A DNA stretch of 64,000 nt, taken from contig VXOG01000091.1 of assembly GCA_009840165.1 (NCBI GenBank), forward strand, positions 7,914 through 71,913, read 5' to 3'. Of this stretch, positions 1 through 64,000 are shown in pieces (the stretch's first letter is position 1; every line of letters begins with the position of its first letter). Origin of the DNA: Chloroflexota bacterium (GTDB taxonomy: Bacteria; Chloroflexota; Dehalococcoidia; Lucifugimonadales; UBA3495). The translations under genes were made by a program, and so were the position numbers. The notes beneath the pieces are model-generated. The model was given only the letters and a program-made list of their open reading frames with translations. It had not been told where the DNA came from and did not search any database.

Positions 1-424
1 CTTCCGGCTCCAGTCCGGTGCCGCGGCAGCGTGGACAGGTTTCCATGCGGTCCACCACGAATGTCTTGCGCACGCCGCGAGCCGCTTCACCCGAGTTGAT
101 CAGAATACAGACTTCCAGGTCCTCGCCGCGCCGAGGAATGTATTCGCGCGGTGGGGCGGTCCCGCGGCGAGGCCCGGTTCGAGACGGCCGGCGCCGGGCA
201 GCGGGCGCCGATCCTACTGTGCCGTGGAGGTCGTACTGACGCCGCCGACCCGGGTCGGACAGCGTGGCGTAAGCTTCGTTGATTTGCTGCATTCGCGCTT
301 CCGCTTCGCTGCCCGAATTCAGGTCGGGGTGGTACAGTCGGGCGAGGCGTCGGTAAGCGGCACGGATTTCGCCCGGGGTCGCCGTCCGTGGGACACCAAG
401 GATGCTGTAGCAGTCCTGTCTCAT
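1..424 (-). CDS. dnaJ: DnaJ-type co-chaperone, N-terminal part (gene runs off left edge)
   Basis: Own translation from ATG at 424: [36 protein letters not shown]...[18 protein letters not shown] (J domain with HPD), then ...[15 protein letters not shown] (first CxxCxGxG zinc-finger repeat). Absent from the ORF track because it has no stop inside the window. Confidence 0.85.
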
Positions 425-475
425 TTGCGAATCAATCAACGTGGCCCGGTGTAAATGTTCAGAGTTGGCGGGTAT

Positions 476-575
476 CCGTCATTCCCGCGAAAGCGGGAAC
501 CCAGAGAGTCCCTCTTTCAATGAACGTAAGAGAGGCAAGGAATTTCCTGGATACCGGCTTTCGCCGGTATGACGG
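476..575. repeat. Family A palindromic repeat, convergent pair (476-504 and 547-575)
   Basis: ccgtcattcccgcgaaagcgggaacccag and inverted ctggataccggctttcgccggtatgacgg. Each is a 7-8 bp stem with a GAAA/TTTC loop. The same element recurs at 2368, 21676, 21745, 33557, 39197 and 39248, and gives the spurious VIPAKAGIQ / IPAFAGMT peptides in the ORF track. Confidence 0.9.
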
Positions 576-672
576 TTTTAGTGCGGGGCCGCCACCTCAA
601 ACGTGAACAGTTACGTGGCTGCCTTGTGCGTTGCATACCACAACCTGGCGTGTTATGCTGATAGCGTCGGGG

Positions 673-749
673 CGGGGCGTAGCGCAGCCCGGTAGCGCAC
701 CTGCATGGGGTGCAGGGGGTCGCCAGTTCAAATCTGGCCGCCCCGACCA
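673..749 (+). tRNA. tRNA-Pro (anticodon GGG)
   Basis: Hand-folded cloverleaf. Acceptor CGGGGCG/CGCCCCG; D arm GCGC-AGCCCGGTA-GCGC; anticodon arm CCTGC-ATGGGGT-GCAGG (GGG at 707-709, T33, G37). T arm GCCAG-TTCAAAT-CTGGC; discriminator A; encoded CCA. Confidence 0.9.
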
Positions 750-803
750 TTTTCAACAGCGCATCCATAACTGACGAGCGCCTTTTCCGGGCGCTCTTTC
801 TCA

Positions 804-1568
804 TTACATGGCCGTGCGGCCTCCGTCAACGACGACTTCGCTGCCCGTCACGAACGACGCCTCATCGGATGCCAGGTAAACCACGGCGTAGGCGATGTCC
901 TCGGGCCGTCCGATGCGTCCCAAAGGAACCCGGCGGCGTTGCTCATCGTCGCTCAGCCCGCTGCCCCGGCTGGCTCGCGATTCCTGAAGCATCGGCGTGT
1001 CTATGGGGCCGGGATGCACCGAATTGCAGCGTATGCCCTCGCGGGCATGCTGGATGGCGGTGGACTTGGTGAACAGGCGCACCGCGCCCTTGGTGCTGCT
1101 GTAGCCGGCCAGATTGTAGTCGTTGCCCACCAGCCCGGCGGTTGACGAGATATTCACGATGCTGCCCCCGCCGGCTTCACGGAGCGCGGGCAGCGCGGCC
1201 TTGGTTCCCAGGAACACGCCCTTGGCGTTCACGTCAAAAAGCCGGTCCCACTCCTCAACGGTCATCTCCTCGATGCTGCGTCCCAGAACGATGCCCGCGT
1301 TGTTCACCAGCACGTTCAGTTTGCCGTACTCGGAGACGGCCGCGTTGACGGCTTCGGCCCAATCGCTTTCACTGGTAACGTCCAGATGCACGTAGGTCGC
1401 CTGCCCGCCCAACTCCCGGATCTCGGCTTCAACCCGGCGTCCCTCGTCGTCCAGGATGTCGCCGAAAACGACGCAAGCGCCCTCTGACGCAAACATCCGC
1501 GCCTCCACCGCGCCCTGCCCTCGCGCGCCGCCACTGATCAATGCCACCTTGCCGTCCAGCCTGCCCAT
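804..1568 (-). CDS. Short-chain dehydrogenase/reductase (SDR), hydroxysteroid/glucose dehydrogenase-like
   Basis: 254 aa. Has GKVALISGGARGQG (TGxxxGxG), NNAG and YSSTK (YxxxK) motifs. Confidence 0.9.
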   Translation of the reverse strand: MGRLDGKVALISGGARGQGAVEARMFASEGACVVFGDILDDEGRRVEAEIRELGGQATYVHLDVTSESDWAEAVNAAVSEYGKLNVLVNNAGIVLGRSIEEMTVEEWDRLFDVNAKGVFLGTKAALPALREAGGGSIVNISSTAGLVGNDYNLAGYSSTKGAVRLFTKSTAIQHAREGIRCNSVHPGPIDTPMLQESRASRGSGLSDDEQRRRVPLGRIGRPEDIAYAVVYLASDEASFVTGSEVVVDGGRTAM

Positions 1569-1590
1569 GTTGTTGCCTCCTTATTATGCT

Positions 1591-1623
1591 CCCTCTCCCA
1601 GAGAGGGGGTTGGGGTGAGGGTG
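1591..1623. repeat. Family E repeat (hairpin + GGGGTGAGGG tail)
   Basis: ccctctcccagagagggggttggggtgagggtg. An inverted second copy lies at 47888-47923. Confidence 0.8.
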
Positions 1624-1624
1624 A

Positions 1625-2323
1625 TTACTGCTCAAACATCAGACGCCCAACTTCAAAAACGAAACCCGGCAACACATCCTCGCCGTACACCATCGCCGGG
1701 TTCTCCAAAATCTCCAATTCCAGCTCAGGGCGGAAGATATAGACGCGCCTATCGATAGGGTCCAGCAACCAGCCCAGGCGTGCGCCGGCCTCCATCCACT
1801 CCGCCATATTCGCCAGCTGTGGCGTCAGCCGGTCGCTGCGGGAACGCACTTCCACCACGAAGTCGGGCGCGCCGTTGATGGTGTTGCGCAGCTCAAATTC
1901 AGTGAGGTTGTCGAACCGTTCCTGGGTAATCCAGGCAGCATCGGGCATGTACTGCGCATGGCTGGGCAGCCGGAACGCCACGGTTTGAGAAAAGTGGGCC
2001 CCGGGATTATTCCGATCCCACAATCCAAGCTCGATGTTGATTGCATTCTCGCCGAAATTGCTCAAAGCGCCGGATGGGGCCATTACGATCAGCTCTCCCT
2101 GGGCGGAAAATTGGAAGTCGTAGGGTTCGTTGTCCCGGGACAACTGGCACAGCCGCGCGCCGAAATCGGGCGCGCTGCCGTCAACGCCCAGGGCTTTCAG
2201 GTTCAACCGCAGCTCGCTGCCTGACGCCATGGGCATACTAGGTTCGTAATGAGGAGCTTCGGGAGCCTCGACGGTCGGCTCTTTGGGGGTAGTCGTAACC
2301 ATGTTCAAACCTCGCTGCGACAA
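1625..2323 (-). CDS. Uma2-family (DUF820) PD-(D/E)XK endonuclease-like protein
   Basis: 232 aa. Pattern ...GELIVMAPSG...YMPDAAWI...APDFVVEVRSRSDR...EWMEAGARLGWLLDP is typical of Uma2/DUF820 proteins. Confidence 0.7.
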   Translation of the reverse strand: MSQRGLNMVTTTPKEPTVEAPEAPHYEPSMPMASGSELRLNLKALGVDGSAPDFGARLCQLSRDNEPYDFQFSAQGELIVMAPSGALSNFGENAINIELGLWDRNNPGAHFSQTVAFRLPSHAQYMPDAAWITQERFDNLTEFELRNTINGAPDFVVEVRSRSDRLTPQLANMAEWMEAGARLGWLLDPIDRRVYIFRPELELEILENPAMVYGEDVLPGFVFEVGRLMFEQ

Positions 2324-2367
2324 TCAACGTAATTGTTCAGAGATAAGGCGTCCGTCCTCAAGCAAAA

Positions 2368-2396
2368 CCGTCATACCGGCGAAAGCCGGTATCCAG
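2368..2396. repeat. Family A palindromic repeat (single copy)
   Basis: ccgtcataccggcgaaagccggtatccag, between the Uma2 start and the LLM stop. Confidence 0.9.
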
Positions 2397-2441
2397 AAAA
2401 TCATTGCGTTGCTCAACTTTGCTGATGCGCCAGCCCTGACG

Positions 2442-3350
2442 TTAGCCGTTGACCACTTCGCGGAACTCCCGAATCGCGTTGATGTGCGCGTCCGGCGTGG
2501 CCAGCCCGGCCGACATGGTGTTGATGGAGAAATGGGTCGCACCCATGCCTCGCCAGGTCTCGGCCCGCGCCTGCCAGAACTCCGGATCCCCGTCGGTGTA
2601 GTTGACGCGCGGCTCCATGCCGATGGCATCGGGATCTCGCCCCACTGACTCGGCGGCCTGCCGCACCTTGGCGATGGTGGACGCGGCGTCGGGGTGGTCG
2701 GCGTCGAACTGCGGGAACCACCCGTCGGCGCAGCGTCCCACCCGGCTCAGTACCCGGTCGGGCGGAATCGGCCCCCGCGCCCGGCTGCCGGCGCCCATCC
2801 ACAGCGGTATGGGCCGCTGCACCGGCAGCGGGTTGATGCCGGCGTTGGTCACGTTGTGATAGCGCCCGTGGAAGTCAACTACTTCCTCCGTCCACAGCCG
2901 GCGCAGCAGTTCCATCTGCTCCTCCGCCCGCCGGCCCCGGGTGGTGAAGTCCTCGCCCAGCGCCTCGTATTCCACCGGATTCCAGCCGATGCCCACGCCC
3001 AGACGCAGCCGCCCGTTGCTGAGCACATCCACCTCGGCGGCCTGCTTGGCCACCAGCGCGGTCTGCCGCTGCCCGAGGATGACGATGGCCGACACCAGTT
3101 CCACCTTGGTGGTCAGCGCGGCCATATAGCCGAACACCACGAAGATCTCGTGGAACATGCTCTCCTTGGTGTAGCTGCCCGTCCAGGGCTGGTGGTAATC
3201 GGTATCCGCGCCCAGCACGTGGTCGTAGGCGATGATGTGCGCAAAGCCCAACTCCTCGGCAGCCTGCGCGTAATCGCGCACGGCGATGGGGTCAGAACCG
3301 ATCTCCGTCTGGGGAAAAACAACGCCAATCTGCATCTGTTGGTTGGGCAT
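2442..3350 (-). CDS. Luciferase-like monooxygenase family (LLM), F420-dependent oxidoreductase-like
   Basis: 302 aa. MQIGVVFPQTEIGSDPIAVRDYAQAAEELGFAHIIAYDHVLG... is the typical LLM class F420-dependent N-terminus and TIM-barrel pattern. Confidence 0.85.
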   Translation of the reverse strand: MPNQQMQIGVVFPQTEIGSDPIAVRDYAQAAEELGFAHIIAYDHVLGADTDYHQPWTGSYTKESMFHEIFVVFGYMAALTTKVELVSAIVILGQRQTALVAKQAAEVDVLSNGRLRLGVGIGWNPVEYEALGEDFTTRGRRAEEQMELLRRLWTEEVVDFHGRYHNVTNAGINPLPVQRPIPLWMGAGSRARGPIPPDRVLSRVGRCADGWFPQFDADHPDAASTIAKVRQAAESVGRDPDAIGMEPRVNYTDGDPEFWQARAETWRGMGATHFSINTMSAGLATPDAHINAIREFREVVNG

Positions 3351-3434
3351 AACTGCGCTCCTGTTTTGCTTGCATGAGTGGACAGGATGAACGGATTTTA
3401 CTCGCCGGAATTGGGCGGGGCAAATACGGCGCCG

Positions 3435-5252
3435 CTAATCGCCCGCCGTTCGCGCCGCATACGCCTGACCGTACATCTCCATCGCCCGCGCCAGCGCGTA
3501 GTCCAGGTTGATCAGGTCGTTCACCGAATTGACCATCATCTCGCCCGCGTCGGCGATTTCCTGGCGGTACTGCGACAACGCGATCTGCCGGTTGTTCTTG
3601 CGTATGTTGTGGTACGGACACATTGGCGCCCGGTTCTGGATCTCGTTGCTGGTGCCCTCTCTTGAACGCGGCGCGATGTGGTCCAGGTGAAAGTTGCGCG
3701 TCGTCCTGATGATGCTGCCGTCGGGCATCCGGTTGGCGTAGCCGCAGCACCAGGCCATGTAACCGCTCAACTCCAGCAGCATCTCCAGCATCTGCCTTTC
3801 CGGTATGATGCTGGCCGGCACCTTGAATCGGCGTTCCGGCAGCTCAAAGCCCTGCGGAACCGTCGGAACCTCCGGCGACGTGCGCATGGGCAATTCCGTG
3901 GGGCCGTGAACCGTAGCGATAGGCTCGTTGCCCAGCACCTGCTGGCCGGTGGTTTCGTCGTTGCAGCGCAACAGGGCCAACGACGGCTTGTTGAACTGCC
4001 GCTTGAACACCGTCCACGCCCGGGGATTGAAGTCGCAGGCCACCCACTGCCGGCCCAACCGCTCGGCGGCCACGCCGGCGTAAGCACAGCCGGCGAAGCA
4101 GTCCAGCACCACGTCGCAGGGGTTGGTGCTGGCCGCTATGATGCGTTCGGCCAAAGCGACAGGCTTTTGAGTAGGGTAGCCCGTCCGCTCCCGGGCGTTG
4201 CCCGTCAGGTTATTGATGTCGTCCCATAAGTCAGGGGCATTGCGGCCTGCCGGCAGGTAGGTTTTGCGGTAAGGCCGGCCGGTTTCAGACCAGACCAGCC
4301 GGCCCTCCCGGTCCAAAGCCTCCAGTCTATTCCGCTCCATGCGCCAGCCGTATTGCGGCGTGTAACCCTGGTATTCATAGACTAGGTTTGGCCTCGCCAT
4401 CGCCGCAGTTAGAACGATTTCATGGTGCCTGTATCTACCACGCTCGTCTTCGTACCGGTAATTCCGCGACACATATCCCGGATCATGGGGCACCAGAACG
4501 TGATTCCAAGTCCGTCGGTCGGTTTTGGCATAGAACAGAATATAGTCCGTGATGGTTCCGAATCGTCTGGCGTCATTATGCGAACTGGTGCGTTTCCAGA
4601 CGATTTGATTAACGTGATTATCTGCGCCGAATATGATATCCAGCAGTTCGTACAGGTAAGCCCCGGCGGTTGCGTCGCAATGCAGGAATAAACTCCCGGT
4701 GGGCTTGAGTACCCGGTGGATTTCCAACAGCCGGATTGCCATGTAGCACAGATAGGCCGCGTGACTGTCGCTGTGCCCCAGCCGCGTTCCTTCAATCATC
4801 GCGTGAATCGCCGGATAGTCCTCCTCAATGCTCGTCAGCCATTCCTCGTGGATGTCGCCTTCCCACGACCAGATGTCCCGGTAGCCGCCCTGCAACTCGC
4901 CGTCCGGCCAGACGATGCCCGCGGCCTCGGCCTCCCGCGCGTTGGTGACGCCCCAGCCGGCCAGCAGCCGGCGCTCAATCTCCCGCTCCTCGGCGCTCAG
5001 CGGCGGCCTGATGCGGTCGCCCGTGAACGTGTCATTCTTGGCAAAGGGCGGATCGATGCACACCAGGTCGATGCACTCGTCGTTGAGCGAGCGCAGAAAG
5101 CTCAGGTTGTCGGCGATGTACACCCCCCGGTTCACGGCGTTAAAACCGTGCGCCCCGGCAGGCTCAATCTGCTCAGTAACCTCAACCCGCGTCGCCGATT
5201 GCGTCCCTGCGGATTCAACCTGTGTCGCCGATTGTGCCGCGGCATCAGTCAT
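3435..5252 (-). CDS. DNA methyltransferase (beta-class N6A/N4C, DPPF motif) fused to a C-terminal HNH endonuclease domain
   Basis: Motif IV IDLVCIDPPFAKND precedes motif I VVLDCFAGCAYAGVAAERLGRQWVACDFN (beta-class order). C-terminus has FHLDHIAPRSREGTSNEIQNRAPMCPYHNIRKNN (HNH). Start taken at MTDAAAQ (ATG 5252); the ORF is open to 5309. Confidence 0.8.
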   Translation of the reverse strand: MTDAAAQSATQVESAGTQSATRVEVTEQIEPAGAHGFNAVNRGVYIADNLSFLRSLNDECIDLVCIDPPFAKNDTFTGDRIRPPLSAEEREIERRLLAGWGVTNAREAEAAGIVWPDGELQGGYRDIWSWEGDIHEEWLTSIEEDYPAIHAMIEGTRLGHSDSHAAYLCYMAIRLLEIHRVLKPTGSLFLHCDATAGAYLYELLDIIFGADNHVNQIVWKRTSSHNDARRFGTITDYILFYAKTDRRTWNHVLVPHDPGYVSRNYRYEDERGRYRHHEIVLTAAMARPNLVYEYQGYTPQYGWRMERNRLEALDREGRLVWSETGRPYRKTYLPAGRNAPDLWDDINNLTGNARERTGYPTQKPVALAERIIAASTNPCDVVLDCFAGCAYAGVAAERLGRQWVACDFNPRAWTVFKRQFNKPSLALLRCNDETTGQQVLGNEPIATVHGPTELPMRTSPEVPTVPQGFELPERRFKVPASIIPERQMLEMLLELSGYMAWCCGYANRMPDGSIIRTTRNFHLDHIAPRSREGTSNEIQNRAPMCPYHNIRKNNRQIALSQYRQEIADAGEMMVNSVNDLINLDYALARAMEMYGQAYAARTAGD

Positions 5253-5613
5253 AATTCGTCCATACCTGTTCTTCCATCCCTCGCTCCTCGCTGACCGACA
5301 GCGTAGCACCGCCCCGCAAAAACCCGCAACAAACCGCCGTCGCCAAAATAGCGCAACCCGCTCACACGTGCCGCCTTCGCCACACCTGGCAACCCCAAAG
5401 CGAAACGGTGCCTCTGATAGAATGGACGTTAGAGGAACTGGTGAGCGAAACTGGTACAGGCAGACCTAGCCGCTCGGCAGATGGCGGGCGGGTAGAATAG
5501 TTCAAAGTAGGAAGTGTTAATCATGCAGCCGAGCACTTGGAACGACACTAACCAGCATTGGATCCCACACTTCTTACTGAAAGGATTCGGAATCCGCAAA
5601 ACGCATCCAGCGT

Positions 5614-6727
5614 CTATGAACTGGACAAGCAAACCAAGGCTATCGCTGTTCGCAAAGTCAAAGAGGCAGCCTCGAAACAGTACCTGCTGACGGAGCGGGA
5701 TGATGAGTTGATGCGCGGAATCGAAAGCCACGCCGCGACCGCGATAGAGTGGTGAAACTCGAGACGTTTCACGATGCGCCTGGCCTCGGCGGCGGGGAAG
5801 GTTTCGTAGAGGGACGCCATGAGGTGGATGTTCAGGTTGTCGAGAACGACGCGGACCACGGTAGCGTCGGGGTAGGCGGTGTCCACCAGCCATTGCATCT
5901 GGTGGGCGAAGTCCTGCATGGTGCGCCGCTCCGTGATGGCCACGTGGCGCCAGCAGGCCAGTGGTTCACAGAACAGGAAGAGGTGGCGAGTGCCACCACG
6001 GCGGTACTCGTAGTCCTGGCGCCTGGGCCGGTCCGGCTGAGCCGGCAAGGGTTCTCGCACATCCGCCAGTCCGCCTGCGGCGGAGGTGGAGGTCTCGTCG
6101 AAGCACACCACCGGACGCCTGGGGTCGTAGGGTTCGGCGTAGAGGTCCAGCACGTCCTCCATAGCCGCCACAAACTCCCCGTTCATCTGGGAGATGCATC
6201 CGTCTCTGGCGGACTGCTTTCGCCAGGGCTTGAGGGTGTTTTTTCAGCCGCAGCCTGACCGTCTCATACGACAAGCTATCCACCAGGCCCAATTCCACCA
6301 CCTTGTCGGCCAGCAGCCACAGAGTCCAGTGATCATGGCCCTCAGGGGCGTCGCGGCACGCCAGAGCGATCAGAGCCTGCCCCGTACTTGATACGGGGTG
6401 GGCTTCACCGCGATCATCCAGCTTGCGATATCGATTGGCCTGGGGATGATCGTACAGTACCCCATCCAAACCTTCTTCCGCGTACCGCCCCTTGATGCGA
6501 AACACCGTGCGGGGCGACGTGTCCAGCGCCGCCGCCACTTGGGACGCGCTCCAGCCTCCGGTGGTGAAGCCTTGCCCGTCAACGCTCCTCACGACTACCC
6601 AATCGCTATCACCCGACTGAGTGAAGAATTCTGCAAGGTTTTCGCCGTGTCCGAGGCTCCGGCACTTCGGTTGCCTTTCGGTGCCAACATATTGCAGCAG
6701 CAGAGCCATCCCGATGATGAAACCCAC
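5614..6727 (-). mobile_element. IS630-family transposase gene, frameshifted and decayed
   Basis: The N-terminal HTH part (...SASQVAAALDTSPRTVFRIKGRYAEEGL...HWTLWLLADKVVELGLVDSLSYETVRLRLKK) and the DDE part (KNTLKPWRKQS..MNGEFVAAMEDVLDLYAEPYDPRRPVVCFDETS...DYEYRRGGT...VVLDNLNIHL...LEFHH) are in different frames. They switch at the T6/A6 run 6239-6244. The C-terminal WLNxxEIE block is degenerate (AWLSIPRIN). Ends and IRs not determined. Confidence 0.75.
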
Positions 6728-7180
6728 GAAAACCAGTCCGGTAATGTGGGCATAATTTGGATGAGGGTCCTAAAATGGACGGTACCGAGGGTGAGACGTA
6801 CGTAAAGAGTCTGGTTTCGAACCCGCGGGCACCGTCAGGCCTCAACAAGGCGGCCGTAATCAACACGGAACGAGCAACAAATTCTGGCGTTGTCCGTCGT
6901 TGGCGCGGGCGTTCACGCCCGCGGTTTGGGCCAGTGGACACCATCTGGCATTGCGCCGTGACGGGGCGCGTCGGATAATTGCCACCTGCTTTGTTGCCGT
7001 GTGTTGGGGAGTGGCGAACGGCCACGATTCCGGTAAAGGCCGGGCATGGGTTCATGATTTCGAGGGCGCACGTACAGAAGGCCGGCGCACGCGGATGGGC
7101 TTCCTGATGCTGGCTTGCCGCAAGAGGTTCGTGCGTGAGGACGGGCAAGGAACTCGGAATAGAGGACGCTGACCAACATA

Positions 7181-8494
7181 GTGATGCGAAACAAGCTTAC
7201 TCGAGGGACGGAACCGATGCCGGACGGCCTGCGAGCCGCCGTTGCCCAGGCGGTCCGCACGTCACATGACTATTTTGTCGCTACTCAAGCGCCGGAGGGC
7301 TACTGGTGCGGCGAGCTGGAATCCAACGCCACCATGGAGGCCGAGTACTTACTGTTCACCCACTTCATGGGCATTGGCGACAGCGACACCTGGCGTAAAT
7401 TGGCGAATCATATCCTCAACGTCCAGCGGGAAGATGGAACGTGGGGACAGTACTACGGAGCGCCCGGAGACCTGAGCACCACCGTGGAGTGCTACTTTGC
7501 GCTGAAGCTCGCCGGCTATTCGGTCAATGACTCGTGCCTAGTAAAGGCGCGGGAGTTTATATTGCAGAAAGGCGGCGTTCCTCAGACCCGCGTCTTCACC
7601 AAAATATGGCTGGCGCTCTTCGGTCAGTGGAGCTGGGAGGACGTGCCCACAGTTCCACCGGAAATATCGCTGTTGCCGTCGTGGTTCTCAATGAACCTTT
7701 ACGACTTCTCGAGTTGGGCGCGAGGCACGATACTGCCGCTCAGCATCGTTCTCTGGTACAGACCGGTGTGCCCTATACCTGAAGAAGCAGCCCTTCCTGA
7801 GCTCACTCCCAGTGCGCAACGTAACCATGCGGGGACAGTCGCGCGGCGGCGCACGTCCGGCATGGCCGGAGCATTTCACCTGGCGGACCGCGCTCTCCGG
7901 TGGTACAACTCGCTTCCCTGGCATCCAATGCGTGGACTGGCCATCCGCAGGGCTGCCGGGTGGATCGTAGATCACCAGGAGGAGGATGGTTCGTGGGGTG
8001 GGATTCAACCGCCTTGGGTGTACTCGCTCATCGCTCTCAAGTTGCTCGGATACGGGATTGACCATACGGTCATGCACAAGGGCGTGGAGGGGTTCAAGGA
8101 GTTCATGATCGAGGAAAACGACTCGCTGCGCGTCCAAGCCTGTGTGTCGCCGTTGGCCGGGCAGGGACCCAGCACGGCGTCCCAAACAGCGTGGGCATTG
8201 CTCGCACTGGTTTCGGCCGGTGAGTGGGAACACCCGTCCGTGCATCGAGGGCTACAATATCTGGTGAATACCCAGCGTCAAGATGGCGCCTGGGATGAAC
8301 CCTGGTTCACTGGAACGGGTTTTCCGGGCTACGGAGCGGGAGGACGGCTCAAGGGCAGCGGCAGGGAGAGCAGTAGCATCATTCAGGGGACGGAGTTATC
8401 AGGCGGTTTCATGATCAATTACCATCTCTACAGGAACTACTGGCCACTGATGGCGCTTGGTCGGTTCCTGGAGCGCATGGTTCGGGAGGCCTGA
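7181..8494 (+). CDS. Squalene-hopene cyclase homologue with in-frame internal deletion (catalytic DxDD region absent)
   Basis: 437 aa against about 630+ for SHC. N-terminal and C-terminal SHC blocks and QW motifs are present (QREDGTWGQYYG, HQEEDGSWGGIQPPWVYSLIALK, TASQTAWALLAL, TQRQDGAWDEPWFTGTGFPG). The sequence jumps from ...RVQACVSP directly to LAGQGPSTASQTAW. Confidence 0.75.
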   Translation: MMRNKLTRGTEPMPDGLRAAVAQAVRTSHDYFVATQAPEGYWCGELESNATMEAEYLLFTHFMGIGDSDTWRKLANHILNVQREDGTWGQYYGAPGDLSTTVECYFALKLAGYSVNDSCLVKAREFILQKGGVPQTRVFTKIWLALFGQWSWEDVPTVPPEISLLPSWFSMNLYDFSSWARGTILPLSIVLWYRPVCPIPEEAALPELTPSAQRNHAGTVARRRTSGMAGAFHLADRALRWYNSLPWHPMRGLAIRRAAGWIVDHQEEDGSWGGIQPPWVYSLIALKLLGYGIDHTVMHKGVEGFKEFMIEENDSLRVQACVSPLAGQGPSTASQTAWALLALVSAGEWEHPSVHRGLQYLVNTQRQDGAWDEPWFTGTGFPGYGAGGRLKGSGRESSSIIQGTELSGGFMINYHLYRNYWPLMALGRFLERMVREA

Positions 8495-8500
8495 CCCAGC

Positions 8501-9739
8501 ATGATGTACGACGTCATCATCGCCGGAGCTGGACCGGCAGGGTCAACCGCCGCCCGGGAAGCGGCATTGCGCGGCCTTTCCGTGTTGATGCTCGACAGGG
8601 CCGAGTTTCCCCGTGATAAGCCGTGCGGAGGAGGCGTAAACGTCCGGACCGCCAATCTCCTTGACCTTGACCTGACTCCTGTTACGGAGCGCGCCATCAC
8701 CGGAGCGACATTCTCATGGCGTCGCAGGTTCGAGTTCTCCCGCACGTCGCGCGGCCCCATCACGTACATGACGCAGCGCCGCGACCTGGATACCTTCCTG
8801 GCCGAGCAGGCAGCCAGCGCGGGTGTGAATTTCCGGCAGAGGGAGGCCCTCAGCAGCGTTGAACAGAGCGGCGATAGTGTGGCCGTTCAGGCCGGCGGAT
8901 ACACCTACCGGGGCCATACGCTTGTAGTCGCGGACGGCGCCAATGGAATCGCCGCCCGGATGGCGGGCATTTCCACCGACTTCGTGCGTTGGGTTGCCCT
9001 GGAAGGGAATATTACGCCGAAAGGCGAGTTCCCCCGCAGATGGGAAACATTCATGGGGTTCGACTTCGGCAGCTTGCCCGGCGGATATGGCTGGGTGTTC
9101 CCGAAGGGAGACCATTTGAACGTAGGAGTCGGAGGTTGGAAACATGCTGGCCCCACGTTGCGCCCCAAACTCGACCTACTTGCCGACTCCTACGGGTTCG
9201 ATGCAACCGATCTCTGGGGTGTACGCGGGTACCACCTTCCTATACGCCAAAGGGGGTCGAAGCTGGTCGCCGGCAACATATTGCTCGTAGGGGATGCCGC
9301 CGGTGTTCTTGATCCGCTGACCGGAGAGGGTATCTTTGGCGCGGTCTGGACAGGCAAAGCCGCAGCGGAAACCATCGAAGGTTATTTGGACGGGAGAACG
9401 CCTGGCCTGGACGCCTACCGGCAACAGGTCGAAGGCCAACTCTTGCCGGAGCTCATCGTGGGCGGGCAACTCCATGACATCTTCCACCTTTGGCCCGGCC
9501 TTTTCGTCGGCATGGAGCGCGGCGCGTCCGTCCTTTGGCCCCCATTTGAGCGCATGCTCCGGGGGGAAGAGACCTATGTGTCCTTTGCTCGCGGCCTCGG
9601 CCGGCTGTGGCCGTTGTTGGAATTCCTCTCGGATTCCATTCGAGTGTTCCCACCACTCCGCCGGATGTCGGGGCTTAACGACGCAATTGCGCCGGAGCGT
9701 TTCTTCCAGAGGATGTCAGTACGCCGAACGGACACTTAG
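8501..9739 (+). CDS. Geranylgeranyl reductase family FAD-dependent oxidoreductase
   Basis: 412 aa. YDVIIAGAGPAGSTAAREAALRGLSVLMLDR..PRDKPCGGG; GGYGWVFPKGDHLNVGVG; LLVGDAAGVLDPLTGEGI. Confidence 0.8.
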   Translation: MMYDVIIAGAGPAGSTAAREAALRGLSVLMLDRAEFPRDKPCGGGVNVRTANLLDLDLTPVTERAITGATFSWRRRFEFSRTSRGPITYMTQRRDLDTFLAEQAASAGVNFRQREALSSVEQSGDSVAVQAGGYTYRGHTLVVADGANGIAARMAGISTDFVRWVALEGNITPKGEFPRRWETFMGFDFGSLPGGYGWVFPKGDHLNVGVGGWKHAGPTLRPKLDLLADSYGFDATDLWGVRGYHLPIRQRGSKLVAGNILLVGDAAGVLDPLTGEGIFGAVWTGKAAAETIEGYLDGRTPGLDAYRQQVEGQLLPELIVGGQLHDIFHLWPGLFVGMERGASVLWPPFERMLRGEETYVSFARGLGRLWPLLEFLSDSIRVFPPLRRMSGLNDAIAPERFFQRMSVRRTDT

Positions 9740-9876
9740 CGGGATATATGGGCACATATCCGTAGGCTAGCTAATCTTAGAATTCCCCAGATCATCCCTT
9801 CCATTGACCGGATCGGTCGGTACGGCTTCGCGGCGATCTTCGAAGGTCTGAACGAAGCGTTGCTGCGATTGGGGAT

Positions 9877-11085
9877 TCAGATAACCCGCGCCGCCCGCAG
9901 CAGTCCCAGCTCCCGCACCGTGAGGCCCAGTTCGCCGCACAGGATTTCGACGTTGTGTTCGCCCAGACTCGGCGCCGGCCGGGCCGATGCCATGGCGTTT
10001 TCTCCGTCGATAAAGAATCCCGAGCCCGGGTATTGCAACGAGCCCGCTCCGGCATGGTCCATCTCGACGAAGAACCCTCTCTCTTCCAGGTGCGGCGATT
10101 CCACCACCTGCTGCGGCGTCTGCACCAGCCCTACGACCAAGCCCCGGGCCATGGTCTCGCGCATCAAGTCCAGGTTGGTCCACTGGGCCAGCTTGGGGGC
10201 CACAAGGTCGTGAAGCTCCTCCCAGTGTTCCATCCGGCCGGCGCGGGACGCGAACTTGGAGTCCAGCAGCCCCGGTTCCTCCAGAAACTCAGCCCAGGCT
10301 TCCATGGGACGACCGCCAGTGCCGGCCGTGGTGAGAGTTACTTCCCCGTCCAGGGTGGGCAGGTGCATCCCGTCCATCACGTTGCCGTCGCTGCCTCCCC
10401 GGTGTGGGTTGCGTCCGGTGTAGGTGTAGGGGTGAATCAGCCCGGAGGGGGTGCTGACGGCGGCCTCCATGGTCGATACGTCGATGTGGCTGCCCTTACC
10501 TGACTGCTCCCGCCGCAACAGCGCCGCCATCACCGCCACCGCGCCGTTGCGGGCCGCGGTAATCTCCATCTGCTGCAGGGCCGTGCCCATGGGCGGCCGG
10601 CTGGCCGAGCCCGTTACCGCGTAAAGGTAGCCCCCCATGGCCTGGGCCACCAGATCATCGCCCTGGTAGCCGGCATAGGGCCCGTCCTGGCCAAAATAGG
10701 TTATGGAAACCAGGATCAGGCCGGGGTTGGATTGGGACAACCGCTCATAGCCCAGCCCTAATTCCGCCAGCCTTCCCGGTGCATAGCTCTCAACGATAAT
10801 ATCCGCAGTGGCGGCCAATCGCTCGAAAAGCTCCCGACCGTCCGCCTGCTCCACGTCCAGCGTGATGCCCCGCTTGTTGGTATTGAAGGCAAGGTAGGAG
10901 GTGCCCCGGTCGGGGTCGGGAACCTCGTCGATGAAGGGCGGCTCGTGGCGCGCCTGGTCGCCCCAGCCGGGCGGCTCAACCTTGATGGCGTCCGCGCCCT
11001 GGTCGGCCAGCAGCTTGGCGCAATAGGCGCCCGAGGGCCGGTGGGTCAGTTCCAGTACGCGCAATTCCGAAAGTATTCCGGGCAT
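9877..11085 (-). CDS. Family III CoA-transferase (CaiB/BaiF)
   Basis: 402 aa. LSELRVLELTHRPSGAYCAKLLADQGADAIKVEPP is the typical N-terminus. Confidence 0.85.
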   Translation of the reverse strand: MPGILSELRVLELTHRPSGAYCAKLLADQGADAIKVEPPGWGDQARHEPPFIDEVPDPDRGTSYLAFNTNKRGITLDVEQADGRELFERLAATADIIVESYAPGRLAELGLGYERLSQSNPGLILVSITYFGQDGPYAGYQGDDLVAQAMGGYLYAVTGSASRPPMGTALQQMEITAARNGAVAVMAALLRREQSGKGSHIDVSTMEAAVSTPSGLIHPYTYTGRNPHRGGSDGNVMDGMHLPTLDGEVTLTTAGTGGRPMEAWAEFLEEPGLLDSKFASRAGRMEHWEELHDLVAPKLAQWTNLDLMRETMARGLVVGLVQTPQQVVESPHLEERGFFVEMDHAGAGSLQYPGSGFFIDGENAMASARPAPSLGEHNVEILCGELGLTVRELGLLRAARVI

Positions 11086-11097
11086 GGTCTCTCCAAC

Positions 11098-11134
11098 TCA
11101 ATTACGGCCTTGATTCATCGGGCCGGGGCGCGCC
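11098..11134. repeat. 37-bp perfect direct repeat, copy 1
   Basis: tcaattacggccttgattcatcgggccggggcgcgcc, identical to 12043-12079. Lies 12 nt upstream of the CoA-transferase start at 11085. Confidence 0.95.
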
Positions 11135-11742
11135 CCTTGCCTTCTTCTCCCGCGTCCATCGCGGTTCCTGACGGCTGCTCCGAAGCTGTTGCTCCGCTTG
11201 GCACATTCCTGCTCCACGGCTTCCTTCGATAGGGCTTCCCACAGCCGCTGGGCGTTCTGGCTAATATTCTCGTAGTGCAATCCCAGCGGGAGGTTGCCTA
11301 CACGCTCCCAGCCATTCCCTTCCCGCTTGGCAATCTCCCAGTATTGGCCGTTGGTTAAGACAGCTATCATAGCGGTCGGAATGTCCTGCAAGTAGCGCTC
11401 CATTTGGTCCAGTGCCCGCTCGTCATCGGACTCGACGTCGATACGCTTGGCTTCAATCACGACGGCTGGTTGGTCGGTCGGGCACATAAGCACATAGTCC
11501 ACACGTGTTGCCGGGTAGTTGCCGCGGCGATCTACTACGTGCTCTACAACGCACTCGGCTGGGTTGGATAGGTCCCAGCCCAAAGCCCGCAGTATGGGGT
11601 CAATGAGGATGTAGCGGGTGCTGGTCTCGTGGTTGTTGACAGGAGCCTTGATGTTCACTGGACCCCTGGGCGGTTTTGGTTGAAACTTGGCTACGTGCTT
11701 CTGTGCTGTGATGATGGCTTGTTCTACTTCGGCTTTGCTCAA
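11098..11742 (-). CDS. HsdR_N-type (type I restriction enzyme R N-terminal domain) stand-alone PD-(D/E)XK nuclease-like protein
   Basis: 214 aa with TTG start and RBS caggag. ETSTRYILIDPILRALGWDL...RVDYVLMC...PAVVIEAKRIDV (D...E-x-K core). The last 12 residues and the stop are encoded inside repeat copy 1. Confidence 0.65.
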   Translation of the reverse strand: MSKAEVEQAIITAQKHVAKFQPKPPRGPVNIKAPVNNHETSTRYILIDPILRALGWDLSNPAECVVEHVVDRRGNYPATRVDYVLMCPTDQPAVVIEAKRIDVESDDERALDQMERYLQDIPTAMIAVLTNGQYWEIAKREGNGWERVGNLPLGLHYENISQNAQRLWEALSKEAVEQECAKRSNSFGAAVRNRDGRGRRRQGARPGPMNQGRN

Positions 11743-12042
11743 GATGTGCTCCTGATGGGAGATCCGCGGAATGTAGACACGCGGTACGCAGCTATGTCCG
11801 GCAGCGCGATTTGGCTATGCTTGCTCAACGCTGTTTCCTAATCAGCGTGGCACGATGGGCAGTTGACTAGCGGGTTGTGGACAGCTTTGCCATTTTGCAC
11901 TTACAGAGTTGGCTCGTTTGGCCGGGATGGTATCACCTCGCTACCCGCCGGTAAAAGGAACCACAATTGCCTATCTATGAATGCGAATATCGCTGGTCTT
12001 CGACATTGTTCATCTGTCCTGGCGTTCGCGTGCAATGACCAA

Positions 12043-12079
12043 TCAATTACGGCCTTGATTCATCGGGCCGGGGCGCGCC
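12043..12079. repeat. 37-bp perfect direct repeat, copy 2
   Basis: Identical to 11098-11134. Here it encodes the C-terminus (..GAPRPDESRP*) and stop of the CoA-transferase 12047..13306. Confidence 0.95.
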
Positions 12080-13306
12080 GAAGACCACGCCTTCGGATTC
12101 CAGTTCCCCTATATCCGCCGGCGACAACCCGGCCAACTCTGCCAGTATCGCATCGTTGTCCTGTCCCAATCCCGCGACCTTCTCAATTGACATGGGATTG
12201 CCGGGATCTTTGTAGGGCCGTCCAGCGAAAACACGGGAACCAACGGCCGGGGCTTGGGGGTTGGAGAACTCCCACAGATAACCGCGCTCCCGCAGATGAA
12301 AGTCGTGAACCAGGTCCTCGGCGGCCATCGCAGAGCCGGCGGCGATGCCCAATCCCTGCAACCTTTGCGCCAGCTCCAGGTCGTCGTGCTGGGAGGTCCA
12401 GTTGCCGATCAGCTCGTCCAGTTCGTGGCGGTTGCGCCAGCGGGCCAGAGCGGTGGCGAATTTGGCGTCCTCGGCCCACTGGGGCCGGCCCATGGCTTCC
12501 TTCAGCGATTTCCATTCCGTATCGGACGACACGACAATCACGATCCAGCGGTCGTCGCCCTTGGCCGGATAGACGTTGTGAGGCGCCTTCCACCAGTGGG
12601 CGCAGCCCAAGCGGTCACGGGTTATGCCCCGCTGCGCCTCCAAGATGGCCGGCCCCACCGCCGAGACTCCGGTTTCCAGCATGGTGAGGTCAACGCGCAT
12701 CCCCTTGCCCGTCTTGTTACGCTGGTACAGGGCCAGCAGCAGGGCGTAGGCCACGTTGTTGCCCACGGAATGATCCATGTAGTTGGGGCTGGCCCGCTGG
12801 GAAGGTCCGCCCTCGTAGCCGGTCAGGTAGGACAAACCACAGGCGGCGTCAACGGTGCGGGCCCTGGAGCCGGCACGCCGCCAGGGTCCGGTGTAACCGT
12901 AAGCGGTGCTGCTGAGGGTGATGATGCGGGGATTGATTGCGGAGAGGCTGTCGTGGTCGAATCCGAACCGTTGCATGGTGCCGGGGCGGAAGTTGTCGGT
13001 CACGATGTCGGCCTGCTCCACCAGCTTGAGAAAGACTTCCTTGCCCCGCGGGTGGGTAACGACCATGCACAGGCTGCGCTTGTTGCGGGCGCCGTAATAG
13101 ACCATGTTGCCGGCTTCGTTCCACCACTCTTCACCCGCGGTTCCTGCCGGAAAGGGCCCGGCTTTGCGGTCTTGCAGGTGGTCGGGGCTTTCGACGCGGA
13201 TGACATCTGCGCCCAGATCCGCAAGGAATCCCGTCCCCCACGGCAGGGCATGCACCTGCTCCAGGCTAAGGACTCTAACCCCGTCGAGAATTCCCTGCTC
13301 CGCCAT
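12047..13306 (-). CDS. Family III CoA-transferase (CaiB/BaiF)
   Basis: Start chosen at MAEQGILDGVRVLSLEQVHALPWGTGFLADLGADVIRVESP (ATG 13306, ggagg RBS 10 nt upstream). The ORF-track extension to 13531 is low-complexity. Confidence 0.85.
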   Translation of the reverse strand: MAEQGILDGVRVLSLEQVHALPWGTGFLADLGADVIRVESPDHLQDRKAGPFPAGTAGEEWWNEAGNMVYYGARNKRSLCMVVTHPRGKEVFLKLVEQADIVTDNFRPGTMQRFGFDHDSLSAINPRIITLSSTAYGYTGPWRRAGSRARTVDAACGLSYLTGYEGGPSQRASPNYMDHSVGNNVAYALLLALYQRNKTGKGMRVDLTMLETGVSAVGPAILEAQRGITRDRLGCAHWWKAPHNVYPAKGDDRWIVIVVSSDTEWKSLKEAMGRPQWAEDAKFATALARWRNRHELDELIGNWTSQHDDLELAQRLQGLGIAAGSAMAAEDLVHDFHLRERGYLWEFSNPQAPAVGSRVFAGRPYKDPGNPMSIEKVAGLGQDNDAILAELAGLSPADIGELESEGVVFGAPRPDESRP

Positions 13307-13745
13307 TACCCCTAGACCTCCATTTGCCGTTGCTACGCCAAAGCGTTTGACCGGCCCAATGATAGTCCAGACGCTGATAGACGACAATAAGGAGTGAGTC
13401 ATCGAGGTCAACGGGTTGTTCATTACCACCGAAACCACCGCCGATGAGCATGAGGATGGCGTCGAACACGATGAAGCACAGCACTTCCAGAACCCGGACG
13501 GTCGGTTGCCGCTGAGCTCAGTGGACACCAATGCCAGATGGCGGACCAGCCGACCTGGTAAATTATCCGGGTTGCGCTATCAGGAGAGCGTCATGAGGAG
13601 CGACAGGCCGTTTCCACTCAGCCGTCGCCATACCGGCCGCGTTGTGTTAGTGTCTTAACGAACGCAGCTGATAGGGTCTTGGGACGGTTCTTGGTTATCA
13701 CAATTAGCGAAATCTTAACAGAACCTATTGATATGATAGGACGAC

Positions 13746-13877
13746 ATGAACGAGCATAACCCTACTCATCTAAATGTACTTGCGCCACCTTGTAGTATCA
13801 ATAGATCCTACCTGAAGCAATGGCGCTGTGCCATCCAGGGGTACTATTACTTGTTCAGTGATTGGGGCGTCCGTTAA
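13746..13877 (+). CDS. Candidate small ORF (43 aa) in AT-rich spacer
   Basis: Own translation: MNEHNPTHLNVLAPPCSINRSYLKQWRCAIQGYYYLFSDWGVR*. AGGA lies 4 nt upstream of the ATG, and the stop lies in the loop of the hairpin at 13864-13889. No recognised family. Confidence 0.25.
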   Translation: MNEHNPTHLNVLAPPCSINRSYLKQWRCAIQGYYYLFSDWGVR

Positions 13878-13899
13878 CCAGGACACCCCTTTTGTTTTT
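13864..13899 (+). terminator. Intrinsic-terminator-like hairpin + T-run
   Basis: ggggcgtcc-gttaacca-ggacacccc (8 of 9 bp paired) followed by ttttgttttt. Sits 35 nt upstream of the start at 13934. Confidence 0.5.
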
Positions 13900-13933
13900 C
13901 GAGAACCGTTGTCGCTTGCGATTCGGAGGAACT

Positions 13934-14989
13934 ATGACAACTGCTCGCGGCGGCATTCATCTGGTAGGGAGCGTTCCTCTGTCCGACGCTGAGACCGTTT
14001 TTCGCACGGTGAGCGGCGCGTTGAACCCGTTCCTGCGGCGCATCACGGACGGCGAAACCGGGCGACGCGGACGGTGGATCTGGTTCCAGCGGGAGATGTT
14101 GCTGGAGCATCCCGACATGGAGGTGGACACGGACGACCCGCCTTACGCGCTGTACCAATGGGACGGCCAACTGCTGCGCGAAACGCCGTATGTCCGTTTC
14201 AAGGCCGGAGTTGACCCTGCGTCGGTGGAGTTTCCGACGGGTTATGCGGAGGCGGCACTGGAGTCGTTCGATCTCTACACGCAACTGCAATCCGATGGGG
14301 TCATTGGGCAGGATATGCTGTTCCAGGTATCGCTGCCCACGCCGATGGCTACTGCGTACATGTACGTCAGCCCCGATGCGCGCGGCGATTACATCCCCGC
14401 TTACGAGCGTTCGTTGCTGGGCGCGTTGGGTGAGATTGTGGCGTCGGTTCCCCACGACAAGTTGTCCATTCAGTGGGACGTGTGCCAAGAGGTGCTGATC
14501 TTCGAGGACTACTTCCCGCAGCGGCCCGACGACTACAAGGGGCAGGTGTTCGCGGAGTTGGGCCGGCTGGGCAACGCCGTGCCGGATGCCGTGGATCTGG
14601 GTTATCACCTGTGCTATGGCTCGCCCCGGGACGAGCACCTGGTGATGCCTCAGGACATGGGCATCCTGGTGGAAATAGCTAACGGCGTGTCCGAGGCGTT
14701 GGACAGGCGGCTGAATTACGTCCACATGCCGGTGCCGCAGGACAGGACGGACGCTGCGTACTTTCGGCCGCTGCGGGGGTTGGAACTCGCGGACGAGACC
14801 GAGGTGATGCTCGGCTTGATTCACTATGACGACGAGGACGGAGATTGCGCCCGGATGGACACGGCGCTCCGTTTCCTGGCATCGTTCGGGGTGGCGACCG
14901 AGTGCGGTTGGGGCCGCACGAATCCCAACCGGGTGCCGGGCCTGCTGGTGAGCCACCGGCTGGCAATTGACTACCTGATTAATGGGTGA
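13934..14989 (+). CDS. Hypothetical protein, possibly MetE-C-terminal/UROD-like TIM barrel (weak)
   Basis: 351 aa from MTTARGGIHLVGSVP (ggagga RBS). DLGYHLCYGSPRDEH and GVATECGWG are reminiscent of the His/Cys/Cys zinc ligands of cobalamin-independent methionine synthase-like proteins. Assignment is tentative. Confidence 0.35.
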   Translation: MTTARGGIHLVGSVPLSDAETVFRTVSGALNPFLRRITDGETGRRGRWIWFQREMLLEHPDMEVDTDDPPYALYQWDGQLLRETPYVRFKAGVDPASVEFPTGYAEAALESFDLYTQLQSDGVIGQDMLFQVSLPTPMATAYMYVSPDARGDYIPAYERSLLGALGEIVASVPHDKLSIQWDVCQEVLIFEDYFPQRPDDYKGQVFAELGRLGNAVPDAVDLGYHLCYGSPRDEHLVMPQDMGILVEIANGVSEALDRRLNYVHMPVPQDRTDAAYFRPLRGLELADETEVMLGLIHYDDEDGDCARMDTALRFLASFGVATECGWGRTNPNRVPGLLVSHRLAIDYLING

Positions 14990-15041
14990 GCCGTCCAATC
15001 CGCTATAATCCGGCCAACCTGCAAACGATTGGGGTTATACG

Positions 15042-15818
15042 GTGGAGATTAATGGCGGCGTGTTCATCATCACAGGTTCGGCGACGGGTTTGGGCGCGGA
15101 AGTGGCGCGGCAGTTGGCCGCGAAAGGTGGCCGCGTGGTAATCAACTATACGCGGAGCGAGGCTGAGGCCAAAGCATCGGCGGAGGCGTGCCGGGCCGCC
15201 GGCGGAGAGGCCATCCTGTGCCAGGCCGACGTTTCGTCCGACGAGGACTGCCGGCGGATGGTGGCGGCGGCGCTGGAGCAGTGGGGGCGGATCGACGGGC
15301 TGGTGAACAACGCTGCCACGTCGGTGATCGTGCCGCACTACGACCTGGAGGGCCTGGCCTCGGACGATTTCCGGCGCGTTCTGGACGTGAACGTGGTTGG
15401 CGCGTTCCAGATGGCGCGGGCGGTCACGCCTGCCATGCAGGAACTCGGCAAGGGCGCAATCGTCAACGTCTCGTCAGGCTCGGGATTCAGCGGGTCGGGC
15501 AGTTCCATCGCCTATGCGGCGTCCAAGGCCGCGTTGAACGTGATGACGTTCTCACTGGCCCGCGCGCTGGCGCCGGAGATACGGGTCAACGCCGTGTGTC
15601 CGGGCGTGATGCAGACCCGGTGGTGGCGGGACGGCCTGGGCGATGGTTACGAGGGGTTCATCGAACGCTACGCGGCATCTGCGCCGCTGCAAACGGCCGG
15701 CACCACGGAGGCGGTGGCCGACCCGGTGGTGTGGCTGCTGGAAGGCGCGGAGCACGTGACCGGCGAGACGATACTGGTGGACGCCGGGTCGCACCTGGGG
15801 CCGTCGCCGCGGCGGTAG
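15042..15818 (+). CDS. SDR family oxidoreductase (FabG-like)
   Basis: 258 aa. VFIITGSATGLGAEVARQLA, NNAA, YAASKAA. A TATAAT box sits at 15004-15009. Confidence 0.85.
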   Translation: MEINGGVFIITGSATGLGAEVARQLAAKGGRVVINYTRSEAEAKASAEACRAAGGEAILCQADVSSDEDCRRMVAAALEQWGRIDGLVNNAATSVIVPHYDLEGLASDDFRRVLDVNVVGAFQMARAVTPAMQELGKGAIVNVSSGSGFSGSGSSIAYAASKAALNVMTFSLARALAPEIRVNAVCPGVMQTRWWRDGLGDGYEGFIERYAASAPLQTAGTTEAVADPVVWLLEGAEHVTGETILVDAGSHLGPSPRR

Positions 15819-15825
15819 AGAGGAA

Positions 15826-16014
15826 TCAGAACAGCAGGAGGATCAGGAAAGCGAGGAACAAAATCGCTGCAAACGCCACTCCCGACACAAGCACTACATC
15901 GCCTTTTGTTACCCCTCGGCTTCCCTTGTTTCCCTTGGCGTCCTGCAACTTGCGCTGGGTTCTGGCGTGCATGAGGTGTTCGTCGGGATGATGCGGGGGC
16001 GGCAACATGGTCAT
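15826..16014 (-). CDS. Small tail-anchored membrane protein (62 aa), hypothetical
   Basis: AAGGAG lies 7 nt upstream of the ATG. C-terminal hydrophobic helix VVLVSGVAFAAILFLAFLILLLF. Confidence 0.45.
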   Translation of the reverse strand: MTMLPPPHHPDEHLMHARTQRKLQDAKGNKGSRGVTKGDVVLVSGVAFAAILFLAFLILLLF

Positions 16015-16086
16015 CGTGCTTCTCCTTAGGTGGGGGAGAGGCGGATACTCTCATTTGGGATGATCGGATAGACACCAGCATAGCAT

Positions 16087-16114
16087 GTAGGGGCGAATGA
16101 ATATTCGCCCCTAC
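16087..16114. repeat. Family B palindromic repeat
   Basis: gtaggggcgaatgaatattcgcccctac, 43 nt downstream of the stop of 16157..17302. Confidence 0.9.
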
Positions 16115-16156
16115 ACGGCGCCCCTACGGGGTGAGTTGCGTCTGCGCCGGAGCTTT

Positions 16157-17302
16157 TTACTTGAACAGGGCGGCGATGCGCTCGCCGACGGTGATTTCCT
16201 CGCCGGGGTTGAGGCCGAACATGTGGATGGCGATAAAGTCATCCTCGTCGCGGACGCGGGTCCAGACGGGCGGGTCGCCATCCTTGAGTCGGTCGCGCAG
16301 GTCGTAGATGTCGAAGCCGGCGACAGTGGGATCGACCCAGAGTTTCAAGCCGTAGGGTTGGTGGCCGATGACGTTGTCGATGAGTTCGGCGCGGAGGCCG
16401 GGAATGCCGGCGCATGCGCCAAGGATGGCGCGGCTGCGGCGCTCGGAGTCGGCGAGGCGGTCCTCGTGGTTCATGGTCATCCAGCGCCGGACGGCGGCGA
16501 CGGCGCCGATCATCTCCTGGCGGTCAACCTTCTGCGGTCGGCCGACACCGCGCACGCGCCGGCCCTCGTAGCTGGCGAAGGCTTGCAGACCGATCTTGCG
16601 GATCATGTCCTCGGAACCCAGGGCCAGGCCCGTCGATTGGGGCGAGCCCATGTACTTGGCGGCGATGCACTGGAAGTCCGCGCCCATGCGGATGTACTTG
16701 CCGAAGTTCTCCAGCGGGTAAATCTGTCCGGCGGCGTCCACGGTGACCAGCACGTCGTGGGCGTGGGCGATGGCGATGGTGTCCTCCAGCGACAGGGCGT
16801 TGGGGTCGTATTCCTGCTCCACAGCGTAGTAGTGGACGGCGGCGGTGTTGGGGCCGATGGCGTTCTCCAGATCTTCGGGCGTGGTGCGTTCCTCGGAGCC
16901 AAACATGACCAGCTTTGCGCCGGCCAGTTCCAGGCAGCGGTCGTACCAGTAGCGCTGGCGGGTCTGGATCAGTACCTCGTTCTTCATGCCGGCGGTATTG
17001 GGAAGCTGCTGGATACGGTCGTCGTCATCGCCGGCCATGGCGGCGGCGGTGGCCAGCATGAGGGCGGAGCCGGCGCCGGAGGTGATGTAGGCGGCGGGCA
17101 CGTTGACCATGCGGGCGATTGCTCCGCCGGCGGCCTCCTGGAGTTCCATGAGGGGGATGTACGCGCCGTCGGCCTGGGCCATGGCCTCGCGCACCTCGGG
17201 GACGGGAGTGGAGCCGCCCAACATGGTGACGCTGCCGGTGGCGTTGATGACAGGCTTTGCGCCGAGTTCCTTGTAGATGTTTCCCCAGTCGGCGGTGGTC
17301 AT
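16157..17302 (-). CDS. SelA-like / class-V-fold PLP-dependent enzyme (not canonical SelA)
   Basis: 381 aa. PVINATGSVTMLGGSTPVPEV..., ITSGAGSALMLA, candidate PLP-lysine context AAKYMGSPQSTG. Confidence 0.65.
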   Translation of the reverse strand: MTTADWGNIYKELGAKPVINATGSVTMLGGSTPVPEVREAMAQADGAYIPLMELQEAAGGAIARMVNVPAAYITSGAGSALMLATAAAMAGDDDDRIQQLPNTAGMKNEVLIQTRQRYWYDRCLELAGAKLVMFGSEERTTPEDLENAIGPNTAAVHYYAVEQEYDPNALSLEDTIAIAHAHDVLVTVDAAGQIYPLENFGKYIRMGADFQCIAAKYMGSPQSTGLALGSEDMIRKIGLQAFASYEGRRVRGVGRPQKVDRQEMIGAVAAVRRWMTMNHEDRLADSERRSRAILGACAGIPGLRAELIDNVIGHQPYGLKLWVDPTVAGFDIYDLRDRLKDGDPPVWTRVRDEDDFIAIHMFGLNPGEEITVGERIAALFK

Positions 17303-17328
17303 GGTTGGGCTCCTTTGGACGTTGCCGG

Positions 17329-18234
17329 TTATCTATAACGTGGTTGAATCGGGTCGTCGCTGCCTTCGGGCGGGACGGCCCAGGGGTTTTCGCCGGTCAG
17401 CCGGGTGATTTCGTCGTAGATGATATTCAAGTCGTCGGTTACTCGGTTGGCCATGTCGGTGTAGTCGGAGATGGGAGTGAGCAGGGGGCCGTAACGGTAA
17501 CCGCCGGCGAAGTTGGTGAGCTGCCCCAGATCACTGCCGGGCTGCCAGTTCAGGGCAGGGTCGTTTTGATTGATATCAGCCGCAAGAGAGTAAAGCCGGT
17601 GAGTGTGAGGGTATTCATGCCCCTGCGCAGAAATCAGAGCTTTCATCGCGTGCTCCAATGTCTGCTGTGCGTTATACGCGGTGACTCTGTCGGTAATACC
17701 GGAGTCCATCATCACGTGCATGGCCCGATAGTACGTATTCGCGTCGGTAACTCGGAGTCTGCGTTCCATAGGCTCGTCGCTGTGGTTGGGGTCGTCGGCT
17801 GCCTCGTTGCCGGGGAAATCTGCCGTGTTGCGCGACACAGGGATGCCATCCCTTCTGGCGAACCGGGCGACGTGGTTCAGGGTGTGGACGCTTTTGCGCT
17901 CGTATTCGGCCCGGGACAGATAAACGAAGTCGATGCCAACGTGGTCCTGGTAAGCCTGGCTGGCCAGTTCCGTGGCGGTCTGCTGAATCTCTCCCATCCG
18001 CGGTATCAGATCGGAGGTATCCGGCTCGATAATCATCAGGTCGATGTCGGAGCGGTCGGTCCAGTCGCCCCGCGCGCGGGAGCCGAAGAGGATGACGCAC
18101 TCAACGTCGGTAGCTTCGCGCAGGGCTCTGGCGAAACTCAAGGCCCTGGTGTCCGGGCCGGCATTGGCACGAGCGGATATAGCCTGTGTCGTGTCGGCGA
18201 TGTGGGTGGTCATACGCCGTTTTGCCTCCTGCAC
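17329..18234 (-). CDS. Fused nucleotidyltransferase (MNT-like) - HEPN-like domain protein
   Basis: 301 aa. VILFGSRARGDWTDRSDIDLMII (GS..D.D NTase motif). C-terminal helical part: YYRAMHVMMD...AQQTLEHAMKALISAQGHEYPHTHRLYSL. Confidence 0.65.
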   Translation of the reverse strand: MQEAKRRMTTHIADTTQAISARANAGPDTRALSFARALREATDVECVILFGSRARGDWTDRSDIDLMIIEPDTSDLIPRMGEIQQTATELASQAYQDHVGIDFVYLSRAEYERKSVHTLNHVARFARRDGIPVSRNTADFPGNEAADDPNHSDEPMERRLRVTDANTYYRAMHVMMDSGITDRVTAYNAQQTLEHAMKALISAQGHEYPHTHRLYSLAADINQNDPALNWQPGSDLGQLTNFAGGYRYGPLLTPISDYTDMANRVTDDLNIIYDEITRLTGENPWAVPPEGSDDPIQPRYR

Positions 18235-18273
18235 GCCGTTGCGACGCGCCTGACGGTATTTTACCAGTCGACG

Positions 18274-19071
18274 TTACTCTCCGGTGAAATTGGGCGGGCG
18301 GCGTTCGCGGAAGGATGCGGCGGCTTCAGCCACGTCGTGGGGGGCGCGGCGGGCGAAGACAATGCTGTGGGTCTCATACCGCAGCTGGTCGTCCAGTTCA
18401 ACGTCGAGGCTGCGGTGCATGGCGCGGCGGGACATCTGCATGGCGACGGGCGGCCAGAAGGCGATCTGGCGGGCCAGTTCTTTGGCGTCGGCCAGCAGGT
18501 TCTCGGCGGTAGTCATGCGGTCGAGCAGACCGAGACGGAAAGCCTCGTCGGCGTCCACGTTGCGGCTGGTGTACACCAGGTCCATGGCGCGGCTGACGCC
18601 CACGATGCGAGGGAGGAACCAGGACAGGCCGGAGTCGGGGCTTAGGCTGCGCTCGATGAACACGGTCTTGAAGCGGGAGTTTTCGCAGCCGACGCGCATG
18701 TCGCAGGCGAGGGCCAATCCCATGCCGGCGCCGGCGGCCACGCCGTTGACGGCAGCTATGGTGGGCTTGTCCAGGTCGCGGTAGATCATCTGCGCCTGGT
18801 GTCCGACCCAGTTGTACTCGTCGAGGCGCTCGGCGCGGCTGGGATTTTCGGGCCGGGAGCGGTCGGCGGTAAGGTCCGCGCCGGAGCAGAAGCCGCGGCC
18901 GGCTCCGGTGAAGATGACCACGCGGATACCGTCGTCGTCGCGGAGCTCCGCGCAGGCATCCATCATCTCCAGGTGGAGGCTGCGGTCTATGGCGTTGAGC
19001 TTCTCGGGGCGGTTGAGGGTTACGACGGCGATTTGGTCGTCGCGTTCTATGGTGAGGTTGTGGTAGGGCAT
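18274..19071 (-). CDS. Enoyl-CoA hydratase/isomerase (crotonase) family
   Basis: 265 aa. VAVVTLNRPEKLNA, FTGAGRGFCSGADL, AAVNGVAAGAGMGLALACDMR. Confidence 0.9.
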   Translation of the reverse strand: MPYHNLTIERDDQIAVVTLNRPEKLNAIDRSLHLEMMDACAELRDDDGIRVVIFTGAGRGFCSGADLTADRSRPENPSRAERLDEYNWVGHQAQMIYRDLDKPTIAAVNGVAAGAGMGLALACDMRVGCENSRFKTVFIERSLSPDSGLSWFLPRIVGVSRAMDLVYTSRNVDADEAFRLGLLDRMTTAENLLADAKELARQIAFWPPVAMQMSRRAMHRSLDVELDDQLRYETHSIVFARRAPHDVAEAAASFRERRPPNFTGE

Positions 19072-19072
19072 C

Positions 19073-20437
19073 CTACTTTTCCGCCAGCATATCGACCATT
19101 AGGCCGAGCATGATTTTGGTTCCGCTGACCAGGCTCTTGATGCCTACGGACTCGTTGGCGCCGTGGGTGTAGTTGAGCATGGGGTCGTCGTCGGGGTGCG
19201 AACCGGAGAAGCCGTAGGTCACGGTGCCCAGGGGCCGGGTGAACCGGGAGTCGGTGAAGCCGTTGCTGATGGCGGGCACCCACTGGATGTCGCCGCGCCC
19301 GAGGGCTTGGGCGGTTACGCTGCGGATGCTGTCGGACAGGGGCGAATCGAAGGGCGACGAGTTGGGCCGGGCCATGTAGTCGATCTCGTAGGAAACGCCG
19401 GGGATGTCGGCCAGCACCGTGTCGAGCTGGGCGCGGACGTACTCCTCGTCCTGGTGCGGCAGGGTGCGCACGTCGCAGGTGAGGCGGATGGACTCGGGGA
19501 CGCTGTTGGACTTGATGCCGCCACTGATCATAGTCGGCGTCAGGGTCATGCGCGAGAGGGCCCGAAGCATGGAGGCGAAGCGGGGGTTTTCCGGCTGGAT
19601 CTCGGCGATGATTTCGTCCACGTTCTGCGCCGACGGCTTGTGCTCGATGGCGAAGGTGGACAGATGGTCGAAGATGCCGGTGGTGGTATCGCGGTCTGGC
19701 TCGTACTGCTCGATGGAGGACAGGGCGCGGTTGACGCGATAGAGCGCGTTGGTGCCCTGCCAGGGCAGGGAGGCGTGGGCACTGACGCCCTTGACGTCGA
19801 TCTCGACCTGGAGGCGGCCCTTTTCGCCTACGCCCAGGATGTAGGTGAGCGCGCCGGCGGCGGGAATCGGAGTGCCGCCGCCCTCGTTGACGGCGTAGGG
19901 CGCGGCCAGCTTGCCGGGGTGGTGGTCGGCGAGCCACCCGAAGCCGTAGCGTCCGCCGTGCTCCTCGTCGGCGCCGGCGGCCAGGATCAGGCTGTCGCGC
20001 AGGGAGATGTCGTTGCGGCGCAGGATGCGGATGGCCATGAGCTGAGCGGTGAGCAGGCCCTTGCAATCGGACGCGCCGCGTCCGAAGATGCGGCCATCGG
20101 CGATGGTGGCGCTGAAGGGGTCGAACCGCCACTCGGCGGGATCTTCCACCGGCACGACGTCGGTGTGGGACATGAACATGAGGCCGGCGTTGCCGGTGCG
20201 TCCCTCGACGCGGGCGATGAGGTTGCCGCGGTTGGGCGCCGATTCAAGGATTTCAGACGATATGCCGTCCTGGGCGAGGAAGTCGCGGGCGAGTTCGCAG
20301 ACGGGGGTCTCGTCGCCGGTGGGCATGAAGCCGGTATTGACGGAGGGTATCCTGACGAGGGCCTGCTCCAGGGCGATGATGTCGTCCTGGGCGGCGTCAA
20401 CCTGGGCGAAGAGATCGGCAAGGTCGGGGGTTGGCAT
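19073..20437 (-). CDS. M20 family metallopeptidase (ArgE/DapE/CPG2-like)
   Basis: 454 aa. LMFMSHTDVVPV...WRFDPFSATIADGRIFGRGASDCKG; ADEEHGG. Confidence 0.85.
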   Translation of the reverse strand: MPTPDLADLFAQVDAAQDDIIALEQALVRIPSVNTGFMPTGDETPVCELARDFLAQDGISSEILESAPNRGNLIARVEGRTGNAGLMFMSHTDVVPVEDPAEWRFDPFSATIADGRIFGRGASDCKGLLTAQLMAIRILRRNDISLRDSLILAAGADEEHGGRYGFGWLADHHPGKLAAPYAVNEGGGTPIPAAGALTYILGVGEKGRLQVEIDVKGVSAHASLPWQGTNALYRVNRALSSIEQYEPDRDTTTGIFDHLSTFAIEHKPSAQNVDEIIAEIQPENPRFASMLRALSRMTLTPTMISGGIKSNSVPESIRLTCDVRTLPHQDEEYVRAQLDTVLADIPGVSYEIDYMARPNSSPFDSPLSDSIRSVTAQALGRGDIQWVPAISNGFTDSRFTRPLGTVTYGFSGSHPDDDPMLNYTHGANESVGIKSLVSGTKIMLGLMVDMLAEK

Positions 20438-20715
20438 GGCCGGCGTCCTCCAGCGGTAGGATACGAGGGGGTAGCACGCCGCAGTGTACGGAGGGGGCCG
20501 GGTGGTGTCAACGCGGGGGGTGGAGTCCGGTTTTTTTACATGGATGGACAGGATTCACGGGATATATAGGATTTGATTTCGGAATGGGCGTAGCATAGAC
20601 CGGCGCGGATTGAGCGTGTTAGATTACGGCGACAATTCAGAGCGAAGCAATCTACCGCCGTCGGCAGTTTCGGCGAGTTGGTTCACTGGCCTCACCATGT
20701 AGTCCGGGAGGGAGT

Positions 20716-21642
20716 ATGCCCAGGGTAGCGGCTGACCAGTACGTCTCCAGGGTCCGGATGCCGGAGGATATTGACCGGTTCTGGGAGGATACGCTGGCGG
20801 AAACGGCGAAGATTCCGCTGGAACCTAAGGTGGTGCATGACCCGTTGCGATCCACCGAGCGGATCGACGTGTACGAGGTCTTCTTCACCAGCCTGGACCG
20901 GGTGAGGATTGCCGGCTGGTACGCGACGCCGCGCGACCGGGAGGGCAGACTGCCGGGGCTGTTGCAGGTGCCGGGCTACAACATGGAGCCGCCGGTTCCA
21001 AAGGCGTGGGCGAACAAGGGCTACGCCGCGTTCAGCGTGGCCCCGAGAGGCAAGCTGCGCAGCAACCGGCAGTTCAATCCCGGCTATCCGGGCCTGCTCA
21101 CCTACAGCATGGTTGACCGCAACACCTACTCCTACCGCGGGTTCTACATGGACGCCTGCCGGGCAGTGGAGTTTCTGCTGTCGCGTGACGAAGTGGATGG
21201 CGAGCGGATCGGGGTGACCGGCCACAGCCAGGGCGGCGGACTCACCGTGTCCACGGCGGCGCTGCGTCCCGAGATCAAAGCCGCCGCCGCCGGCGCGCCC
21301 TACCTGTGCGGCTACATGGACGCCATCGAGCTGACCGACGCCTATCCCTACCAGGAGATCGCCGACTACCTGCGACTGTACCCCGAACGACTGGAGCAGG
21401 TGGAAAACACGCTGGCCTACTTCGACGGCATCAACCTGGCCCACCGCATCACCTGCCCTATCATCGTCAGCGTGGGGTTGCAGGACAGCACCTGCCCGCC
21501 GGAGACGGGGTTTGCAATGTTCGACGCCATCGCCAGCGTGGACAAGCAGATGTACGCTTACGACGGCCACGGCCACGACGCCAACAATCACGAGCACGGA
21601 GCGATTGTGGACGACTTTCTGGCCAAGCATCTGCGACCCTGA
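20716..21642 (+). CDS. Acetyl xylan esterase / cephalosporin-C deacetylase family (CE7/AXE1)
   Basis: 308 aa. RIGVTGHSQGGGLT (GxSQG nucleophile elbow), VGLQDSTCPP, YDGHGHD. Confidence 0.8.
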   Translation: MPRVAADQYVSRVRMPEDIDRFWEDTLAETAKIPLEPKVVHDPLRSTERIDVYEVFFTSLDRVRIAGWYATPRDREGRLPGLLQVPGYNMEPPVPKAWANKGYAAFSVAPRGKLRSNRQFNPGYPGLLTYSMVDRNTYSYRGFYMDACRAVEFLLSRDEVDGERIGVTGHSQGGGLTVSTAALRPEIKAAAAGAPYLCGYMDAIELTDAYPYQEIADYLRLYPERLEQVENTLAYFDGINLAHRITCPIIVSVGLQDSTCPPETGFAMFDAIASVDKQMYAYDGHGHDANNHEHGAIVDDFLAKHLRP

Positions 21643-21675
21643 TTGCTTTTCGGGGTGCGTCATCAATGCGTTTTT

Positions 21676-21773
21676 CCGTCATTCCTGCGAAAGCAGGAAT
21701 CCAAAATCGTTACTCTATCAGCGCTCAATTAGTTACAAGAACGCCTGGACTCCGGCTTTCGCCGGAGTGACGG
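21676..21773. repeat. Family A palindromic repeat, convergent pair (21676-21704, 21745-21773)
   Basis: ccgtcattcctgcgaaagcaggaatccaa and ctggactccggctttcgccggagtgacgg. Confidence 0.9.
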
Positions 21774-21793
21774 TAATTTGACGACACGCTCCG

Positions 21794-22738
21794 GTGAGCT
21801 ACAGCACAGGACACGACATTATGACCACGATGAGCGGCGCAGAACCAAGCAATTTTGAAGGCTACTGGCAGGATACCCTGGCGGAACTGGCGGCGTTGCC
21901 GTCCGCGCCGGAGGTGCAGGAGATACCACTGCGGTCAACGGATTTTGCCACGGCTTACGGCGTGTCGCTGACGTCAATCGGGCCTTACCGGCTCTACGGG
22001 TACCTGAGCATCCCGCGAGGGGATGGCCCATTCCCCGCCCGCTACTACCTGCCGCGCTACGGTAGCGTGACGGATCTGGTGCCGCAGGGGACGGCCAACG
22101 GCCAACGGCGGGAACACGTCACCTTTGCCATCTGCGTGCGCGGGCAGCGGTTGGCGGACCAACCCTACGCCGCCGCCTTCCCGGGCCTGCTCACCGACGG
22201 CTTCGACGATCCTGCGGGCTACGTCTATCGGGGCATCGTGGCCGACTGCGTGCGCGGCGTCGAGTACCTGGCGAGTCGCCCGGAGGTTGACGGCACACGC
22301 ATCGCGGCCATCGGCAACGACCTGGCCTACACGACGGCGGCGTTGTCCGCGCACGTGACGCATCTGGTATGTACGCCGGCCCTGCTGTACGACACCATCA
22401 ACCTGGCGCGACGCACCAGCGCATACCCGCTGGAAGAGATCAACGACTACCTGCGCCTGCATCCGGAACGGGAGGAAGCGGTGCGGCACACCCTGTCCCA
22501 TTTCGACCTGGGCCGGTTCGCGTCCCGCGTCAACGCGACGACGCTGCTGATGGCCGGGGCGGACGGGTCGGCGCTGGACGCGGCCGCGCTGGCTCCGTTG
22601 ATAGAGGCGATGCCGGACGAGGTCGAGGTCCACAAGGCGGAACACTCGGGCTACAGGGATGGGCGCTTCAGCGAAGAATGGCTGTCGGGTCGTTTCGGCA
22701 TGGCGGAGGCGAGTTTGCCGGCGCATTGGCGGGGGTAG
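21794..22738 (+). CDS. AXE1/CE7-like paralogue lacking the nucleophile serine
   Basis: 314 aa and collinear with 20716..21642. The GxSQG elbow reads RIAAIGNDLAYTTAAL (22313-22327 = GNDLA). The start may be an internal ATG. Confidence 0.65.
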   Translation: MSYSTGHDIMTTMSGAEPSNFEGYWQDTLAELAALPSAPEVQEIPLRSTDFATAYGVSLTSIGPYRLYGYLSIPRGDGPFPARYYLPRYGSVTDLVPQGTANGQRREHVTFAICVRGQRLADQPYAAAFPGLLTDGFDDPAGYVYRGIVADCVRGVEYLASRPEVDGTRIAAIGNDLAYTTAALSAHVTHLVCTPALLYDTINLARRTSAYPLEEINDYLRLHPEREEAVRHTLSHFDLGRFASRVNATTLLMAGADGSALDAAALAPLIEAMPDEVEVHKAEHSGYRDGRFSEEWLSGRFGMAEASLPAHWRG

Positions 22739-22896
22739 AGTGAGGGCTGCTTAGTTCGCAGGGACGGGTCTCAACGTTGGTGCGGGTGTAGGGTATTGGG
22801 CGGCTGCATAGGAACTGGTGGGATGATGGGGCGCAGGGTTTAATTCACAGGATGGACAGGATTGTGGGGGATGGGCAAGATATATTGCGAAAGCGC

Positions 22897-23169
22897 CTAC
22901 GGGATTCTCTCGCAGTAGTCGCCAGCCGGATGGTCAACATAGTAGTAGCCAGCCCTAACACGTGCGGATGACATGGTTTTGGGCAAGTGGAGCGGCGTGT
23001 TAGATCCGTCGTATCTTGCCAGATTAAGGTCTTGATACTCGTCCAGTTGGGGCACGCGATCGGGGTCCAACGGGATCCAATATCCGTAAAACACCTGTGG
23101 GTAGTAGTAGTGACAGACTCTGATATCTGACGAGTTGTTGGACATTCCGGCCGCGGCCAATATCCCCAA
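22897..23169 (-). other. In-frame continuation (90 codons) directly after the TAG stop of 23170..24249
   Basis: ...ESQMDLQ-TAG-LGILAAAGMSNNSSDIRVCHYYYPQVFYGYWIPLDPD... Same frame and the same Tyr-rich composition. No clear RBS for an independent start. Confidence 0.4.
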
Positions 23170-24249
23170 CTATTGCAGATCCATCTGCGATTCCGTCTCG
23201 CGGCGGTATTCGACCAAGCTATCTCTGGTGGGGATGTAATCTCTGTAGTAAGAGTAGTTGTACCTGCTCTGCTCCTGCAAAACACGGTAAGGAGGATTAT
23301 CCGTGTCCAGCAACTCATCCCCACTCATATCAAGCCATTGCAAGAGCCTGATGAACTGGTTGGGAGTTTGAAAAACCAAATCATTGTCATCGTCATAATT
23401 GGCCGCTTCCATCAGGCGACGATACTGGTTGGTTATGTCTTCCTCCAATTCGATCCTGCACTGCAATTCAAAGCCATGATTGCGAAGGTTTGCGTTGCTG
23501 CGCTGGAGAGGTTCCGCCCAGTAATCGCGGCAGTATATCCCCGGTTCCTGCGGCAACAACGGGGGAATGTCGCTGCCTCCAGCTAGTTCAGAGTCGTAAT
23601 GTCCAAAGTGGTTGTAGTGGTACAACTGGGAACGCCAAAGGATACGGTCAAGGTCGTCCATGTCATCGGGGTTCAACTTCGAGAACTCTTCGTAAACCAT
23701 AGGCGGCAAGTTGTTGAGCGCCCAGAATCTACACCTGCGGCGGTGCTCATCATCTGGAGAGATGCGAGCTTCGCGTTGAGTGGTTATCGTTTGCTGAATA
23801 GGGGGTTTTGTATTCCCCGGAGCTTCACGCGTGCTCGGATTGATGCTTTCGGTTGGGCTGGATTCCGAATCAGGAGAATCTGCATTGGGCGTCTCTGCGC
23901 CTTCTCTACTGAATGGATTGATGTTGCGTACATTGGGGAAATTGGAATCGTCACCCGATTCGGAACTTGCCGCTGCCCCATCGCCAGAGAGTTCGCAAAC
24001 ATCGTCGATGCCCGCCTGCCTGAGAACGCGGTTCAATGCTGCCCGTTCCACCGCGTTGAGGTCGCCCGGATTGCGTAGTTGCTCAATCACGTCGTCCGAC
24101 AAACCTGCATCATGAGCCGCCTGGATGCAGGCCGACGGGGCCGCGCTGGTACAGGCGACGAGCACGCCGATGATTAAAAGCACAATTCCTACCCCGACAC
24201 TTCGGATCACAGGTCCAGATTTCATCATCGACAATCCAAATGGTGGCAA
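23170..24249 (-). CDS. Hypothetical lipoprotein (signal peptide + lipobox), unknown family
   Basis: 359 aa. MMKSGPVIRSVGVGIVLLIIGVLVAC|TSA, followed by an acidic/Ser-rich linker and a Tyr-rich C-terminal part. The region looks lower in GC than its surroundings. Confidence 0.55.
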   Translation of the reverse strand: MPPFGLSMMKSGPVIRSVGVGIVLLIIGVLVACTSAAPSACIQAAHDAGLSDDVIEQLRNPGDLNAVERAALNRVLRQAGIDDVCELSGDGAAASSESGDDSNFPNVRNINPFSREGAETPNADSPDSESSPTESINPSTREAPGNTKPPIQQTITTQREARISPDDEHRRRCRFWALNNLPPMVYEEFSKLNPDDMDDLDRILWRSQLYHYNHFGHYDSELAGGSDIPPLLPQEPGIYCRDYWAEPLQRSNANLRNHGFELQCRIELEEDITNQYRRLMEAANYDDDNDLVFQTPNQFIRLLQWLDMSGDELLDTDNPPYRVLQEQSRYNYSYYRDYIPTRDSLVEYRRETESQMDLQ

Positions 24250-24291
24250 TTTCAGCAGCCAAATGCACAGCGGCGGTCATTATAACCGTCC

Positions 24292-24330
24292 CATCGAATA
24301 AATGAGTGCAGGCCCCGTAGGACCCGCACT
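24292..24330 (-). terminator. Hairpin + T-rich tail downstream of 24367..24612
   Basis: Minus strand: agtgcgggtcc-tacg-gggcctgcact (about 11 bp including G-U pairs), then catttattcg. Confidence 0.4.
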
Positions 24331-24366
24331 TTGCTCTTGCGTTCTGTGGCCGTAACTCTTCGAGCG

Positions 24367-24612
24367 TTACGCACCAGCCGGGCGGCGCTTGCGTCGCAGC
24401 AGCGTCTCTACCAAGGCGGCGGTTAGGGTGGTGGCTGCTACCAGGCCCAGGGTGAAGGGCGCCGTCATCATGGCGGTGAGGCGGAAGGCTTCGGGGTAGA
24501 TGCCGGCTACGCGGATGCCGAGGATGCTGACGACGGTTACGAATACGGCGATGGCCGCGAGGAATACAATGCCTGCGATTCCGATGCGTTTGGTCCAACT
24601 GTAGGCGTTCAT
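24367..24612 (-). CDS. Small membrane protein (81 aa), hypothetical
   Basis: Strong RBS aaaggaggagag upstream of ATG 24612. MNAYSWTKRIGIAGIVFLAAIAVFVTVVSILGIRVAG...TAPFTLGLVAATTLTAALV gives 2-3 TM helices. Confidence 0.55.
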   Translation of the reverse strand: MNAYSWTKRIGIAGIVFLAAIAVFVTVVSILGIRVAGIYPEAFRLTAMMTAPFTLGLVAATTLTAALVETLLRRKRRPAGA

Positions 24613-24782
24613 CTCTCCTCCTTTTGTCGCCCAATGGCGCGTGGGCTTTTGGTGGCCTTGAGTTGATTGTAGCAGGCGTCGCCGGGGCGGCTCGGTTGCG
24701 CCTGCTGCGGGCCTGCGCCATAATACGGTCAATCGGGATGAGCAGATCTATCCGCCGCCGGCGGATACGGGAGGGACGCGAC

Positions 24783-25736
24783 ATGCCGCAAACCGGGATT
24801 CCATCGGAACAGGAAGTGCTGGGCTGGTTCGACAGCCTTTCCAACTGGGGACGCTGGGGCGACGATGACGAACTGGGCACGCCGAACCTGATCACCCCTG
24901 AGAAAACCAAGGCCGCCCTGGCCACCGTGCAGGAGGGCCACTGCGTTTCACTGTCCCGGGAACTAACCTGGGATCCCTCGGTGGACGTGCCGGCCCCGCC
25001 CGTGCATTACATGATCGAAAGCGGCGAGGGTTGGGCCTCCGGCGACAAGGTGTCCAACCGGGCGTCCGCCGTGGCGATGGACTACATCGGAATGATCTTC
25101 CACGGTGTCACCGTTACCCACGTGGACAGCCTAGCCCATTTCTTCTGGGACGGCAAGACCTACAACGGCAAGCCGGCCCACATGGTATCCACCAGCCTGG
25201 GCGCGACGGTTTGCTCCGTTGAGCAGGCTCACAAGGGCTTCATCACCCGCGGGGTGCTGGTGGACGTGCCCTACGTGCGCGGCATCGACTGGGTTGAGCG
25301 CGGCGAGGGCGTGATGCCCGAGGACATCCTGGCCGCCGAGGAACGCTGCGGGTTCCGTATCGAATCCGGGGACGTACTGCTGGTGCGAACCGGACAGTTG
25401 CGCCGTCGCAATGTCGAAGGCCCGGTGCCCCGGGAGGCCGGGTCCACCGCATGCCAGGCCGCCTGCCTGCCCCTGTTCAAAGAGCGGGACATCGCGGTGC
25501 TGGGCTCCGATACCGGCAACGACGTCAGCCCGCCCCAGTATCCTGGCCAGTTGACCAATCCGGTCCACCAGGTATCCATCGTCGCCATGGGGCTGTGGAT
25601 TCTGGACAATGCCAATTTGGAAGATGTCGCCGAAGCCTGCCTGGAGCGCAACCGCTGGACCTTCATGGTCAGCATCAACCCGCTGCGCATGCAGAACACC
25701 ACCGGCTCGCCGGTGAACCCCGTAGCCGTGTTTTAG
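24783..25736 (+). CDS. Cyclase family protein (kynurenine formamidase-like)
   Basis: 317 aa from MPQTG (gggaggga RBS). HGVTVTHVDSLAHFFWDGKTYNG; GDVLLVRTG; VLGSDTGNDV. Confidence 0.75.
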   Translation: MPQTGIPSEQEVLGWFDSLSNWGRWGDDDELGTPNLITPEKTKAALATVQEGHCVSLSRELTWDPSVDVPAPPVHYMIESGEGWASGDKVSNRASAVAMDYIGMIFHGVTVTHVDSLAHFFWDGKTYNGKPAHMVSTSLGATVCSVEQAHKGFITRGVLVDVPYVRGIDWVERGEGVMPEDILAAEERCGFRIESGDVLLVRTGQLRRRNVEGPVPREAGSTACQAACLPLFKERDIAVLGSDTGNDVSPPQYPGQLTNPVHQVSIVAMGLWILDNANLEDVAEACLERNRWTFMVSINPLRMQNTTGSPVNPVAVF

Positions 25737-25747
25737 GAGGCTCCAAT

Positions 25748-25951
25748 ATGGCAGAAGCCGGCGAATCAACCGTATCCATGGAAGATTTTCGCGCTCTGGT
25801 TCGGGTCGCGAGGCTGCCCCTGGACGACTCGGAGTTGGAAGAACTGCTGCCCCTGTACCAGTTCCTGAAGCAACGGGTTGACATGCTCCACGAGGCCGAC
25901 CTGCCCCTGGGCGGCCAGGCCATGACTTTCCCGGCGGATTGGAGCAAGTAG
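25748..25951 (+). CDS. GatC-like / AtzG-like small subunit (67 aa)
   Basis: aggagg RBS. MEDFRALVRVARLPLDDSELEELLPLYQFLKQRVDMLHEADL has the GatC-type pattern. Lies immediately upstream of an amidase-signature enzyme. Confidence 0.55.
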   Translation: MAEAGESTVSMEDFRALVRVARLPLDDSELEELLPLYQFLKQRVDMLHEADLPLGGQAMTFPADWSK

Positions 25952-25982
25952 GGTTCCCCGCCCGGCATTTGAGGTGATTGGC

Positions 25983-27386
25983 ATGGCCTTGTCCAGCGAG
26001 TTGCACTACCTGACTATCGGCGAAGCGGCGCCGCTGATCGCTTCCGGGGAGCTGTCTCCGGTTGAGTTGACGCGCGCGTACTTGGCCCGCATCGACGCCG
26101 TTGATGGGCAACTCGATTCATTCGTCACCATCACTGCGGACTTCGCCCTTTCCCAGGCTCGGCAGGCGGAAGCGGAAATACGCGCCGGCAAGTACCGGGG
26201 ACCCTTGCACGGCATCCCCATCGCCCTCAAAGACCTGTATGACACCGCCGGGATCAGGACCACCGCCATGTCCCGCGTCACGCCGGATCGGGTGCCAGAC
26301 GAGGATGCCACCACCGTCGCCAAGCTCTACGAGGCCGGCGCGGTGTTGCTGGGCAAGCTGGCGATGCACGAATTCGCGCTGGGCGGCCCTGACTTCACCA
26401 GCCTGTTCCCGCCGGCCCGCAACCCGTGGAACACCGCGCACATGCCCGGGGGCAGCAGCAGCGGCTCCGGGGCGGCGGTTGCAGCCGGCTTGTGCATGGG
26501 CGCGTTGGGGTCAGACACGGGCGGCAGCATCCGGGGGCCGGCCTCGATGTGCGGCATCGCCGGCATCAAGCCCACCTTTGGGCGGGTCAGCAACTTCGGC
26601 GTGGTGCCATTGTCATGGTCCCAAGATCATTGCGGTCCGATGACGTGGACCGTGGAGGACTGCGCCATCATGCTCCAGGCCATCGCCGGCTATGATCCGA
26701 AGGATCCCACCACCGCCGACGTTCCGGTGCCCGACTACCTGACCGCCCTGCGCGACGGTGTGCGCGGCCTCACCATTGGCGTGCCTCGGGAGTATTTCTA
26801 CGAGGAGTCCCCGGGCGTGGACGTCCAGGTGATTCAGGCTGCCGAACGCGGGCTGGAAACCCTGTCCGAACTGGGCGCCGAAATTCGGGACGTGGAGATA
26901 CCCCACATCAAGTACGCCCAGACCGCCAATCAGGTCATCATGATGTCCGAGGCTTACTCCTTCCACGAGGCCAACCTCAAGACTCGCCGGCACGACTACG
27001 GGAACCTGGTACGCAGCCGCTTCCTGCTGGGCGGCCTGCTGTCGGCGTCCGACTACAACCAGGCCCTGCGTATGCGCCGGGTCATCAAGGACGAGATGGC
27101 CGAGGCCCTGCACCAGGCCGACGTTCTGGTGACTCCCACCTACGCATCACCCGCGCCGGAAATCGAAGGTTACGCCGGGGCCACTACCCTGACCCAGCCC
27201 AGCTTCACCGGGCCGTTCAACGTGTCCGGGCTGCCGGCGGTGTCAACACCCAGCGGTTTGTCCGATGCCGGGCTACCCATGGGTTTGCAGATAGTGGGCC
27301 GGCCGTTCGACGAAGCAACGGCGCTGCGGGTGGCCCACGCCTACGAACAGACGGCCCGATATATCGACCGGAGACCACCCATGTAG
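25983..27386 (+). CDS. Amidase-signature family enzyme (GatA/AtzE-like)
   Basis: HGIPIALKDLYDTAGIRTT; GGSSSGSGAAVAAGLCMGALGSDTGGSIRGPA. An alternative GTG start exists at 25974. Confidence 0.9.
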   Translation: MALSSELHYLTIGEAAPLIASGELSPVELTRAYLARIDAVDGQLDSFVTITADFALSQARQAEAEIRAGKYRGPLHGIPIALKDLYDTAGIRTTAMSRVTPDRVPDEDATTVAKLYEAGAVLLGKLAMHEFALGGPDFTSLFPPARNPWNTAHMPGGSSSGSGAAVAAGLCMGALGSDTGGSIRGPASMCGIAGIKPTFGRVSNFGVVPLSWSQDHCGPMTWTVEDCAIMLQAIAGYDPKDPTTADVPVPDYLTALRDGVRGLTIGVPREYFYEESPGVDVQVIQAAERGLETLSELGAEIRDVEIPHIKYAQTANQVIMMSEAYSFHEANLKTRRHDYGNLVRSRFLLGGLLSASDYNQALRMRRVIKDEMAEALHQADVLVTPTYASPAPEIEGYAGATTLTQPSFTGPFNVSGLPAVSTPSGLSDAGLPMGLQIVGRPFDEATALRVAHAYEQTARYIDRRPPM

Positions 27387-27512
27387 AGTCAATGTAGGTT
27401 CAACATCAAAAACCCCCAAACCGTCGTAATTGTGTGATGACGATAGGACGACGCCGGGGTATCAATCTTTGCGAGTTCCGATAGGCGCTCAGCAACCATT
27501 GGAGGGAAATTC

Positions 27513-27668
27513 GTGACTACCCAGGTTCAGATCTTCTGTGTCAAATGTAAAGAAAAAACAGATTCACGGGACGTGCAGGGCGTTACCATGAAGAACGGCC
27601 GCCCGGCCACCCAGGCCTTCTGCACTGTCTGCGGCACCAAGAAGTTCCGCATCGGAGCCATGCCGTAG
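27513..27668 (+). CDS. DUF5679-like small zinc-ribbon protein (51 aa)
   Basis: Own translation from GTG (ggaggg RBS): VTTQVQIFCVKCKEKTDSRDVQGVTMKNGRPATQAFCTVCGTKKFRIGAMP*, with CxxC...CxxC. Below the ORF-track size cutoff. Confidence 0.65.
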   Translation: MTTQVQIFCVKCKEKTDSRDVQGVTMKNGRPATQAFCTVCGTKKFRIGAMP

Positions 27669-27700
27669 CGCGCGGAAACGAAACACCGGCCGATGCCTTG

Positions 27701-27733
27701 AGGCGCTCCCTCGTCGGGAGCGCCTTTCTGGTT
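27701..27733 (+). terminator. Rho-independent terminator
   Basis: aggcgctccc-tcgtc-gggagcgcct (perfect 10 bp stem) followed by ttctggtt. Lies 33 nt after the stop at 27668. Confidence 0.7.
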
Positions 27734-27993
27734 GATGTCGCCAAGTGCTATACTGTGCCGACCGATGAGGCAAGGCCCAGGGGGCGACTGAGCGCCTCCA
27801 GGCACAATCATAGGCTTGAACAAGAAATTTATAAAATCAGGTCACACGTATTGACGAACCAGCAAAGATTAGCGTAAAACAATCAACTGCGCCCGGGGCA
27901 ACCTGCTTCCGGCGGCGGAGCAAATCGCGATGCCGCTGCTGAAATCTTTGCTCCGGCTGGCAGGATACCCACGCATTATAAGGAACGAAAATT

Positions 27994-28194
27994 ATGGAAT
28001 GGCCCCTGCAAGCCTACTCGGTCAAGCTCAAGCGGAAGGTCGATATCGCCGAAGACTCCATGGAGTTAGTCACGATGAAGAACGGCCGCCACGCCCTCAA
28101 GGGCGTAGCCGTCGAAGACCGGAGCATCAACGTGTTCCGCATTCTGGGCAACGCCGAAGTTGAAGAAGTACGGGCGAAATTGGCTGAGAAGTAA
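27994..28194 (+). CDS. Cysteine-less paralogue of the DUF5679-like protein (66 aa)
   Basis: QAYSVKLKRKVDIAEDSMELVTMKNGRHALKGVAVEDRSINVFRILG aligns with QIFCVKCKEKTDSRDVQGVTMKNGRPATQAFCTVCGTKKFRIG. All four Cys positions are substituted. aaggaa RBS. Confidence 0.55.
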   Translation: MEWPLQAYSVKLKRKVDIAEDSMELVTMKNGRHALKGVAVEDRSINVFRILGNAEVEEVRAKLAEK

Positions 28195-28232
28195 GACGGA
28201 GCTCCGCCGACTTGGCCCAGCCTTCGGGACGG

Positions 28233-29639
28233 TTAACGGGCTAGCCAGCGCAACACGCGGCCCGTAAGCCCCTGCGTCAACCCGTCCAGGTACGCATCCC
28301 AGCCCACCTGCTGGTTCCCCGTGCCCAAGGACGGGTACGCCTGCATTACTCGCGCTACATCACTCATCTTGAGCCCTTGCTCACCGGCGATAGCCCACGG
28401 CTGTAGCGCCTCGGCGGCGTTTCTCCCCACCACCGTTGCGCCCAGCACGGCGCCGTTGTCCCGGTAGGCCACCTTGATGAATCCTTTGGTCGCGCCATCC
28501 GTAACTGCCCGGTCCACCGACGCCATAGGCAGGGTTGATACCCGCACTTTGTCCGCGAACCGCTGCCGCGCCTGCTCCTCGGTGTAGCCGGCATGCGCTA
28601 CCTCCGGGTCGGTGAACGTGGTCCACGGCGGGTATGCCGGCCGCGCTCGAGATCTCCCGGGCAGCAGCATGTTGCGCACCGCCATCGCGCCCTGGTATCC
28701 GGCGTAGTGGGTGAACTGGAACCCACCCACGCAATCCCCGGCGGCGTAGATGTTTTTCGCGCTGGTACGCAGGTAGTCGTCCACGGTGATGCCGGCCCCT
28801 GTGTAGGTCACTCCTGCGTTTTCCAGATCCAACTCGTCCAAATTTGCCCGCCGGCCAACGGCCACGAGAATCCCATCGCCACGGACATCCGCCCCTCGAG
28901 ATCTGACGGTGATCCCACCTGCCTCGTTCGAACTCACCGAATCCACGGGCGCGCCCAAGCGAAGATCCACCCCATCCCGTCGCAGCGCGTCGGCAACCAT
29001 CTGAGCGGCTTCGGGTTCGTCGTTGGGCAGGATCCGGTCCAGCGCCTCCACCAGCGCCACCTGCGACCCTAACCGCTGGCACGCCTGGGCCAGTTCGCAC
29101 CCTATCGGCCCGCCGCCGACTACAATCAGGCGGGGTGGCAGCGATTCCAACTGCCAGAAGTTCTCGTAGGTCAAATACGGCGTTTCGGCCAAGCCGGATA
29201 TGGGCGGCACAAACGGCGATGCTCCGGTGCAGATCAGGAAGTACCTGGCGGTGATTCGTCGGCCTTCTACGTCAACGGTGTGCGCCTCCTCAAACCGCGC
29301 CCGTCCTTCGACAACCTCAATGCTCTCGGCACGCAGCGCGTCGGGTGATTCGGCGGCGTAGATATCCTCGATGACGCGCCGGATTCTGGCCATTACCGAG
29401 GGGAAATCCACCTCCGGCTCACCAGCGTGGATACCGTATGCTCCACCGTTGCGTATGGTATGGGCTACCCTGGCGGCGTGCAGCAGGGCCTTGCTGGGCA
29501 CACAGCCCGTCCAGGTGCAGTCGCCGCCCACCCGATTCGCCTCAATGAGCGCGACCCGTCGTTCCAACCGCGCCGCGAAACGGGCCGCAGTCAGCCCGGC
29601 GGAACCTGCTCCGATGATAGCCAAGTCATACATTGACAT
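28233..29639 (-). CDS. Class I pyridine nucleotide-disulfide oxidoreductase (dihydrolipoamide dehydrogenase / mercuric reductase-like)
   Basis: 468 aa. YDLAIIGAGSAGLTAA; redox-active GGDCTWTGCVPSK; C-terminal dimerisation domain. Confidence 0.85.
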   Translation of the reverse strand: MSMYDLAIIGAGSAGLTAARFAARLERRVALIEANRVGGDCTWTGCVPSKALLHAARVAHTIRNGGAYGIHAGEPEVDFPSVMARIRRVIEDIYAAESPDALRAESIEVVEGRARFEEAHTVDVEGRRITARYFLICTGASPFVPPISGLAETPYLTYENFWQLESLPPRLIVVGGGPIGCELAQACQRLGSQVALVEALDRILPNDEPEAAQMVADALRRDGVDLRLGAPVDSVSSNEAGGITVRSRGADVRGDGILVAVGRRANLDELDLENAGVTYTGAGITVDDYLRTSAKNIYAAGDCVGGFQFTHYAGYQGAMAVRNMLLPGRSRARPAYPPWTTFTDPEVAHAGYTEEQARQRFADKVRVSTLPMASVDRAVTDGATKGFIKVAYRDNGAVLGATVVGRNAAEALQPWAIAGEQGLKMSDVARVMQAYPSLGTGNQQVGWDAYLDGLTQGLTGRVLRWLAR

Positions 29640-29669
29640 GGATGTACACGATGGAAGGGAGTTTGAGTT

Positions 29670-29697
29670 GTAGGGGAGAATAATTATTCGCGCCTAC
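29670..29697. repeat. Family B palindromic repeat (slightly degenerate)
   Basis: gtaggggagaataattattcgcgcctac, 12 nt downstream of the DctM stop. Confidence 0.85.
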
Positions 29698-29708
29698 GTG
29701 GATGTAAA

Positions 29709-31211
29709 TCAGCGCGGCCCTTTGATTTGGTCGGGCAGCCAGAGGGCCAGGTCGGGGAACACGATAATCAGGCCGATGACGATGGCCATGCACGCCATGA
29801 ACGGCAACACGCCGATATACACGTCGTTGATGGTGCCCGTTTCCACCGCCTGGCCGGTGTCGGCGACCTCCTGGCGCGCTACGTCGTGGCGGGCGCCCTG
29901 CAGCACGTAGAGGCTCAATCCCTGGGGCGGACTGATTTGCGCCGCCTCCAGCAGGATGATCATGATGATGCCGAACCAGAGCAGATCGACCTCGGCGGCC
30001 CGCAGCACGGGGGATATGATGGGCAGGGTCGTCAGCATCATGGAGTACGCCTCCATGAATGTACCCAGCAGCAGGTAGAACACCACCAGGAAAAGCACCA
30101 ACTGCACCGTACTCAGGTTGAAACTGGCCACCCATTCCGCCATCGTTACGGAGATGCGCAGGTAGGCGAAGGCGAACTGCAAGGTGAAGGCCGCCATCAG
30201 GATGAACAGGATCATTGCCGAGGAGCGCGCCGCCGAGACGCAGGCTTCCATGGTCATCGCCACGATGAACCGGCAATAGTTGCGGAAGTGCTCGCCGCTG
30301 AACTGGTACTCCTCCCGCCAGCTTTCCAGGGTTCCCCGCACCTCGGGGGATAGTTGGGCCGCGATGCCCAGGTTCAGCACAAAGGCCGCGATGTTGCCGG
30401 CGAACAGGCGCACGAAGTTGTAGATGATGGCCAACGCCAAAGCTCCGGTCACGCCGAAACCGGCTGCTTCTGAAGGCGTGGTCCAACCGAAATAGATGCT
30501 GCCCAGCACGATGAAAACCAGCGCCAGCACCGGCACCATGAGCACGGTGAACATCAGGCGTTCGACCCAGCCCTCCCAACTCCAGAACCGCGCTCCGGAC
30601 CGTCGCGGCGCGACGGCTGGCCAGATCACCGACGCGATGCCGATCATCAGCATAAATACGCCGGCCAGCAGGATGCCCGGGATGAACCCCGCCAGGAACA
30701 GCCGCCCGATGGACTCCCCGACGGTGAGACCGTAGAGCACCAGCAGGATGCTCGGCGGAATCAGGATTCCCAGGGTGCCGCCGGCCGCCAGGGAACCCAC
30801 CACCAGCCGCTCCTGATAGCCCTGGGCGCGAAAGGACGGCAACGCCACCCGGCTCACCGTGGCCGCCGTGGCGATGCTAGAGCCGGCGCAGGCCGCGAAC
30901 ACCGCGCAACTGGCGATGTTGGTGTGCATCAGGCCGCCGGGTATGAAATCGACCCAGCGGGAGAGGGCGCGGTACATCAGGTCGGCGAACCCTCCGCGCA
31001 GGACGATTTCGCCCATGAGGATGAACAGGGGGATCGCCACCAGGTTAACGTTGGTGTTGGTCTCCCAGGCCCGGTTGCCCATGATGTTCCACACCGGATT
31101 ATCGGAGAATACCTGCAACAGGATCAACGCCAGTGATCCCAGCGCGCCGGCCACGTACATCCCGGCGATAAACATCACGCCCATCAGGACGAAAGCGACG
31201 GCAATCAGCAT
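29709..31211 (-). CDS. TRAP transporter large permease subunit (DctM family)
   Basis: 500 aa, polytopic. GSLAAGGTLGILIPPSILLVLYG is the DctM signature. No DctQ or DctP gene is adjacent. Confidence 0.7.
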   Translation of the reverse strand: MLIAVAFVLMGVMFIAGMYVAGALGSLALILLQVFSDNPVWNIMGNRAWETNTNVNLVAIPLFILMGEIVLRGGFADLMYRALSRWVDFIPGGLMHTNIASCAVFAACAGSSIATAATVSRVALPSFRAQGYQERLVVGSLAAGGTLGILIPPSILLVLYGLTVGESIGRLFLAGFIPGILLAGVFMLMIGIASVIWPAVAPRRSGARFWSWEGWVERLMFTVLMVPVLALVFIVLGSIYFGWTTPSEAAGFGVTGALALAIIYNFVRLFAGNIAAFVLNLGIAAQLSPEVRGTLESWREEYQFSGEHFRNYCRFIVAMTMEACVSAARSSAMILFILMAAFTLQFAFAYLRISVTMAEWVASFNLSTVQLVLFLVVFYLLLGTFMEAYSMMLTTLPIISPVLRAAEVDLLWFGIIMIILLEAAQISPPQGLSLYVLQGARHDVARQEVADTGQAVETGTINDVYIGVLPFMACMAIVIGLIIVFPDLALWLPDQIKGPR

Positions 31212-31382
31212 GGTTCAGTTACGGATTCGTGGGGATTAGACGCGTTGGCATACGAAAACCCCGTCGCCCGGTCCACGGAAGCCTCCCGCTGGCGGCGACG
31301 AGGTGCAAAAGCCCGCGCATGATAGCCGACGCGGTGACCCGTGTCCAGAACGGGACATGCAGGGGCAACTCAGGAATAACAC

Positions 31383-31411
31383 GTAGGGGCAGGTTTGAAA
31401 CCTGCCCCTAC
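31383..31411. repeat. Family C palindromic repeat
   Basis: gtaggggcaggtttgaaacctgcccctac. Followed at 31425-31446 by tccttcgacaggatcaggacga (family F motif, also at 39277-39301). Confidence 0.9.
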
Positions 31412-31494
31412 CGGGCGTGCGGAATCCTTCGACAGGATCAGGACGATTCGTCAGTCTCCCGCCATAGGCGGACGTTCCGCAGGATGAGCGGGAG

Positions 31495-31839
31495 TTACTT
31501 CCCGTCGTCGATGCTGACGGTGATGATGGCGTTGGCGATGAGGGTGCCGTCGCTGCCGTCTTCGTTGAGCAGTTGGAGACCACCGACCACAACGTCCACG
31601 TTGGCGCGGCCGTGGGGCAGGGAGTCGGCTACCTCATCGGCGTTGACCTTGCTCGGTTCCGGCGCGCCGATGGTGACGTTGACCGTCATGTCATCGGCGG
31701 TTGCGCCGACCAGACGGGCGAAGCCGAGGCTGCTGTGGTGAATGGCGTCAAAGACGGCCCGCTTGGCCGCCAGGGTGTAATCGAGGCCATGGACGTCCAC
31801 GCCCATGCCCATTTCAGTAACGCAACGCACGAGAGCCAT
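31495..31839 (-). CDS. Lin0512-family conserved hypothetical protein
   Basis: 114 aa from MALVRCVTEMGMGVDVHGLDYTLAAKRAVFDAIHHSSL (ggagga RBS). Confidence 0.55.
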   Translation of the reverse strand: MALVRCVTEMGMGVDVHGLDYTLAAKRAVFDAIHHSSLGFARLVGATADDMTVNVTIGAPEPSKVNADEVADSLPHGRANVDVVVGGLQLLNEDGSDGTLIANAIITVSIDDGK

Positions 31840-31912
31840 GCTGAATCCTCCTGTGAATTGGGGGTTGGCTGCGGCCATTTAACGGCAGCGTCAACGGCAA
31901 GTCAAGCGCGTG

Positions 31913-31921
31913 TGCTATAAT
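31913..31921 (+). promoter_or_regulatory. Extended -10 promoter element TGCTATAAT upstream of rpmB
   Basis: Perfect TGnTATAAT, about 70 nt upstream of the rpmB start. Related TGCTAGAAT boxes sit at 35947 and 56867. Confidence 0.45.
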
Positions 31922-31993
31922 TCCGCCACAGTCAACTTATCGAGCCGTGATGCCCGTGCAGGCGGGAATATGGCGTTCAAATGGGTAACAATC

Positions 31994-32212
31994 ATGCAGT
32001 GCCAAATGTGCGGAAAGGCCGGGATGACCGGCAACAACGTGAGCCACTCCAACCGCAAGACCAAGACCCGGTGGAAGGCCAACGTCCACAAGCAGACCCT
32101 TGCCATCAACGGCAAGCCCACCCGCGTCAAGATCTGCTCCCGCTGTCTGAGGACGATGTACAAGCCGCCGCGGGGCCCCAAGGCCCGTGCGAGAGCGGCT
32201 GCAACCGGCTAG
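31994..32212 (+). CDS. rpmB: 50S ribosomal protein L28 (Cys-containing form)
   Basis: MQCQMCGKAGMTGNNVSHSNRKTKTRWKANVHKQTLAINGKPTRVKICSRCLR. An in-frame upstream ATG at 31970 is an alternative start. Confidence 0.85.
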   Translation: MQCQMCGKAGMTGNNVSHSNRKTKTRWKANVHKQTLAINGKPTRVKICSRCLRTMYKPPRGPKARARAAATG

Positions 32213-32276
32213 CGCGCGTTGGCCCCCGCCCGGCGGGTCATCACAACCCGAATGCGTGGAATAGGGCAAGGGCGAC

Positions 32277-32792
32277 ATGACCACCGTTCCCGACTTGCCG
32301 CCGGCCGGCGTACAAAGCGACGAGGATCGTCGCCAGATCAGTCGTATCTTTATCGCCCACGCCCGTGAAGAGCTGGCGAATGGCAGCCGGCTACAGGCCG
32401 GTGAAAAGGCTTGGGGCGCAGTGGTGCAGCCGTTCAAAGTCATCGCCGAGCAGCGCGGCTGGCCGCATAAGTCCCACCAAGAAGTTTACGATGTCTCCAG
32501 CCAGATCGCGCTTGAGTACGGATTTGATCACGACCAAAGCCTGGCTCTGTCGGACGCCTACCGCGTCGGCCACCAAAACTTTTACGAAAATTATCACCGC
32601 GCAGAAACGTTGGCTGACATGATTGACCGGGTTGAGGGTTTGCTGCCGTACCTGATTCAGCTGACCATCACGCCGCCACGCCCGTTCACCATCACCAGCA
32701 ACACGCAGTTGCGGCGGTTGCGCCGGCTCACCGGCGACGACGGCCTGGAGATGGGTGATACTTCCCCGGTGGGTTTTTCCCAGAACCAGTAG
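32277..32792 (+). CDS. Hypothetical protein, PaREP1/HEPN-like helical domain (tentative)
   Basis: 171 aa. ...ELANGSRLQAGEKAWGAVVQPFKVIAEQRGWPHKSHQEVYDV...AYRVGHQNFYEN resembles the PaREP1-type pattern (QAsEKaWGA...SH...H.NFYE). Confidence 0.3.
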   Translation: MTTVPDLPPAGVQSDEDRRQISRIFIAHAREELANGSRLQAGEKAWGAVVQPFKVIAEQRGWPHKSHQEVYDVSSQIALEYGFDHDQSLALSDAYRVGHQNFYENYHRAETLADMIDRVEGLLPYLIQLTITPPRPFTITSNTQLRRLRRLTGDDGLEMGDTSPVGFSQNQ

Positions 32793-32810
32793 CCGCCGGC
32801 GCAGGCCGAT

Positions 32811-32834
32811 GGGCGAATAATTATTCGCCCCTAC
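32811..32834. repeat. Family B palindromic repeat
   Basis: gggcgaataattattcgcccctac, between convergent genes and overlapping the rpe stop. Confidence 0.9.
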
Positions 32835-33529
32835 CCACTTCCCGGAGCTAACCCGGCAACGCTTTCCCGCATGGCCGCCATTGCTTCGGCCACCGACTGT
32901 TCGCGGTTGAAGATGGCGGTGCCGGCCACCAGAATGCCAGCGCCGGCAGACACCGAATCGCGAGCGGTCGCATCGGCTTTGACGCCGCCATCGACCTCGA
33001 GTTGCGTGGCGTAACCGTTCTCCTGGACGATCCCGTAGAGGCGGCGCAGCTTGCCCAACGCCGACGGGATGAAGGACTGGCCGCCAAAGCCGGGGTTCAC
33101 CGTCATCACCAGCACGATGTCCAAGTCGGGCAGTACCTCCTCAACCGCTGCGATGGGGGTGGCCGGATTGATGGCGACGCCAACCTGACAGCCCTGCTCC
33201 TTGACGTAGCCGATGGTGCGGTGCAGGTGCGCGCAGGCCTCAGCATGGACCAGAACCTGATCCGTCGCGCCTTTCATCAGGCCGGGCAACAGTCGGTCAG
33301 GTTCATGGACCATCAGGTGCAGGTTGAGCGGCAAATCGGTGGCGCTGCGGATGGCGTCCACCACCACCTCCCCGAATGAGATGTTGGGCACAAAACGGCC
33401 GTCCATGATGTCCACGTGGATCAGGTCGGCGCCGGCAGCGTCAGCGTCCCGCACCTGTTGGGCCAGCCGGCCAAAGTCCGCCGCCAGTACCGACGGAGCG
33501 ATCTGCACATGGGCGGCGGTGGTGGTCAT
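32831..33529 (-). CDS. rpe: Ribulose-phosphate 3-epimerase
   Basis: 232 aa. IAPSVLAADFGRLAQQV...IHVDIMDGRFVPNISFG...MTVNPGFGGQSFI. Confidence 0.92.
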   Translation of the reverse strand: MTTTAAHVQIAPSVLAADFGRLAQQVRDADAAGADLIHVDIMDGRFVPNISFGEVVVDAIRSATDLPLNLHLMVHEPDRLLPGLMKGATDQVLVHAEACAHLHRTIGYVKEQGCQVGVAINPATPIAAVEEVLPDLDIVLVMTVNPGFGGQSFIPSALGKLRRLYGIVQENGYATQLEVDGGVKADATARDSVSAGAGILVAGTAIFNREQSVAEAMAAMRESVAGLAPGSG

Positions 33530-33556
33530 GGGGATGGTCTCCTTGGGGCCGGGATT

Positions 33557-33585
33557 CTGGATTCCCGCTTTCGCGGGAATGACGG
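33557..33585. repeat. Family A palindromic repeat (single copy)
   Basis: ctggattcccgctttcgcgggaatgacgg. Confidence 0.9.
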
Positions 33586-33629
33586 TAGGGGGTGCTGTAA
33601 TGACGGTAGAAGTGCGGGTATGAAGGAGT

Positions 33630-34982
33630 TTATTCCTGTAGTATCTGCTTGGCGCGGGCGAGGCCCTCCGCCACGCGGTTGGGCGCGGTGCCGCCGGGAT
33701 TGTCGCGGGCGGCTACGGACGCGGCGGCGGTGATGGCGTACACGTCATCGTCGAAGTGGGGCGAGAATTTTAGGTACTCGTCCAGCGGCAGTTCCGAAAG
33801 TGATTTGCCCTCAGCCTCACAATGCTGGCACAGCCGGCGCATCACGCCATGGGCCTCGCGGAAGGGAACTCCTTTGCCCACCAGATAGTCCGCCAGATCA
33901 GTGGCCAGCATGTAGCTCTCGCTGGCCAGGGACTCCAAGCGTTCGGTGTTCAGAGTCATGCCGGGGAGCATATCGGCGAACACGCGCAGGGTGGACAGCA
34001 GCGTGTCCACGGTGTCGAAGAACCCCTCCTTGTCTTCCTGCAAATCACGGTTGTAGGTGAGGGGCAGGCCCTTGAGCACGGTGAGGATCCCCATGAGGCT
34101 GCCGTACACGCGGCCGGTCTTGCCCCTGGCGATTTCGGCGAAGTCGGGGTTGCGCTTCTGAGGCATGATGCTGCTGCCGGTGGTGAACTCGTCGGCCAGA
34201 CGCACGAAGTCGAACTCGCGGCTGGACCAGATGACGATCTCCTCGGACAGGCGGGACACGTGCATCATGGTGATGGCCGCCGCCGCGTGGAACTCGGCCA
34301 GGAAATCGCGGTCGGCCACGGCGTCCATACTGTTGGGGCTGATCTCGCTGAACTCCAACGTATCGGCGACGGCGTGGCGGTCGGTGGGATACGGAACGCC
34401 GGCCAGCGCGCCGCTGCCCAGTGGAAGCACGTCCATGCGGGCCGCGCAGTCGGTGAAGCGCCCGATGTCTCGCTGGAACATCTCGAAGTAGGCCAGCATG
34501 TGATGGGCGAACAGCACCGGCTGGGCGCGTTGCAGGTGGGTGTAGCCGGGCATGACGACGTTGGAGTGACGCTCGGCAAGTTGCGTCAGCGCGCGCTGAA
34601 CGTCGCGCAGGGCGGCCACGGCGTCGGCGATGGCCTGGCGGGTGTAGAGGCGCATGTCCAGCGCGATCTGGTCGTTGCGGGAACGCCCGGTGTGCAGGCG
34701 GGCACCGGCAGGGCCGATGAGGTCGGTGAGCCGGCGCTCGATGTTCATGTGCAGGTCTTCGAGGGCGGGATCCCAGGGGAAGTCGCCGCGCTCGATCTCG
34801 TCCTGCACTTTGCCCAAGCCGGCGATGATGCGGTCGGCGTCGTCCTGGGTGATGATGCCCTGCTTGGCCAGCATGGCGGCGTGGGCTTTCGAGCCGGCGA
34901 TGTCCTGGCGGTACAGCCGCCGGTCGTAGTGGATGGAAACGGTGTAGTCGGTGTGATCGTTCATTTGGGGTTGGTGGGCCAC
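33630..34982 (-). CDS. argH: Argininosuccinate lyase
   Basis: 450 aa. DIAGSKAHAAMLAKQGI; signature GSSIMPQKRNPD. Confidence 0.92.
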   Translation of the reverse strand: MAHQPQMNDHTDYTVSIHYDRRLYRQDIAGSKAHAAMLAKQGIITQDDADRIIAGLGKVQDEIERGDFPWDPALEDLHMNIERRLTDLIGPAGARLHTGRSRNDQIALDMRLYTRQAIADAVAALRDVQRALTQLAERHSNVVMPGYTHLQRAQPVLFAHHMLAYFEMFQRDIGRFTDCAARMDVLPLGSGALAGVPYPTDRHAVADTLEFSEISPNSMDAVADRDFLAEFHAAAAITMMHVSRLSEEIVIWSSREFDFVRLADEFTTGSSIMPQKRNPDFAEIARGKTGRVYGSLMGILTVLKGLPLTYNRDLQEDKEGFFDTVDTLLSTLRVFADMLPGMTLNTERLESLASESYMLATDLADYLVGKGVPFREAHGVMRRLCQHCEAEGKSLSELPLDEYLKFSPHFDDDVYAITAAASVAARDNPGGTAPNRVAEGLARAKQILQE

Positions 34983-35010
34983 CGTTCAGCGGTAGATCGT
35001 TGTTGCTTCT

Positions 35011-35037
35011 TAGGGGCGAATAATTATTCGCCCCTAC
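35011..35037. repeat. Family B palindromic repeat
   Basis: taggggcgaataattattcgcccctac, 19 nt downstream of the stop of 35056..35871. Confidence 0.9.
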
Positions 35038-35055
35038 ACGGCTGGCGCGAACGGC

Positions 35056-35871
35056 CTACCCATCCAGGTAGGCGAAGCTGGCGGCGAGGTTGTCGAATAC
35101 GTCGTCCGCCGACGGGATTTCCATGACGGCGGGGCCGTCGTAGGCTTTGCCCTCCAGGATCTTGCGCATGGCGTGGCAGTCGAGGTCGCCGTCGTCAACG
35201 CTGCCGATGGCAACGCCGTCGCGGGCCTGCTTGAAGTGGACGATCTTGATGTAGTCTGTGGGCAGGTTCGCCAGCTCGTCCAGCGGATGGCTGTCCGGGT
35301 GCCGGCGCAACTGGTTGGCGGGGTCGGGACACAGGCCGAGGTACCGGCCCTCCTCATCGGTCAACCGGGCGCGGGTCTCCTGAACCAGCAGGGACATGGA
35401 ACGCAGGGGTTGGCCCGAGTTTTCCATGGAGAAGATCACACCCTGCCGGGCGGCCTCGCGCACCAGCGGCGCGATGCGGGCTGCCGCCGCCGCTACATCC
35501 TCTGCGGATTCCCACGGTGTGTCGGAAGCGCCGGGATCCACGGTGCGGAGGTGGGGATTGCCGCCGCCCACCAGCCGGGCTGCCTCTAGCTGGGACTGGT
35601 ACAGGCCGCCGTCGGGGTCGATGTCGGTGGTGATGCAGGGCAGGGCCACGGCCAGGTCGAATGTGAGGTCGGGGAAACGATGCACCACTCCGGCCATGGC
35701 TTCAAGGTTGGGCCGCCAGGCGTTCCCCTCGCCGAATTCGGCGGCGCCCAGACAGGTCTGGCGCAGTTCGATGTGGCCGGCGCCGCGAGACTGGGCCTCG
35801 GCGATCAGGTCGGCCAGGTCAGTATCATCAAGCTGGTTGCGCCAGGAGTTGGTTATCGCGCCGTAGATCAT
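35056..35871 (-). CDS. Sugar phosphate isomerase/epimerase (xylose isomerase-like TIM barrel)
   Basis: 271 aa. General pattern of the family (GAGHIELR..., FSMENSG, IVHFKQA). Confidence 0.6.
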   Translation of the reverse strand: MIYGAITNSWRNQLDDTDLADLIAEAQSRGAGHIELRQTCLGAAEFGEGNAWRPNLEAMAGVVHRFPDLTFDLAVALPCITTDIDPDGGLYQSQLEAARLVGGGNPHLRTVDPGASDTPWESAEDVAAAAARIAPLVREAARQGVIFSMENSGQPLRSMSLLVQETRARLTDEEGRYLGLCPDPANQLRRHPDSHPLDELANLPTDYIKIVHFKQARDGVAIGSVDDGDLDCHAMRKILEGKAYDGPAVMEIPSADDVFDNLAASFAYLDG

Positions 35872-35946
35872 GGTTGCCCTCCTGTTGTTGCGGCGTAGCG
35901 TCGGCGGAAACTATACCCCAGCCCAGGCGGACGCTCAACTGCGCTA

Positions 35947-35955
35947 TGCTAGAAT
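35947..35955 (+). promoter_or_regulatory. Extended -10 promoter element TGCTAGAAT
   Basis: 33 nt upstream of the ATG at 35988. The same 9-mer occurs at 56867. Confidence 0.35.
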
Positions 35956-35987
35956 TAGCGCAAATTTACCAAACTGGAGGCGGCGAG

Positions 35988-36347
35988 ATGGCCGAACTGT
36001 ACAGTGAGAAATGCACCGCGTGCCGGCGGGATTCGCCCCACGTTACCAATGAAGAAATCGCCGTGCTGCATCCGTCGGTGATTGAATGGGAATTGATTGA
36101 CGAGTCGGGGATTCCCAAGCTGGACAGGCAGTTCAAGTTCCGCAACTTCGTGCAGGCCCTGGAATTCACTAACGCGCTGGGCGAGCTGGCCGAGTCGGAG
36201 GGCCACCACCCGCGCCTGACCACCGAATGGGGCCGCGTCAGCGTAACCTGGTGGACCCACAAGATCCGCAACCTGCACCGCAACGACTTCATCATGGCCG
36301 CCAAGACCGACCAACTCTACGCGGAGCATGGGCCGGCGGAGGGGTGA
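35988..36347 (+). CDS. phhB: Pterin-4-alpha-carbinolamine dehydratase (PCD/DCoH)
   Basis: 119 aa. FKFRNFVQALEFTNALGELAESEGHHPRLTTEWGRVSVTWWTH. Confidence 0.88.
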   Translation: MAELYSEKCTACRRDSPHVTNEEIAVLHPSVIEWELIDESGIPKLDRQFKFRNFVQALEFTNALGELAESEGHHPRLTTEWGRVSVTWWTHKIRNLHRNDFIMAAKTDQLYAEHGPAEG

Positions 36348-36355
36348 ATCAACGG

Positions 36356-36838
36356 ATGGACTTGAACACCCGTAAGGAGCGGTTTTCACTGGCATACATC
36401 AATGCGGTGGCAACTTATGCCGACTGCGAGGTGATTGAGCCGAAGGTTGACCGAGGCAGCGTAGATGGCATACTGAAACGGGCAACAATCGAGGAAATCA
36501 TCGGTTTCCAGGCCAAGGCCACATCCCGACATATTGTGAGCCGCGACGGTAGGCAGTTGATTTTCCCACTGCCGATGCGCGATTACGATAACCTGCGAAC
36601 TCCCGTAACCCCGTTCATCCTGATTGTTGTGCTGCTGCCGGAGGACGAAACAGAATGGCTTGCGCAGACCCATGAAGAACTTTGCTTGCACTACTGCGCC
36701 TACTGGCTGTCTCTGGCTGGTCGCCCGGAAGTAACGAACATCAACAACGTGACGGTACACGTTCCAACAACGAATGTTTTCGGCAGCAACCAATTAGCCG
36801 ATTTAATGGACAGAGCGGCAAGAGGTGAAACACTATGA
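36356..36838 (+). CDS. DUF4365-like restriction-endonuclease-fold protein
   Basis: 160 aa. RKERFSLAYINAVATYADCEVIEPKVDRGSVDGIL...IIGFQAKATS. The stop overlaps the next start (ATGA at 36835-36838). Confidence 0.55.
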   Translation: MDLNTRKERFSLAYINAVATYADCEVIEPKVDRGSVDGILKRATIEEIIGFQAKATSRHIVSRDGRQLIFPLPMRDYDNLRTPVTPFILIVVLLPEDETEWLAQTHEELCLHYCAYWLSLAGRPEVTNINNVTVHVPTTNVFGSNQLADLMDRAARGETL

Positions 36839-38139
36839 TGAGGGTGCAGATCCGCGACAAAGAAGCGCTGGAATCCCTGACCCCTGAAAACTTGCGCGCG
36901 TATCTGGAGTCGCAGGGTTGGGGGAACGATCGCCCATGGGGACAGTGGGGTACGATTCTCAGCAAGGAACATAAAGGCAAACTGTGGGAGATTGTGATCC
37001 CGCTACGGGATGAGGGCTACGGTTACGCCGAGTTTATGGGCTTGATGGTTGCCACGCTGTCCGACGCTGAAGAACGGTCACAGTTGGAAGTGTTCTATGA
37101 CCTCGCGGGCGCGGGCAGCAAAGTAACAGCGCAGGCTAATCACAAAGGAGATGTCAGGATGACTACCGCCGATCTGGGGCGCTTGGAACAGGTTGCTCTC
37201 CGCAATATCTGGATTACTGAAGCGCAGGATTTCACGCCGTGGCTGGCGCAGCCGGATAATCTGGCAGTTCTATCTGATACCCTCGGTATGGAGTTGGCAA
37301 CGGAAGGAACTGAGCGGGGGGTCGGTCCATTCCGCGCCGATATTCTCTGCCGGGATACATTGGACGACTCGTGGGTGTTGATTGAAAATCAACTGGAACG
37401 CACCGACCATAGTCACTTGGGACAATTGCTGACCTACGCTGCTGGATTACAGACCGTGACTATCGTCTGGGTTGCGGAAAAGTTTACCGATGAACATCGT
37501 GCCGCCCTGGACTGGCTGAATGAAATTACCAACGAAAAGTTTCGCTTTTTCGGCCTGGAGATCGAGCTCTGGCGGATCGGCGATTCGCCAGCAGCACCGA
37601 AGTTCAACATCGTGTCGAGGCCAAATGACTGGGTAAAAACCACGCGGGAAGCGGTCAGAAAAATCCCAGACAGTTCCTTGCAGAACGAACGTTTCTGGGA
37701 CAAGCTGGACCAACTTTTCGAGGAAAGAGGTAGCAAAACGAGGGTGAGGACCTCGCGAACCCTACCGTGGACAGCTTACCGACTTGGACTAGCAGATTTC
37801 CACGTGGAAGCTACTCTGCGGCGGCAAGCGAAGGATATTGAAGTACACCTTAGGCTTAAAGGGCCGCACTCCAAGACCCATTTTGCGCTGCTGGAGAAAG
37901 AGAAAGAAGCTATTGAAGGTGAAATCGGCGCAGCCCTCGAATGGGCAGAGATGCCGGATCAAGAGGTCAGTCGTATCAATTTGCGGCTTGACGCCGACCC
38001 AACCGATGAATCGCAATGGACGACGCAGTTGAAGTGGACGGCCGAGACGTTGGAAAAGTTCGATAGCGCATTTCGCGAACGGGTCAGGAGTCTCAATGCC
38101 GCAGATTGGCAACCCGACGATGCAACGCGGGAAGAATAG
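36835..38139 (+). CDS. PD-(D/E)XK nuclease-like + DUF4268 protein with extra 115-aa N-terminal domain
   Basis: 434 aa. The core starts near MTTADLGRLEQVALRNIWITEAQDFTPWLAQPDNLAVLSDTLGMELA...VGPFRADILCRD...WVLIENQLERTDHSHLGQLLTYAAG. C-terminal ...RFWDKL...ALEWAEMPDQEVSRINL matches the DUF4268 pattern. The N-terminal MMRVQIRDKEALESLTPENLRAYLESQGWGND... is unassigned. Confidence 0.6.
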   Translation: MMRVQIRDKEALESLTPENLRAYLESQGWGNDRPWGQWGTILSKEHKGKLWEIVIPLRDEGYGYAEFMGLMVATLSDAEERSQLEVFYDLAGAGSKVTAQANHKGDVRMTTADLGRLEQVALRNIWITEAQDFTPWLAQPDNLAVLSDTLGMELATEGTERGVGPFRADILCRDTLDDSWVLIENQLERTDHSHLGQLLTYAAGLQTVTIVWVAEKFTDEHRAALDWLNEITNEKFRFFGLEIELWRIGDSPAAPKFNIVSRPNDWVKTTREAVRKIPDSSLQNERFWDKLDQLFEERGSKTRVRTSRTLPWTAYRLGLADFHVEATLRRQAKDIEVHLRLKGPHSKTHFALLEKEKEAIEGEIGAALEWAEMPDQEVSRINLRLDADPTDESQWTTQLKWTAETLEKFDSAFRERVRSLNAADWQPDDATREE

Positions 38140-38167
38140 CCCTGCCACACAAGGAGTCCACCACCAA

Positions 38168-39190
38168 ATGAAAGTTGTCTATTCCCTGAAATCCCGCGAC
38201 CTGAACGCTGTGGCCGCCGAGGCGGCTTGGGCGGAATCGGCGGGCTACGACGGCGTGTCCACCAACGAGACGGCCCATGACTCGTTCCTGCCGCTGGCGG
38301 TGGCGGCCACGTCCACCAGCCGGGTTACGCTGGAAACCCACGTGGCCATCGCCTTCCCGCGCTCACCCATGGTGGTGGCCTACACTGCTCGCGACTTGCA
38401 GGACGGCAGCGGCGGACGGCTCCGCCTGGGTCTGGGCACGCAGGTGAAGGGACACATCGAGCGACGGTTTTCGACCCGCTGGACCGGCTCGGCGGGTTCA
38501 CGGCTGCGCGAGTACGTGCAGTCGCTGCGTACCATCTGGAATTGCTGGGACACGGGCAGCAACCTGGAGTACGACGGCGATTTCTACCAGTTCTCGCTGA
38601 TGACGCCGTTCTTCAGCCCTGGGCCGAGCGAGTACAACCCTCCGGAGGTGTACACCGCCGCCGTGAACGGCTACAACTGCCTGGTGGCCGGCGAGGTCAG
38701 CGACGGGCTGATGCTGCACAGCCTCACCTCGCCGGAGTACATCCGGCAGGTAGTGCAGCCCAACGTGGCCGAGGGCGCGCGGCGGGCCAGACGCAACCCG
38801 GAGGACGTGAACATCGTGGGCGGCGGGTTCATCGTGACCGGGCCGAATCAGGAAGCCATCCGGGAGCAGGCGGAGGTGACGCGACGGCGCATTTCGTTCT
38901 ACTCGTCAACCCGCACCTACTTCCCGGTGCTGGAGTGCCACGGGTTTGAGGACATCGGCGTGGAGCTACACCGCCTGTCCCGAGAGGGCAAGTGGGACGA
39001 GATGCCCGGGCTGGTGCCGGATGAGATGCTCCACGCTTTCGCCACCATCGGTGAGTACGATGAGATCGCCGGCAAGTTCCGCGAGAAGTACGGTGACCTA
39101 GTGGACGAGATGCACTTCTCGTTTGACGCTCCCACCGACGCCGAGCAGGCGCAATTACGGCGCATCGTGCGGGACCTCCAGGATCTGTAA
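38168..39190 (+). CDS. LLM class F420-dependent oxidoreductase
   Basis: 340 aa from MKVVYSL (aaggag RBS). AESAGYDGVSTNETAHDSFLPLAVAA...LRLGLGTQVKGHIERRF. Confidence 0.8.
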   Translation: MKVVYSLKSRDLNAVAAEAAWAESAGYDGVSTNETAHDSFLPLAVAATSTSRVTLETHVAIAFPRSPMVVAYTARDLQDGSGGRLRLGLGTQVKGHIERRFSTRWTGSAGSRLREYVQSLRTIWNCWDTGSNLEYDGDFYQFSLMTPFFSPGPSEYNPPEVYTAAVNGYNCLVAGEVSDGLMLHSLTSPEYIRQVVQPNVAEGARRARRNPEDVNIVGGGFIVTGPNQEAIREQAEVTRRRISFYSSTRTYFPVLECHGFEDIGVELHRLSREGKWDEMPGLVPDEMLHAFATIGEYDEIAGKFREKYGDLVDEMHFSFDAPTDAEQAQLRRIVRDLQDL

Positions 39191-39196
39191 TAATTT

Positions 39197-39301
39197 TCGT
39201 CATTCCGACGAAGGCCGGAATCCAGGTTAGTATGCCGCAAAGACCGTCTGGATTCCCGCTTTCGAGGGAATGACAGTCCTTCGACAGGCTCAGGATGAGC
39301 G
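39197..39301. repeat. Family A convergent pair (39197-39225, 39248-39276) plus family F motif (39277-39301)
   Basis: tcgtcattccgacgaaggccggaatccag; ctggattcccgctttcgagggaatgacag; tccttcgacaggctcaggatgagcg. Confidence 0.9.
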
Positions 39302-40029
39302 CCAATAACGCTGTGAATGGCCAACGGTTCAAGCTGGGCAGCGAGTCTGAGCTGACCTACCGGCTGAAGTGGGAAGCGTGGGAATGGCTGTACTGCGTCG
39401 CACGCTGCCGTTGCATCGGGCTGGAGGTGCGGTTGCAAGGGCCGTGGGGTTCTATCGTTGACGTAGTGGGAATCGGGCCGAATAACACGATACATGCGGT
39501 GGAGGTCAAAGTCTCCCGCTCCGATTTCGCCCGTGATAACCATACCGAGGCGGATATAGCGCGCCTGCGTAAACGCGCCGGCTCCCTGGCGCGGCGGGTC
39601 GAGTTGGCGGACGCGCCAGACTACCGGACCGCCGCCGGAGACCTGGAACGGCTGTTGCAAGAGCAGGAACGACTGCGTGACCGCCTGGCGACGGTATCCA
39701 CCAAGTTCCACGATTCGCGATTCCTGAGCATCGCCGATTACCATCACATCATGGCGCCCAGAGGCGTCGTGCTGGCGGAGATGCTGCCCGACGGATGGGG
39801 TCTGCTGGAGCCAGGGCCGCGTGAGGTCGTGAAGGCACCGGCCAAGACCGTGCGCAAGAACGGAGGCATCATGGCCAACGCGCTGCGGGCGGTGGCGCGG
39901 GCCAACGCCGCGGCCATGATGCGGGCTCACGGCGTGCGATGGAGCGAGGACGGCGCGGAGTTTCCGCGTCCGGGCGACGAGCGATTGCCCGCATACGTGC
40001 AGCGGCAACAGACGACAGACGAAACGTAA
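39295..40029 (+). CDS. MmcB-like PD-(D/E)XK nuclease-fold protein (tentative)
   Basis: 244 aa. GSIVDVVGIGPNNTIHAVEVKVSRSDFARD (D...E-x-K), followed by a coiled-coil-like insert. The annotated ATG lies inside a dispersed repeat, so the true start is uncertain. Confidence 0.45.
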   Translation: MSANNAVNGQRFKLGSESELTYRLKWEAWEWLYCVARCRCIGLEVRLQGPWGSIVDVVGIGPNNTIHAVEVKVSRSDFARDNHTEADIARLRKRAGSLARRVELADAPDYRTAAGDLERLLQEQERLRDRLATVSTKFHDSRFLSIADYHHIMAPRGVVLAEMLPDGWGLLEPGPREVVKAPAKTVRKNGGIMANALRAVARANAAAMMRAHGVRWSEDGAEFPRPGDERLPAYVQRQQTTDET

Positions 40030-40051
40030 CCTGCAATTATGGAGGAGAGCC

Positions 40052-40657
40052 ATGCCTGAGATTACGATTGATCCTAACCAAACGGCGCTGTTGATCCAGG
40101 ACATGCAGAACGAGTTGATCAAGGGCGGCGCGATGCCGGTGCAGCCGTATTCCGGCGAGGAGATCATCGCCAACAGCGTGCGGCTGCTGGAAAAGGCTCG
40201 CGCCGTCGGGATGCCGGTGATCTACGTGGTGGTGAACCGCCGCCCCGACCGTCGGGACGCGCCCCGACCGCCCTTCGGAGCGCCGGCCAGCGCAGCCGAC
40301 GCCGGCCCCCGCCTCACTGCCGGGACTCGTGACGCGGAGGTGGTGTCGGAGTTGGCGCCGCGCCCTGAGGATCCGGTGGTCATCAAGCACACCACCAGCC
40401 CGTTCAACACCACGGACATCGAGGTGTACCTGCGCCGTTTCGGCATCACGACGCTGATCCTGACCGGATACTCCACAACAGGTGTGGTCGAGGGGTCGCT
40501 GCGGGACGCGCGGGACAAGGACTACGACTGCATCGTGGTGCGCGACTGTTGCGCCGCCGGCACGTCCACCGAGCACGACGTGTGCATGAACATCATCTTC
40601 CCGCGCATGGCGTGGGTGGCAGCGGCGGACGAGGTGATTGGGGCGATTGAGGGGTAG
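40052..40657 (+). CDS. Isochorismatase-family hydrolase
   Basis: 201 aa. TALLIQDMQNE; TTLILTGYSTTGVVEGSLRDARDKDYDCIVVRDC. Confidence 0.75.
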   Translation: MPEITIDPNQTALLIQDMQNELIKGGAMPVQPYSGEEIIANSVRLLEKARAVGMPVIYVVVNRRPDRRDAPRPPFGAPASAADAGPRLTAGTRDAEVVSELAPRPEDPVVIKHTTSPFNTTDIEVYLRRFGITTLILTGYSTTGVVEGSLRDARDKDYDCIVVRDCCAAGTSTEHDVCMNIIFPRMAWVAAADEVIGAIEG

Positions 40658-40670
40658 GAGGCACGATAAT

Positions 40671-41072
40671 CTATTCCGCACTCAACTCGGGGTCATAGAT
40701 TACCGTGATTCGTCGATCTTCCGAAGTAACAATCGCCATATCGGATGGCGGCAAACTGCCGGGACGGAAATTCTGTAGATGTGCCATCAGTTCTTGTCCG
40801 AAAGCTTGGGCTTGATCATTCTGTGCTTTGTTCTTGCCGACTTTGTACAGGGTGTATCCAACGCCTGCAACAGTTCCACCCACAAGTATGGCAGGACCAA
40901 GCAAACCAAGACCGACCGCGCCGAACGCTCCCGCCACTCCTATCCTTGCCAAAGCGCCACCGAGCAAAGTCCGTCCGATCAGCATGGCTACCCCGCCTGC
41001 CACTACGGCCCCAGCCCCAGAAGCCACAGCTAACTCCTTCCCTGACTTGCGCAACTTCTCGACGTTCGGCAA
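40671..41072 (-). CDS. Glycine-zipper membrane protein, hypothetical
   Basis: 133 aa with TTG start after gaagggagag. Gly/Ala-rich TM segments: AVASGAGAVVAGGVAMLIG...GVAGAFGAVGLGLLGPAILVGGTVAGVGY. The region looks lower in GC. Confidence 0.45.
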   Translation of the reverse strand: MPNVEKLRKSGKELAVASGAGAVVAGGVAMLIGRTLLGGALARIGVAGAFGAVGLGLLGPAILVGGTVAGVGYTLYKVGKNKAQNDQAQAFGQELMAHLQNFRPGSLPPSDMAIVTSEDRRITVIYDPELSAE

Positions 41073-41146
41073 CTCTCCCTTCGTTTCGTATTGAACAATT
41101 AATCTTTGTTCGGGGAGCGTCAGCTCGAATGGTTCGTAATAAGCAG

Positions 41147-41815
41147 TTATTCAGGTTGCGCATCCCGGTCAGCAAGTTCGTACCAGTAGATTTCGCCTCT
41201 GTCGATAGTTTGCTGGACGCGGCGGTCGTTGCGGACACTAGCGACGGCGGAGTGGGTCGGTTGGCCGGTGAAGCGGGCCAGAAATTCGGCGTTTCTGATG
41301 GCGCGACGGGTATCGCGCTCGTCCCCGGTGTTCGAAGCTTCCACGGCGATATAGTGAATATTTCCGTCCGCATCGGCGGCTTCTATGACCAAATCAGCGC
41401 GCCGAAAACTTTGCAGTTCGGGCGTGGCTATGCCGGAAGTATCCGAGGTGTGCAGCAATTCCCTTAGGTCATCCCTGCTCAATACGCGTATCATCTGGAA
41501 CCCCATATTCTCGGCTATATCAGCGGCTTCGCCAATGGCGGTGTTCCGGGCGTGTTCGCCCCGCATATTCGAGATGTCGTCCTCAATCCTGGAAAACCGC
41601 CGGTCGGTTCGCTCAATGAAACCCTCCACACGGTCGTTGAACCGCCGCTGCTCCTCGATAAACTGCTCGGTGGTCGCCACGAAACGGTCGAACCGGGCAG
41701 GCAGGTTTATCAGTTCCTCAGTGAGGATTTCGCGGCGCACGGCTTCCTTCCACTCCGGGTTTTCGCGGAGCACGCGCAGCAGGTCTTCCGGTGTACTGAT
41801 GGTGACCATGGTCAA
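41147..41815 (-). CDS. Coiled-coil + C-terminal PD-(D/E)XK-like domain protein, hypothetical
   Basis: 222 aa. N-terminal helical/coiled region, then RADLVIEAADADGNIHYIAVEASNTGDERDTRRAIRNAEFL. Resembles a family common in cyanobacteria and Deinococcus-Thermus. Confidence 0.4.
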   Translation of the reverse strand: MTMVTISTPEDLLRVLRENPEWKEAVRREILTEELINLPARFDRFVATTEQFIEEQRRFNDRVEGFIERTDRRFSRIEDDISNMRGEHARNTAIGEAADIAENMGFQMIRVLSRDDLRELLHTSDTSGIATPELQSFRRADLVIEAADADGNIHYIAVEASNTGDERDTRRAIRNAEFLARFTGQPTHSAVASVRNDRRVQQTIDRGEIYWYELADRDAQPE

Positions 41816-41854
41816 CTATTCACCCAGCCTATTATACGCCAACCGCCAGCCAGC

Positions 41855-42667
41855 CTAACGGTTCAGCAGCCACCACTCATCGCTGCCCAGGTGGAACCGG
41901 ATGCGGCGGAAGCCCTCGGCGAAGGGGACGCCGCAGCGTTCACCCTGAAGCCGGCAGCCCTCGGTCATTCGCTCCAGGCGCTGGGATGCAGTGCGCGCGC
42001 TGATCTGCGACGCGTGCTGGCTCAGGGCGGCGGCCTTCATCAGAATGTGCTGCTCGTTGATCGATATAAAGGTATCGGGCCGTTCGGAACCCCAGAGCAA
42101 CGCTTCCCCGACCTGGTGCGGCTCCAGTCCCTCTGCGGCAATCTGTTCGGGGAAATCCAGCCAGCTCCAGGCGTAGGAGAATGCCGCGTCCAAGGCGGCC
42201 TGCCCGCTGTGGCGGTGGTCCCGGTGGGTGTGAGAAGTTACGCGATAGGGGTCGATTCCGAACACTACCTCGGGCTTATGCCGACGGATCTGGCGCACCA
42301 CCTCTCCCCGGTATTTGTGAGTATCTTCCAGCTCACCGTCGCCATACCGCAGAAACACCACCTCGGAAACTCCCAGGACCCTGGCGGCGTTCTGCTGCTC
42401 AATCTCACGGGTGGCCGCCAGTCCCTCCGGCGTGAATGAGCGGTCGCCGGTGCCCTTGTTGCCGTTGGTACACATGAGGATGACCACCTTGGTGCCGGAC
42501 TCGGCGATCCACTTGGCCATGGTCGCGCCGCAGCCGCCCTCGGCGTCGTCCGGATGGGGAGTAACTACCAGGGCGCAGCGCGGGGCCTGTTCCATAACGT
42601 AGGGTTCGGGGGCGTATTCCTGGTTGGGGTAGCCCCAGCCGTCGATGCCGTGGGGTCGGCTGGTCAT
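41855..42667 (-). CDS. PIG-L/LmbE family deacetylase
   Basis: 270 aa. CALVVTPHPDDAEGGCGATMAKW; HRDHRHSGQAALDA. Confidence 0.8.
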   Translation of the reverse strand: MTSRPHGIDGWGYPNQEYAPEPYVMEQAPRCALVVTPHPDDAEGGCGATMAKWIAESGTKVVILMCTNGNKGTGDRSFTPEGLAATREIEQQNAARVLGVSEVVFLRYGDGELEDTHKYRGEVVRQIRRHKPEVVFGIDPYRVTSHTHRDHRHSGQAALDAAFSYAWSWLDFPEQIAAEGLEPHQVGEALLWGSERPDTFISINEQHILMKAAALSQHASQISARTASQRLERMTEGCRLQGERCGVPFAEGFRRIRFHLGSDEWWLLNR

Positions 42668-42695
42668 GTTGATTCTCCGTGGGTTGTTGCAATGG

Positions 42696-42723
42696 GTAGG
42701 GGCGAATGATTATTCGCCCCTAC
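42696..42723. repeat. Family B palindromic repeat
   Basis: gtaggggcgaatgattattcgcccctac, downstream of the ALDH stop. Confidence 0.9.
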
Positions 42724-42797
42724 GTGGTCTGGATTCCGGCGAGTACACAGGCTACGAGATTGCCGGGTCGCTATCGCTCCTCGCAAAGACAGGCTGG

Positions 42798-44216
42798 TTA
42801 GCCGCCCATGTGGAAGACGACCATCTTGAGCTCGGTCATTTCCTCAATGGCGTAGGCGGGGCCTTCCTTGCCCATGCCGCTGTCCTTGAGGCCGCCGTAG
42901 GGCATGACGTCGGCGCGCCACTGGGGCGAGGAGTTGATGTGCAGGTTGCCGGAGTGGACCTCCTGGGCGAACTTCATGGCCCAGTCCACGTTCTGGGTGA
43001 AGATGCCGGCGGAAAGGCCAAAGCGGGTGTCGTTGGCCTTGGCGATGGCGTCGTCGATGTCATCGAACGCGCTGACCGCAACGGCGGGGCCGAACAGCTC
43101 TTCGCGGGAGATCAGCATCTCAGGGCGGGCGTCGGCGACCACGGTGGCGGTGTGCATGGTGCCTTCACGTCCGCCGCCGGCGATGACGCGAGCGCCCTGG
43201 CCCACGGCCTCGGTGATCCAGCTCTCGACGCGCTCGGCGTCGGTCTGGCGGATCATGGGGCCCATCTTGACGTCTTCGTCGAAGGGGTTGCCCACGCTGA
43301 ACTCCTGGGTGGGCTTGACCAGCGCATCCAGCAGATCGGCGTAGATGGCGCGGGCAGCGAAGACCCGCTGGGTGGAGATGCACACTTGGCCGGCGTTGGC
43401 GAAGCCGCTGGACACGGTGGCGGCGGCGACCTTCTCAATGTCGGCGTCGGACATGATGATGAGCGGGCTGTTGGAACCCAGCTCCATGGTGACCTTCTTG
43501 ATGCCGGCGTTGCGGCAGATCTGGTCGCCCACCTCCATGCTTCCGGTGAAGGTGATTTTGCGGACGTCGGGCGAGCCAGTGATGGCGTCCCCGATCTCCG
43601 CGCCGGAGCCGGTGATGGTCTGGATGGCCTCTTCGGGCAGGCCGGCTTCCAGCAGGATCTCGGTGAGCTTCAGGGCGGACAGCGGTGTGTCGCCGGCGGG
43701 CTTGAGGATGACGGCATTGCCGCCGGCCAGGGCCGGCCCGACCTTGTGGCACACCAGGTTCAGCGGGAAGTTGAAGGGGGCGATGGCCGCCACGATGCCG
43801 ACGGGCACGCGAATAGTGAACCCGAACTGGCTGACCACGCCGGGAGCGGCGTCCAGAGGCACGGTCTCGCCGTGGAGCCGCTTGGCTTCCTCGGCGGAGA
43901 GGGTGATGGTCTGGATGGCGCGCTGCACTTCGCCGCGGCCCTCCGCGATGACCTTGCCCTCCTCGCGGGTGATGGTCTCGGCCAGGTCGTCGGCCCGCTC
44001 GTCCATCAGGTCGGCGGCGCGCTTCAGGATGGTGTAGCGGCGATGGGCCGGCAGCTTGGCCATCACGGCGGCGCCCCGGGACGCGCTGGCGATGGCGGCC
44101 TCCACGTCGGCGGCAGTGCCCCGAGGCACGGTGTCAAATGCGCTCTGGTCAAAGGGATTGATGACGGGCATCTTGGCATCGCGGTCAACCCATTGGCCGC
44201 AGATATACATCTTCAT
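42798..44216 (-). CDS. NAD(P)-dependent aldehyde dehydrogenase
   Basis: 472 aa. KKVTMELGSNSPLIIMSDAD; GFANAGQVCISTQRVF. Confidence 0.9.
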   Translation of the reverse strand: MKMYICGQWVDRDAKMPVINPFDQSAFDTVPRGTAADVEAAIASASRGAAVMAKLPAHRRYTILKRAADLMDERADDLAETITREEGKVIAEGRGEVQRAIQTITLSAEEAKRLHGETVPLDAAPGVVSQFGFTIRVPVGIVAAIAPFNFPLNLVCHKVGPALAGGNAVILKPAGDTPLSALKLTEILLEAGLPEEAIQTITGSGAEIGDAITGSPDVRKITFTGSMEVGDQICRNAGIKKVTMELGSNSPLIIMSDADIEKVAAATVSSGFANAGQVCISTQRVFAARAIYADLLDALVKPTQEFSVGNPFDEDVKMGPMIRQTDAERVESWITEAVGQGARVIAGGGREGTMHTATVVADARPEMLISREELFGPAVAVSAFDDIDDAIAKANDTRFGLSAGIFTQNVDWAMKFAQEVHSGNLHINSSPQWRADVMPYGGLKDSGMGKEGPAYAIEEMTELKMVVFHMGG

Positions 44217-44335
44217 GGTGAGGTCTCCTTGTGCGGTTTCCGGAACGAACCGGAGAGGGAACGTCGCGTAACCGCGACATCATGCAACAGAAATTGTACT
44301 ACGGGATCTGAACGGTTGCGACGGCTTCGGCGATG

Positions 44336-44364
44336 TTGACCGGCAGAGGATACGTTGATACTAT
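44336..44364 (+). promoter_or_regulatory. Sigma70-like promoter TTGACC-17-TACTAT (with TG extension) upstream of phnD
   Basis: ttgacc ggcagaggatacgttga tactat. Lies 43 nt upstream of the ATG at 44407. Confidence 0.4.
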
Positions 44365-44406
44365 CGCGCCAGTTTATTCGCTTTGCGCGATACAGAAGGA
44401 AAGCCC

Positions 44407-45315
44407 ATGCCCTCATTGTCAATATCCGTTCGCTTCCTGCTGGTATCCATGGTGGCGGTTTTCGTGGCTTTGCTTGCCATGGCTTGCGCCCAGGAAGAGG
44501 CTCCGACCTTGCGCGTTGGCGGCATACCCGACCAGGACGCCGAACGCCTGGCGCGACGCTATGAAATCTTCGCCGACTATCTGTCCAAAGAGCTTGATGT
44601 TCCGGTGGAATACGTGCCCAGCGTGTCCTACTCGGCGGTGGTGACCGCGTTCACCCAGAACGACGTGCAACTGGCGTTCTTCGGCGCGCTGACCGGCGTG
44701 CAGGCCCGGTTGCAGAACCCCGGCGCACGGGCTATCGTACAGCGTGCCCACGATGCCGAGTTTCACTCCAACTACGTCGTGCGTGGAGGCGACGAGTTCG
44801 CTGACCTGAACAGCCTGGATGATCTGGTTGGCAAGACCGGCGACCTGACTATCACCTTCGGCAGTGAGAGCTCCACCTCCGGCCACCTGATGCCGCGGTA
44901 TTTCCTGGGCGAGGCCGGCATTAACGTCGCCAACGATTTCCGCACGCCACCGGGATTCTCCGGTTCTCACGACAAAACCTGGCAGCTGGTGGCGGCCGGA
45001 TCCTACGACGTGGGCGCGCTGGCCGAGGACGTGTGGGCGCGAGCGGTGACGGAGGGCGCGGCCGACCCCGCGCAGGTACGCGAGTTGGACACCACGCCGA
45101 ACTATTTCAACTACAACTGGACGGCGCGCGCTGATTTGGACGAAGTGTACGGCGACGGATTCACTGACAGAGTGCAGGCCGCCCTGCTGGCGCTCAATAC
45201 GCAAGAGCATGGCGAGATCCTGGAACTGTTCAGCACCGATCAGTTCATCGCCACGGAGAACGCAAACTACCAGGCCATTGAGAGCGTAGCGCGGGAACTC
45301 GAAATAATACAATGA
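44407..45315 (+). CDS. phnD: Phosphonate ABC transporter substrate-binding lipoprotein
   Basis: Signal and lipobox FVALLAMAC. LRVGGIPDQDAERLARRYEIFADYLSKELDVPVEYVPSVSYSAVVTAF. Confidence 0.8.
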   Translation: MPSLSISVRFLLVSMVAVFVALLAMACAQEEAPTLRVGGIPDQDAERLARRYEIFADYLSKELDVPVEYVPSVSYSAVVTAFTQNDVQLAFFGALTGVQARLQNPGARAIVQRAHDAEFHSNYVVRGGDEFADLNSLDDLVGKTGDLTITFGSESSTSGHLMPRYFLGEAGINVANDFRTPPGFSGSHDKTWQLVAAGSYDVGALAEDVWARAVTEGAADPAQVRELDTTPNYFNYNWTARADLDEVYGDGFTDRVQAALLALNTQEHGEILELFSTDQFIATENANYQAIESVARELEIIQ

Positions 45316-46169
45316 GCGGAGTCCGCCCAGTGCGGACTGGCGAGCAGGTTGCTACGTCCGAGCCGCTTATCACTATAAAAAGTGCGGCAAAGGTTTATGG
45401 AACAAACCTCGGCCTTGCGCCGCTGAGCCTTGCCATCCATGCCGGCGAACGGGTGGCGCTGGTTGGCCCTTCCGGAAGCGGAAAGACCACGCTGCTGCGC
45501 CTGTTGGCCGGCGCCATGGTGCCCGATGAAGGTCCGCACACCGTATCGATTAACGGCAAGTCTCCCGCCGGTCTGAAACCCGGCAATGAACTGGCCTCGC
45601 TGGTGGGCATCGTGAGCCAGCGGTTTGATTTGGTGCCTCATCTGCCGGTGCTGCACAACGTGCTGGCGGGCCGGCTGGGACACTGGAGCCTGGCCCGCTC
45701 GATACTCTCGCTGGTCTGGCCCATGGAACGCCGCGCAGCGCAGCAGGCGTTGGCGCGTGTCGGAATCGCCGACAAAATCAACGAGCGGCCGGGACATCTT
45801 TCCGGCGGCGAGCAGCAGCGCGTGGCCATCGCCCGCATGATGATGCAGTCGCCGCTGGTAATCCTGGCCGACGAGCCGGTGGCGTCGCTGGATCCGGCGC
45901 GGGCCGAAGAAGTGATGGAACTGCTGGTGGGCCTCGTCTCAGGGAACAGCGACGGCGGGGACAGTCAGCGCGCCCTAGTCGCCAGCCTGCACACGGCGTC
46001 GCTCATCCGGCGGCATTTCACGCGGGTGATCGGCCTGCGGGAGAGCAGAGTACAGTTTGACTTGCCGGCAAGCGAGCTCGATGACGCCGTGCTGGATGAA
46101 TTGTACGACCTGGGGGATGACGCCGTTGCCATGGAACCGCTGGCCGGGTTGGCGGCGCGGGACGGGTAG
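45312..46169 (+). CDS. phnC: Phosphonate ABC transporter ATP-binding protein
   Basis: GPSGSGKTTLLR (Walker A), LSGGEQQRVAIAR, ILADEP. ATGA overlap with phnD. Confidence 0.85.
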   Translation: MSGVRPVRTGEQVATSEPLITIKSAAKVYGTNLGLAPLSLAIHAGERVALVGPSGSGKTTLLRLLAGAMVPDEGPHTVSINGKSPAGLKPGNELASLVGIVSQRFDLVPHLPVLHNVLAGRLGHWSLARSILSLVWPMERRAAQQALARVGIADKINERPGHLSGGEQQRVAIARMMMQSPLVILADEPVASLDPARAEEVMELLVGLVSGNSDGGDSQRALVASLHTASLIRRHFTRVIGLRESRVQFDLPASELDDAVLDELYDLGDDAVAMEPLAGLAARDG

Positions 46170-46186
46170 TCTTTAGTCATCGCACC

Positions 46187-46999
46187 ATGTTTCGTCAGCG
46201 GCTGCAAACCTGGCTCACCGGCCCGCGCCTGCTGACGCTGGGCATCGTATTCGCGCTGGCCTGGAGCCTGTCGCGGGTGGACTGGCAGCAACCCATCGGC
46301 CACACCGGAGGCGGCGCGGCGGCGCTGAAGGTGTTGCTGGCGCTGTTCCCGCCGGAATTGTCGCCGGAATTTCTGAGCATCTGCCTCGTCGCGAGCTGGC
46401 ACACGGTGGCCTATGCGGTAGCCGGGATGTCCGTGGCGGTGGCGCTGGGTCTGCCCCTTGGAGTGCTGGCGTCAGGGGTGATGACAGCCCCGATGGAAGG
46501 GGCAAACCCGCGGCGGTGGACGCTGATGGCGTCGGTTCGGTTCCTGCTGGCGGCGATGCGCTCGGTACACGAACTGGTGTGGGCGCTGCTGTTCGTAGCC
46601 GCCGTCGGGCTGTCGCCCATGGCCGCGATATTGGCCATGGCCATACCCTACGCCGGAATCCTGGGCCGCATCTACTCGGAGCAATTGCAGGACGTTCCGC
46701 CGGAGCCGGTGGCCGCGCTGCGCGCCACTGGCGCGTCGCCGGCGCGAATCCTGCTCTACGGTTACCTCCCCATGGCGCTGCCCGACCTGTTGAGTTACAC
46801 CTTCTATCGGCTGGAATGTGGCATACGTGCCGCCGCCATCATGAGCTTCGTCGGCATCGACGGCATCGGATTTCAGATTGAGCTGTCGTTGGCCGACCTG
46901 CTGTTCCGGCAGGTGTGGACGCTGCTGATCTTCCTGGTGGCCCTGGTGGTGCTGGTTGACTGGTGGAGCAGCCGCGTGCGTCGGAGCATGGCGTACTGA
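46187..46999 (+). CDS. phnE: Phosphonate ABC transporter permease
   Basis: 270 aa, polytopic. ...AIPYAGILGRIYSEQLQDV...ALRATGAS is the PhnE pattern. Confidence 0.8.
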   Translation: MFRQRLQTWLTGPRLLTLGIVFALAWSLSRVDWQQPIGHTGGGAAALKVLLALFPPELSPEFLSICLVASWHTVAYAVAGMSVAVALGLPLGVLASGVMTAPMEGANPRRWTLMASVRFLLAAMRSVHELVWALLFVAAVGLSPMAAILAMAIPYAGILGRIYSEQLQDVPPEPVAALRATGASPARILLYGYLPMALPDLLSYTFYRLECGIRAAAIMSFVGIDGIGFQIELSLADLLFRQVWTLLIFLVALVVLVDWWSSRVRRSMAY

Positions 47000-47883
47000 T
47001 GGAACGAATCGGGGGCGAACATACGCGGCCGGCGAGAGGCTTCGCAGCGCGTGTCAACGTGCTGCGCTGGTCAGCTTACGCCATGGCGTTGCTCATCGCG
47101 GCCTCCTGGGCGTTCATACTGATGGACGGCAACAGCGGATTCGGCGACCTGTTCCGGGAACGCACCTGGCAGAATGCCGGCCGGTTCGTCGCCAGTCTGG
47201 CCGGAACGGGATCCGAAGACCCGTCGCCTTTCGCGCAGGCGACGCGATGGCGTGAAACCGGTCAGCTGGCGCTGAACACGCTGGCGATGTCGGTGCTGGC
47301 CATGGGCATCGCCGGCTCGGGCGCGCTGGTTCTGCTAATGCCGGGGGCGCGCAACGTCAGCGATGGCACGCTGGGTGGCGCGCCGTCGCGAACGGGCGCG
47401 GTGACGTACGCGGCGGTGCGGGTTTTCTACACTTTGACACGGGCCGTCCCGGAGCTGGTGTGGGCGATGCTGATTGTGTTCTTCCTGTCTCCGGGCATCA
47501 TCCCGGGGGCGTTGGCGTTGGGCATCCACAACCTGGGCATCGTGGGCCGGCTGACCTCGGAGGTGGTGGAGAACCTGGACCCGGCGCCGGCGCGGGCGCT
47601 GCGGGCGGCGGGCGCGTCCAGCCCCAAGGTACTGCTGTACGGCGTGTTCCCTCAGGCGCTGCCCCTGTTCCTGACCTTCCTGATGTACCGCTGGGAAGTG
47701 GTGATCCGCACCACCGTAGTGGTGGGATTCCTCAATGCCGGCGGCCTGGGCCGGGAGTTCCGGCTGCGCATGTCGTGGTTCCACTACGACGATGTCGCTC
47801 TGCTGCTGGTGTGGTACCTGCTGCTGGTGATCGCGGTGGACATCCTGAGCGCGCAGCTACGACGGCGGGTGCGCTGGGATTAG
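46999..47883 (+). CDS. phnE: Phosphonate ABC transporter permease (second copy)
   Basis: 294 aa. LGIHNLGIVGRLTSEVVENLDPAPARALRAAGAS. Its start overlaps the previous stop (TGATG). Confidence 0.8.
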   Translation: MERIGGEHTRPARGFAARVNVLRWSAYAMALLIAASWAFILMDGNSGFGDLFRERTWQNAGRFVASLAGTGSEDPSPFAQATRWRETGQLALNTLAMSVLAMGIAGSGALVLLMPGARNVSDGTLGGAPSRTGAVTYAAVRVFYTLTRAVPELVWAMLIVFFLSPGIIPGALALGIHNLGIVGRLTSEVVENLDPAPARALRAAGASSPKVLLYGVFPQALPLFLTFLMYRWEVVIRTTVVVGFLNAGGLGREFRLRMSWFHYDDVALLLVWYLLLVIAVDILSAQLRRRVRWD

Positions 47884-47887
47884 CTCG

Positions 47888-47923
47888 CCCCTCACCCCAT
47901 CCCTCTCCCACAAGGGGATAGGG
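47888..47923. repeat. Family E repeat (inverted copy), probable bidirectional terminator between convergent genes
   Basis: cccctcaccccatccctctcccacaaggggataggg followed by agtttt. Its reverse complement matches the 1591-1623 element. Confidence 0.75.
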
Positions 47924-47932
47924 AGTTTTGGA

Positions 47933-49495
47933 CTACGGGCCGTGCTCATAAACCTCCGTGTCCGGGTGGTACTGGAACCAGCCGAACCAGAATGACGTGA
48001 TGCTGGGAATGCGCGGCAACTGTTGGGAAGGGTCGGCGGCGGGGACCAAGCCTTGCTCGGTGACCATCCATCGCGCTCCGGTATCGTCCACCAACGCGGC
48101 CGGCGCGAGTTCGGGATCATCGTTTCCCGCCGGCGCGAAGGTCAGATCGTCGCGCTCGTAGATGCGGCCGGCCCTCGATTCGGGCGACGCCACCACCACC
48201 ACGTTCAGCCCGCCCACGGTGTCGTTAACTAGCCGGGCATCCTGCAAGTCCTGCACCGCGTAGGCTTTTGCCGATTCGTCAATTGACAGGCCGACGACCA
48301 CGGTTTTCGGCTCGAAGGTATCGTCTCGGAGCCATACCGGGAACATCACCTCATCAGCGGTGAAGTAGTTGTAGTAGATGGCCAGGGGGTTGTCCTCGGG
48401 CACGTAGAACTCGGCGGGATAGACGCCGGTGTCCTGGGCCAGCACCGTGGTGTCAGGATGATCATCCCACCATTCGCCCCAGGTGGTAACCACCGAGGGG
48501 AAGAAGGGCTGCCGGATGCCCGAACCGGCCAACGGGCCGATGACCGGCTCTCCGATGAACTGGTTCCACAGGGAGCGAGTGGCTCGGTCGTACATCACCT
48601 TGTTGCTGCGGTAGAGCAGGCCGGAAGTGCCGAAGGTGGTGGGTTCGCCGTTGACAATGCCGGAATACACGATTCCGGTGCCGCAGAGGGTTCAATACAC
48701 CAGCGAGATGGGTTCGCCGCCCAGGGTGTCGTTGGCCAGCTCGTGGGCATTCATCACGCGCAAGGGGTAGGCGCGATGCTCGCCGTTGATGGATACGCCA
48801 AACACCCGATCACCGGGCCACAGATAAGTGGCCTGCTCGGGCAGCACGTGGGGCGGATGCTCCAGCGGCGGGATGCCATCCACGCGGACGCCGCCCCAGA
48901 CGACCTCGGTGAGATTGACGCGGGAACGCTCGATGCCGGGTTCCAGCAGGGCGGCCATGTCGGGGTCGATTATCGCCAGCCCATTCACTTTCCAACGCCC
49001 GTAGTCGGACGGCGGGGCGTATTCCTCTTCCCGCGCGCCAACGAACTCGCGCCAGCGGCGGCGGTCGAAATCGAAGTCCTGTCCGGTCAGTTCGGTAAGG
49101 GTATCCAGGCCGGCGCGGGCAACGTCAAGGTTGAAGAACTTGAGGGCCTCCAGGATGACGTAAGCCTGGGACTTGTCGTTGTGGAATACGGTGTCTTCCA
49201 GCGCGGCCAGGGAATCGCCGGGATCGTGTCCGAGACCGTCCCAGATACCGTACATGGTGCGGTTGGGGTCGTAGGGTTGCTGGGAGTAGGGAGTGGCCGG
49301 CGCTTGAATGGCGAGCGTTGCGGTAGCGCCGGATTCGGCCGTGGGCGGCGCGTCTGTGGCCGGCGGCGGCTCGGTCAACGCTAGCGATGGTTCATCACTG
49401 CGGGCCGGCTGACCGCACGCCGTGATGAATGCAGCAACCGTAAGGGCGACGACCAACATACCACCCCAACGGGAAATTATCGGCGACAGCGACAT
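47933..49495 (-). CDS. DUF3179 domain lipoprotein interrupted by one in-frame TGA (candidate selenoprotein, or pseudogene)
   Basis: ORFs 48692..49495 and 47933..48670 share a frame and together form one DUF3179-like sequence: ...DGIPPLEHP...FGVSINGEHRAYPLRVMNAHELANDTLGGEPISLVY-TGA-TLCGTGIVYSG...FGTSGLLYRSNKVMYDRATRSLWNQ...SFWFGWFQYHPDTEVY. Signal and lipobox AAFITAC. Confidence 0.7.
48660..48694 (-). other. In-frame UGA (48692-48694) and downstream 7-bp hairpin (48660-48678), candidate SECIS
   Basis: mRNA: UGA ACC CUC UGC GGC A CCGGAAU-CGUGU-AUUCCGG. The hairpin starts 13 nt after the UGA. Confidence 0.4.
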
Positions 49496-49566
49496 CCGTA
49501 CCTCCCAGACTGGCCGAAACTAACTCTATGCCGGTGCATAGATTACGTTTGGCCGGCCGGAGAGGA

Positions 49567-50337
49567 TTAATCGAACTGGTAGGGGTAGATCACCTGGACG
49601 ACGCGGCCGTCGCGGAGGGCCTCGAAGTAGCTGTGCGCGACGCCGGGCTGCTGGAGCCAACGCCGGACAAAGTAAGCGCAGAGGTTGACCAACTGGGCGC
49701 CCACGCAGGTTTTCGATGGCGCGACGATGAGATCGTCGTACATGGATGGCGATACGGTGTCCGATTCTTCGCCCAGGAACTCGGTCAACGCCGCGGAGAT
49801 GGACGGCGATTCGGAGCCGGCCATCAGCATCGCATAGTCGCGGACGTCCCAGACCGACTGCATGATGTCGTCGGGGTTCATCTGCGCCATCACGTTCTCG
49901 TCCAGGAACATGGTGAGCGCCAGGAGAAACCGGCTGAAGGCGAGGCGGGACGGGTCGGTATCTCCGTAGAGGGAGTTGCCATCGGTGGACGTGGCAGCGA
50001 CGTAGTCGCCCTTGTTGATGTAAGAAACAATCAGCGGGGTTTCCCGGCGGATGAGGATGTTCAGACAGTCCTGAATCAGCTCAGCGCGCTGTGCCGGCCG
50101 CCAGGCGCGGAACGGGCCGGTGCCTTGATAGACGTGCCGGGGGTTGATCTCGGCGGGAACGCCGTCCGAACCGGGAGGGCTGCCGAAATGCCGGCGCACC
50201 AGAGCGTCGTACTCCCCGCACATTGATATGTACTGATTTTCCTGAACCAGGAGGCCGGCGTGGATATGGTGCGGTTGGTTGGGGTCGTTGGCGCTGGCGC
50301 CGGTGAGTCCGGACTCGCTGAGAAAAACCATATACAT
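49567..50337 (-). CDS. DUF3800-like protein
   Basis: 256 aa. The N-terminal MYMVFLSESG matches the characteristic (Y/F)xDESG start of DUF3800 proteins. Confidence 0.5.
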   Translation of the reverse strand: MYMVFLSESGLTGASANDPNQPHHIHAGLLVQENQYISMCGEYDALVRRHFGSPPGSDGVPAEINPRHVYQGTGPFRAWRPAQRAELIQDCLNILIRRETPLIVSYINKGDYVAATSTDGNSLYGDTDPSRLAFSRFLLALTMFLDENVMAQMNPDDIMQSVWDVRDYAMLMAGSESPSISAALTEFLGEESDTVSPSMYDDLIVAPSKTCVGAQLVNLCAYFVRRWLQQPGVAHSYFEALRDGRVVQVIYPYQFD

Positions 50338-50369
50338 ATTGGGCCTCCTGGGGCCGTCGCAGGATAATG

Positions 50370-50396
50370 GTAGGGGCGGGTTTGAAACCCGCCCCC
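50370..50396. repeat. Family C palindromic repeat
   Basis: gtaggggcgggtttgaaacccgccccc, 21 nt downstream of the rplY stop. Confidence 0.85.
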
Positions 50397-50416
50397 GGCC
50401 GGTCAGTAGCCGGGCG

Positions 50417-50725
50417 TCAGGACGAGACAGTGCGAAAGTCCACGTGCAGCACGTCTCCGTTGCGAGGGTCCCACTGGATTTCCGACGCCTCGGCGGTGTA
50501 CGCGCCGGATTCGCCGGCGACGCTGACGTTCAGGGGCTGGCCGTATTCTCCGCCGGCCTGGCTGATGGCGCGCAGCAGCGTCCTAACCTCGCATTGCAGC
50601 GAGCGAGATTCAACGTCTCGTCCGTAGAGATGGACGGGCACGATGCCGGCGCGACGCAGGGCTTTCACCTTTTTGCCCAACGTCTCGCGGGGTTCAAGTT
50701 CGAGGGAAACCGCCTGGGTGGTCAT
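50417..50725 (-). CDS. rplY: 50S ribosomal protein L25 (short form)
   Basis: 102 aa from MTTQAVSLELEPRETLGKKVKALRRAGIVPVHLYGRDVESRSLQCE (ggag RBS). Confidence 0.75.
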   Translation of the reverse strand: MTTQAVSLELEPRETLGKKVKALRRAGIVPVHLYGRDVESRSLQCEVRTLLRAISQAGGEYGQPLNVSVAGESGAYTAEASEIQWDPRNGDVLHVDFRTVSS

Positions 50726-50885
50726 TGTGTGGGGAACTCCTGGATACGAATCGCTTGACGGGCCAGCATGGCTCACATTACGGGCGCATATCATAGCACA
50801 TGCCGGGTTGGCAGGACGATGACAAAGGCCGGCGTAGATGTCCGGCCAGCACGCCGGAAATCGTTCCGGCACTGCGACATTGATG

Positions 50886-50915
50886 TTGACTGATAAAGAA
50901 GATTTACAATATAGT
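50886..50915 (+). promoter_or_regulatory. Sigma70-like promoter TTGACT-18-TATAGT
   Basis: ttgact gataaagaagatttacaa tatagt, in an AT-rich divergent intergenic region 115 nt upstream of the SBP start at 51030. Confidence 0.5.
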
Positions 50916-51029
50916 ACCGGCGGATACTGCTTATTTCATAAGAGAATGCGATGGAATTATGCTAATCAGGGGCGATTACATCGTATTACCGTAAAAACCG
51001 GGAATGCCCAGTCAGGAAGTGAGGGAGAT

Positions 51030-52775
51030 ATGCTAAATCTCGGAACATTGCCAGGCCGCAGCGTCATACTTTGCACGTTGCTCGCCCTTGCTCTGGCCCT
51101 TGTCATAGGGTGCGCCGGATCCAGCCCCGCCGAGCCTGCTGCGCCGGCAGCCCCGGCCGCCACCTCCGCACCCGCCGCGCAGGATGCCGCCCCCACGGCT
51201 GTGCCTGCCTCGGCGGCATCGGCTCCAGCCGCTCCGTCAGAAGTCACGGGAATGGTCACGATGATGGTGGCAGACTGGGGCACCCAGTCTTTTGAACCCC
51301 GGGACGCCTCCGGTCAGATCATGACGCAGCACCGGATGTTGCACGGATGGCTGATTGCGGGCAACGAGAAGACGGAAATGATCCCGGGTATTGCCGAAAG
51401 CTGGGAACTGTCTGATGACGGCCTCCAGTGGACCTGGACCATCCGTGACGGGGTGAAATTCCACAACGGCGACGACCTGACCATTGACGACATTCAATTC
51501 ACTCTAGATCGGCACCACGGCCCCGAGGCGGCGGACAATGCCATTCATAGCATTTTCATCCAGCAGTCCAAACGAACGGTGAGTCAGGAAATCACCGGCC
51601 CCAACACCATCGTGGTTACCCAAACCGAACCCAACGCCACCTACCCCTTCCTGATGTCGCAACTCCATTCATCCGACTCACACGGCGCGGTTCTGCCGAA
51701 GAACTACTGGGAATCGGTGGGAGGCAAGGAAGGCTGGGAAAACGCGCCGGTGGCCGCCGGCCCCTTCATGCTGGTGGACTACAAGCCCTCCGAGCAGATG
51801 CTCTGGGAGCGTTTCGACGACTATTACTTCACTCCCGACAACGGCTTCCACGAAGATCGCAGGATGAAGTTCAAGACTATGGACGCGCGTCTGGTGACCG
51901 AAGAGTCCACCAGGGTGTCGGCGATTCGCGCCGGTCAAGCGGACATGGCTGAAGCCAGCCTGAACGCCCGAAGCCAGGTGGAGGCCGGGGGCGGTCGCCT
52001 GGTCTTCATCCCCGAAGCCTCCTACTCCCAGGTCCGGCCCATGGGATGCTGGAAGGAGGAACTGCCCTGTAGCGACAAGCGGGTGCGTTACGCCCTGGAC
52101 TACGCTGTGGACAAGGAACTGATCCGGGACCGGTTATACGGCGGCACGGACGTCGCCCAAGTAGGGGGATTCGAGGCTGCCACTCCCAACGCTTTGGGCT
52201 ACAGCCCCGAACTCGATTCCTTGCCCTTCGACCCGGAACAAGCCAGGCAACTTCTGGCTGATGCCGGTTACCCCGGCGGTGAAGGTTTCCCTGCCTTCAA
52301 GATACATACCTGGAACGGCGGAGACGTGCCACTGCAACCCGAGCAGGCTGAGTTGATCGCCGAGATGTGGAAGGACAATCTTGGGTTGGAAGTAACGGTA
52401 GTTGTTGGTGACCCCACCGCCGTGCGGCAACAGGCCAGGGACCGCCAATTGGACGGCGATGTCTATTTCCGCAGCAACGAGGCCAGGTTCGACGGGGGGA
52501 GTCTGATGCGCAGTGCCACCGACCCGGAGAACCCCAACCGGCTGATGGAAGAGCCCGAGTTGTTCGCCATCGTCAACGAAGCCCTGGCGGAGCTGGACCC
52601 GGCCAGGCGGCACGACGCCTACAACCGCGCCTACCGGGCCATTTGGGAGGAGCACTACTACTGGAGCCCCATATACGTAAACCTGCCGTGGGCGGTCAGC
52701 GACCGCATCGCTACCTGGGAACCGTGGCCATTGGGCCCCTACGCCAGCGCGCTTTGGACGGTGACGCTGAAGTAG
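51030..52775 (+). CDS. ABC transporter substrate-binding lipoprotein, family 5 (DppA/OppA-like)
   Basis: 581 aa. Lipobox LVIGCAG, a Pro/Ala-rich tether, then the family-5 SBP pattern (WTIRDGVKFHNGDDLT...). Confidence 0.85.
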   Translation: MLNLGTLPGRSVILCTLLALALALVIGCAGSSPAEPAAPAAPAATSAPAAQDAAPTAVPASAASAPAAPSEVTGMVTMMVADWGTQSFEPRDASGQIMTQHRMLHGWLIAGNEKTEMIPGIAESWELSDDGLQWTWTIRDGVKFHNGDDLTIDDIQFTLDRHHGPEAADNAIHSIFIQQSKRTVSQEITGPNTIVVTQTEPNATYPFLMSQLHSSDSHGAVLPKNYWESVGGKEGWENAPVAAGPFMLVDYKPSEQMLWERFDDYYFTPDNGFHEDRRMKFKTMDARLVTEESTRVSAIRAGQADMAEASLNARSQVEAGGGRLVFIPEASYSQVRPMGCWKEELPCSDKRVRYALDYAVDKELIRDRLYGGTDVAQVGGFEAATPNALGYSPELDSLPFDPEQARQLLADAGYPGGEGFPAFKIHTWNGGDVPLQPEQAELIAEMWKDNLGLEVTVVVGDPTAVRQQARDRQLDGDVYFRSNEARFDGGSLMRSATDPENPNRLMEEPELFAIVNEALAELDPARRHDAYNRAYRAIWEEHYYWSPIYVNLPWAVSDRIATWEPWPLGPYASALWTVTLK

Positions 52776-52842
52776 CCAGTGGTTCCAGCAACCCACGCCG
52801 CCGCCGCACTGCTGGTTGATGGTTTTGCGGCGGCCCACGCGC

Positions 52843-53073
52843 TCATCGGAAAAAACGACGGGCCAGGTACCAGCCAAATTGAAACAGGCCGGCGACGGCG
52901 ATGCCACCCACCACTCCGACCGGTATGAACAGCAACGCCAGGCCTAAGGAGAACAGCAACAGCCCTAGATCGATAAAGGCTCCAGGCACGGCCAGGTAAA
53001 GGTGGTCCACGTAAACCCAGGCAACCGGGATTACTGCTCCCAGCAGGGCCATGCCAACGTATAGCCACTTCAT
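52843..53073 (-). CDS. Small membrane protein (76 aa), hypothetical
   Basis: MKWLYVGMALLGAVIPVAWVYV...LGLLLFSLGLALLFIPVGVVGGIAVAGLF gives 3 hydrophobic helices. Lies antisense-oriented between the two SBP genes. RBS is weak. Confidence 0.35.
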   Translation of the reverse strand: MKWLYVGMALLGAVIPVAWVYVDHLYLAVPGAFIDLGLLLFSLGLALLFIPVGVVGGIAVAGLFQFGWYLARRFFR

Positions 53074-53120
53074 CCCAAAGCGTCCTGATCCCCCGAAACT
53101 GACAGAATGGAGGAACTAGC

Positions 53121-54890
53121 ATGAATATCCGGAAGAGGTTTCATTCCAAAATCTGGCTGGCCACTCTCGTGGGGGTTCTTGCTTTGATTATATCGGCCTG
53201 CGGCGGCGGGGCAACGCCCGAGGCCCCGGCTGCGACCGAGGCTCCGGCAGCGGCGGCAGCAGATACCTCCAGCGCGCCGGCAGCCACCGCAGCGCCAGCG
53301 GCCCCGGTGGCCACCGAGGCGCCGGCGGCTCCCCCTGCAGCAGCGGAGGTATCCGGCAAAGTTACCATCATGCAGACGGTGTTCGGCACGGAGGCCTTTG
53401 AGCCAAGGTACACCCTGGGGCTGGGGGAAACCACCTATCAGCGCGCGCTGCACGCCCTGCTGGTTGAGGGCAACCACGATACCCAGATGGTCTCGGGCAT
53501 AGCGTCGGCCTGGGAGGTTTCCGAGGACGGATTCACCTGGATCATGACCATACCCGCCGATCACCCGGCGACTTTCCACAATGGGGAGCAGGTAACGATC
53601 AACGACGTTGAATTCAGCTTCCAGCGTTACTTTGGCCCGGAAGCTGAGGAGGGGGCCACGAGCACTGGGGCTATCAACTGGTCCCGCCTGACGGACCGAA
53701 TCGAAATCACCGGGCCGGAGACCATCGAGGTTACCCACAACAAGCTCTCGTCGTCCTTCCCGTTCACCTACTCCGCTCTACAGTCCTCCTCCGACGGCGG
53801 CTCGATTCTGCCTCAGAAATACCATGAAGAGGTGGGCGAGGACGCCTACGCCGACGCTCCCATTGGCGCCGGTCCCTTCCGGCTGGTCGAATTCAAGCGA
53901 TCCGAGCAACTGCTGTTCGAGCAATTCCCGGACTACTACTACAACCCCGACAACGGTTATCCCGAAGACCGGCGGATGAAGTTCAAGACGCTGGACATGC
54001 GGCTGGTGCCCGAGGAGTCCACCAGGGTTTCCGCCCTGCTGGCCGGGGAGGCCGACATCGTTGAGGTGACCCTCCAGTCCAGGGAACGGGTGGAAGCCGC
54101 CGGCGGACGGTACGTCTGGATTGAGGAAGCATCCTACACTCAGGTGCGGCCCATCGGATGCTGGATACCGGAGCTTCCCTGCAACGACAAGCGGGTGCGG
54201 TATGCACTGGACTACGCCATCGACAAGGAACTGATACGCGACAATCTCTACGGCGGCGAAGAAGGGGCCGGTTTGGCCGGCTTTGAGGCGGTGACCCCCA
54301 GCACCCTGGGCTACAGTCCGGAACTGGACGCCACCCCTTATGACCCGGAGAGGGCCAGGGAACTCCTGGCCGAAGCCGGCTACCCCAATGGCGAGGGTTA
54401 TCCTGCCTTCACCCTCTACACCTGGCAGGCCAGCGACACGCCGTTCATGGTGGAACACGCCGAGTTGATCGCCCAGATGTGGCAGGACAACCTCGGTCTT
54501 GACGTAACCGTGGAAGCGGGCCAGAACGTCAGCATCCGGGAGCGGGTGCGCAACCGGGAGCTGGACGGCCACGTGTACTTCCGCAGCAACGAGGGCCGCT
54601 GGGACGGCGGCAGCCTGGTGCGCAGCATGCACTACCTGGACTCCAGCCTGCGCCAGTCGGAGGATCCTGAACTTGTGAAGATAGCGGACGAAGGGCTTTC
54701 AGTGATGGACCCTGCACTGCGCCAGGACGCTTACAACAAGATGTACCGGGCATCCTGGGAGGAACACTATTCCTTCAGCACCATCTACACCAACCTGCCC
54801 TTCGGCCTGAGCAGCCGCATCAACACCTATCAGCCCTGGCCCCTGGGTCCGTACCCCACGGCCTTGTGGACGTTGACCCTGAATCAGTAG
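53121..54890 (+). CDS. ABC transporter substrate-binding lipoprotein, family 5 (paralogue of 51030..52775)
   Basis: 589 aa. Lipobox LIISACGG and a Pro/Ala-rich tether. Collinear with the upstream paralogue (RRMKFKT.D.RLV.EESTRVSA..AG.AD...). Confidence 0.85.
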   Translation: MNIRKRFHSKIWLATLVGVLALIISACGGGATPEAPAATEAPAAAAADTSSAPAATAAPAAPVATEAPAAPPAAAEVSGKVTIMQTVFGTEAFEPRYTLGLGETTYQRALHALLVEGNHDTQMVSGIASAWEVSEDGFTWIMTIPADHPATFHNGEQVTINDVEFSFQRYFGPEAEEGATSTGAINWSRLTDRIEITGPETIEVTHNKLSSSFPFTYSALQSSSDGGSILPQKYHEEVGEDAYADAPIGAGPFRLVEFKRSEQLLFEQFPDYYYNPDNGYPEDRRMKFKTLDMRLVPEESTRVSALLAGEADIVEVTLQSRERVEAAGGRYVWIEEASYTQVRPIGCWIPELPCNDKRVRYALDYAIDKELIRDNLYGGEEGAGLAGFEAVTPSTLGYSPELDATPYDPERARELLAEAGYPNGEGYPAFTLYTWQASDTPFMVEHAELIAQMWQDNLGLDVTVEAGQNVSIRERVRNRELDGHVYFRSNEGRWDGGSLVRSMHYLDSSLRQSEDPELVKIADEGLSVMDPALRQDAYNKMYRASWEEHYSFSTIYTNLPFGLSSRINTYQPWPLGPYPTALWTLTLNQ

Positions 54891-54940
54891 GATAGACACC
54901 TCCGCCCGCCGCCGGCAAAGTTGTTGGGTAAGGGAAGCAC

Positions 54941-55858
54941 ATGCAGCGTTACATTCTGTCCAGGGTATTGCAGGGAATAATCGCCCTGCTGGCGCTCAGC
55001 CTGATTATCTTCATGAGCGTCCACCTGTCCGGGGATCCGGCCCTGCTGCTGCTGCCGCCGGAAGCGACCACCGCCGACTACGAGCAGCTCAGGGAGAACC
55101 TGGGCCTGGATCGACCGATCCTGATCCAGTACGGCACCTTTCTCCTGAATGCGGTGCAGGGCGATTTCGGCCATTCGATCACCACCCGGCGTCCGGCCCG
55201 GGACGTGCTGCTGGAACGGATTCCCGCCACCCTCCAGTTGGCGGCGGTGGGAATGCTCCTGGCGGTATTGATGGGGGTGCCCCTGGGCATCCTGTCCGCG
55301 GTCAAACGGGACACGATTCTCGACAAAGCCTGTAAGCTATTCGCCATCGCCGGCATCGGCGCGCCGCAATTCTGGGTCGCCATCATGCTCATCCTGCTGT
55401 TTGGCGCCATCCTCCAATGGTTGCCGACCTACGGCAGGGGTGGGCCATCCCACTTTGTGCTGCCGGCCTTCGTGCTGGCCTGGTCCATCATGGCCGGCAT
55501 GATGCGCCTGGCGCGCTCCAGCATGCTGGAGGTGCTGGACAGCGAGTTTGTCAAGTTCGCGCGGGTCAAGGGGCTAACGGAGAAGCTGGTCATCTGGAAA
55601 CACGCCCTGCGAAATGCCCTGATTCCCCTGATCACCTTCGGCGGCATCAGCCTGGCGGGACTGCTCAACGGGGCCATTGTGGTGGAGGTCGTGTTCGCGT
55701 GGCCCGGTGTCGGGCGCCTGATGCTGGAGGGCGTGGCCCAACGCAATTTCCCCATCGTGGAAGCCACCGTGCTTACTTCCGGTTTCTTCTATATCCTAAC
55801 GTCCCTGTTTGTGGACATCCTCTATGTGTACGTGGACCCGAGAATCAGGATCGAGTAA
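54941..55858 (+). CDS. ABC transporter permease (DppB/OppB-like)
   Basis: 305 aa. MQRYILSRVLQGIIALLALSLIIF...DPRIRI. Confidence 0.85.
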   Translation: MQRYILSRVLQGIIALLALSLIIFMSVHLSGDPALLLLPPEATTADYEQLRENLGLDRPILIQYGTFLLNAVQGDFGHSITTRRPARDVLLERIPATLQLAAVGMLLAVLMGVPLGILSAVKRDTILDKACKLFAIAGIGAPQFWVAIMLILLFGAILQWLPTYGRGGPSHFVLPAFVLAWSIMAGMMRLARSSMLEVLDSEFVKFARVKGLTEKLVIWKHALRNALIPLITFGGISLAGLLNGAIVVEVVFAWPGVGRLMLEGVAQRNFPIVEATVLTSGFFYILTSLFVDILYVYVDPRIRIE

Positions 55859-55876
55859 AGCGAGAGAGAACTGGGC

Positions 55877-56752
55877 ATGGCGCAGCAAACGGCAGTAACC
55901 GAAGCAAGCAGGCTCGGTCAGCTACAGAAGCGGATCGGCGAGATCAAGCTGCCCTGGATCCCCATTGTGATCCTGGCCGTGCTGCTGGTGTGTTCCGCGC
56001 TGGCGCCCCAGCTGGCCCCTCACGATCCCACCGACAAGGACGTCATCAACAGCCGGATCGCCCCGTTTGAGACCAGCGACTACCCGCTGGGCACCGACAT
56101 CCTGGGACGGGATATGCTGAGCCGGTTGATCTTCGGCGCCCGCACCACCGTTTACATCAGCCTGGTGGCCCTGGCTACCGGGGCTATCGTGGGCACCGTT
56201 CTGGGGCTGATCGCCGGATACCTGGGGGGCATAATCGGCGCGACCATCATGCGGATCGCCGACGCTGTGATGGGATTCCCCACCATCCTGGTGGCCCTCG
56301 TTATCGTGGTGCTGCTGGGCCAGGGCACTGAGAACATCATCATCGCGGTTGCAGTCACCGTGTGGGCCAGGTTCGCGCGGATGATACGGGGCGATACCCT
56401 GAGCATCAAGGAACGGGACTACGTGATCCTGGCCCGGATCGCCGGCGTGAGCACTCCGGTGGTCATCATCCGGCACATCTTCCCCAACGTGGTCAATACC
56501 CTGATGGTGCTGACCAGCCTTCAGGTGGGACAGGTGATCTTGCTGGAAGCCTCTCTCAGCTTCCTGGGGCTGGGGTTGGCGCCCGGCTCGCCGGCCTGGG
56601 GCATCATGGTATCCGAGGGCCGCAACGTCATCCTGGACATGTGGTGGCTGTCCCTTTTCCCCGGCGTGGCGATAACCATAGTGGTGATGGCGTTCAACTT
56701 CTTCGGAGACTGGCTGCGCGACTACCTGGATCCGAAGCTGCGACGGGCCTGA
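55877..56752 (+). CDS. ABC transporter permease (DppC/OppC-like)
   Basis: 291 aa. PLGTDILGRDMLSRLIFGART...SFLGLG...WGIMVSEG. Confidence 0.85.
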   Translation: MAQQTAVTEASRLGQLQKRIGEIKLPWIPIVILAVLLVCSALAPQLAPHDPTDKDVINSRIAPFETSDYPLGTDILGRDMLSRLIFGARTTVYISLVALATGAIVGTVLGLIAGYLGGIIGATIMRIADAVMGFPTILVALVIVVLLGQGTENIIIAVAVTVWARFARMIRGDTLSIKERDYVILARIAGVSTPVVIIRHIFPNVVNTLMVLTSLQVGQVILLEASLSFLGLGLAPGSPAWGIMVSEGRNVILDMWWLSLFPGVAITIVVMAFNFFGDWLRDYLDPKLRRA

Positions 56753-56866
56753 CCTCATCGGCGAGGCTGTCCAGTTCCGCCAATTGCGGTTGCCGGTCCA
56801 ATTAGCCATCGGCGACACGCATTGAGAATATCGAACGGGCAGCGCATGGCGGCAGTGATGCCGGAG

Positions 56867-56875
56867 TGCTAGAAT
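56867..56875 (+). promoter_or_regulatory. Extended -10 promoter element TGCTAGAAT
   Basis: 44 nt upstream of the ATG at 56919. Confidence 0.35.
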
Positions 56876-56918
56876 TACCAACCGTAGCCGTAGCCATTCG
56901 GGTTGGGAGTGTATTGCC

Positions 56919-57509
56919 ATGAGCACGTCGTCATCATCAGCATCGCGTCGCAAGCGCGTCTATACCAAGTACGGAGACCAGGGCGAGACCAGTCTGCTCT
57001 ACGGCGGGCGGGTATCCAAGGCCAACCCACACACCGAGGCGTATGGCATCACCGATGAGGCGGTCAGCCTGATGGGTCTGGCCCGCGCGCTGACCGACGA
57101 CGACAAAGTGAAGAACATCCTGCGCGATCTACAGCGGGAGCTGTTCACCGTGGCGGCCGAGCTGGCCACCGACCCCGAGAAGTACGACCTCTTCCACCAG
57201 CACTTCAAGCCCGTAACCGAGGAGATGGTGGACAACCTGGAAGAGACGATTGACGAGCTGGAAACTCATTTCCAGATGCCCCAGGTATTCATCCTGCCGG
57301 GCGGCACGCCGTCGTCGTCGGCCATGGACTCGGCGCGCACCGTGATTCGCACAGCGGAGCGGCGCGTCGTGGCGCTGTCGGAAGCCGGCGGCCTCACTAA
57401 CCCGCTGATTCTGGCCTACCTGAACCGCCTCGGAGACCTGCTCTTCGTGCTGGCACGCTACCACGATCGCGACATCCCCATCGAACGGGCCACCGGCGAC
57501 CGGGTCTGA
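56919..57509 (+). CDS. PduO-type ATP:cob(I)alamin adenosyltransferase
   Basis: 196 aa. VYTKYGDQGETSLLYGGRVSKANPHTEAYGITDEAVSLMG. Confidence 0.85.
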   Translation: MSTSSSSASRRKRVYTKYGDQGETSLLYGGRVSKANPHTEAYGITDEAVSLMGLARALTDDDKVKNILRDLQRELFTVAAELATDPEKYDLFHQHFKPVTEEMVDNLEETIDELETHFQMPQVFILPGGTPSSSAMDSARTVIRTAERRVVALSEAGGLTNPLILAYLNRLGDLLFVLARYHDRDIPIERATGDRV

Positions 57510-57516
57510 TCGGGCG

Positions 57517-58155
57517 ATGACAGCATCTAAAAGTCCTGCCATCGTCATCATAGACTATGAATCGGGGAACCTGCGCAGCGTATCCCGCGCCGTGGAGCGC
57601 GCCGGCGTAACTCCCCGGGTGACCTCCGACCCCGCCGAGGTTGCCGCCGCCGACGGCCTCATCGTGCCCGGCCAGGGTTCCGGCCCCTCGGCCATGCGCG
57701 CCCTGCAAGCCCGTGGAATGGTAGGCCCGCTGCTGGACTACATCGCCAGCGGCCGACCTTACCTCGGCGTGTGCCTAGGGCTGCAACTGCTGCTGGACGC
57801 CACCGACGAGGGCGACGCCGATTGCCTGGGCCTGGCGCCGGGTCGGGTGCGGCGACTGCCCGACGGTCTCAAGGTTCCGCATATGGGCTGGAACACCGTG
57901 CGGTTCCAGCGCGAGCATCCGCTGTGGGAGGGCATTCCGCAGGACAGCCACTTCTACTTCGTGCACAGCTACTACGCCGACCCGGCGGAGCGGGACTACG
58001 TGGCGGGCCTCACCGAGTACGGCGTTGAGTTTTGCAGCATCTACGCGCGCGACAACGTGGTGGCGACGCAGTTCCATCCCGAGAAGAGCGGCGACAACGG
58101 CCTGCGGATTTACGCCAACTTCGTGAATCAGGTCGCAGAATGGTGTATGAGGTGA
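57517..58155 (+). CDS. hisH: Imidazole glycerol phosphate synthase, glutamine amidotransferase subunit
   Basis: 212 aa. IVIIDYESGNLRSV...GVCLGLQLL...HMGWN...FYFVHSYY...ATQFHPEKS. Confidence 0.92.
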   Translation: MTASKSPAIVIIDYESGNLRSVSRAVERAGVTPRVTSDPAEVAAADGLIVPGQGSGPSAMRALQARGMVGPLLDYIASGRPYLGVCLGLQLLLDATDEGDADCLGLAPGRVRRLPDGLKVPHMGWNTVRFQREHPLWEGIPQDSHFYFVHSYYADPAERDYVAGLTEYGVEFCSIYARDNVVATQFHPEKSGDNGLRIYANFVNQVAEWCMR

Positions 58156-58162
58156 TGCTGTC

Positions 58163-58417
58163 ATGACGACGCCTGAAATCGATTTCGATAAGCGCAGTGA
58201 ACTGGGCTGGAAGATCTACAACGCGAAGATTAAGAATTTGGTGGAGCCGCAGGAAAAGGGCAAGTTCCTTGTGATTGACGTTATGACGGGGGACTACGCC
58301 GTAAATCGCGACCTCATCGCAGCGGAGGATGAATTGGAAGAACGGCAACCAGACGGTGTCATTTACACGATCAGGATCGGATACCCGGCGGTTTTCAAAA
58401 TTCCCAGGATACGGTAG
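58163..58417 (+). CDS. Small hypothetical protein (84 aa), partner of DTGF protease
   Basis: Starts 7 nt after the hisH stop, with a gaggtg RBS. MTTPEIDFDKRSELGWKIYNAKIKNLVEPQEKGKFLVIDVMTGDYAVNRDL... No family recognised with certainty. Confidence 0.55.
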   Translation: MTTPEIDFDKRSELGWKIYNAKIKNLVEPQEKGKFLVIDVMTGDYAVNRDLIAAEDELEERQPDGVIYTIRIGYPAVFKIPRIR

Positions 58418-58438
58418 CGATTAAGGAGCGGATGAGCG

Positions 58439-58762
58439 GTGACCAGCGGATGGATCGGCAATAACCGGGAATTGGTAATGCCGTTGAGATTGCTTGACGT
58501 GAATGAACACGTTCATCGCATTGAAGCCAACATCGACACCGGGTTCAACGGACACCTGACACTCCCGCCGGGTTTGACACATCTGTTGGGCTTCATATCG
58601 GATAAGCCGCTGGATCTCACCATGGCAAATGACCAGACGGAAAGGTTTCCCACTTACCGAGGCATTGTTCTTTGGCACGGTCACCATCGCTCTGTCCGCA
58701 TCATCGAGTCCGAAGGCACCCCTCTGATAGGCACCCCTCTGATAGGCACCGCGCTGCTGTAG
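58439..58762 (+). CDS. Clan AA (retropepsin-like) aspartic protease, DTGF type
   Basis: 107 aa with GTG start. ...HRIEANIDTGFNGHLTLPPGL... (DTGF active-site motif). C-terminal GTPLIGTPLIGTALL. Confidence 0.65.
   Translation: MTSGWIGNNRELVMPLRLLDVNEHVHRIEANIDTGFNGHLTLPPGLTHLLGFISDKPLDLTMANDQTERFPTYRGIVLWHGHHRSVRIIESEGTPLIGTPLIGTALL
58715..58750 (+). repeat. 15-bp tandem duplication inside the protease gene
   Basis: ggcacccctctgata x2 followed by ggcacc, encoding GTPLI-GTPLI-GT. Confidence 0.9.
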
Positions 58763-58844
58763 GGCAGTCTGCTCACGGCTGAGATGACCGACAACGGGGC
58801 AGTTAGCATCGGGCCGCTGCCGGCCGGAGTATCTGGATAGACCC

Positions 58845-59567
58845 ATGGAAATAATACCGGCAATCGACCTGCGCGGCGGCAACTGCGTCCGCCTGTACCA
58901 GGGCGATTACGAGCAGGAGACGGTGTTTTCCGACGACCCGCTGGGAGTCGCCGAGCGTTGGCAGGCCGAGGGCGGCCAACGCCTGCACATCGTTGACCTG
59001 GACGGCGCGCACTCGGGCAATCCCGCCAACCTGGCTGCCATCACCGCCATCACGCGCACCCTGACCATACCGGTGCAGGTGGGCGGTGGCATCCGCAGCG
59101 CGGACACGGCGGCCGGCCTGTTCGACGCCGGCGCGGCCCGCGTGGTGGTGGGAACCGCCGCCGTCTCGAATCCCGAACTGGTGGAGGAACTGTGCCGTCG
59201 GTTCGGAAGCGAGCGGGTGGTGGTCGCGCTGGACGCCCGCGACGGCCTGGTGGCCATCCGCGGCTGGACGGAAACGTCGGCAATCACCGCCACCGACCTG
59301 GCGCAGCGCATGGCCGACCTAGGCGTGGTTCGCTTGCTCTACACCGACATTTCCCGAGACGGCACCCTGGAAGAACCCAACTACGAGGCTACGGCGGCGC
59401 TGGTGAGGGACAGCGGCTTAAGCGTCCTGTCGGCCGGCGGCGTGGGCGCGGCGGAGCATGTGGGGCGGCTGGTTCCTACGGGGGCAGAGGCGGCGATTAT
59501 TGGGCGGGCGTTGTACACGGGGGATATTACGATTGGGGAGGCGGTGGGGGCAGCGCAAAATATGTAG
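58845..59567 (+). CDS. hisA: ProFAR isomerase
   Basis: 240 aa. MEIIPAIDLRGGNCVRLYQGDY...LHIVDLDGA...VQVGGGIRS. Confidence 0.92.
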   Translation: MEIIPAIDLRGGNCVRLYQGDYEQETVFSDDPLGVAERWQAEGGQRLHIVDLDGAHSGNPANLAAITAITRTLTIPVQVGGGIRSADTAAGLFDAGAARVVVGTAAVSNPELVEELCRRFGSERVVVALDARDGLVAIRGWTETSAITATDLAQRMADLGVVRLLYTDISRDGTLEEPNYEATAALVRDSGLSVLSAGGVGAAEHVGRLVPTGAEAAIIGRALYTGDITIGEAVGAAQNM

Positions 59568-59592
59568 GCGCGAATAATAATTCTCTCCCGTC
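59564..59592. repeat. Family B repeat, degenerate copy
   Basis: gtaggcgcgaataataattctctcccgtc. Overlaps the hisA stop. Confidence 0.6.
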
Positions 59593-59623
59593 CCAGCAAA
59601 CTATCAGATTTCAGGAGTATCTT

Positions 59624-60913
59624 ATGGCTTTTCCAATTCCCATTGTCATAGGACTAGTTGTTGCTGGAGCTGCCGGTGCGGTTGGCACTGCTATTAGATG
59701 GAGGGCAGGCAGGAGAAGGCGACAGCAGGAAAACGCTCGTCAGGATCAAACACGAACGCATCGTCCTGGCAATAGCAATACGCCTGTTACCGAACAACGG
59801 GGTAGTCAACAAGGACCAGGCCGGCAGCGGCAGCCTCATGCCCGTGCTGGTCAACGCCCAGTGAGACAAGGAAAGACCATATCGGAGCGCAGACGCCCAT
59901 ATAGGCCGCAACCGCGTAGGTTTCCAGATTACGACAAGCAATCTCTAGTTAAAGCCTTGGACACAGCTATTGCGAATGCCGCAGGCAATACCATTGATAC
60001 AGTTCTGTCAAAATTGCCATCTAACCAGATGTCAAGGCGCGAGCAGATCAATACAGTACGAAGCAAAGTCGATGCCATGCGGTCGGCGTTACGCGCGTTG
60101 CGGATGCCTGATTATGATGATGACATCACCGCTGCCGCTTACTTGCTAGAATATCATCCCCAGCACGTTGGCATGGCACACGCAGTGATGAGCCGAGTGC
60201 TACAGTCGCGCAACTCCGGTAAGATGATTGATGACGATACTGGACGACTCCATGTCGTGGATTTAGCTAGCGGTACACTAGCAATGCAATTCGGTGTTGC
60301 TATCACAGTTGCCGATGCGCTTATCAGAGGCGAAAGCGTCGGAGGAGTGGCTATAGATTCGGTCGACATTAGTTCAGCCATGTTAAAAGCTGGGCAGACG
60401 GCTTGGGAAAACTTCGCTACTGCTGTCCAGCACGACGAAAACTTGGAAGCCTTGGCTGAGGCTTGCCACCTCATAACGTTCAATACTCACACTCGGCATA
60501 GCACCGTACCATCGCATGAAGGGGAATGCTGGCTAAGTTGCCTGCACGGGGTATATCAGCAGAACAGCAGTAACCTCGAGCGCACTTTACACGCCCTGCA
60601 CGACGAACACCACCCCATCGTTGGGATGATGTCCTGCTGGGGACGCACACCTGAGGATCAGAACGTTGAAATCGCGAGACGCATATCACCTTTCCAAGGC
60701 ACTAGCTGGCGGTCTGATAGGGTTTTCCTTCCCATGCGAGCAGAATACCCTATCCCATTCCTGTTCAATCGTGAAGAACCTGACGCAATAGAGACCGGGA
60801 AGATCGGGCATCAATATGGAATACTCTATAGTGAGTACCCAGGATTCCTTTGGCGTCCCACGGACACAGCACTGCTGACTTACTACCGGAGTTTTTCTGA
60901 CCGTGACAGCTGA
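59624..60913 (+). CDS. Membrane-anchored protein with basic disordered linker and Rsm22-like/class-I methyltransferase-like domain (tentative)
   Basis: 429 aa from ATG 59624 (aggag RBS). TM MAFPIPIVIGLVVAGAAGAVGTAI, then an Arg/Gln-rich stretch of about 80 aa, then AAAYLLEYHPQHVGMAHAVMSRVL...LHVVDLASGTLAMQFGV...DSVDISSAMLKAG. The ORF-track extension back to 59192 overlaps hisA and is rejected. Confidence 0.5.
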   Translation: MAFPIPIVIGLVVAGAAGAVGTAIRWRAGRRRRQQENARQDQTRTHRPGNSNTPVTEQRGSQQGPGRQRQPHARAGQRPVRQGKTISERRRPYRPQPRRFPDYDKQSLVKALDTAIANAAGNTIDTVLSKLPSNQMSRREQINTVRSKVDAMRSALRALRMPDYDDDITAAAYLLEYHPQHVGMAHAVMSRVLQSRNSGKMIDDDTGRLHVVDLASGTLAMQFGVAITVADALIRGESVGGVAIDSVDISSAMLKAGQTAWENFATAVQHDENLEALAEACHLITFNTHTRHSTVPSHEGECWLSCLHGVYQQNSSNLERTLHALHDEHHPIVGMMSCWGRTPEDQNVEIARRISPFQGTSWRSDRVFLPMRAEYPIPFLFNREEPDAIETGKIGHQYGILYSEYPGFLWRPTDTALLTYYRSFSDRDS

Positions 60914-61844
60914 TAGCCAGCTTTCCCTGCTCCCTGTCAACGATGTCGCTGTCGACACCGTAGGTCCGTCACGTCCCATTCGCATCGGCCATGCCGACGT
61001 CGACTACGCTCCCGCCCGTGAAATCCTAACCCGTGCCACCGGGTTCATGGACGCCTACGACTTCACTCTGAACCCGTACAGCGGCTGCTCATTCGGTTGC
61101 GCTTACTGTTATGCTGCCTTTTTCAGCCGGAACGAGGAAAAGCGCGATTCGTGGGGCGAGTGGGTAAATGTCAAGGAGAATGCTGTTGCATTGATGGCCA
61201 AGCGCAGGCCCGGCTCCCTGGACGGCAAGCTCATCTACATGAGCAGCGTCACCGACCCCTACCAGCCGGTGGAGCGGGAGTTGAATCTGACCCGTGGCAT
61301 TCTGGAAATCATGGCGGAACGGCACAAGCCCAAGCTGGTCGTCCAAACGCGCAGCCCGTTGGTAGCGCGCGATTGCGATCTGCTCCGCCAGATTGAGGAT
61401 AAAGGTGGCCGTGTTCAGGTCAACATGACCGTTACCACAGACGACGAGGACATACGCCGCAAATTTGAACCTTACTGCCCAGGGAATCACCGCCGGCTAG
61501 AGGCCACCAAAGAGGTGCAGGCCGCCGGAATTGACACCTGCATCACGATGACGCCGCTGCTGCTGGTCAACAACAACGGCGACTTTGCTGACGAGCTAAT
61601 TGGCACTGGGGTGACCAAGTTCATCGCGCAGCCGTTCCATTTTGTACGGGGCAAGTTTGTGGCGAGCACGCGCGAGGGCGCGCTCTCCCTGATGGCTGAA
61701 AAATTGGGCTGCGGACGGGATGATTTCGGGCCAGAGTACCTGGGACGGTATCAGGAGTTCTTTGAGATTCTGAACAACCGATTGCTCGACAATGGCCTGC
61801 CCCCACTGGGCGAGGGCAAAGATGGGTTCGCGCCACCCTTCTGA
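60903..61844 (+). CDS. Radical SAM protein, SplB/PA0069-like (COG1533-type)
   Basis: 313 aa with GTG start, overlapping the upstream gene by 11 nt. YDFTLNPYSGCSFGCAYCYAAFF (CxxxCxxC); SSVTDPYQP; VVQTRSPL. Confidence 0.75.
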   Translation: MTADSQLSLLPVNDVAVDTVGPSRPIRIGHADVDYAPAREILTRATGFMDAYDFTLNPYSGCSFGCAYCYAAFFSRNEEKRDSWGEWVNVKENAVALMAKRRPGSLDGKLIYMSSVTDPYQPVERELNLTRGILEIMAERHKPKLVVQTRSPLVARDCDLLRQIEDKGGRVQVNMTVTTDDEDIRRKFEPYCPGNHRRLEATKEVQAAGIDTCITMTPLLLVNNNGDFADELIGTGVTKFIAQPFHFVRGKFVASTREGALSLMAEKLGCGRDDFGPEYLGRYQEFFEILNNRLLDNGLPPLGEGKDGFAPPF

Positions 61845-61957
61845 ACCCCGCACCCGATGACGCTATCAATGGGCACGCTCGCTAGTGCGGGCAAGTGAAA
61901 TATAGGTAGGGCAGGGCACAGGGCCCGTCCCTACTAACGTCTGCGAGTGTGACGAGA

Positions 61958-62191
61958 TCAGTCGGCGGTCGCGGCGGCCGGTTCCGTCGTCTCGGTTCCT
62001 TTGGCGGCAAGCTGGCGGGCCGCGTGCGTTTGCTCGTGGTCGAAGTAGTTGGCGAGCATTGACTCGCCTACTGCCCGGTCTTCGGCATCGTTGGACTGTA
62101 GCAGGTAGATGCAGTCCTGGTACAAGCCAGCGGCAAAGTCGGGGTTATTGCGTATATCCTCTCGGACAAGTTCGCGAAAATCACGCGCCAT
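61958..62191 (-). CDS. Small antitoxin-like protein, copy 2 (77 aa)
   Basis: MARDFRELVREDIRNNPDFAAGLYQDCIYLLQSNDAEDRAVGESMLANYF... Paralogue of 62205..62429. Confidence 0.5.
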   Translation of the reverse strand: MARDFRELVREDIRNNPDFAAGLYQDCIYLLQSNDAEDRAVGESMLANYFDHEQTHAARQLAAKGTETTEPAAATAD

Positions 62192-62204
62192 GGTTTGCTT
62201 CTCG

Positions 62205-62429
62205 CTAGTTAGCGGCATTGCTCGCCGGCTCGACAGGAGTGTCGGCTTCCAGCCGCGCCGCGCGCAATGCGTCTGCGCCGAAGTAGTTGCGCAGCATGGA
62301 CTCGCCATCACGCCGGTCTTCGACGTCGCTTGACTGCAACAGGTCGGTACAGTATTGGTACAGCCCGTTGCCGAAATCACTGTCCGCTGCGATGCGTTCT
62401 TTGATAAATTCCCGATAGTCCCGTGTCAT
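62205..62429 (-). CDS. Small antitoxin-like protein, copy 1 (74 aa)
   Basis: aggaggg RBS. MTRDYREFIKERIAADSDFGNGLYQYCTDLLQSSDVEDRRDGESMLRNYF... Lies 25 nt downstream of the toxin gene. No HTH recognisable. Confidence 0.5.
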   Translation of the reverse strand: MTRDYREFIKERIAADSDFGNGLYQYCTDLLQSSDVEDRRDGESMLRNYFGADALRAARLEADTPVEPASNAAN

Positions 62430-62454
62430 AAGCCCTCCTGGCCCGAGCACAGCC

Positions 62455-62757
62455 CTATTGGTAACTCTGCCACACTTGATAGGCTCTTTCAATATCTCTG
62501 CGCTGGCTGGATTTGTCGCCGCCGCCCAGCAGGATGATTAATGCAGGGCCATCCCTAGCGAAGTAAATTCGTACTCCGCCACCGTAGGTTTCCCGACGCT
62601 CGTGAACACCGGGAAACCCTCTAATTGGACTGTGATGGCCCAAGTTGCCATCCCGCATACGGTCGATAGACCGCGCCACACGATTTGCGATGGACTGGTC
62701 CAAAGTGCGATGCCAAGTCTCAAACTGCGCTGTGGTGCGTACTTCGTACTGCATCAA
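62455..62757 (-). CDS. RelE/ParE-superfamily addiction-module killer protein (HI1419-type)
   Basis: 100 aa. FETWHRTLDQSIANRVARSIDRMRDGNLGHHSPIRGFPGVHERRETYGGGVRIYFARDGPALIILLGGGDKSSQRRDIERA. Confidence 0.75.
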   Translation of the reverse strand: MMQYEVRTTAQFETWHRTLDQSIANRVARSIDRMRDGNLGHHSPIRGFPGVHERRETYGGGVRIYFARDGPALIILLGGGDKSSQRRDIERAYQVWQSYQ

Positions 62758-62788
62758 TCATGGCAAACCGATTATTGGTTGGGCCGAA

Positions 62789-63997
62789 CTAATCTGCCGT
62801 AGTTGTTGCGGTCTCCGCGGCGGTGGCGCTGTTCACGATGGGTTGGTTGGTGCGGGGGTCCACCTCGAAGGGGGAGTAGAGTTCCAGTTCCTTGCCCATC
62901 TCGCGGACGGCGGGGATGACCTCTTCGCCCATGAGCCGCAGGCTGCGCATCTGGTCCTCGTGGGTCATGGCGCCGTCGCCGTCCCAGAAGAACACGGAAC
63001 CCGGGCGCAGGTATTCCAGCACCTCGCGGATCTTGGGAATGACCGTCTTGGGGGTGCCGGTGATGATGGTGCTGTCGGCGACCTGGTCCTCGAAGGGCCG
63101 GCGGTTGGTGCCGAAGCGTCCGGCGGGGCCGAAGGCGGCGGCGGACAGTCGGCGAGAGGTGCGGGACGTGTGGCCCGGCAAGTTCATGATGGCGGGGTTG
63201 ATGCCGCCCTCGTTGCCGGCCAGGAAGGGGTTGCTGACGCCGGACAGGTACTTGCGGCCCACTTCCTCGGCCAGCTCCTCGGTCTCGTCAACGTGCACTT
63301 TCCACAGGTAGGCGACGTTCTGGGTGCCGGACTCATAGCCGCACTCGGCGGCGGTGTCGTGGTAGAGCTGGAAGGCTTCGCGGGTGGGCTCCAGCCGGGT
63401 GGCGAGCAGGACCAGCGGATAGCGATGCTCGGCGCACCACTTCACGGTCTCGACGGACACGGTGGACGGAATCCAGATCTGCGGATGGGGTTCCTGCAGC
63501 GGCTTGGCCCAGGGGTTGACGTAGCGATAGTGGAAGTGCTTGCCCTCCCAGCGCCAGGGGCCGGGCTCGGTCCACGCCTTGATGATGAGGTCGTGGGCCT
63601 CCTCGAACCGCTCGCGGTTGAAGTTGGGCGGCGAGTTGTGGGACCAACTCTCACGTCCACCGCCGCGCACGAAGCCGGACACCAAGCGGCCGTGGGAGAT
63701 CATGTCGATCATCGACAGTTGCTCGGCCAGCCACAGCGGGTCATCCCAGATGGGCAGCACGTTGCCCAGGATGATGATCTTCACCTTCTCGGTGATGCGG
63801 GCCAGGATGGACGCGCCGACGTTGGTGACGCCCTGCATGCAGAACGGCGTCGAGTGGTGCTCGTTAAGCATCACGGCGTCGAAGCCCATCTGCTCCGCAT
63901 AGACTTTTTCGTCCAGGTAGCGGTTGTAAAGCTGGGCGCCGATGTCGGGGCGGTAGTGGCTGTTGGAGATGCCCAGGTCGGTGCTCTGGGTGCCCAT
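62789..63997 (-). CDS. Luciferase-like monooxygenase family flavin-dependent oxidoreductase
   Basis: 402 aa. AEQMGFDAVMLNEHHSTPFCMQGVTNVGASILA... The start is close to the window edge and could lie further upstream. Confidence 0.8.
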   Translation of the reverse strand: MGTQSTDLGISNSHYRPDIGAQLYNRYLDEKVYAEQMGFDAVMLNEHHSTPFCMQGVTNVGASILARITEKVKIIILGNVLPIWDDPLWLAEQLSMIDMISHGRLVSGFVRGGGRESWSHNSPPNFNRERFEEAHDLIIKAWTEPGPWRWEGKHFHYRYVNPWAKPLQEPHPQIWIPSTVSVETVKWCAEHRYPLVLLATRLEPTREAFQLYHDTAAECGYESGTQNVAYLWKVHVDETEELAEEVGRKYLSGVSNPFLAGNEGGINPAIMNLPGHTSRTSRRLSAAAFGPAGRFGTNRRPFEDQVADSTIITGTPKTVIPKIREVLEYLRPGSVFFWDGDGAMTHEDQMRSLRLMGEEVIPAVREMGKELELYSPFEVDPRTNQPIVNSATAAETATTTAD

Positions 63998-64000
63998 GAG

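Follow-up and report, generated by a model that had tools for sequence, protein, structure and literature searches.

A DUF4365/DREN gene coupled to an M02B N-domain–PDC-S11 chimera at a Dehalococcoidia hotspot: a proposed lineage-specific variant of PDC-M02

PDC-M02 is the cassette CAS_00021, one of 145 computer-predicted candidates of Payne et al., whose authors count 894 RefSeq cassettes of it (bioRxiv 10.1101/2024.01.29.577857). Our literature search found no paper mentioning PDC-M02; it is a predicted candidate whose role in defence we infer. MdgA, a modification-dependent (type IV-like) nuclease described as NucS combined with DUF4268, defends against T4 but not against T4-GT7, and its E77A substitution abolishes defence (bioRxiv 10.1101/2025.02.28.640651). 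In SPARDA, DREN monomers are inactive and the tetramer is the active form (PMC12205087).

The gene pair reported here, from a window of 64,000 nucleotides (the whole stretch of DNA that was analysed), resembles PDC-M02 in having a full-length M02A gene followed, in the same order, on the same strand and with a 4-nt overlap, by a gene that opens with the M02B N-terminal domain (N-domain). It differs in that the approximately 280 C-terminal residues of M02B are absent and an unrelated, complete PDC-S11 stands in their place (Table 1). The original prediction had found no named system for the pair; this no longer holds, as PADLOC assigns gene A and residues 1-97 of gene B to PDC-M02 and the rest of gene B to PDC-S11.

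Domain composition of the two genes

The pair is flanked by two housekeeping genes, as had been read from the sequence, and the predicted ATGA overlap of A and B is present at 36835-36838. The spacers to the flanking genes measure 8 and 28 nt; no terminator was found around the pair by a promoter and terminator scan, which gave nothing above chance, and a probable cDNA contig covers A, B and the luciferase-like (LLM) gene in a 95%-identical strain. An open reading frame extending gene A upstream from 36227 overruns into the preceding gene, and the start used by the homologues is the ATG at 36356. The lower-GC islet of the original prediction is likewise real, with a GC fraction of 0.53-0.56 over 36250-38250 compared with 0.62-0.69 in the flanks.

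Table 1. Features of the gene pair and its flanks (positions in the window).
Feature	Position	Strand	Basis
Pterin-4a-carbinolamine dehydratase gene, left flank of the hotspot	35991..36347	+	Pfam Pterin_4a 8.7e-28
Gene A, 160 aa, stand-alone DUF4365/DREN PD-(D/E)XK nuclease (PDC-M02A)	36356..36838	+	Pfam, PADLOC
Gene B, 434 aa, chimera of M02B N-domain, linker and complete PDC-S11	36835..38139	+	PADLOC, ORF
Gene B N-domain, residues 1-97, proposed docking module for gene A	36835..37125	+	PADLOC PDC-M02B models
Gene B linker, residues 98-108, disordered; former 5' UTR	37126..37158	+	AlphaFold pLDDT; SD AAAGGAG 37144-37150
PDC-S11 nuclease core, residues 109-265, from ancestral start M109	37159..37629	+	PADLOC PDC-S11
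DUF4268 domain within the PDC-S11 part, residues 279-430	37669..38124	+	Pfam DUF4268 1.9e-21
Luciferase-like (LLM) oxidoreductase gene, right flank of the hotspot	38168..39190	+	Pfam Bac_luciferase 1.8e-56

Gene A matches Pfam DUF4365 over its full length (1e-16), in agreement with the pattern first recognized in it, and its residues 2-158 align with positions 4-165 of the 167 in the PADLOC PDC-M02A model (1e-46). D37, Q52 and K54 are invariant in 29 homologues and are the counterparts of D41, Q60 and K62, the catalytic residues of DREN in SPARDA (PMC12205087). Gene A thus shares with SPARDA the DUF4365/DREN effector family and the D..QxK catalytic motif. The two differ in that neither A nor B has an Argonaute or APAZ match in PADLOC or Pfam, that DREN is here a separate protein of 160 aa rather than a domain of the sensor-bound subunit, and that the sensor would here be a DNA-modification-dependent nuclease rather than a guide RNA complex. 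In a few relatives (L003, L029, L034, L047 and L056 of the surveyed loci) the gene carries a frameshift or a truncation, indicating that at least in some cases it can be dispensed with; some of these broken copies may instead stem from assembly errors.

The N-terminal part of gene B, rightly singled out by the original prediction as an addition, comprises a folded domain (residues 1-97) and a disordered stretch (residues 98-112, pLDDT below 50 in the AlphaFold model). Residues 2-98 match only positions 1-97 of the approximately 380 in the PADLOC PDC-M02B models (3e-19), and a custom HMM of the canonical M02B C-terminal part gives no match to gene B. AlphaFold models the N-domain with a pLDDT of 87 and a pTM of 0.79 as an alpha-alpha-beta-beta-beta-alpha-alpha arrangement, for which a Foldseek comparison with the PDB gave no fold match (best E 0.12, TM-score at most 0.40).

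Residues 109-419 of gene B cover positions 1-312 of the 313 in the PADLOC PDC-S11 model (2e-117), and M109 aligns with Met1 of the stand-alone homologue P0015 from a close relative (73% identity). Approximately 18 protein clusters have the same full architecture as gene B (53-74% identity), and stand-alone PDC-S11 homologues number in the thousands. The DUF4268-like C-terminus noted earlier is borne out by Pfam at residues 285-416; it is modelled with a pLDDT above 90, and its best PDB folds are YbjN and a type III secretion chaperone (E about 3e-3, probability 1.0, target TM-score about 0.5). For the PD-(D/E)XK-like core the outcome is mixed. E160, D169, E184-N-Q186, D191, H192 and Q197..Y201 are fully conserved in fused and stand-alone PDC-S11 homologues and map in the AlphaFold model of B to an alpha-beta-beta-beta-alpha-beta unit characteristic of PD-(D/E)XK enzymes, with D169, E184, Q186 and the Q197xxxY201 motif as the putative catalytic residues; matches to restriction-enzyme folds are weak, and no significant match in Pfam or among PDB sequences, and no strong fold match, backs a PD-(D/E)XK assignment. 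Since the core of B and gene A both look PD-(D/E)XK-type, the claim of two different nuclease folds is not upheld. We also considered that the B core might be a diverged DREN, an idea dropped because hhalign detected no relationship between the PDC-S11 and DUF4365 profiles. NCBIfam gave no meaningful match for either protein, and sequence and profile searches of the PDB with A, B, a PDC-S02 fusion and the DUF4365, canonical M02B and PDC-S11 profiles returned nothing significant.

PDC-S11 apparently belongs to the MdgA class, an assignment based on domain names, the position of one glutamate and a nine-residue primer peptide rather than on an alignment. The primer for MdgA E77A encodes VIV(E>A)NKLDD, the wild-type peptide being VIVENKLDD, and E184 of gene B is E76 when counted from M109. 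Further likenesses to the stand-alone PDC-S11/MdgA type are the conserved D/E-N-Q core, the DUF4268 domain and the 73% identity to the stand-alone PDC-S11 homologue of a close relative. In contrast to MdgA, the motif in B is ENQ instead of ENK, and B is not a single-gene system: its PDC-S11 part follows the N-domain in a fusion, and its translation is coupled to that of a DREN nuclease.

Gene pairing, module exchange and the fusion junction

The pairing of the DUF4365 gene with a gene that begins with the N-domain is near-obligatory and translationally coupled. A search with DUF4365 located 80 genome loci; the next gene begins with the N-domain in 78 of them, and in 74 of these 78 the two genes overlap, by 4 nt (51 loci), 7 nt (19) or 1 nt (4). 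The reverse search from the N-domain found DUF4365 upstream in six of seven loci, and in two of two further loci; L003, the sole exception from this side, retains a 45-codon remnant of A. The temperate Leptospira phage LE1 bears a canonical DUF4365 and M02B pair, and intact two-gene units of DUF4365 with an N-domain-only gene (102-130 aa) are found in L015, L064 and L075.

More widely, the N-domain occurs in 284 clusters among 1.84 billion representatives, and in nearly every case it forms the N-terminal part of the protein. It is joined to canonical M02B, whole PDC-S11, the PDC-S11 core with another tail, whole PDC-S02 (Mrr_cat, type IV-like), the front half of PDC-S02 alone, TPR and others. 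Among the 150 best N-domain clusters, 48 consist of the N-domain only, although many of these may be fragments from short contigs. No DUF4365-N-domain fusion of the Rosetta-stone kind exists among the same 150 clusters; scanning IMG/VR for the N-domain returned nothing, and a metagenome scan yielded two loci only. A cyanophage encodes a stand-alone structural match of the N-domain with a length of 101 aa, for which tblastn found no match.

The pterin dehydratase gene borders a variable site in L001-L005, L007-L026, L029, L034, L042 and L056, and the LLM protein is 82-96% identical across all hotspot loci. In sponge-associated Dehalococcoidia the N-domain is fused at this same hotspot to five alternative C-terminal modules (C-modules), while the canonical M02 pair occupies the site in L016 and L017 and a stand-alone PDC-S11 gene in the close relatives L007-L009. 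Content and presence differ among genomes whose LLM proteins are 93-96% identical, and turnover at the hotspot is fast. Adjacency of DUF4365 and DUF4268 genes as such, which the original prediction had put forward for a survey, is confined to this one Dehalococcoidia hotspot and is not general.

Within the hotspot, gene A and the N-domain are co-inherited and the C-module has been swapped repeatedly behind them. The window shares 92% identity in A and 91% in the N-domain with L010, yet the C-module of L010 is PDC-S02. The C-type changes 13 times on a 27-tip tree of A and the N-domain, the clade of four to which the window belongs (99% support) contains four different C-types, and the dS of the C part lies far above that of A and the N-domain for the same pairs. 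All three parts are under purifying selection, with dN/dS values of 0.03-0.32 overall, 0.06-0.24 in gene A and 0.11-0.29 in the N-domain. The sister chimeras carrying PDC-S02, which resembles type IV methyl-directed restriction enzymes, have the same A and N-domain unit, the same site and a fossil Shine-Dalgarno (SD) sequence and Met in the linker; they differ in the captured module, which is a putative reader front with an Mrr nuclease or the front alone. In the front-half-only variants, which lack the Mrr nuclease, a DUF4365 gene is always adjacent (mostly intact, frameshifted in L034), and this is consistent with DREN being the effector. The unassigned sensor-like domain of the original prediction matches the conserved N-terminus of PDC-M02B, and its constancy in front of changing C-terminal parts suits a docking or adaptor role better than that of a sensor, for which PDC-S11 is the likelier candidate.

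The linker of gene B originated as the 5' UTR that the PDC-S11 gene had before its capture. In the window AAAGGAG lies 8 nt ahead of the ATG of M109 (37159), and the same SD precedes the stand-alone PDC-S11 gene in L007. SD-like 5-mers accompany five of 13 junction Mets, as against four of 163 other internal Mets, and the fusions of L004, L012, L019-L022 and L034 have lost either the internal Met or the SD. Judging from these signals, the SD and ATG at M109 probably also permit synthesis of free PDC-S11.

Proposed coupling of the two nucleases and rival explanations

On balance, we lean towards reading the locus as a lineage-specific chimeric variant of PDC-M02 in which the N-domain couples the DREN nuclease to a captured PDC-S11 sensor-nuclease. 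The N-domain would bind the DREN nuclease and so couple it to whatever module lies behind the N-domain, and the PDC-S11 module would recognize and cut modified phage DNA. Several B molecules on modified DNA may then bring the tethered DREN protomers together, whose assembly would lead to non-specific DNA degradation and so add a second layer akin to abortive infection. The idea that a sensor clusters DREN protomers is borrowed from SPARDA; by analogy with its inactive monomer and active tetramer, assembly of B would release DREN activity. The co-variation of A and the N-domain could reflect mere physical linkage.

A different role for the N-domain, which we regard as rather unlikely, is that it neutralizes a DREN toxin, and that phage DNA or protein acting at PDC-S11 frees DREN to oligomerize and kill the cell. 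The minimal pairs of L015, L064 and L075 speak for it, as do the proportion of N-domain-only clusters, a tight translational coupling like that in type II toxin-antitoxin pairs, and the cyanophage protein as a possible decoy or inhibitor. The need for an antitoxin is, however, not obvious if DREN alone is monomeric and inactive as in SPARDA; the N-domain-only clusters are open to the caveat of short contigs, and L003 has lost A and kept B, the reverse of the usual order of toxin-antitoxin decay, though not an impossible one. Retention of the internal SD and ATG raises another issue, namely that PDC-S11 might work alone, making the fusion functionally irrelevant. In that case a minimal A and N-domain unit and a resident PDC-S11 gene, having become neighbours in a crowded hotspot, would have been joined by loss of a stop codon, with no functional coupling of the two nucleases. 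The perfect SD before M109, the stand-alone PDC-S11 genes of L007-L009, the disordered linker and the sufficiency of a PDC-S11-type protein for defence in MdgA all fit this picture; we nevertheless consider it improbable, as the fusions are kept, with an open frame and a constrained N-domain, across loci with saturated synonymous sites, equivalent fusions exist with PDC-S02 and other modules, the seven loci that have lost the internal Met or the SD are fusion-only, and the variants with the PDC-S02 front half or without DUF4268 are conserved although they would be crippled as independent genes.

That the pair has no role in defence at all, being either a housekeeping or NucS-like repair nuclease pair co-transcribed with its metabolic neighbours or decaying junk, seems very improbable to us. 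The terminator-free packing amid housekeeping genes and the probable cDNA contig speak for it; the variable presence and content of the site beside a nearly constant LLM protein, the GC below that of the flanks, the strong PADLOC model matches and the temperate phage with a canonical pair speak against it, and dN/dS values well under 1 argue against decay. The anti-phage-type reading of the original prediction fits, with the strong matches to candidate models, the fast-turnover hotspot and the phage-borne canonical pair in its favour. Together with its sister alleles, the locus amounts to a domain-swap series made by nature, in which DREN and the N-domain are constant and the C-module is exchangeable, and which supplies a concrete, testable model of PDC-M02 wiring. 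Domain-coverage rules of the PADLOC type would probably report a lone PDC-S11 here and overlook the pairing.

More tentatively, we suggest as a possibility that the approximately 97-residue M02B N-domain is a portable DREN-docking adaptor, an Argonaute-free counterpart of APAZ that upgrades any sensor placed behind it. Sensors such as the 280-aa domain, TPR, the PDC-S02 front half and type IV nucleases would each gain a collateral DREN layer, and new two-tier systems would arise simply when the adaptor is read through into the 5' UTR of a stand-alone defence gene beside it. If this is true, DREN nucleases could also be driven by non-Argonaute sensors, single-gene type IV restriction enzymes could become two-layer systems, and the joining of genes by translating a 5' UTR would offer an easy way for immune architectures to arise.

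The gene pair and its parts

Genes A and B are encoded in the same direction and joined by an ATGA overlap, and the lower-GC islet between housekeeping genes that had been predicted for them is borne out: GC is 0.53-0.56 over the pair versus 0.62-0.69 in the flanks, a Pterin_4a (pterin dehydratase) gene ends 8 nt before A, and the gene for a luciferase-like oxidoreductase (LLM) starts 28 nt after B. A scan for promoters and terminators between the pair and its flanking genes gave none that was convincing. Pfam agrees with the original prediction on DUF4365 in A and a DUF4268 C-terminus in B. The pair could not at first be matched to a named system, but PADLOC does so: PDC-M02A aligns to A along its whole length (1e-46), while in B the PDC-M02B models, of ~380 positions, are matched by residues 2-98 at positions 1-97 only (3e-19), and residues 109-419 match positions 1-312 of 313 of PDC-S11 (2e-117). 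Judged from these profiles, B is a chimera of the PDC-M02B N-domain and an entire PDC-S11. PDC-M02 (cassette CAS_00021, 894 instances) is one of the 145 candidate PDC systems that were picked out of BREX, DISARM and type I RM loci by "guilt-by-embedding" (bioRxiv 10.1101/2024.01.29.577857); a literature search found no mention of the name PDC-M02.

Features of the window (AlphaFold units given as residues of B)
Feature	Position	Strand	Remarks
Gene A	36356-36838	+	160 aa, intact; full-length DUF4365 (Pfam)
Gene B	36835-38139	+	434 aa, intact; DUF4268 at residues 285-416 (Pfam)
N-domain	residues 1-97		alpha-alpha-beta-beta-beta-alpha-alpha
Linker	residues 98-112		disordered, joins N-domain to core
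Nuclease-like core	residues 113-265		alpha/beta
DUF4268 domain	residues 279-430		
AAAGGAG in linker	37144-37150		8 nt spacer to next feature
ATG of M109	37159		
REP-like palindrome GGATTCCCGCTTTCGCGGGAATGAC	33556-33586, 39247-39277		two intergenic copies, 5.7 kb apart
ORF just past LLM	39295-40029	+	244 aa; no Pfam or PADLOC match
Second lower-GC islet	40671-41815	-	GC 0.55-0.58; between isochorismatase and PIG-L genes; 133-aa glycine-rich membrane-like ORF and 222-aa ORF, both without Pfam or PADLOC match

The AlphaFold model of B (mean pLDDT 84) has three folded units. An extra domain ahead of the usual start had been anticipated, and indeed the N-domain folds when modelled alone (pLDDT 87, pTM 0.79; no match among PDB folds), and Met1 of the nearest stand-alone PDC-S11 (P0015, 327 aa, 73% identical) aligns exactly to M109 of B. 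The suspected PD-(D/E)XK-like core fares less evenly. Residues E160, D169, E184-N-Q186, D191, H192 and Q197..Y201, identical in every examined fused and stand-alone homologue, are predicted to occupy the positions expected of such a core, but the direct fold matches, to EcoT38I and Ecl18kI, are weak (probability 0.5-0.8) and the PDC-S11 nuclease core has no Pfam or PDB-sequence match. In fold, the DUF4268 domain is similar to YbjN and the type III secretion chaperones (E ~3e-3, probability 1.0).

In SPARDA, the DREN nuclease is a DUF4365 domain with catalytic D41, Q60 and K62; on its own it is a monomer without activity, and it acts as a collateral nuclease once a filament forces tetramers (PMC12205087). 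The corresponding catalytic-type residues of A, D37, Q52 and K54, are intact and invariant across 29 A homologues. MdgA guards E. coli against T4 and Mu, not T4-GT7, degrades T4 DNA in vitro and is inactivated by E77A (bioRxiv 10.1101/2025.02.28.640651). The primer used for that mutation encodes VIV(E>A)NKLDD, which corresponds to VLIENQLERTD in B, and E184 of B is residue 76 counted from M109; we therefore regard PDC-S11 as probably of the MdgA class, compared through that peptide and the Glu position.

The window derives from a sponge metagenome, in which the REP-like element is hugely multicopy (contig depth ~4000 vs 60 for adjoining genes). In another run, A, B and LLM are all covered by one 3-kb contig of ~95% identity. 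That run is probably cDNA, since a SMART cDNA adaptor terminates an adjacent contig at 35874; the A-B-LLM contig is only suggestive of a transcript.

The N-domain and its interchangeable partners

Scanning one genome per species with the DUF4365 profile gave 80 loci, mostly from Chloroflexota, with some from Competibacteraceae, Chromatiales and Latescibacterota and one from a cyanobacterium. With HMMs built here, an N-domain gene was found immediately downstream in 78 of them, the overlap being 4 nt (n = 51), 7 nt (n = 19) or 1 nt (n = 4). Conversely, DUF4365 lies upstream of the N-domain gene in 6/7 contexts and 2/2 metagenome loci. The sole N-domain gene lacking this neighbour (in L003) is directly preceded by the first 45 DUF4365 codons (5867-6001, 84% identical), an internal deletion having taken out the catalytic part; since these codons remain, A was deleted secondarily. 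When 1.84 billion representative proteins were searched exhaustively, only 284 N-domain clusters came up, nearly all N-terminal, so the N-domain is not the common housekeeping domain that would have undercut the original prediction.

Among the best 150 of these clusters, 75 are canonical M02B, 48 N-only (some of which may be fragments), 5 PDC-S02, 3 PDC-S11 and 17 other; these other modules include TPR, a pAgo-N-like region with HATPase_c_4, DUF433, YcxB and DUF2299. P0123 joins the N-domain to an entire PDC-S02 (residues 109-428 cover positions 1-323 of the 324 in the model) with an Mrr_cat and type IV methyl-directed REase-like match, and P0122 has the front half of PDC-S02 alone, without its nuclease. 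One protein of 419 aa, P0283, carries the N-domain, a region that matches the N-terminal part of pAgo (4e-11) and Aga SIR2-PNTD (8e-10) models, and HATPase_c_4, a possible evolutionary link between the N-domain adaptor and Argonaute-associated modules.

The temperate Leptospira phage LE1 (L090, NC_048892.1, 2989-4667) encodes the canonical pair as gp38 (DUF4365) and gp37 (381 aa, N-domain plus M02B), both annotated hypothetical; a temperate phage thus carries PDC-M02. A 101-aa protein of Nodularia phage vB_NspS-kac65v162 (BFVD A0A482MK90) is structurally very similar to the N-domain (TM-score 0.80, E 1.4e-5); it could belong to a pair carried by the phage, or serve the phage as a decoy against the system.

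A variable site and the fusion junction

The expected adjacency of DUF4365 and DUF4268 recurs in Dehalococcoidia relatives, but at a single hotspot: all PDC-S11 and PDC-S02 fusions lie between the pterin dehydratase and LLM genes of sponge-associated or marine Dehalococcoidia.

Alleles of the hotspot
Content	Loci
Canonical pair	L016, L017
A + N-only	L015
A + N-PDC-S11	window, L001, L005, L013, L014, L025
A + N-PDC-S11 core with HTH-like tail	
A + N-PDC-S02	
A + N with PDC-S02 front half only	
Lone PDC-S11, without A or N-domain	L007-L009

A HEPN/MNT-type pair (NTase_sub_bind and Polbeta nucleotidyltransferase; weak PDC-S09 match) is often added upstream of DUF4365 (L001, 4785-5518; L002, L003, L007-L009, L011, L012, L014, L021); the window has none. 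Five different hotspot contents occur among genomes in which LLM is 93-96% identical, at the protein level, to that of the window. A and N co-vary, whereas the C-module behind the linker does not: the window's closest relatives carry PDC-S02 (L010; A 92%, N 91%), the PDC-S11 core with HTH tail (L029; 92%, 92%) or the PDC-S02 front half (L004; 89%, 91%), while loci of its own architecture reach only 66-74% in A and 54-64% in N. The A+N tree of 27 tips requires 13 C-type changes (shuffled mean 16.9), and the window's clade of four (99% support) holds four C-types. The mosaic is confirmed by synonymous divergence: L013 and L014 differ by a dS of 0.19 in A and 0.33 in N but 2.56 in C. All three parts are under selection, with dN/dS of 0.03-0.32, and therefore none is decaying.

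The 244-aa ORF past LLM has a D..E-V-K pattern (IVDVVG...HAVEVKVSRSDF), PD-(D/E)XK-like in look, and occurs in most hotspot relatives (missing from L004, L007-L009). The second islet appears to be another variable site, its slot holding DUF4357, PaREP1 or NYN genes in relatives.

The linker DNA of the window contains a textbook ribosome-binding site ahead of M109. An identical AAAGGAG stands 9 nt ahead of the start of the lone PDC-S11 gene of L007, and PDC-S02 fusions (L003, L018, L042) keep the same SD-Met arrangement, which accounts for the partial conservation of an "HKG" peptide in linkers that otherwise vary. SD-like 5-mers precede 5/13 junction Mets vs 4/163 other internal Mets. This pattern indicates that the linker arose when a stand-alone gene was captured and its 5' UTR came to be translated. 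Because the internal start of the window seems fully functional, free PDC-S11 of 326 aa may be produced too; in other fusion alleles the Met or the SD has disappeared, and these are fusion-only. In a ~95%-identical strain (run X2), 37101-37225, comprising linker and junction, is swapped for 129 unrelated bases with the rest of A, B and LLM collinear, again marking the linker as the exchange point.

Proposed mode of action

We infer that the N-domain is the dock that attaches DREN to the sensor following it, and favour a recruit-and-cluster model in which the PDC-S11 module of B would recognize and cut modified phage DNA, and in which B molecules assembled there would gather DREN protomers, which would then degrade DNA non-specifically. 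The model is favoured because DREN needs oligomerization for activity (PMC12205087), because the nuclease-less PDC-S02 front-half alleles always adjoin a DUF4365 gene, and because the only allele to have lost DREN (L003) has its own Mrr nuclease. The main rival has the opposite polarity, with the N-domain as an inhibitor released by the sensor, and intact minimal pairs of A and an N-only gene speak for it. It is also possible that the fusion is a neutral read-through product, a reading that sits poorly with the conserved fusion-only and shortened alleles.

The locus is a genuine lineage-specific chimera, kept under selection, of two known candidate defence systems. It lays open how PDC-M02 is built from modules and shows a simple way in which genes can be captured.

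Follow-up and report, generated by a model that had tools for sequence, protein, structure and literature searches.

On the minus strand of the window, by which we mean the whole 64,000-nt stretch of DNA that was analysed, there is a single frame of 520 codons whose only internal stop is a TGA, followed directly by codons for T-L-C-G. An ORF finder splits the locus into two minus-strand ORFs, 48692..49495 (267 aa) and 47933..48670 (245 aa), and the public source assembly (ENA ERZ23491722, ENGE20-1_SAMN12347673_METAG-scaffold_307, 72,220 bp) likewise annotates it as two separate pieces of DUF3179, 267 and 245 aa long. The sequence-only reading of this DNA had claimed that two adjacent ORFs share one frame with one TGA between them, and the 520-codon frame was found where it had placed it. 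It had also suggested that the bases of the TGA be checked. TGA was read again at 48692-48694 in an independently assembled Logan contig, which is a further public assembly of run SRR9841444; this contig and the source scaffold both match the window exactly, TGA and downstream hairpin included. Since TGA is the normal stop of many other genes in the window, such as the PhnD-like gene at 44359-45315, the genetic code is not reassigned. The features of the locus are listed in Table 1.

Table 1. Features of the DUF3179 locus in the window (positions of the window; all on the minus strand)
Feature	Position	Strand	Basis
Complete gene of a predicted selenoprotein, 520 codons (ATG 49495..49493; putative Sec-UGA, codon 268; stop TAG 47935..47933)	47933..49495	-	Single frame; tblastn HSPs across the stop; dN/dS
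Shine-Dalgarno-like GGGAGG, 5 nt upstream of the ATG, putative function	49501..49506	-	Read from the sequence
Predicted lipoprotein signal peptide, lipobox I-T-A-C (Cys27)	49415..49495	-	Near-invariant Cys27 after a hydrophobic stretch; AlphaFold2 helix 10-23
N-terminal all-helical domain (aa 77-190), no Pfam family	48926..49267	-	AlphaFold2 helices, pLDDT above 90
DUF3179 domain (PF11376), aa 206-513, spanning the UGA	47957..48880	-	Pfam, E = 1.9e-72
In-frame UGA, predicted selenocysteine codon (U268), first position of U-T-L-C	48692..48694	-	Cys in 21/21 homologues; TGA in relatives; independent assembly
Codon of Cys271, putative resolving Cys of the UxxC motif	48683..48685	-	Invariant column C271; synonymous variation
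Predicted SECIS hairpin, stem CCGGAAU/AUUCCGG, apical loop CGUGU (48667..48671)	48660..48678	-	Fold; bSECIS limits; codon entropy; covariation

When the stop was masked as X, the Pfam DUF3179 profile (PF11376) matched the read-through product in one stretch with 244.6 bits, far above the gathering cut-off of 27 bits, and the match covers profile positions 2-292 of 292. The earlier proposal that read-through gives one continuous DUF3179 protein is in agreement with this match, which spans the stop. Among the 2,804 relatives from a protein search, those that match best are full-length proteins of about 540 aa, with only 50-53% identity. In an alignment of the read-through product with 21 full-length homologues (38-53% identity), the UGA column is Cys in all 21 homologues and is the first Cys of a C-[TV]-L-C-G motif; the sequence-only reading had likewise placed the stop on the Cys of a family motif. 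The second Cys of the motif (C271) is invariant among the 22 proteins. The local motif of the window gene, U-T-L-C, fits the UxxC/T of the catalogued Sec-DUF3179 subfamily.

The AlphaFold2 model of the protein (mean pLDDT 86.9, pTM 0.80) is composed of a helix (10-23), a disordered linker (23-70), the helical domain (77-190) and the beta-rich DUF3179 domain. Cys27 follows a hydrophobic stretch and is nearly invariant in the 22 aligned proteins; the lipobox motif, ITAC, suggests that the product is a lipoprotein whose mature form is probably attached to the cytoplasmic membrane on its outer side. Foldseek comparison of the model with the PDB had no match below E = 0.4; the similarities to Rieske-like and alpha-repeat structures were faint, and the helical N-terminal domain had only the faint alpha-repeat matches. 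A sequence search of the PDB gave no match, and none of the NCBIfam models matched. The neighbours are a convergent PhnD/C/E/E-type ABC transporter, a 256-aa ORF directly upstream, ribosomal protein L25 and an Opp-type transporter. This neighbourhood is syntenic only in close relatives and gave no functional lead.

Contigs of one genome per species were scanned with the pattern TGA-ACN-YTN-TGY-GG, a gap of 46-55 nt and then codons for F-[GR]-T-S-G. The scan gave at least 120 matches, of which the three in loci L007, L066 and L120 are spurious. At least 116 loci, in more than 110 species, have DUF3179 genes with TGA at the Cys column. Apart from the spurious ones, the matches listed have a frame that stays open for 240-270 codons past the TGA and usually for 260-500 codons before it, and all are labelled as Dehalococcoidia, SAR202 or Chloroflexota (mostly metagenome-assembled genomes) except one contig labelled as Actinomycetes. 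In tblastn searches of related loci with the read-through protein, single HSPs cross the stop with 60-83% identity to the orthologues. The closest among the loci listed, at 83%, are L115 (JAJDWF010000043.1) and L117 (JAPPCX010000086.1), followed by loci at 81, 80, 77 and 72%. In the HSPs of the listed loci the Cys column reads as a stop in 119 and as Cys in three, and these three (in L095, L113 and L114) are Cys paralogues beside Sec copies. L009 has a second Sec-DUF3179 paralogue, with the motif U-P-L-C. The orthologue is also present on complete Dehalococcoidia chromosomes such as OZ247427.1.

Selection on both sides of the UGA was estimated by the Nei-Gojobori method between the window gene and six orthologues at dS of 0.6-1.2. 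The dN/dS ratio is 0.10-0.27 before the UGA and 0.09-0.18 over the 248 codons after it, where dS is 0.6-1.0. In the comparison of these six orthologues with the window gene, no frameshift and no additional stop was found.

The hairpin that the sequence-only reading had described, with a perfect 7-bp stem beginning 13 nt past the UGA, is present as claimed. Its loop lies 20 nt past the UGA, and the stem-loop folded alone has a free energy of -8.8 kcal/mol. The bSECIS consensus of Zhang and Gladyshev, as given in PMC13188914, consists of a loop of 3-9 nt, a stem of 4-16 bp, a G in the first two loop positions, a distance of 16-37 nt from the UGA to the loop and a minimum free energy of -7.5 or lower. 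The window hairpin lies within all of these limits, with its 5-nt loop, 7-bp stem, G followed by U from loop position 2, distance of 20 nt and energy of -8.8 kcal/mol.

Comparison among relatives gives the hairpin more weight. Its core, GGAAUCGUGUAUUCC, is near-invariant across 116 distinct sequences, and of 111 conserved-residue columns in 109 full genes, those of the hairpin codons GGA AUC GUG UAU UCC are lowest in codon entropy. For Val the codon is GTG in 106 of 108 genes, with H = 0.15 where other Val columns have 1.5-1.8, and for Ser it is TCC in 103 of 105, with H = 0.14 where other Ser columns have 1.4-1.6. The Tyr codon is TAT in 105 of 109 whereas TAC is preferred at every other Tyr column, the Gly codon is GGA in 98 of 109 whereas other Gly columns prefer GGC, and the Ile codon is ATC in 103 of 108. 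Just outside the invariant core, the pair of columns 24 and 40 covaries (CG 75, UA 22, GC 2, UG 1), and the outermost pair, columns 23 and 41, which is formed in the window, occurs as CG 28 and GC 9. Of the stem cells 87% are paired, and sliding the 3' arm by 1-3 columns lowers this to 20-59%; in reading these values, most of the stem pairs are invariant and hence uninformative on pairing, and with related sequences a shuffle control overstates significance. A divergent clade (L078, L093, L098 and L111) and the L009 paralogue have other stems in the same register, with G-U still opening the loop. Cys-form paralogues and homologues are without the hairpin, and their codons, for example GGC AUC GCA UAC AGC, cannot pair. 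The hairpin thus looks like a functional and phylogenetically conserved SECIS. The earlier suggestion that it is compatible with a bacterial SECIS is strengthened by its agreement with the published limits, by the conservation of synonymous sites and by covariation.

Other searches for this structure gave null results. In its coding context of 62% GC, the hairpin has no advantage in stability over shuffled sequence (z = 0.48 and -0.03), and its significance therefore comes from the comparative data and not from thermodynamics. RNAalifold returned no consensus structure for an alignment of 117 sequences, because the conserved core of 5-6 bp is thermodynamically marginal. A permissive Rfam scan of 48560-48760 found no SECIS family, even at E <= 10; since bacterial SECIS elements are diverse according to published reviews, this says nothing about function. 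The core is unusually invariant in sequence because it also encodes a conserved peptide, G-I-V-Y-S.

It is very probable, on these comparisons of sequences, that the region is one intact DUF3179 gene in which the UGA of codon 268 is read as selenocysteine. The Cys-to-Sec reading that had been proposed is favoured by the conserved Cys at the UGA column, by TGA in the second assembly, by the same UGA in at least 116 loci and by a hairpin that is frozen in its core and covaries outside it. We infer that the window gene uses the standard bacterial Sec pathway. With the ribosome at the UGA, the hairpin in the mRNA, whose loop has G-U at positions 2-3, would serve as the SECIS element and draw SelB-GTP with Sec-tRNA(Sec), by which Sec would be inserted and termination would not take place. 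The product would bear U-T-L-C where the family has C-T-L-C. Outside the cytoplasmic membrane, the Sec/Cys pair of the mature protein may then form a redox or metal/chalcogen-binding centre, a role that is suggested by the U-x-x-C motif together with the signal peptide.

The genes of the Sec pathway are relevant to another explanation, in which no selenium is involved and near-cognate suppression or a Cys-tRNA(Sec) leads to Cys or Trp at the UGA, or in which the Sec pathway has recently been lost. Within the 64-kb window of the source genome, selA, selB, selD and tRNA-Sec were not found, a point against reading the UGA as selenocysteine, and tblastn with E. coli SelA, SelB and SelD showed no similarity. 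No tRNA-Sec was detected in the window or in 16 related loci; the only tRNA of the window is a tRNA-Pro, and an Rfam scan of the whole window at gathering thresholds found only a tRNA. In related loci, weak selD-like and selA-like matches (23-31% identity) are probably paralogues, and a SelB-like ORF in L078 is LepA according to Pfam. Decoding without selenium would also be in keeping with the fact that PMC1976440 describes no experimental test of OS_HP1, the predicted family to which DUF3179 appears to correspond from its position in review tables. However, Dehalococcoidia bacterium UBA1141, which is locus L061 here, has the same UGA and SECIS core as the window gene, and the BSepDB paper records it with 49 selenoprotein genes among the species that have the Sec pathway. 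The same paper lists another Dehalococcoidia MAG with 46 selenoprotein genes and places Dehalococcoidia MAGs among the most selenoprotein-rich bacteria. Identity of the UGA and of the SECIS core with lineages recorded as having the pathway, and strong purifying selection that persists in the lineage of the window, both argue against decoding without selenium, and we consider it improbable. We know of no other mechanism that would maintain a SECIS-like hairpin.

Another explanation is that the locus is a split gene. Translation would stop at the UGA and restart eight codons on at the GUG of 48670..48668, GGAAUCGUG would be a ribosome-binding site with its start codon, and two polypeptides would be made. 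This is consistent with the GUG at codon +8 in 106 of 108 genes with GGA before it, and with the 245-aa ORF that ORF finders call from this GUG. However, codons +1 to +5 (T-L-C-G-x) keep their residues but vary synonymously (ACG/ACC/ACT, CTC/CTG/CTT, TGC/TGT and GGC/GGT/GGA), which indicates that they are translated. The invariant second Cys of the motif falls in this stretch between the UGA and the GUG, and its codon is TGC in 100 genes and TGT in 9. Furthermore, UAUUCC on the 3' side of the GUG is equally frozen and pairs with GGAAU, with covariation; the spacing from GGA to GUG is only 4 nt; and the Cys forms are all single polypeptides. Re-initiation at the loop GUG appears unlikely, and we assign a very small probability to two separate polypeptides.

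The weakest explanation is the nonsense pseudogene that the sequence-only reading had named as the alternative, a Cys-form DUF3179 gene inactivated by a change from TGC or TGT to TGA with a decaying downstream part: the codons do differ by one base, public gene calls do split the locus into ORFs of 267 and 245 aa and the Sec machinery was not found within the 64-kb window, but the comparative data effectively refute it, since the 248 downstream codons are constrained, the stop is common to more than 110 species whose frames are open on both sides and not broken elsewhere, and the hairpin is frozen at synonymous sites solely in UGA forms.

Selenocysteine at codon 268 being the preferred reading, the window gene can be compared with known systems. 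The sequence-only reading could not tell whether Sec-containing DUF3179 proteins had been catalogued. They have: Sec-DUF3179 (UxxC/T) is listed in PMC9312934 and PMC13188914, both of which credit Zhang and Gladyshev 2007 (PMC1976440). That study dealt with the symbionts of Olavius algarvensis; its new families are computational predictions with SECIS-like stem-loops, and it asks for experimental verification only of other, weaker candidates. The window gene shares with the catalogued Sec-DUF3179 the Pfam family, (predicted) Sec as the first residue of UxxC in place of the conserved family Cys, and a SECIS-like stem-loop immediately 3' of the UGA. The catalogued form came first from a deltaproteobacterial symbiont (delta-1), whereas the window gene comes from Dehalococcoidia/SAR202-type Chloroflexota, has in addition an N-terminal part of about 200 residues (lipoprotein signal, linker and helical domain) and is entered as two ORFs in the public annotation. 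The Cys-form DUF3179 lipoproteins of about 540 aa (P0001-P0120) have the same layout of lipobox, linker, helical domain and DUF3179 domain and the same C-T-L-C-G context, with 38-53% identity to the window gene over 85-100% of the length. However, they have Cys (TGC) in place of its predicted Sec (TGA), and they are without the GGAAU/AUUCC hairpin.

Like the canonical bacterial SECIS of the E. coli fdhF type (PMC13188914), the window hairpin is a stem-loop within the coding sequence right after the UGA, with a small loop of G then U and a spacing within range. It differs from the fdhF SECIS in having no sequence similarity to it, no evident bulged U and a conserved stem of only 5-7 bp, and its core sequence is unusually invariant in comparison with canonical elements.

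The window gene is a mis-annotated and newly recognised member of a catalogued selenoprotein family. Because the family is already catalogued and the lineage is recorded as rich in selenoproteins, the gene is real but ordinary and would cause little surprise to specialists. It does not change what is known of Sec decoding itself. Since the locus is split in the public assembly and only Cys forms were found as full-length protein matches, Sec forms are systematically under-represented in protein resources, and re-joining such split ORFs corrects the proteome of an abundant marine lineage.

In our literature search, no paper was found that links SAR202 with selenoproteins or discusses the prevalence of Sec-DUF3179 there. 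The genes with this UGA occur in more than 110 species, and some of these have at least two copies, or a Sec paralogue with a Cys paralogue beside it. We suggest only tentatively, and with some doubt, that extracytoplasmic selenoenzymes with a lipid anchor form a large clade in SAR202/Dehalococcoidia that has not been discussed before, and that the window gene marks it. DUF3179 would be a new type of enzyme of the cell envelope, with a role in redox reactions or in the handling of chalcogens or metals, if the Sec/Cys pair carries out catalysis at the cell surface, and it would matter in a lineage that is dominant in the deep ocean and associated with sponges. Maintenance of Sec and of a frozen SECIS across more than 110 species indicates that the function of DUF3179 is centred on U/CxxC. 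The conserved Sec also suggests that a protein which is probably on the surface of SAR202-type bacteria depends on selenium.

Other same-frame TGA junctions in the window, at 6389-6391, 8492-8494 and 11098-11100, seem to be normal ends of genes or to lie in non-coding sequence. When further selenoprotein genes were sought in the window with a stricter composition filter, the DUF3179 gene alone was left. In the related loci this filter gave mostly noise, and the one clear result there was the second Sec-DUF3179 paralogue of L009. The tryptic peptide predicted over its Sec site is ...SLVY-U-TLCGTGIVYSGIVNGEPTTFGTSGLLYR.

Gene calls in a public assembly (L124, 10001-11563) split the selenoprotein gene at 47933-49495 of the window into two DUF3179 proteins, one of 267 aa and the other of 245 aa, and the full-length matches in the protein database search were all Cys forms, that is, relatives with Cys at the UGA column. 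Sec forms of DUF3179 are hidden from protein-level searches. Features of the window and of related loci are listed below.

Features in the window and in related loci from the pattern scan
Feature	Location	Strand	Description
Helical N-terminal domain, aa 77-190	window 48926-49267	-	conserved, precedes DUF3179
256-aa ORF	window 49567-50337	-	immediately upstream of the selenoprotein gene, same strand
Second Sec-DUF3179 paralogue	L009:1-205, contig CAYWGG010000216.1	-	different subfamily, …VVITY-U-PLCNTAF…
Divergent Sec-DUF3179 clade	L078:5314-5385, L093:4378-4449, L098:5967-6038, L111:3178-3249		motif …VVF-U-TLCGLGIVYDAEF…
Same-frame TGA junction between long open stretches	window 8492-8494	+	terpene-cyclase-like ORF, then FAD-oxidoreductase-like ORF starting MMYDVIIAGAG
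Same-frame TGA junction between long open stretches	window 11098-11100	-	nuclease-like ORF, then CoA-transferase-like ORF starting MPGILSEL

The L009 contig holds both the second paralogue and a copy with U-T-L-C, the Sec motif of the window gene. The hairpin of the paralogue is in the same register as that of the U-T-L-C copy but has a different stem (CCGCCU/AGGCGG) with the loop UCGUGUUC, and the 50-nt segment containing it has a folding energy of -17.5 kcal/mol. The four loci of the divergent clade lack the GGAAU/AUUCC stem core of the window gene; their hairpin is GGC-A-UCG / CGA-C-GCC with the loop UGUA, and its position is unchanged. Two Sec-DUF3179 copies per genome were found in several genomes, for example on OZ253584.1 (L025 and L049), on OZ240229.1 (L002 and L084) and at L012:1855-3844, where both copies are in tandem. 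In three loci (L095, L113 and L114), a Cys-form paralogue adjoins the Sec-form gene.

A second patch of unusually low synonymous diversity among 109 orthologues was observed at 48587-48607 (minus strand), which encodes S-N-K-x-M-Y-D and covers codons +29 to +35 downstream of the UGA. AAC (105/109), AAG (103/109), TAC (101/109) and GAC (105/109) predominate there, and synonymous diversity is lower than in the other Asn, Lys, Tyr and Asp columns of the gene. This could reflect codon bias within a strongly conserved segment or an additional RNA-level constraint.

The helical N-terminal domain matched no Pfam family and gave only faint alpha-repeat/HEAT-like matches in Foldseek, and the model of the whole protein had no match with E<0.4 in the PDB. 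The 256-aa ORF had no match in Pfam or NCBIfam. Its homologue adjoins the DUF3179 gene in nine related loci (70-89% identity), and the ORF and the selenoprotein gene are possibly co-transcribed.

L117 (JAPPCX010000086.1), among the closest relatives (83% aa identity), L079 and L010 come from MAGs with the isolate names IRC4_bin_11, RHO3_bin_54 and COS1_bin_4, respectively, which resemble sponge-microbiome bin labels. Judging from these record names alone, the organism from which the window comes may therefore live in association with a host. L010 is labelled Actinomycetes, yet the gene it carries is a typical one for the Dehalococcoidia clade.

From translations judged by eye, the TGA codons at the two other same-frame junctions in the window look like normal gene ends followed by new starts. 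The terpene-cyclase-like ORF has 443 codons, seemingly short for its family.

Follow-up and report, generated by a model that had tools for sequence, protein, structure and literature searches.

The 64-kb stretch of Chloroflexota (Dehalococcoidia) DNA analysed here (64,000 nt; hereafter, the window) carries two overlapping genes between hisA (PF00977 at 1e-82) and a gene for an LLM oxidoreductase (PF00296 at 4e-35). The first-pass annotation, read from the letters, described a methyltransferase-like protein encoded ahead of a radical SAM enzyme and knew of no system pairing the two. Do these genes form a unit and, if so, on which substrate might their products act?

Gene structure, conservation and composition of the pair

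Gene 1 (59624..60913, + strand) codes for a 429-aa membrane-tethered protein with a methyltransferase fold; its translation runs from an ATG at 59624 to a TGA at 60911-60913, and a Shine-Dalgarno-like AGGAG (59613..59617, + strand) can be read 6 nt ahead of the ATG. Gene 2 (60903..61844, + strand), which encodes a 313-aa radical SAM enzyme of the SplB/PA0069/Rv2578c lineage, begins with a GTG at 60903, and its stop ends at 61844. The ORF coordinates bear out the 11-nt overlap noted earlier (60903..60913, + strand), formed by the stop of gene 1 and the start of gene 2. The database gene calls on this contig are shorter (318 aa for gene 1, 265 aa for gene 2). Since full-length homologues of 430 aa and 313 aa, respectively, exist at 100% coverage, and the genes of three distinct relatives (L001/L002, L003, L005) overlap by exactly the same 11 nt, the long forms of both genes are supported.

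The partner gene lies directly upstream of this radical SAM gene in 57 loci including the window, almost all from Dehalococcoidia, and in nearly all of them the distance from its stop to the radical SAM core does not exceed about 200 nt. Loci of a downstream type also exist, in which the partner domain starts 33–176 nt after the radical SAM stop (57 of 58 cases; the exception, L063, overlaps by 22 nt). Clustering of the neighbours in 39 genome loci and 72 loci of the sister type introduced below (L061–L132) revealed no third conserved gene. These loci counts led us to reject a chance adjacency of two genes, and the two-gene neighbourhood suspected from the window alone proved to be conserved. 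Nevertheless, three sister-type loci (L061, L064, L072) contain the radical SAM gene without a detectable partner; pairing is, therefore, near-universal and not absolute. The conserved overlap, the tight spacing and the restriction of conservation among the neighbours to two families all speak for the pair as a unit. Its location varies between relatives, with two copies in one of the genomes. Divergence is far quicker in the partner (25–38% identity) than in the radical SAM enzyme (60–89%).

The gene pair is the lowest-GC 2.2-kb stretch of the 64 kb, with a GC content of 0.552 versus 0.621 for the whole (0.3rd percentile of 2.2-kb windows; minimum at about 59500). GC at third codon positions is 0.50 in gene 1 and 0.72 in gene 2, versus 0.82–0.91 in hisH, hisA, the cobalamin adenosyltransferase gene and the LLM gene. 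A toxin-antitoxin locus adjoins the pair, its toxin (62455-62757) being a RelE/ParE family member (TIGR02683, 89 bits, cut-off 63). The first-pass annotation had taken this setting for an acquired low-GC islet. The windowed GC confirmed a real compositional difference; however, the islet is not recent, as the closest relative, L012, carries the pair at the same hisA/LLM position. The pair seems to be common in Dehalococcoidia, and together with its identical site in this relative this suggests that it may be vertically inherited in the lineage. A phage origin was rejected: the partner family is absent from the viral contigs of IMG/VR, where a single radical SAM match (44% identical) lies in a replication-type module without the partner, and matches in GenBank phages are weak only.

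A methyltransferase-fold partner with variable tails

Gene 1 starts with a transmembrane helix (residues 1-25; 59624..59698, + strand), recognized by hydropathy (Kyte-Doolittle mean 2.18 in 19-residue windows) and kept in 21 of 21 close homologues. It is followed by an Arg/Gln/Pro-rich disordered linker (residues 26-99; 59699..59920, + strand), delimited by composition, pLDDT and alignment, which holds 20 arginines, 12 glutamines and 8 prolines in about 75 residues and has a net charge of +17. An AlphaFold model based on 20 sequences gave pLDDT values below 50 over residues 1-94, and in the alignment the linker differs in both length and sequence between close homologues, of which we found 23 (49–78% identical, with the 318-aa call from the window itself excluded). 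The single N-terminal helix and strongly basic disordered linker described beforehand are thereby confirmed, and all peptide strings quoted at that time were found in the gene 1 translation.

The remaining 330 aa (59921..60910, + strand) form a class-I methyltransferase-fold domain, identified using AlphaFold, Foldseek and hhalign, with VVDLASGTLAMQFG as motif I and DSVDIS as post-I motif. The final model, built from 100 sequences, reached a pLDDT of 93.5 and a pTM of 0.92, whereas the earlier 20-sequence model had been mediocre (pLDDT 67). Its strands (109-115, 142-148, 185-190, 202-208, 234-240, 264-270 and 316-322) make up a Rossmann-like core of alternating beta and alpha elements, as is characteristic of the class-I methyltransferase fold. 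A Foldseek search with this model returned 42 PDB matches at E ≤ 1e-3, nearly all of them methyltransferases. The glycine loop is indeed atypical, as the first-pass annotation had pointed out: the family consensus is VVDFGCGxLAMQFG (G-C-G-x-L), in contrast to DLASGTL (A-S-G-T-L) in the window. Because of this degenerate loop, SAM binding by the window protein is not assured. Across 100 diverse members of the partner family, three residues of motif I and post-I (D213, G217 and D248) show little or no variation.

A proposed Rsm22-like character fared less well. The top Foldseek matches (8css_7, 8csr_7, 8csp_7) show a weak structural resemblance, with TM-scores of 0.43–0.44. These entries stem from METTL17-tagged mitoribosome assembly intermediates (PMC9892005), and judging from its length and fold, chain 7 is probably METTL17. 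Gene 1 shares with METTL17/Rsm22 and generic class-I methyltransferases the seven-stranded Rossmann-like fold and an N-terminal helical bundle, but shows no sign of the four-cysteine Fe4S4 site of METTL17/Rsm22. Membership in the Rsm22/METTL17 family (PF09243) was rejected, as gene 1 gave no match at E ≤ 1 and none of 100 family members matched at E ≤ 0.01.

At least 451 representative clusters make up the domain family. Searches with gene 1 and family members found no model for it in Pfam, NCBIfam or PADLOC, and neither gene 1 nor its profile matched any PDB sequence. In PADLOC-DB v2, gene 1 had no matches; its relatives matched weakly only, namely C3a159 and RT_UG35, the latter in its motif-I region. 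The RT_UG35 matches were rejected as a link to reverse transcriptases: at 11–13 bits and confined to the motif I-II region of the profile's N-terminus, these matches reflect generic methyltransferase similarity. A literature search for a description of the two-gene module found no paper. The earlier impression that no described system pairs these genes holds for the curated models of Pfam, NCBIfam and PADLOC and for the literature searched.

The majority of the family consists of soluble proteins about 310 aa long, and a basic linker occurs in 2 of the 150 best representative clusters listed (of 451). For this reason, the linker is better read from the sequences as one of several interchangeable localisation tails than as a conserved feature of the family. 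Other members have different tails: one partner carries four S1 repeats (RNA-binding domains), another a GreA/GreB C-terminal domain (1e-22), and further ones weak PcrA/UvrD-Tudor-like domains or C-terminal membrane anchors.

The radical SAM enzyme and its helicase-fused sister module

Gene 2 belongs to the radical SAM superfamily (PF04055, E 3e-12; 47.3 bits, gathering threshold 29.5). Its CxxxCxxC cluster motif (CSFGCAYC, residues 62-69; 61086..61109, + strand) contributes C62, C66 and C69, which are invariant in 124 sequences together with a fourth cysteine, C192. An auxiliary Fe-S cluster was rejected, since only C192 is universal beyond the motif, C213 being mostly conserved and C270 clade-specific. 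More than 5000 homologues were found, and the best 120 listed are 68–91% identical (excluding the 265-aa call from the window itself). Gene 2 and its profile gave no match to PDB sequences.

The assignment to the SplB/PA0069 type in the first-pass annotation is upheld at the level of lineage: in NCBIfam, the nearest families are PA0069, rSAM_mob_pairB, Rv2578c and spore photoproduct lyase, all below their cut-offs. Gene 2 scores 127 bits against PA0069 (NF033668; cut-off 360), covering only profile positions 40-226 of 348, 100 bits against mobile pair B (TIGR04470; cut-off 410) and 89 bits against Rv2578c (NF038135; cut-off 430). These three are uncharacterised SplB-like enzymes, with which gene 2 aligns over the N-terminal two-thirds only. 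Mobile pair B is, by its name, also linked to mobile elements, and the name likewise implies a second radical SAM enzyme, pair A (TIGR04471), as its partner. Gene 2 has no pair A neighbour, the adjacent gene encoding a methyltransferase fold, and itself scores 11.7 bits on that model (cut-off 355). With spore photoproduct lyase (SplB), gene 2 shares the large COG1533 “DNA repair photolyase” lineage and a partial TIM barrel with the CxxxCxxC motif close to its N-terminus. The two align over residues 53-232, although both cut-offs are missed (TIGR04070, 29.7 versus 400 bits; PF20903, 14.4 versus 27 bits), and spore photoproduct lyase works alone, unlike the window enzyme with its methyltransferase-fold partner. 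To our knowledge, spore photoproduct lyase is the only characterised member of the COG1533 lineage, and it acts directly on DNA. Rv2578c and COG1533 genes named SplB are regulated by LexA (PMC3381160, PMC8565304). A more distant homologue of gene 2 is carried by a Staphylococcus plasmid; on one side it is flanked by a gene for a 2OG-Fe(II) oxygenase, and on the other by genes encoding a DNA glycosylase, an Ada-domain protein and a methylated-DNA-protein-cysteine methyltransferase.

A sister clade of gene 2 (51–60% identical, with the invariant C192 kept) occurs in a module of different architecture. Just downstream of the radical SAM gene, the partner domain forms the N-terminus of a UvrD-type helicase of about 825 aa. 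Homology between the partner domain and this N-terminal domain extends over the full length (hhalign 99.5%, E 4e-22), and the helicase part belongs to UvrD/REP (PF00580 at 1e-19 to 1e-24). The sister module resembles the window pair in its tight gene coupling and the lack of a third conserved gene, and differs from it in the reversed gene order, the missing membrane anchor and its own C-terminal SF1 helicase of about 500 aa, in which the Walker A and DEFQD motifs are intact. As an example, the conjugative plasmid pRUNSL02 of Runella slithyformis encodes the pair WP_013931222/WP_013931221, labelled in the database just as “radical SAM protein” and “UvrD-helicase domain-containing protein,” next to HipA, relaxase and tra genes. 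On five Bacteroidota chromosomes, the module stands beside genes for integrase, relaxase, type I restriction-modification, AIPR/Z1/Vsr, SMODS/HEPN and ArdC. In Bacteroidota, this form is thus found on conjugative or mobilisable elements (plasmids and integrative elements) and in defence islands. Between the named Bacteroidota genera, the helicase fusion retains 73–93% identity, and many fusion contigs measure merely 3.4–4.5 kb, i.e., the module alone.

A nucleic-acid substrate had been suggested before on account of the basic tether and the type of radical SAM enzyme. That relatives have the same domain fused to a UvrD helicase, to S1 repeats or to a GreA/GreB C-terminal domain strengthens this suggestion well beyond the tether, and these fusions are the first concrete hint of a substrate. 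The fusions also make the system testable in cultured Bacteroidota, among them Runella, Flavobacterium, Algoriphagus and Dyadobacter. Judged by its homologues, the module is widespread, and no description of it was found; the window pair is a helicase-less branch of it. A COG1533 clade of thousands of sequences is defined here which travels near-universally with one partner family.

Possible substrates and roles of the pair

Our preferred reading, held tentatively, is that the pair constitutes an obligate, co-translated two-component enzyme acting on nucleic acid, most likely DNA, and that it is of an accessory, conflict type rather than a housekeeping system. The radical SAM subunit would perform the chemistry, cleaving SAM at its [4Fe-4S] cluster and using the 5′-deoxyadenosyl radical on a base or sugar, as in spore photoproduct lyase, with C192, a cysteine other than the H-donor of that enzyme, as a candidate catalytic residue. 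The partner, with a putative SAM-binding motif I and an acidic post-I residue, may bind to it in a complex and provide substrate recognition, localisation and possibly methyl transfer. Its variable tail would set the site of work, be it a UvrD helicase, S1 repeats, a GreA/GreB C-terminal domain, a Tudor-like domain or a membrane anchor; in the window, the membrane helix and long basic tether would hold the enzyme at the inner membrane face. The link to nucleic acid draws on the SplB-type lineage, the LexA regulation of relatives, the repair-gene neighbourhood in Staphylococcus and the three kinds of fusion. Against this stand the degenerate glycine loop and the membrane anchor, which is odd for a DNA enzyme.

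The main rival, though rather unlikely, is direct reversal of DNA damage. Here, the radical SAM enzyme would repair a base lesion or crosslink by radical chemistry in the manner of spore photoproduct lyase, and the partner would recognise or flip the lesion and recruit the enzyme to DNA, stalled RNA polymerase or membrane-proximal DNA. Such a role fits a lineage that includes spore photoproduct lyase, PA0069 and Rv2578c, LexA/SOS control of relatives, the glycosylase and Ada-type neighbours of the distant homologue, fusion to a repair-type helicase, RNA-polymerase-binding tails (the GreA/GreB C-terminal domain and the weak PcrA/UvrD Tudor matches) and the very high conservation of the radical SAM enzyme; it would amount to a new direct-reversal pathway spread by plasmids. 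However, the spore photoproduct lyase score is far under its cut-off (30 versus 400 bits), and Bacteroidota LexA motifs are not convincingly enriched within 300 nt upstream of sister-clade radical SAM genes (CTAA-N5-TTAG in 3/72, GGA-N5-TCC in 4/72). Moreover, the genomic contexts are mobile elements and defence islands rather than repair operons, and fast divergence would be unexpected for a lesion reader. We regard as improbable that the pair modifies RNA, i.e., that it introduces a base modification into rRNA, tRNA or nascent RNA by a C–C or C–H change through the radical SAM enzyme and a methyl addition through the partner. The probable METTL17 (Rsm22-type) chain as best structural match, the further Foldseek matches Hen1, the cap N7 methyltransferase RNMT, RlmA(I) and RmtB, the S1-bearing partner and the polymerase-binding tails, which could place the pair on nascent RNA, point this way; yet the TM-scores are low (0.3–0.45), the sequence searches placed the partner neither in Rsm22 nor in another family of RNA methyltransferases, its fusions are predominantly with a UvrD/REP SF1A helicase, and a mobile-element context with a patchy, movable location is unusual for such genes.

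Even less probable is a viperin-like route, in which the pair turns a free nucleotide into a polymerase-poisoning analogue, with nucleotide binding or product delivery as the task of the partner. Prokaryotic viperins (pVip) are defence radical SAM enzymes that do so, and resemble gene 2 as highly conserved accessory or defence cargo; a GreA/GreB C-terminal tail might place the partner at the secondary channel of RNA polymerase. However, their radical SAM lineage is not related to that of gene 2, their substrates are free nucleotides, and they do not depend on a methyltransferase-fold partner. The weak pVip/viperin matches of gene 2 (E 0.03–0.13) are noise by score (NF038283, 11.4 bits versus a cut-off of 180), its own lineage is of the spore photoproduct lyase type, which acts on polymer DNA, and the fusions to helicase and S1 domains speak for a polymer as substrate. 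A non-enzymatic partner, serving as protein substrate or scaffold of the radical SAM enzyme, or a pair working on a membrane lipid or cofactor, we consider the least probable of all: in its favour, a membrane anchor is present in the window variant and in some relatives, the window clade has a degenerate glycine loop, and the substrate of a radical SAM enzyme is often encoded by an adjacent gene, whereas most family members are soluble, D213, G217 and D248 are conserved across the 100 members, and the fusions point to nucleic acid.

Returning to the two-component nucleic-acid enzyme, its role would be that of accessory conflict-type cargo, in defence or anti-defence. Low GC with an adjoining toxin-antitoxin locus, the movable location, the fast divergence of the partner, the high identity of the helicase fusion between genera, its module-only contigs and the mobile and defence-island contexts of the sister module favour this; the latter contexts belong to the sister clade and not to the window's own. 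On the other hand, no known defence model in PADLOC matches (for gene 2 there are weak hits, including DUF5131-like ones, with PDC-M41B at 3.5e-4, PDC-M30B and pVip as the models), the pair lacks a nuclease or any other obvious effector, and the radical SAM enzyme is unusually conserved for a defence gene, which fits repair or housekeeping at least as well. The absence of the partner from viral contigs and the possible vertical inheritance in this lineage also weigh against it. A bolder version, possible though doubtful, is that the pair and its helicase-fused sister represent a new class of mobile conflict system. In this case, the radical SAM enzyme would alter the DNA or transcription complexes of an invader (defence) or the DNA of its own carrier element (anti-restriction), the fast-evolving methyltransferase-fold subunit would aim it via swappable tails, and the membrane-tethered form would act where foreign DNA enters. 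If so, radical chemistry on polymer DNA would be added to the known repertoire of defence and anti-defence.

The combination of a radical SAM enzyme with a methyltransferase-fold protein encoded beside it has a counterpart in the biosynthesis of CC-1065, where C10P and C10Q work together; C10P is HemN-like, acts on a small molecule, and the two bear no sequence relation to the window pair.

Structure and local history of the gene pair

The gene hisA ends at position 59567 and is followed by a 56-nt spacer containing an AGGAG box (59613–59617, plus strand), after which gene 1 runs on the plus strand from an ATG at 59624 to a stop codon at 60913. Gene 2 begins on the same strand with a GTG at 60903, before gene 1 has ended, and runs to a stop codon at 61844. 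The overlap of 11 nt (60903–60913) described in the first-pass annotation was thus recovered, and it is identical in three distinct relatives (loci L001/L002, L003 and L005). The database gene calls of the contig are shorter (318 aa for gene 1, 265 aa for gene 2). Since homologs of 430 and 313 aa align with genes 1 and 2 over the full length and the overlap is kept in relatives, we conclude that the long forms (429 and 313 aa) are the real ones.

With a GC content of 0.552 compared to a window mean of 0.621, the pair has the lowest value of any 2.2-kb stretch in the 64 kb, so that the drop in GC noticed earlier after hisA was borne out by windowed calculation. GC3 is 0.50 in gene 1 and 0.72 in gene 2, compared to 0.82–0.91 in the genes hisH, hisA, cobalamin adenosyltransferase and luciferase-like (LLM) oxidoreductase. 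Downstream of the pair, the assumed toxin-antitoxin locus (61958–62757) indeed contains a RelE/ParE toxin gene (62455–62757, minus strand; TIGR02683, 89 bits). It is accompanied by two tandem, paralogous antitoxin-like ORFs (minus strand, starting at approx. 62429 and 62191; 49% identical), neither of which matched any family model; the LLM gene lies beyond this locus. Two further small ORFs (84 and 107 aa; GC 0.51 and 0.55) are located between hisH and hisA at 58163–58762 and look like a small inserted cassette splitting the his operon. The second of them weakly resembles a clan AA aspartic protease (TIGR03698, 31.6 bits, below cut-off).

The closest relative, a Dehalococcoidia MAG contig (L012, JAJDWF010000043), shares the gene order of the window (adenosyltransferase, hisH, hisA, gene 1, gene 2, gap, LLM), and its flanking proteins are 92–98% identical to those of the window. 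Within the pair, identity is only 78% for gene 1 and 87–89% for gene 2. L012 either lacks the toxin-antitoxin locus and the two ORFs between hisH and hisA or has other sequence in their place: its hisH gene abuts hisA, and a 430-aa ORF occupies the toxin-antitoxin position. Based on this comparison, the pair is not a very recent arrival, but evolves faster than its neighbors and lies between variable inserts. The islet proposed earlier is real in its deviating composition, but it is not recent. In more distant relatives the pair is found elsewhere, after SGL, cupin, CoA-binding and DUF4058 genes, with DUF5615/DUF433, DUF1800 and DUF1501 genes on its 3′ side.

A conserved radical SAM enzyme and its methyltransferase-fold partner

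Gene 2 encodes a radical SAM enzyme (PF04055, 3e-12) of the SplB/COG1533 lineage. It belongs to none of the curated families of this lineage, since all scores fall below the cut-offs (bits/cut-off: PA0069 127/360, rSAM_mob_pairB 100/410, Rv2578c 89/430, spore photoproduct lyase 30/400); PA0069, the type suggested initially, is nevertheless the best match. More than 5000 homologs were found, the best 120 of which are 68–91% identical (not counting the 265-aa call of the window itself). The sequence is extremely well conserved, with a mean column identity of 63% among 31 diverse sequences. Beyond the cluster cysteines, C192 (motif EPxCPxN) is invariant in 124 of 124 sequences covering both the window-type clade and its sister clade. 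An auxiliary cluster is unlikely, as C213 is only mostly and C270 only locally conserved.

Gene 1 has the architecture predicted by the first-pass annotation: residues 1–25 form a hydrophobic helix, followed by an Arg/Gln/Pro-rich stretch (residues 26–100; net charge +17) that is predicted to be disordered. The remaining domain (residues 100–429) had no match in Pfam, NCBIfam or PADLOC. Close homologs number only 23, but when 1.84 billion representatives were searched by profile, a partner family of 451 clusters emerged (E ≤ 1e-3), mostly soluble proteins of 300–330 aa. The 100 members sampled all fall outside the curated families. An AlphaFold model built from 100 family sequences is confident (pLDDT 93.5, pTM 0.92), and its Foldseek matches are class-I methyltransferases, in line with the initial suggestion. 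The top matches are chain 7 (TM 0.43–0.44) of METTL17-tagged human mitoribosome intermediates (PMC9892005), followed by GRAS domains, histamine N-methyltransferase, Hen1 and a DUF185 protein; a viral structure library returned generic methyltransferases only. Four residues show little or no variation within the family, corresponding by position to the motif I Asp and Gly (D213, G217), the acidic post-I residue (D248) and the His after strand 4 (H308). The glycine loop of the window protein, ASGTL, is atypical as had been noted. The methyltransferase-fold partner family is new.

Outside this domain the partner varies. The N-terminal anchor with basic linker occurs in only 2 of the best 150 listed clusters (of 451), and the partner at locus L006 is its mirror image, beginning with the domain and continuing through a Gln/Ser-rich linker into a C-terminal membrane helix. 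At locus L008 (2667–4922), a 751-aa partner combines the domain with an Arg/Pro-rich linker and four S1 domains. Its glycine loop is the canonical GAGTG, and an AAA-ATPase_like/PDDEXK_9 gene lies 3′ of the radical SAM gene. The family protein P0272 (389 aa; no locus) ends in a bona fide GreA/GreB C-terminal domain (PF01272, 1e-22). Small beta-domain tails occur in 11 of the best 150 representatives; four of eight tested match the PcrA/UvrD Tudor domain weakly and below threshold (5e-4 to 0.12), and one weakly matches a MutS2/Smr-associated SH3 model. In two representatives, the tail is a long charged coil with a basic hydrophobic tip. We infer that the tails are interchangeable localization modules, and the GreA/GreB and Tudor-like tails suggest recruitment of some members to RNA polymerase.

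A two-gene module in mobile surroundings

The partner profile detected 39 loci in a scan limited to one genome for each species (35 Dehalococcoidia, two labeled only Chloroflexi/Chloroflexota, one Acidimicrobiia, one Latescibacterota). The radical SAM gene directly follows the partner in approx. 35 of them, with identities of 60–89% for the radical SAM protein and 25–84% for the partner; the exceptions are one contig end, one locus without radical SAM gene and two with altered order. Conversely, three of three randomly picked radical SAM homologs had the partner upstream. No third conserved gene emerged when all neighbors of the 39 loci were clustered. The module is translationally coupled and strictly composed of two genes, and its conservation as neighbors, proposed earlier as a check, is established. 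One Dehalococcoidia chromosome (OZ253670.1) carries two copies, L016 and L032, at about 0.90 and 4.72 Mb of 4.72 Mb, so that approx. 0.9 Mb separates them on the circular map.

When metagenomes were searched with the radical SAM profile, 80 loci were detected (51–73% identity). Ten have the partner upstream in window-like order, while in 58 the partner domain constitutes the first approx. 320 residues of an approx. 825-aa ORF just after the radical SAM stop codon; nine are truncated where the contig ends, and three have no partner. The remainder of the long ORF is a UvrD/REP SF1 helicase (PF00580, 1e-19 to 1e-24) with invariant motifs GPAGCGKS and DEFQD. Window-type and fusion-type partner families match in profile-profile comparison (99.5% probability, E 4e-22, 283 columns), and BLASTP of gene 1 against one fusion gave 8e-8. 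Neighbor clustering in this sister clade showed only the two module genes to be conserved. At one locus with a partnerless radical SAM gene (L061), a 760-aa UvrD/PcrA-like helicase gene (4366–6648, minus strand) converges on its 3′ end, perhaps by chance; this helicase is ordinary and without the methyltransferase-fold domain.

Fusion homologs (442 at E ≤ 1e-20) are named “UvrD-helicase domain-containing protein” by NCBI and occur in Algoriphagus, Chryseobacterium, Niabella, Dyadobacter, Arcicella, Flavobacterium and Mucilaginibacter. Across these genera, which span several Bacteroidota classes, the homologs are 71–93% identical to the query. In dozens of assemblies the module sits on contigs of 3.4–4.5 kb, roughly the size of the two genes, as expected if assemblies are interrupted at the edges of a cassette that is repeated or mobile. 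High identity and module-sized contigs together indicate horizontal spread. In Runella slithyformis, the conjugative plasmid pRUNSL02 carries the module, with a relaxase gene and an HTH/HipA locus to one side of it and IS21 and tra genes to the other. On the five Bacteroidota chromosomes examined in addition, it adjoins an integrase gene (Flavobacterium), a relaxase gene and a type I R-M system (Dyadobacter), AIPR/Z1/Vsr and integrase genes (Mucilaginibacter), SMODS, HEPN and HsdM genes (Algoriphagus), or ArdC, resolvase, integrase and TraG genes (a further chromosome of 5.9 Mb). By guilt by association, the sister module counts as cargo carried by mobile elements and defence islands; the context of the module is accessory or mobile.

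Possible functions

The two proteins would form a complex acting on nucleic acid, in which the partner would target the enzyme and perhaps also methylate; that it instead serves as scaffold or substrate is less likely. Relatives of the partner are fused to a DNA helicase as well as to RNA- or RNA-polymerase-binding domains. DNA is favored as substrate because of the helicase fusion and the enzyme's lineage, and RNA modification is less likely, as is a viperin-like small-molecule route. We tentatively prefer a role in conflict, either defence or anti-defence, given the mobile-element and defence-island context, the joining of a fast-evolving partner to a frozen catalytic subunit, and the swapped tails. 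Under one reading, the membrane tether of the window variant would place this action where DNA enters the cell. Direct DNA repair, rather improbable in itself, comes close behind. Hints from more remote branches of the radical SAM protein point to repair there: Mycobacterium tuberculosis Rv2578c is LexA-bound (PMC3381160), COG1533 “SplB” recurs among SOS genes (PMC8565304), and on a Staphylococcus saprophyticus plasmid (L133, NZ_CP022057, 16988–17749) a 39% identical homolog has a 2OG-Fe(II) oxygenase gene on one side and, on the other, genes for a DNA glycosylase, an Ada-domain protein and a methylated-DNA-protein-cysteine methyltransferase. The latter branch may function in alkylation repair. 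In the sister clade, Bacteroidota LexA motifs were not enriched.

In agreement with the first-pass annotation, no description of the pair was found in the literature, and curated libraries include neither the partner nor the exact radical SAM subfamily. That the module represents a new class of conflict system is conceivable, but doubtful. It would be of the same kind as SplB-type radical SAM enzymes acting on nucleic acid; its obligate partner and the way the module is built are new in comparison. A partnerless radical SAM homolog (44% identical) is also present on a viral contig (L051, IMG/VR UViG 3300027327_000038, 4938–5867), with an 833-aa ORF just upstream and two more ORFs after it; judged by eye from their translations, these neighbors look like a helicase, a primase and a nuclease.
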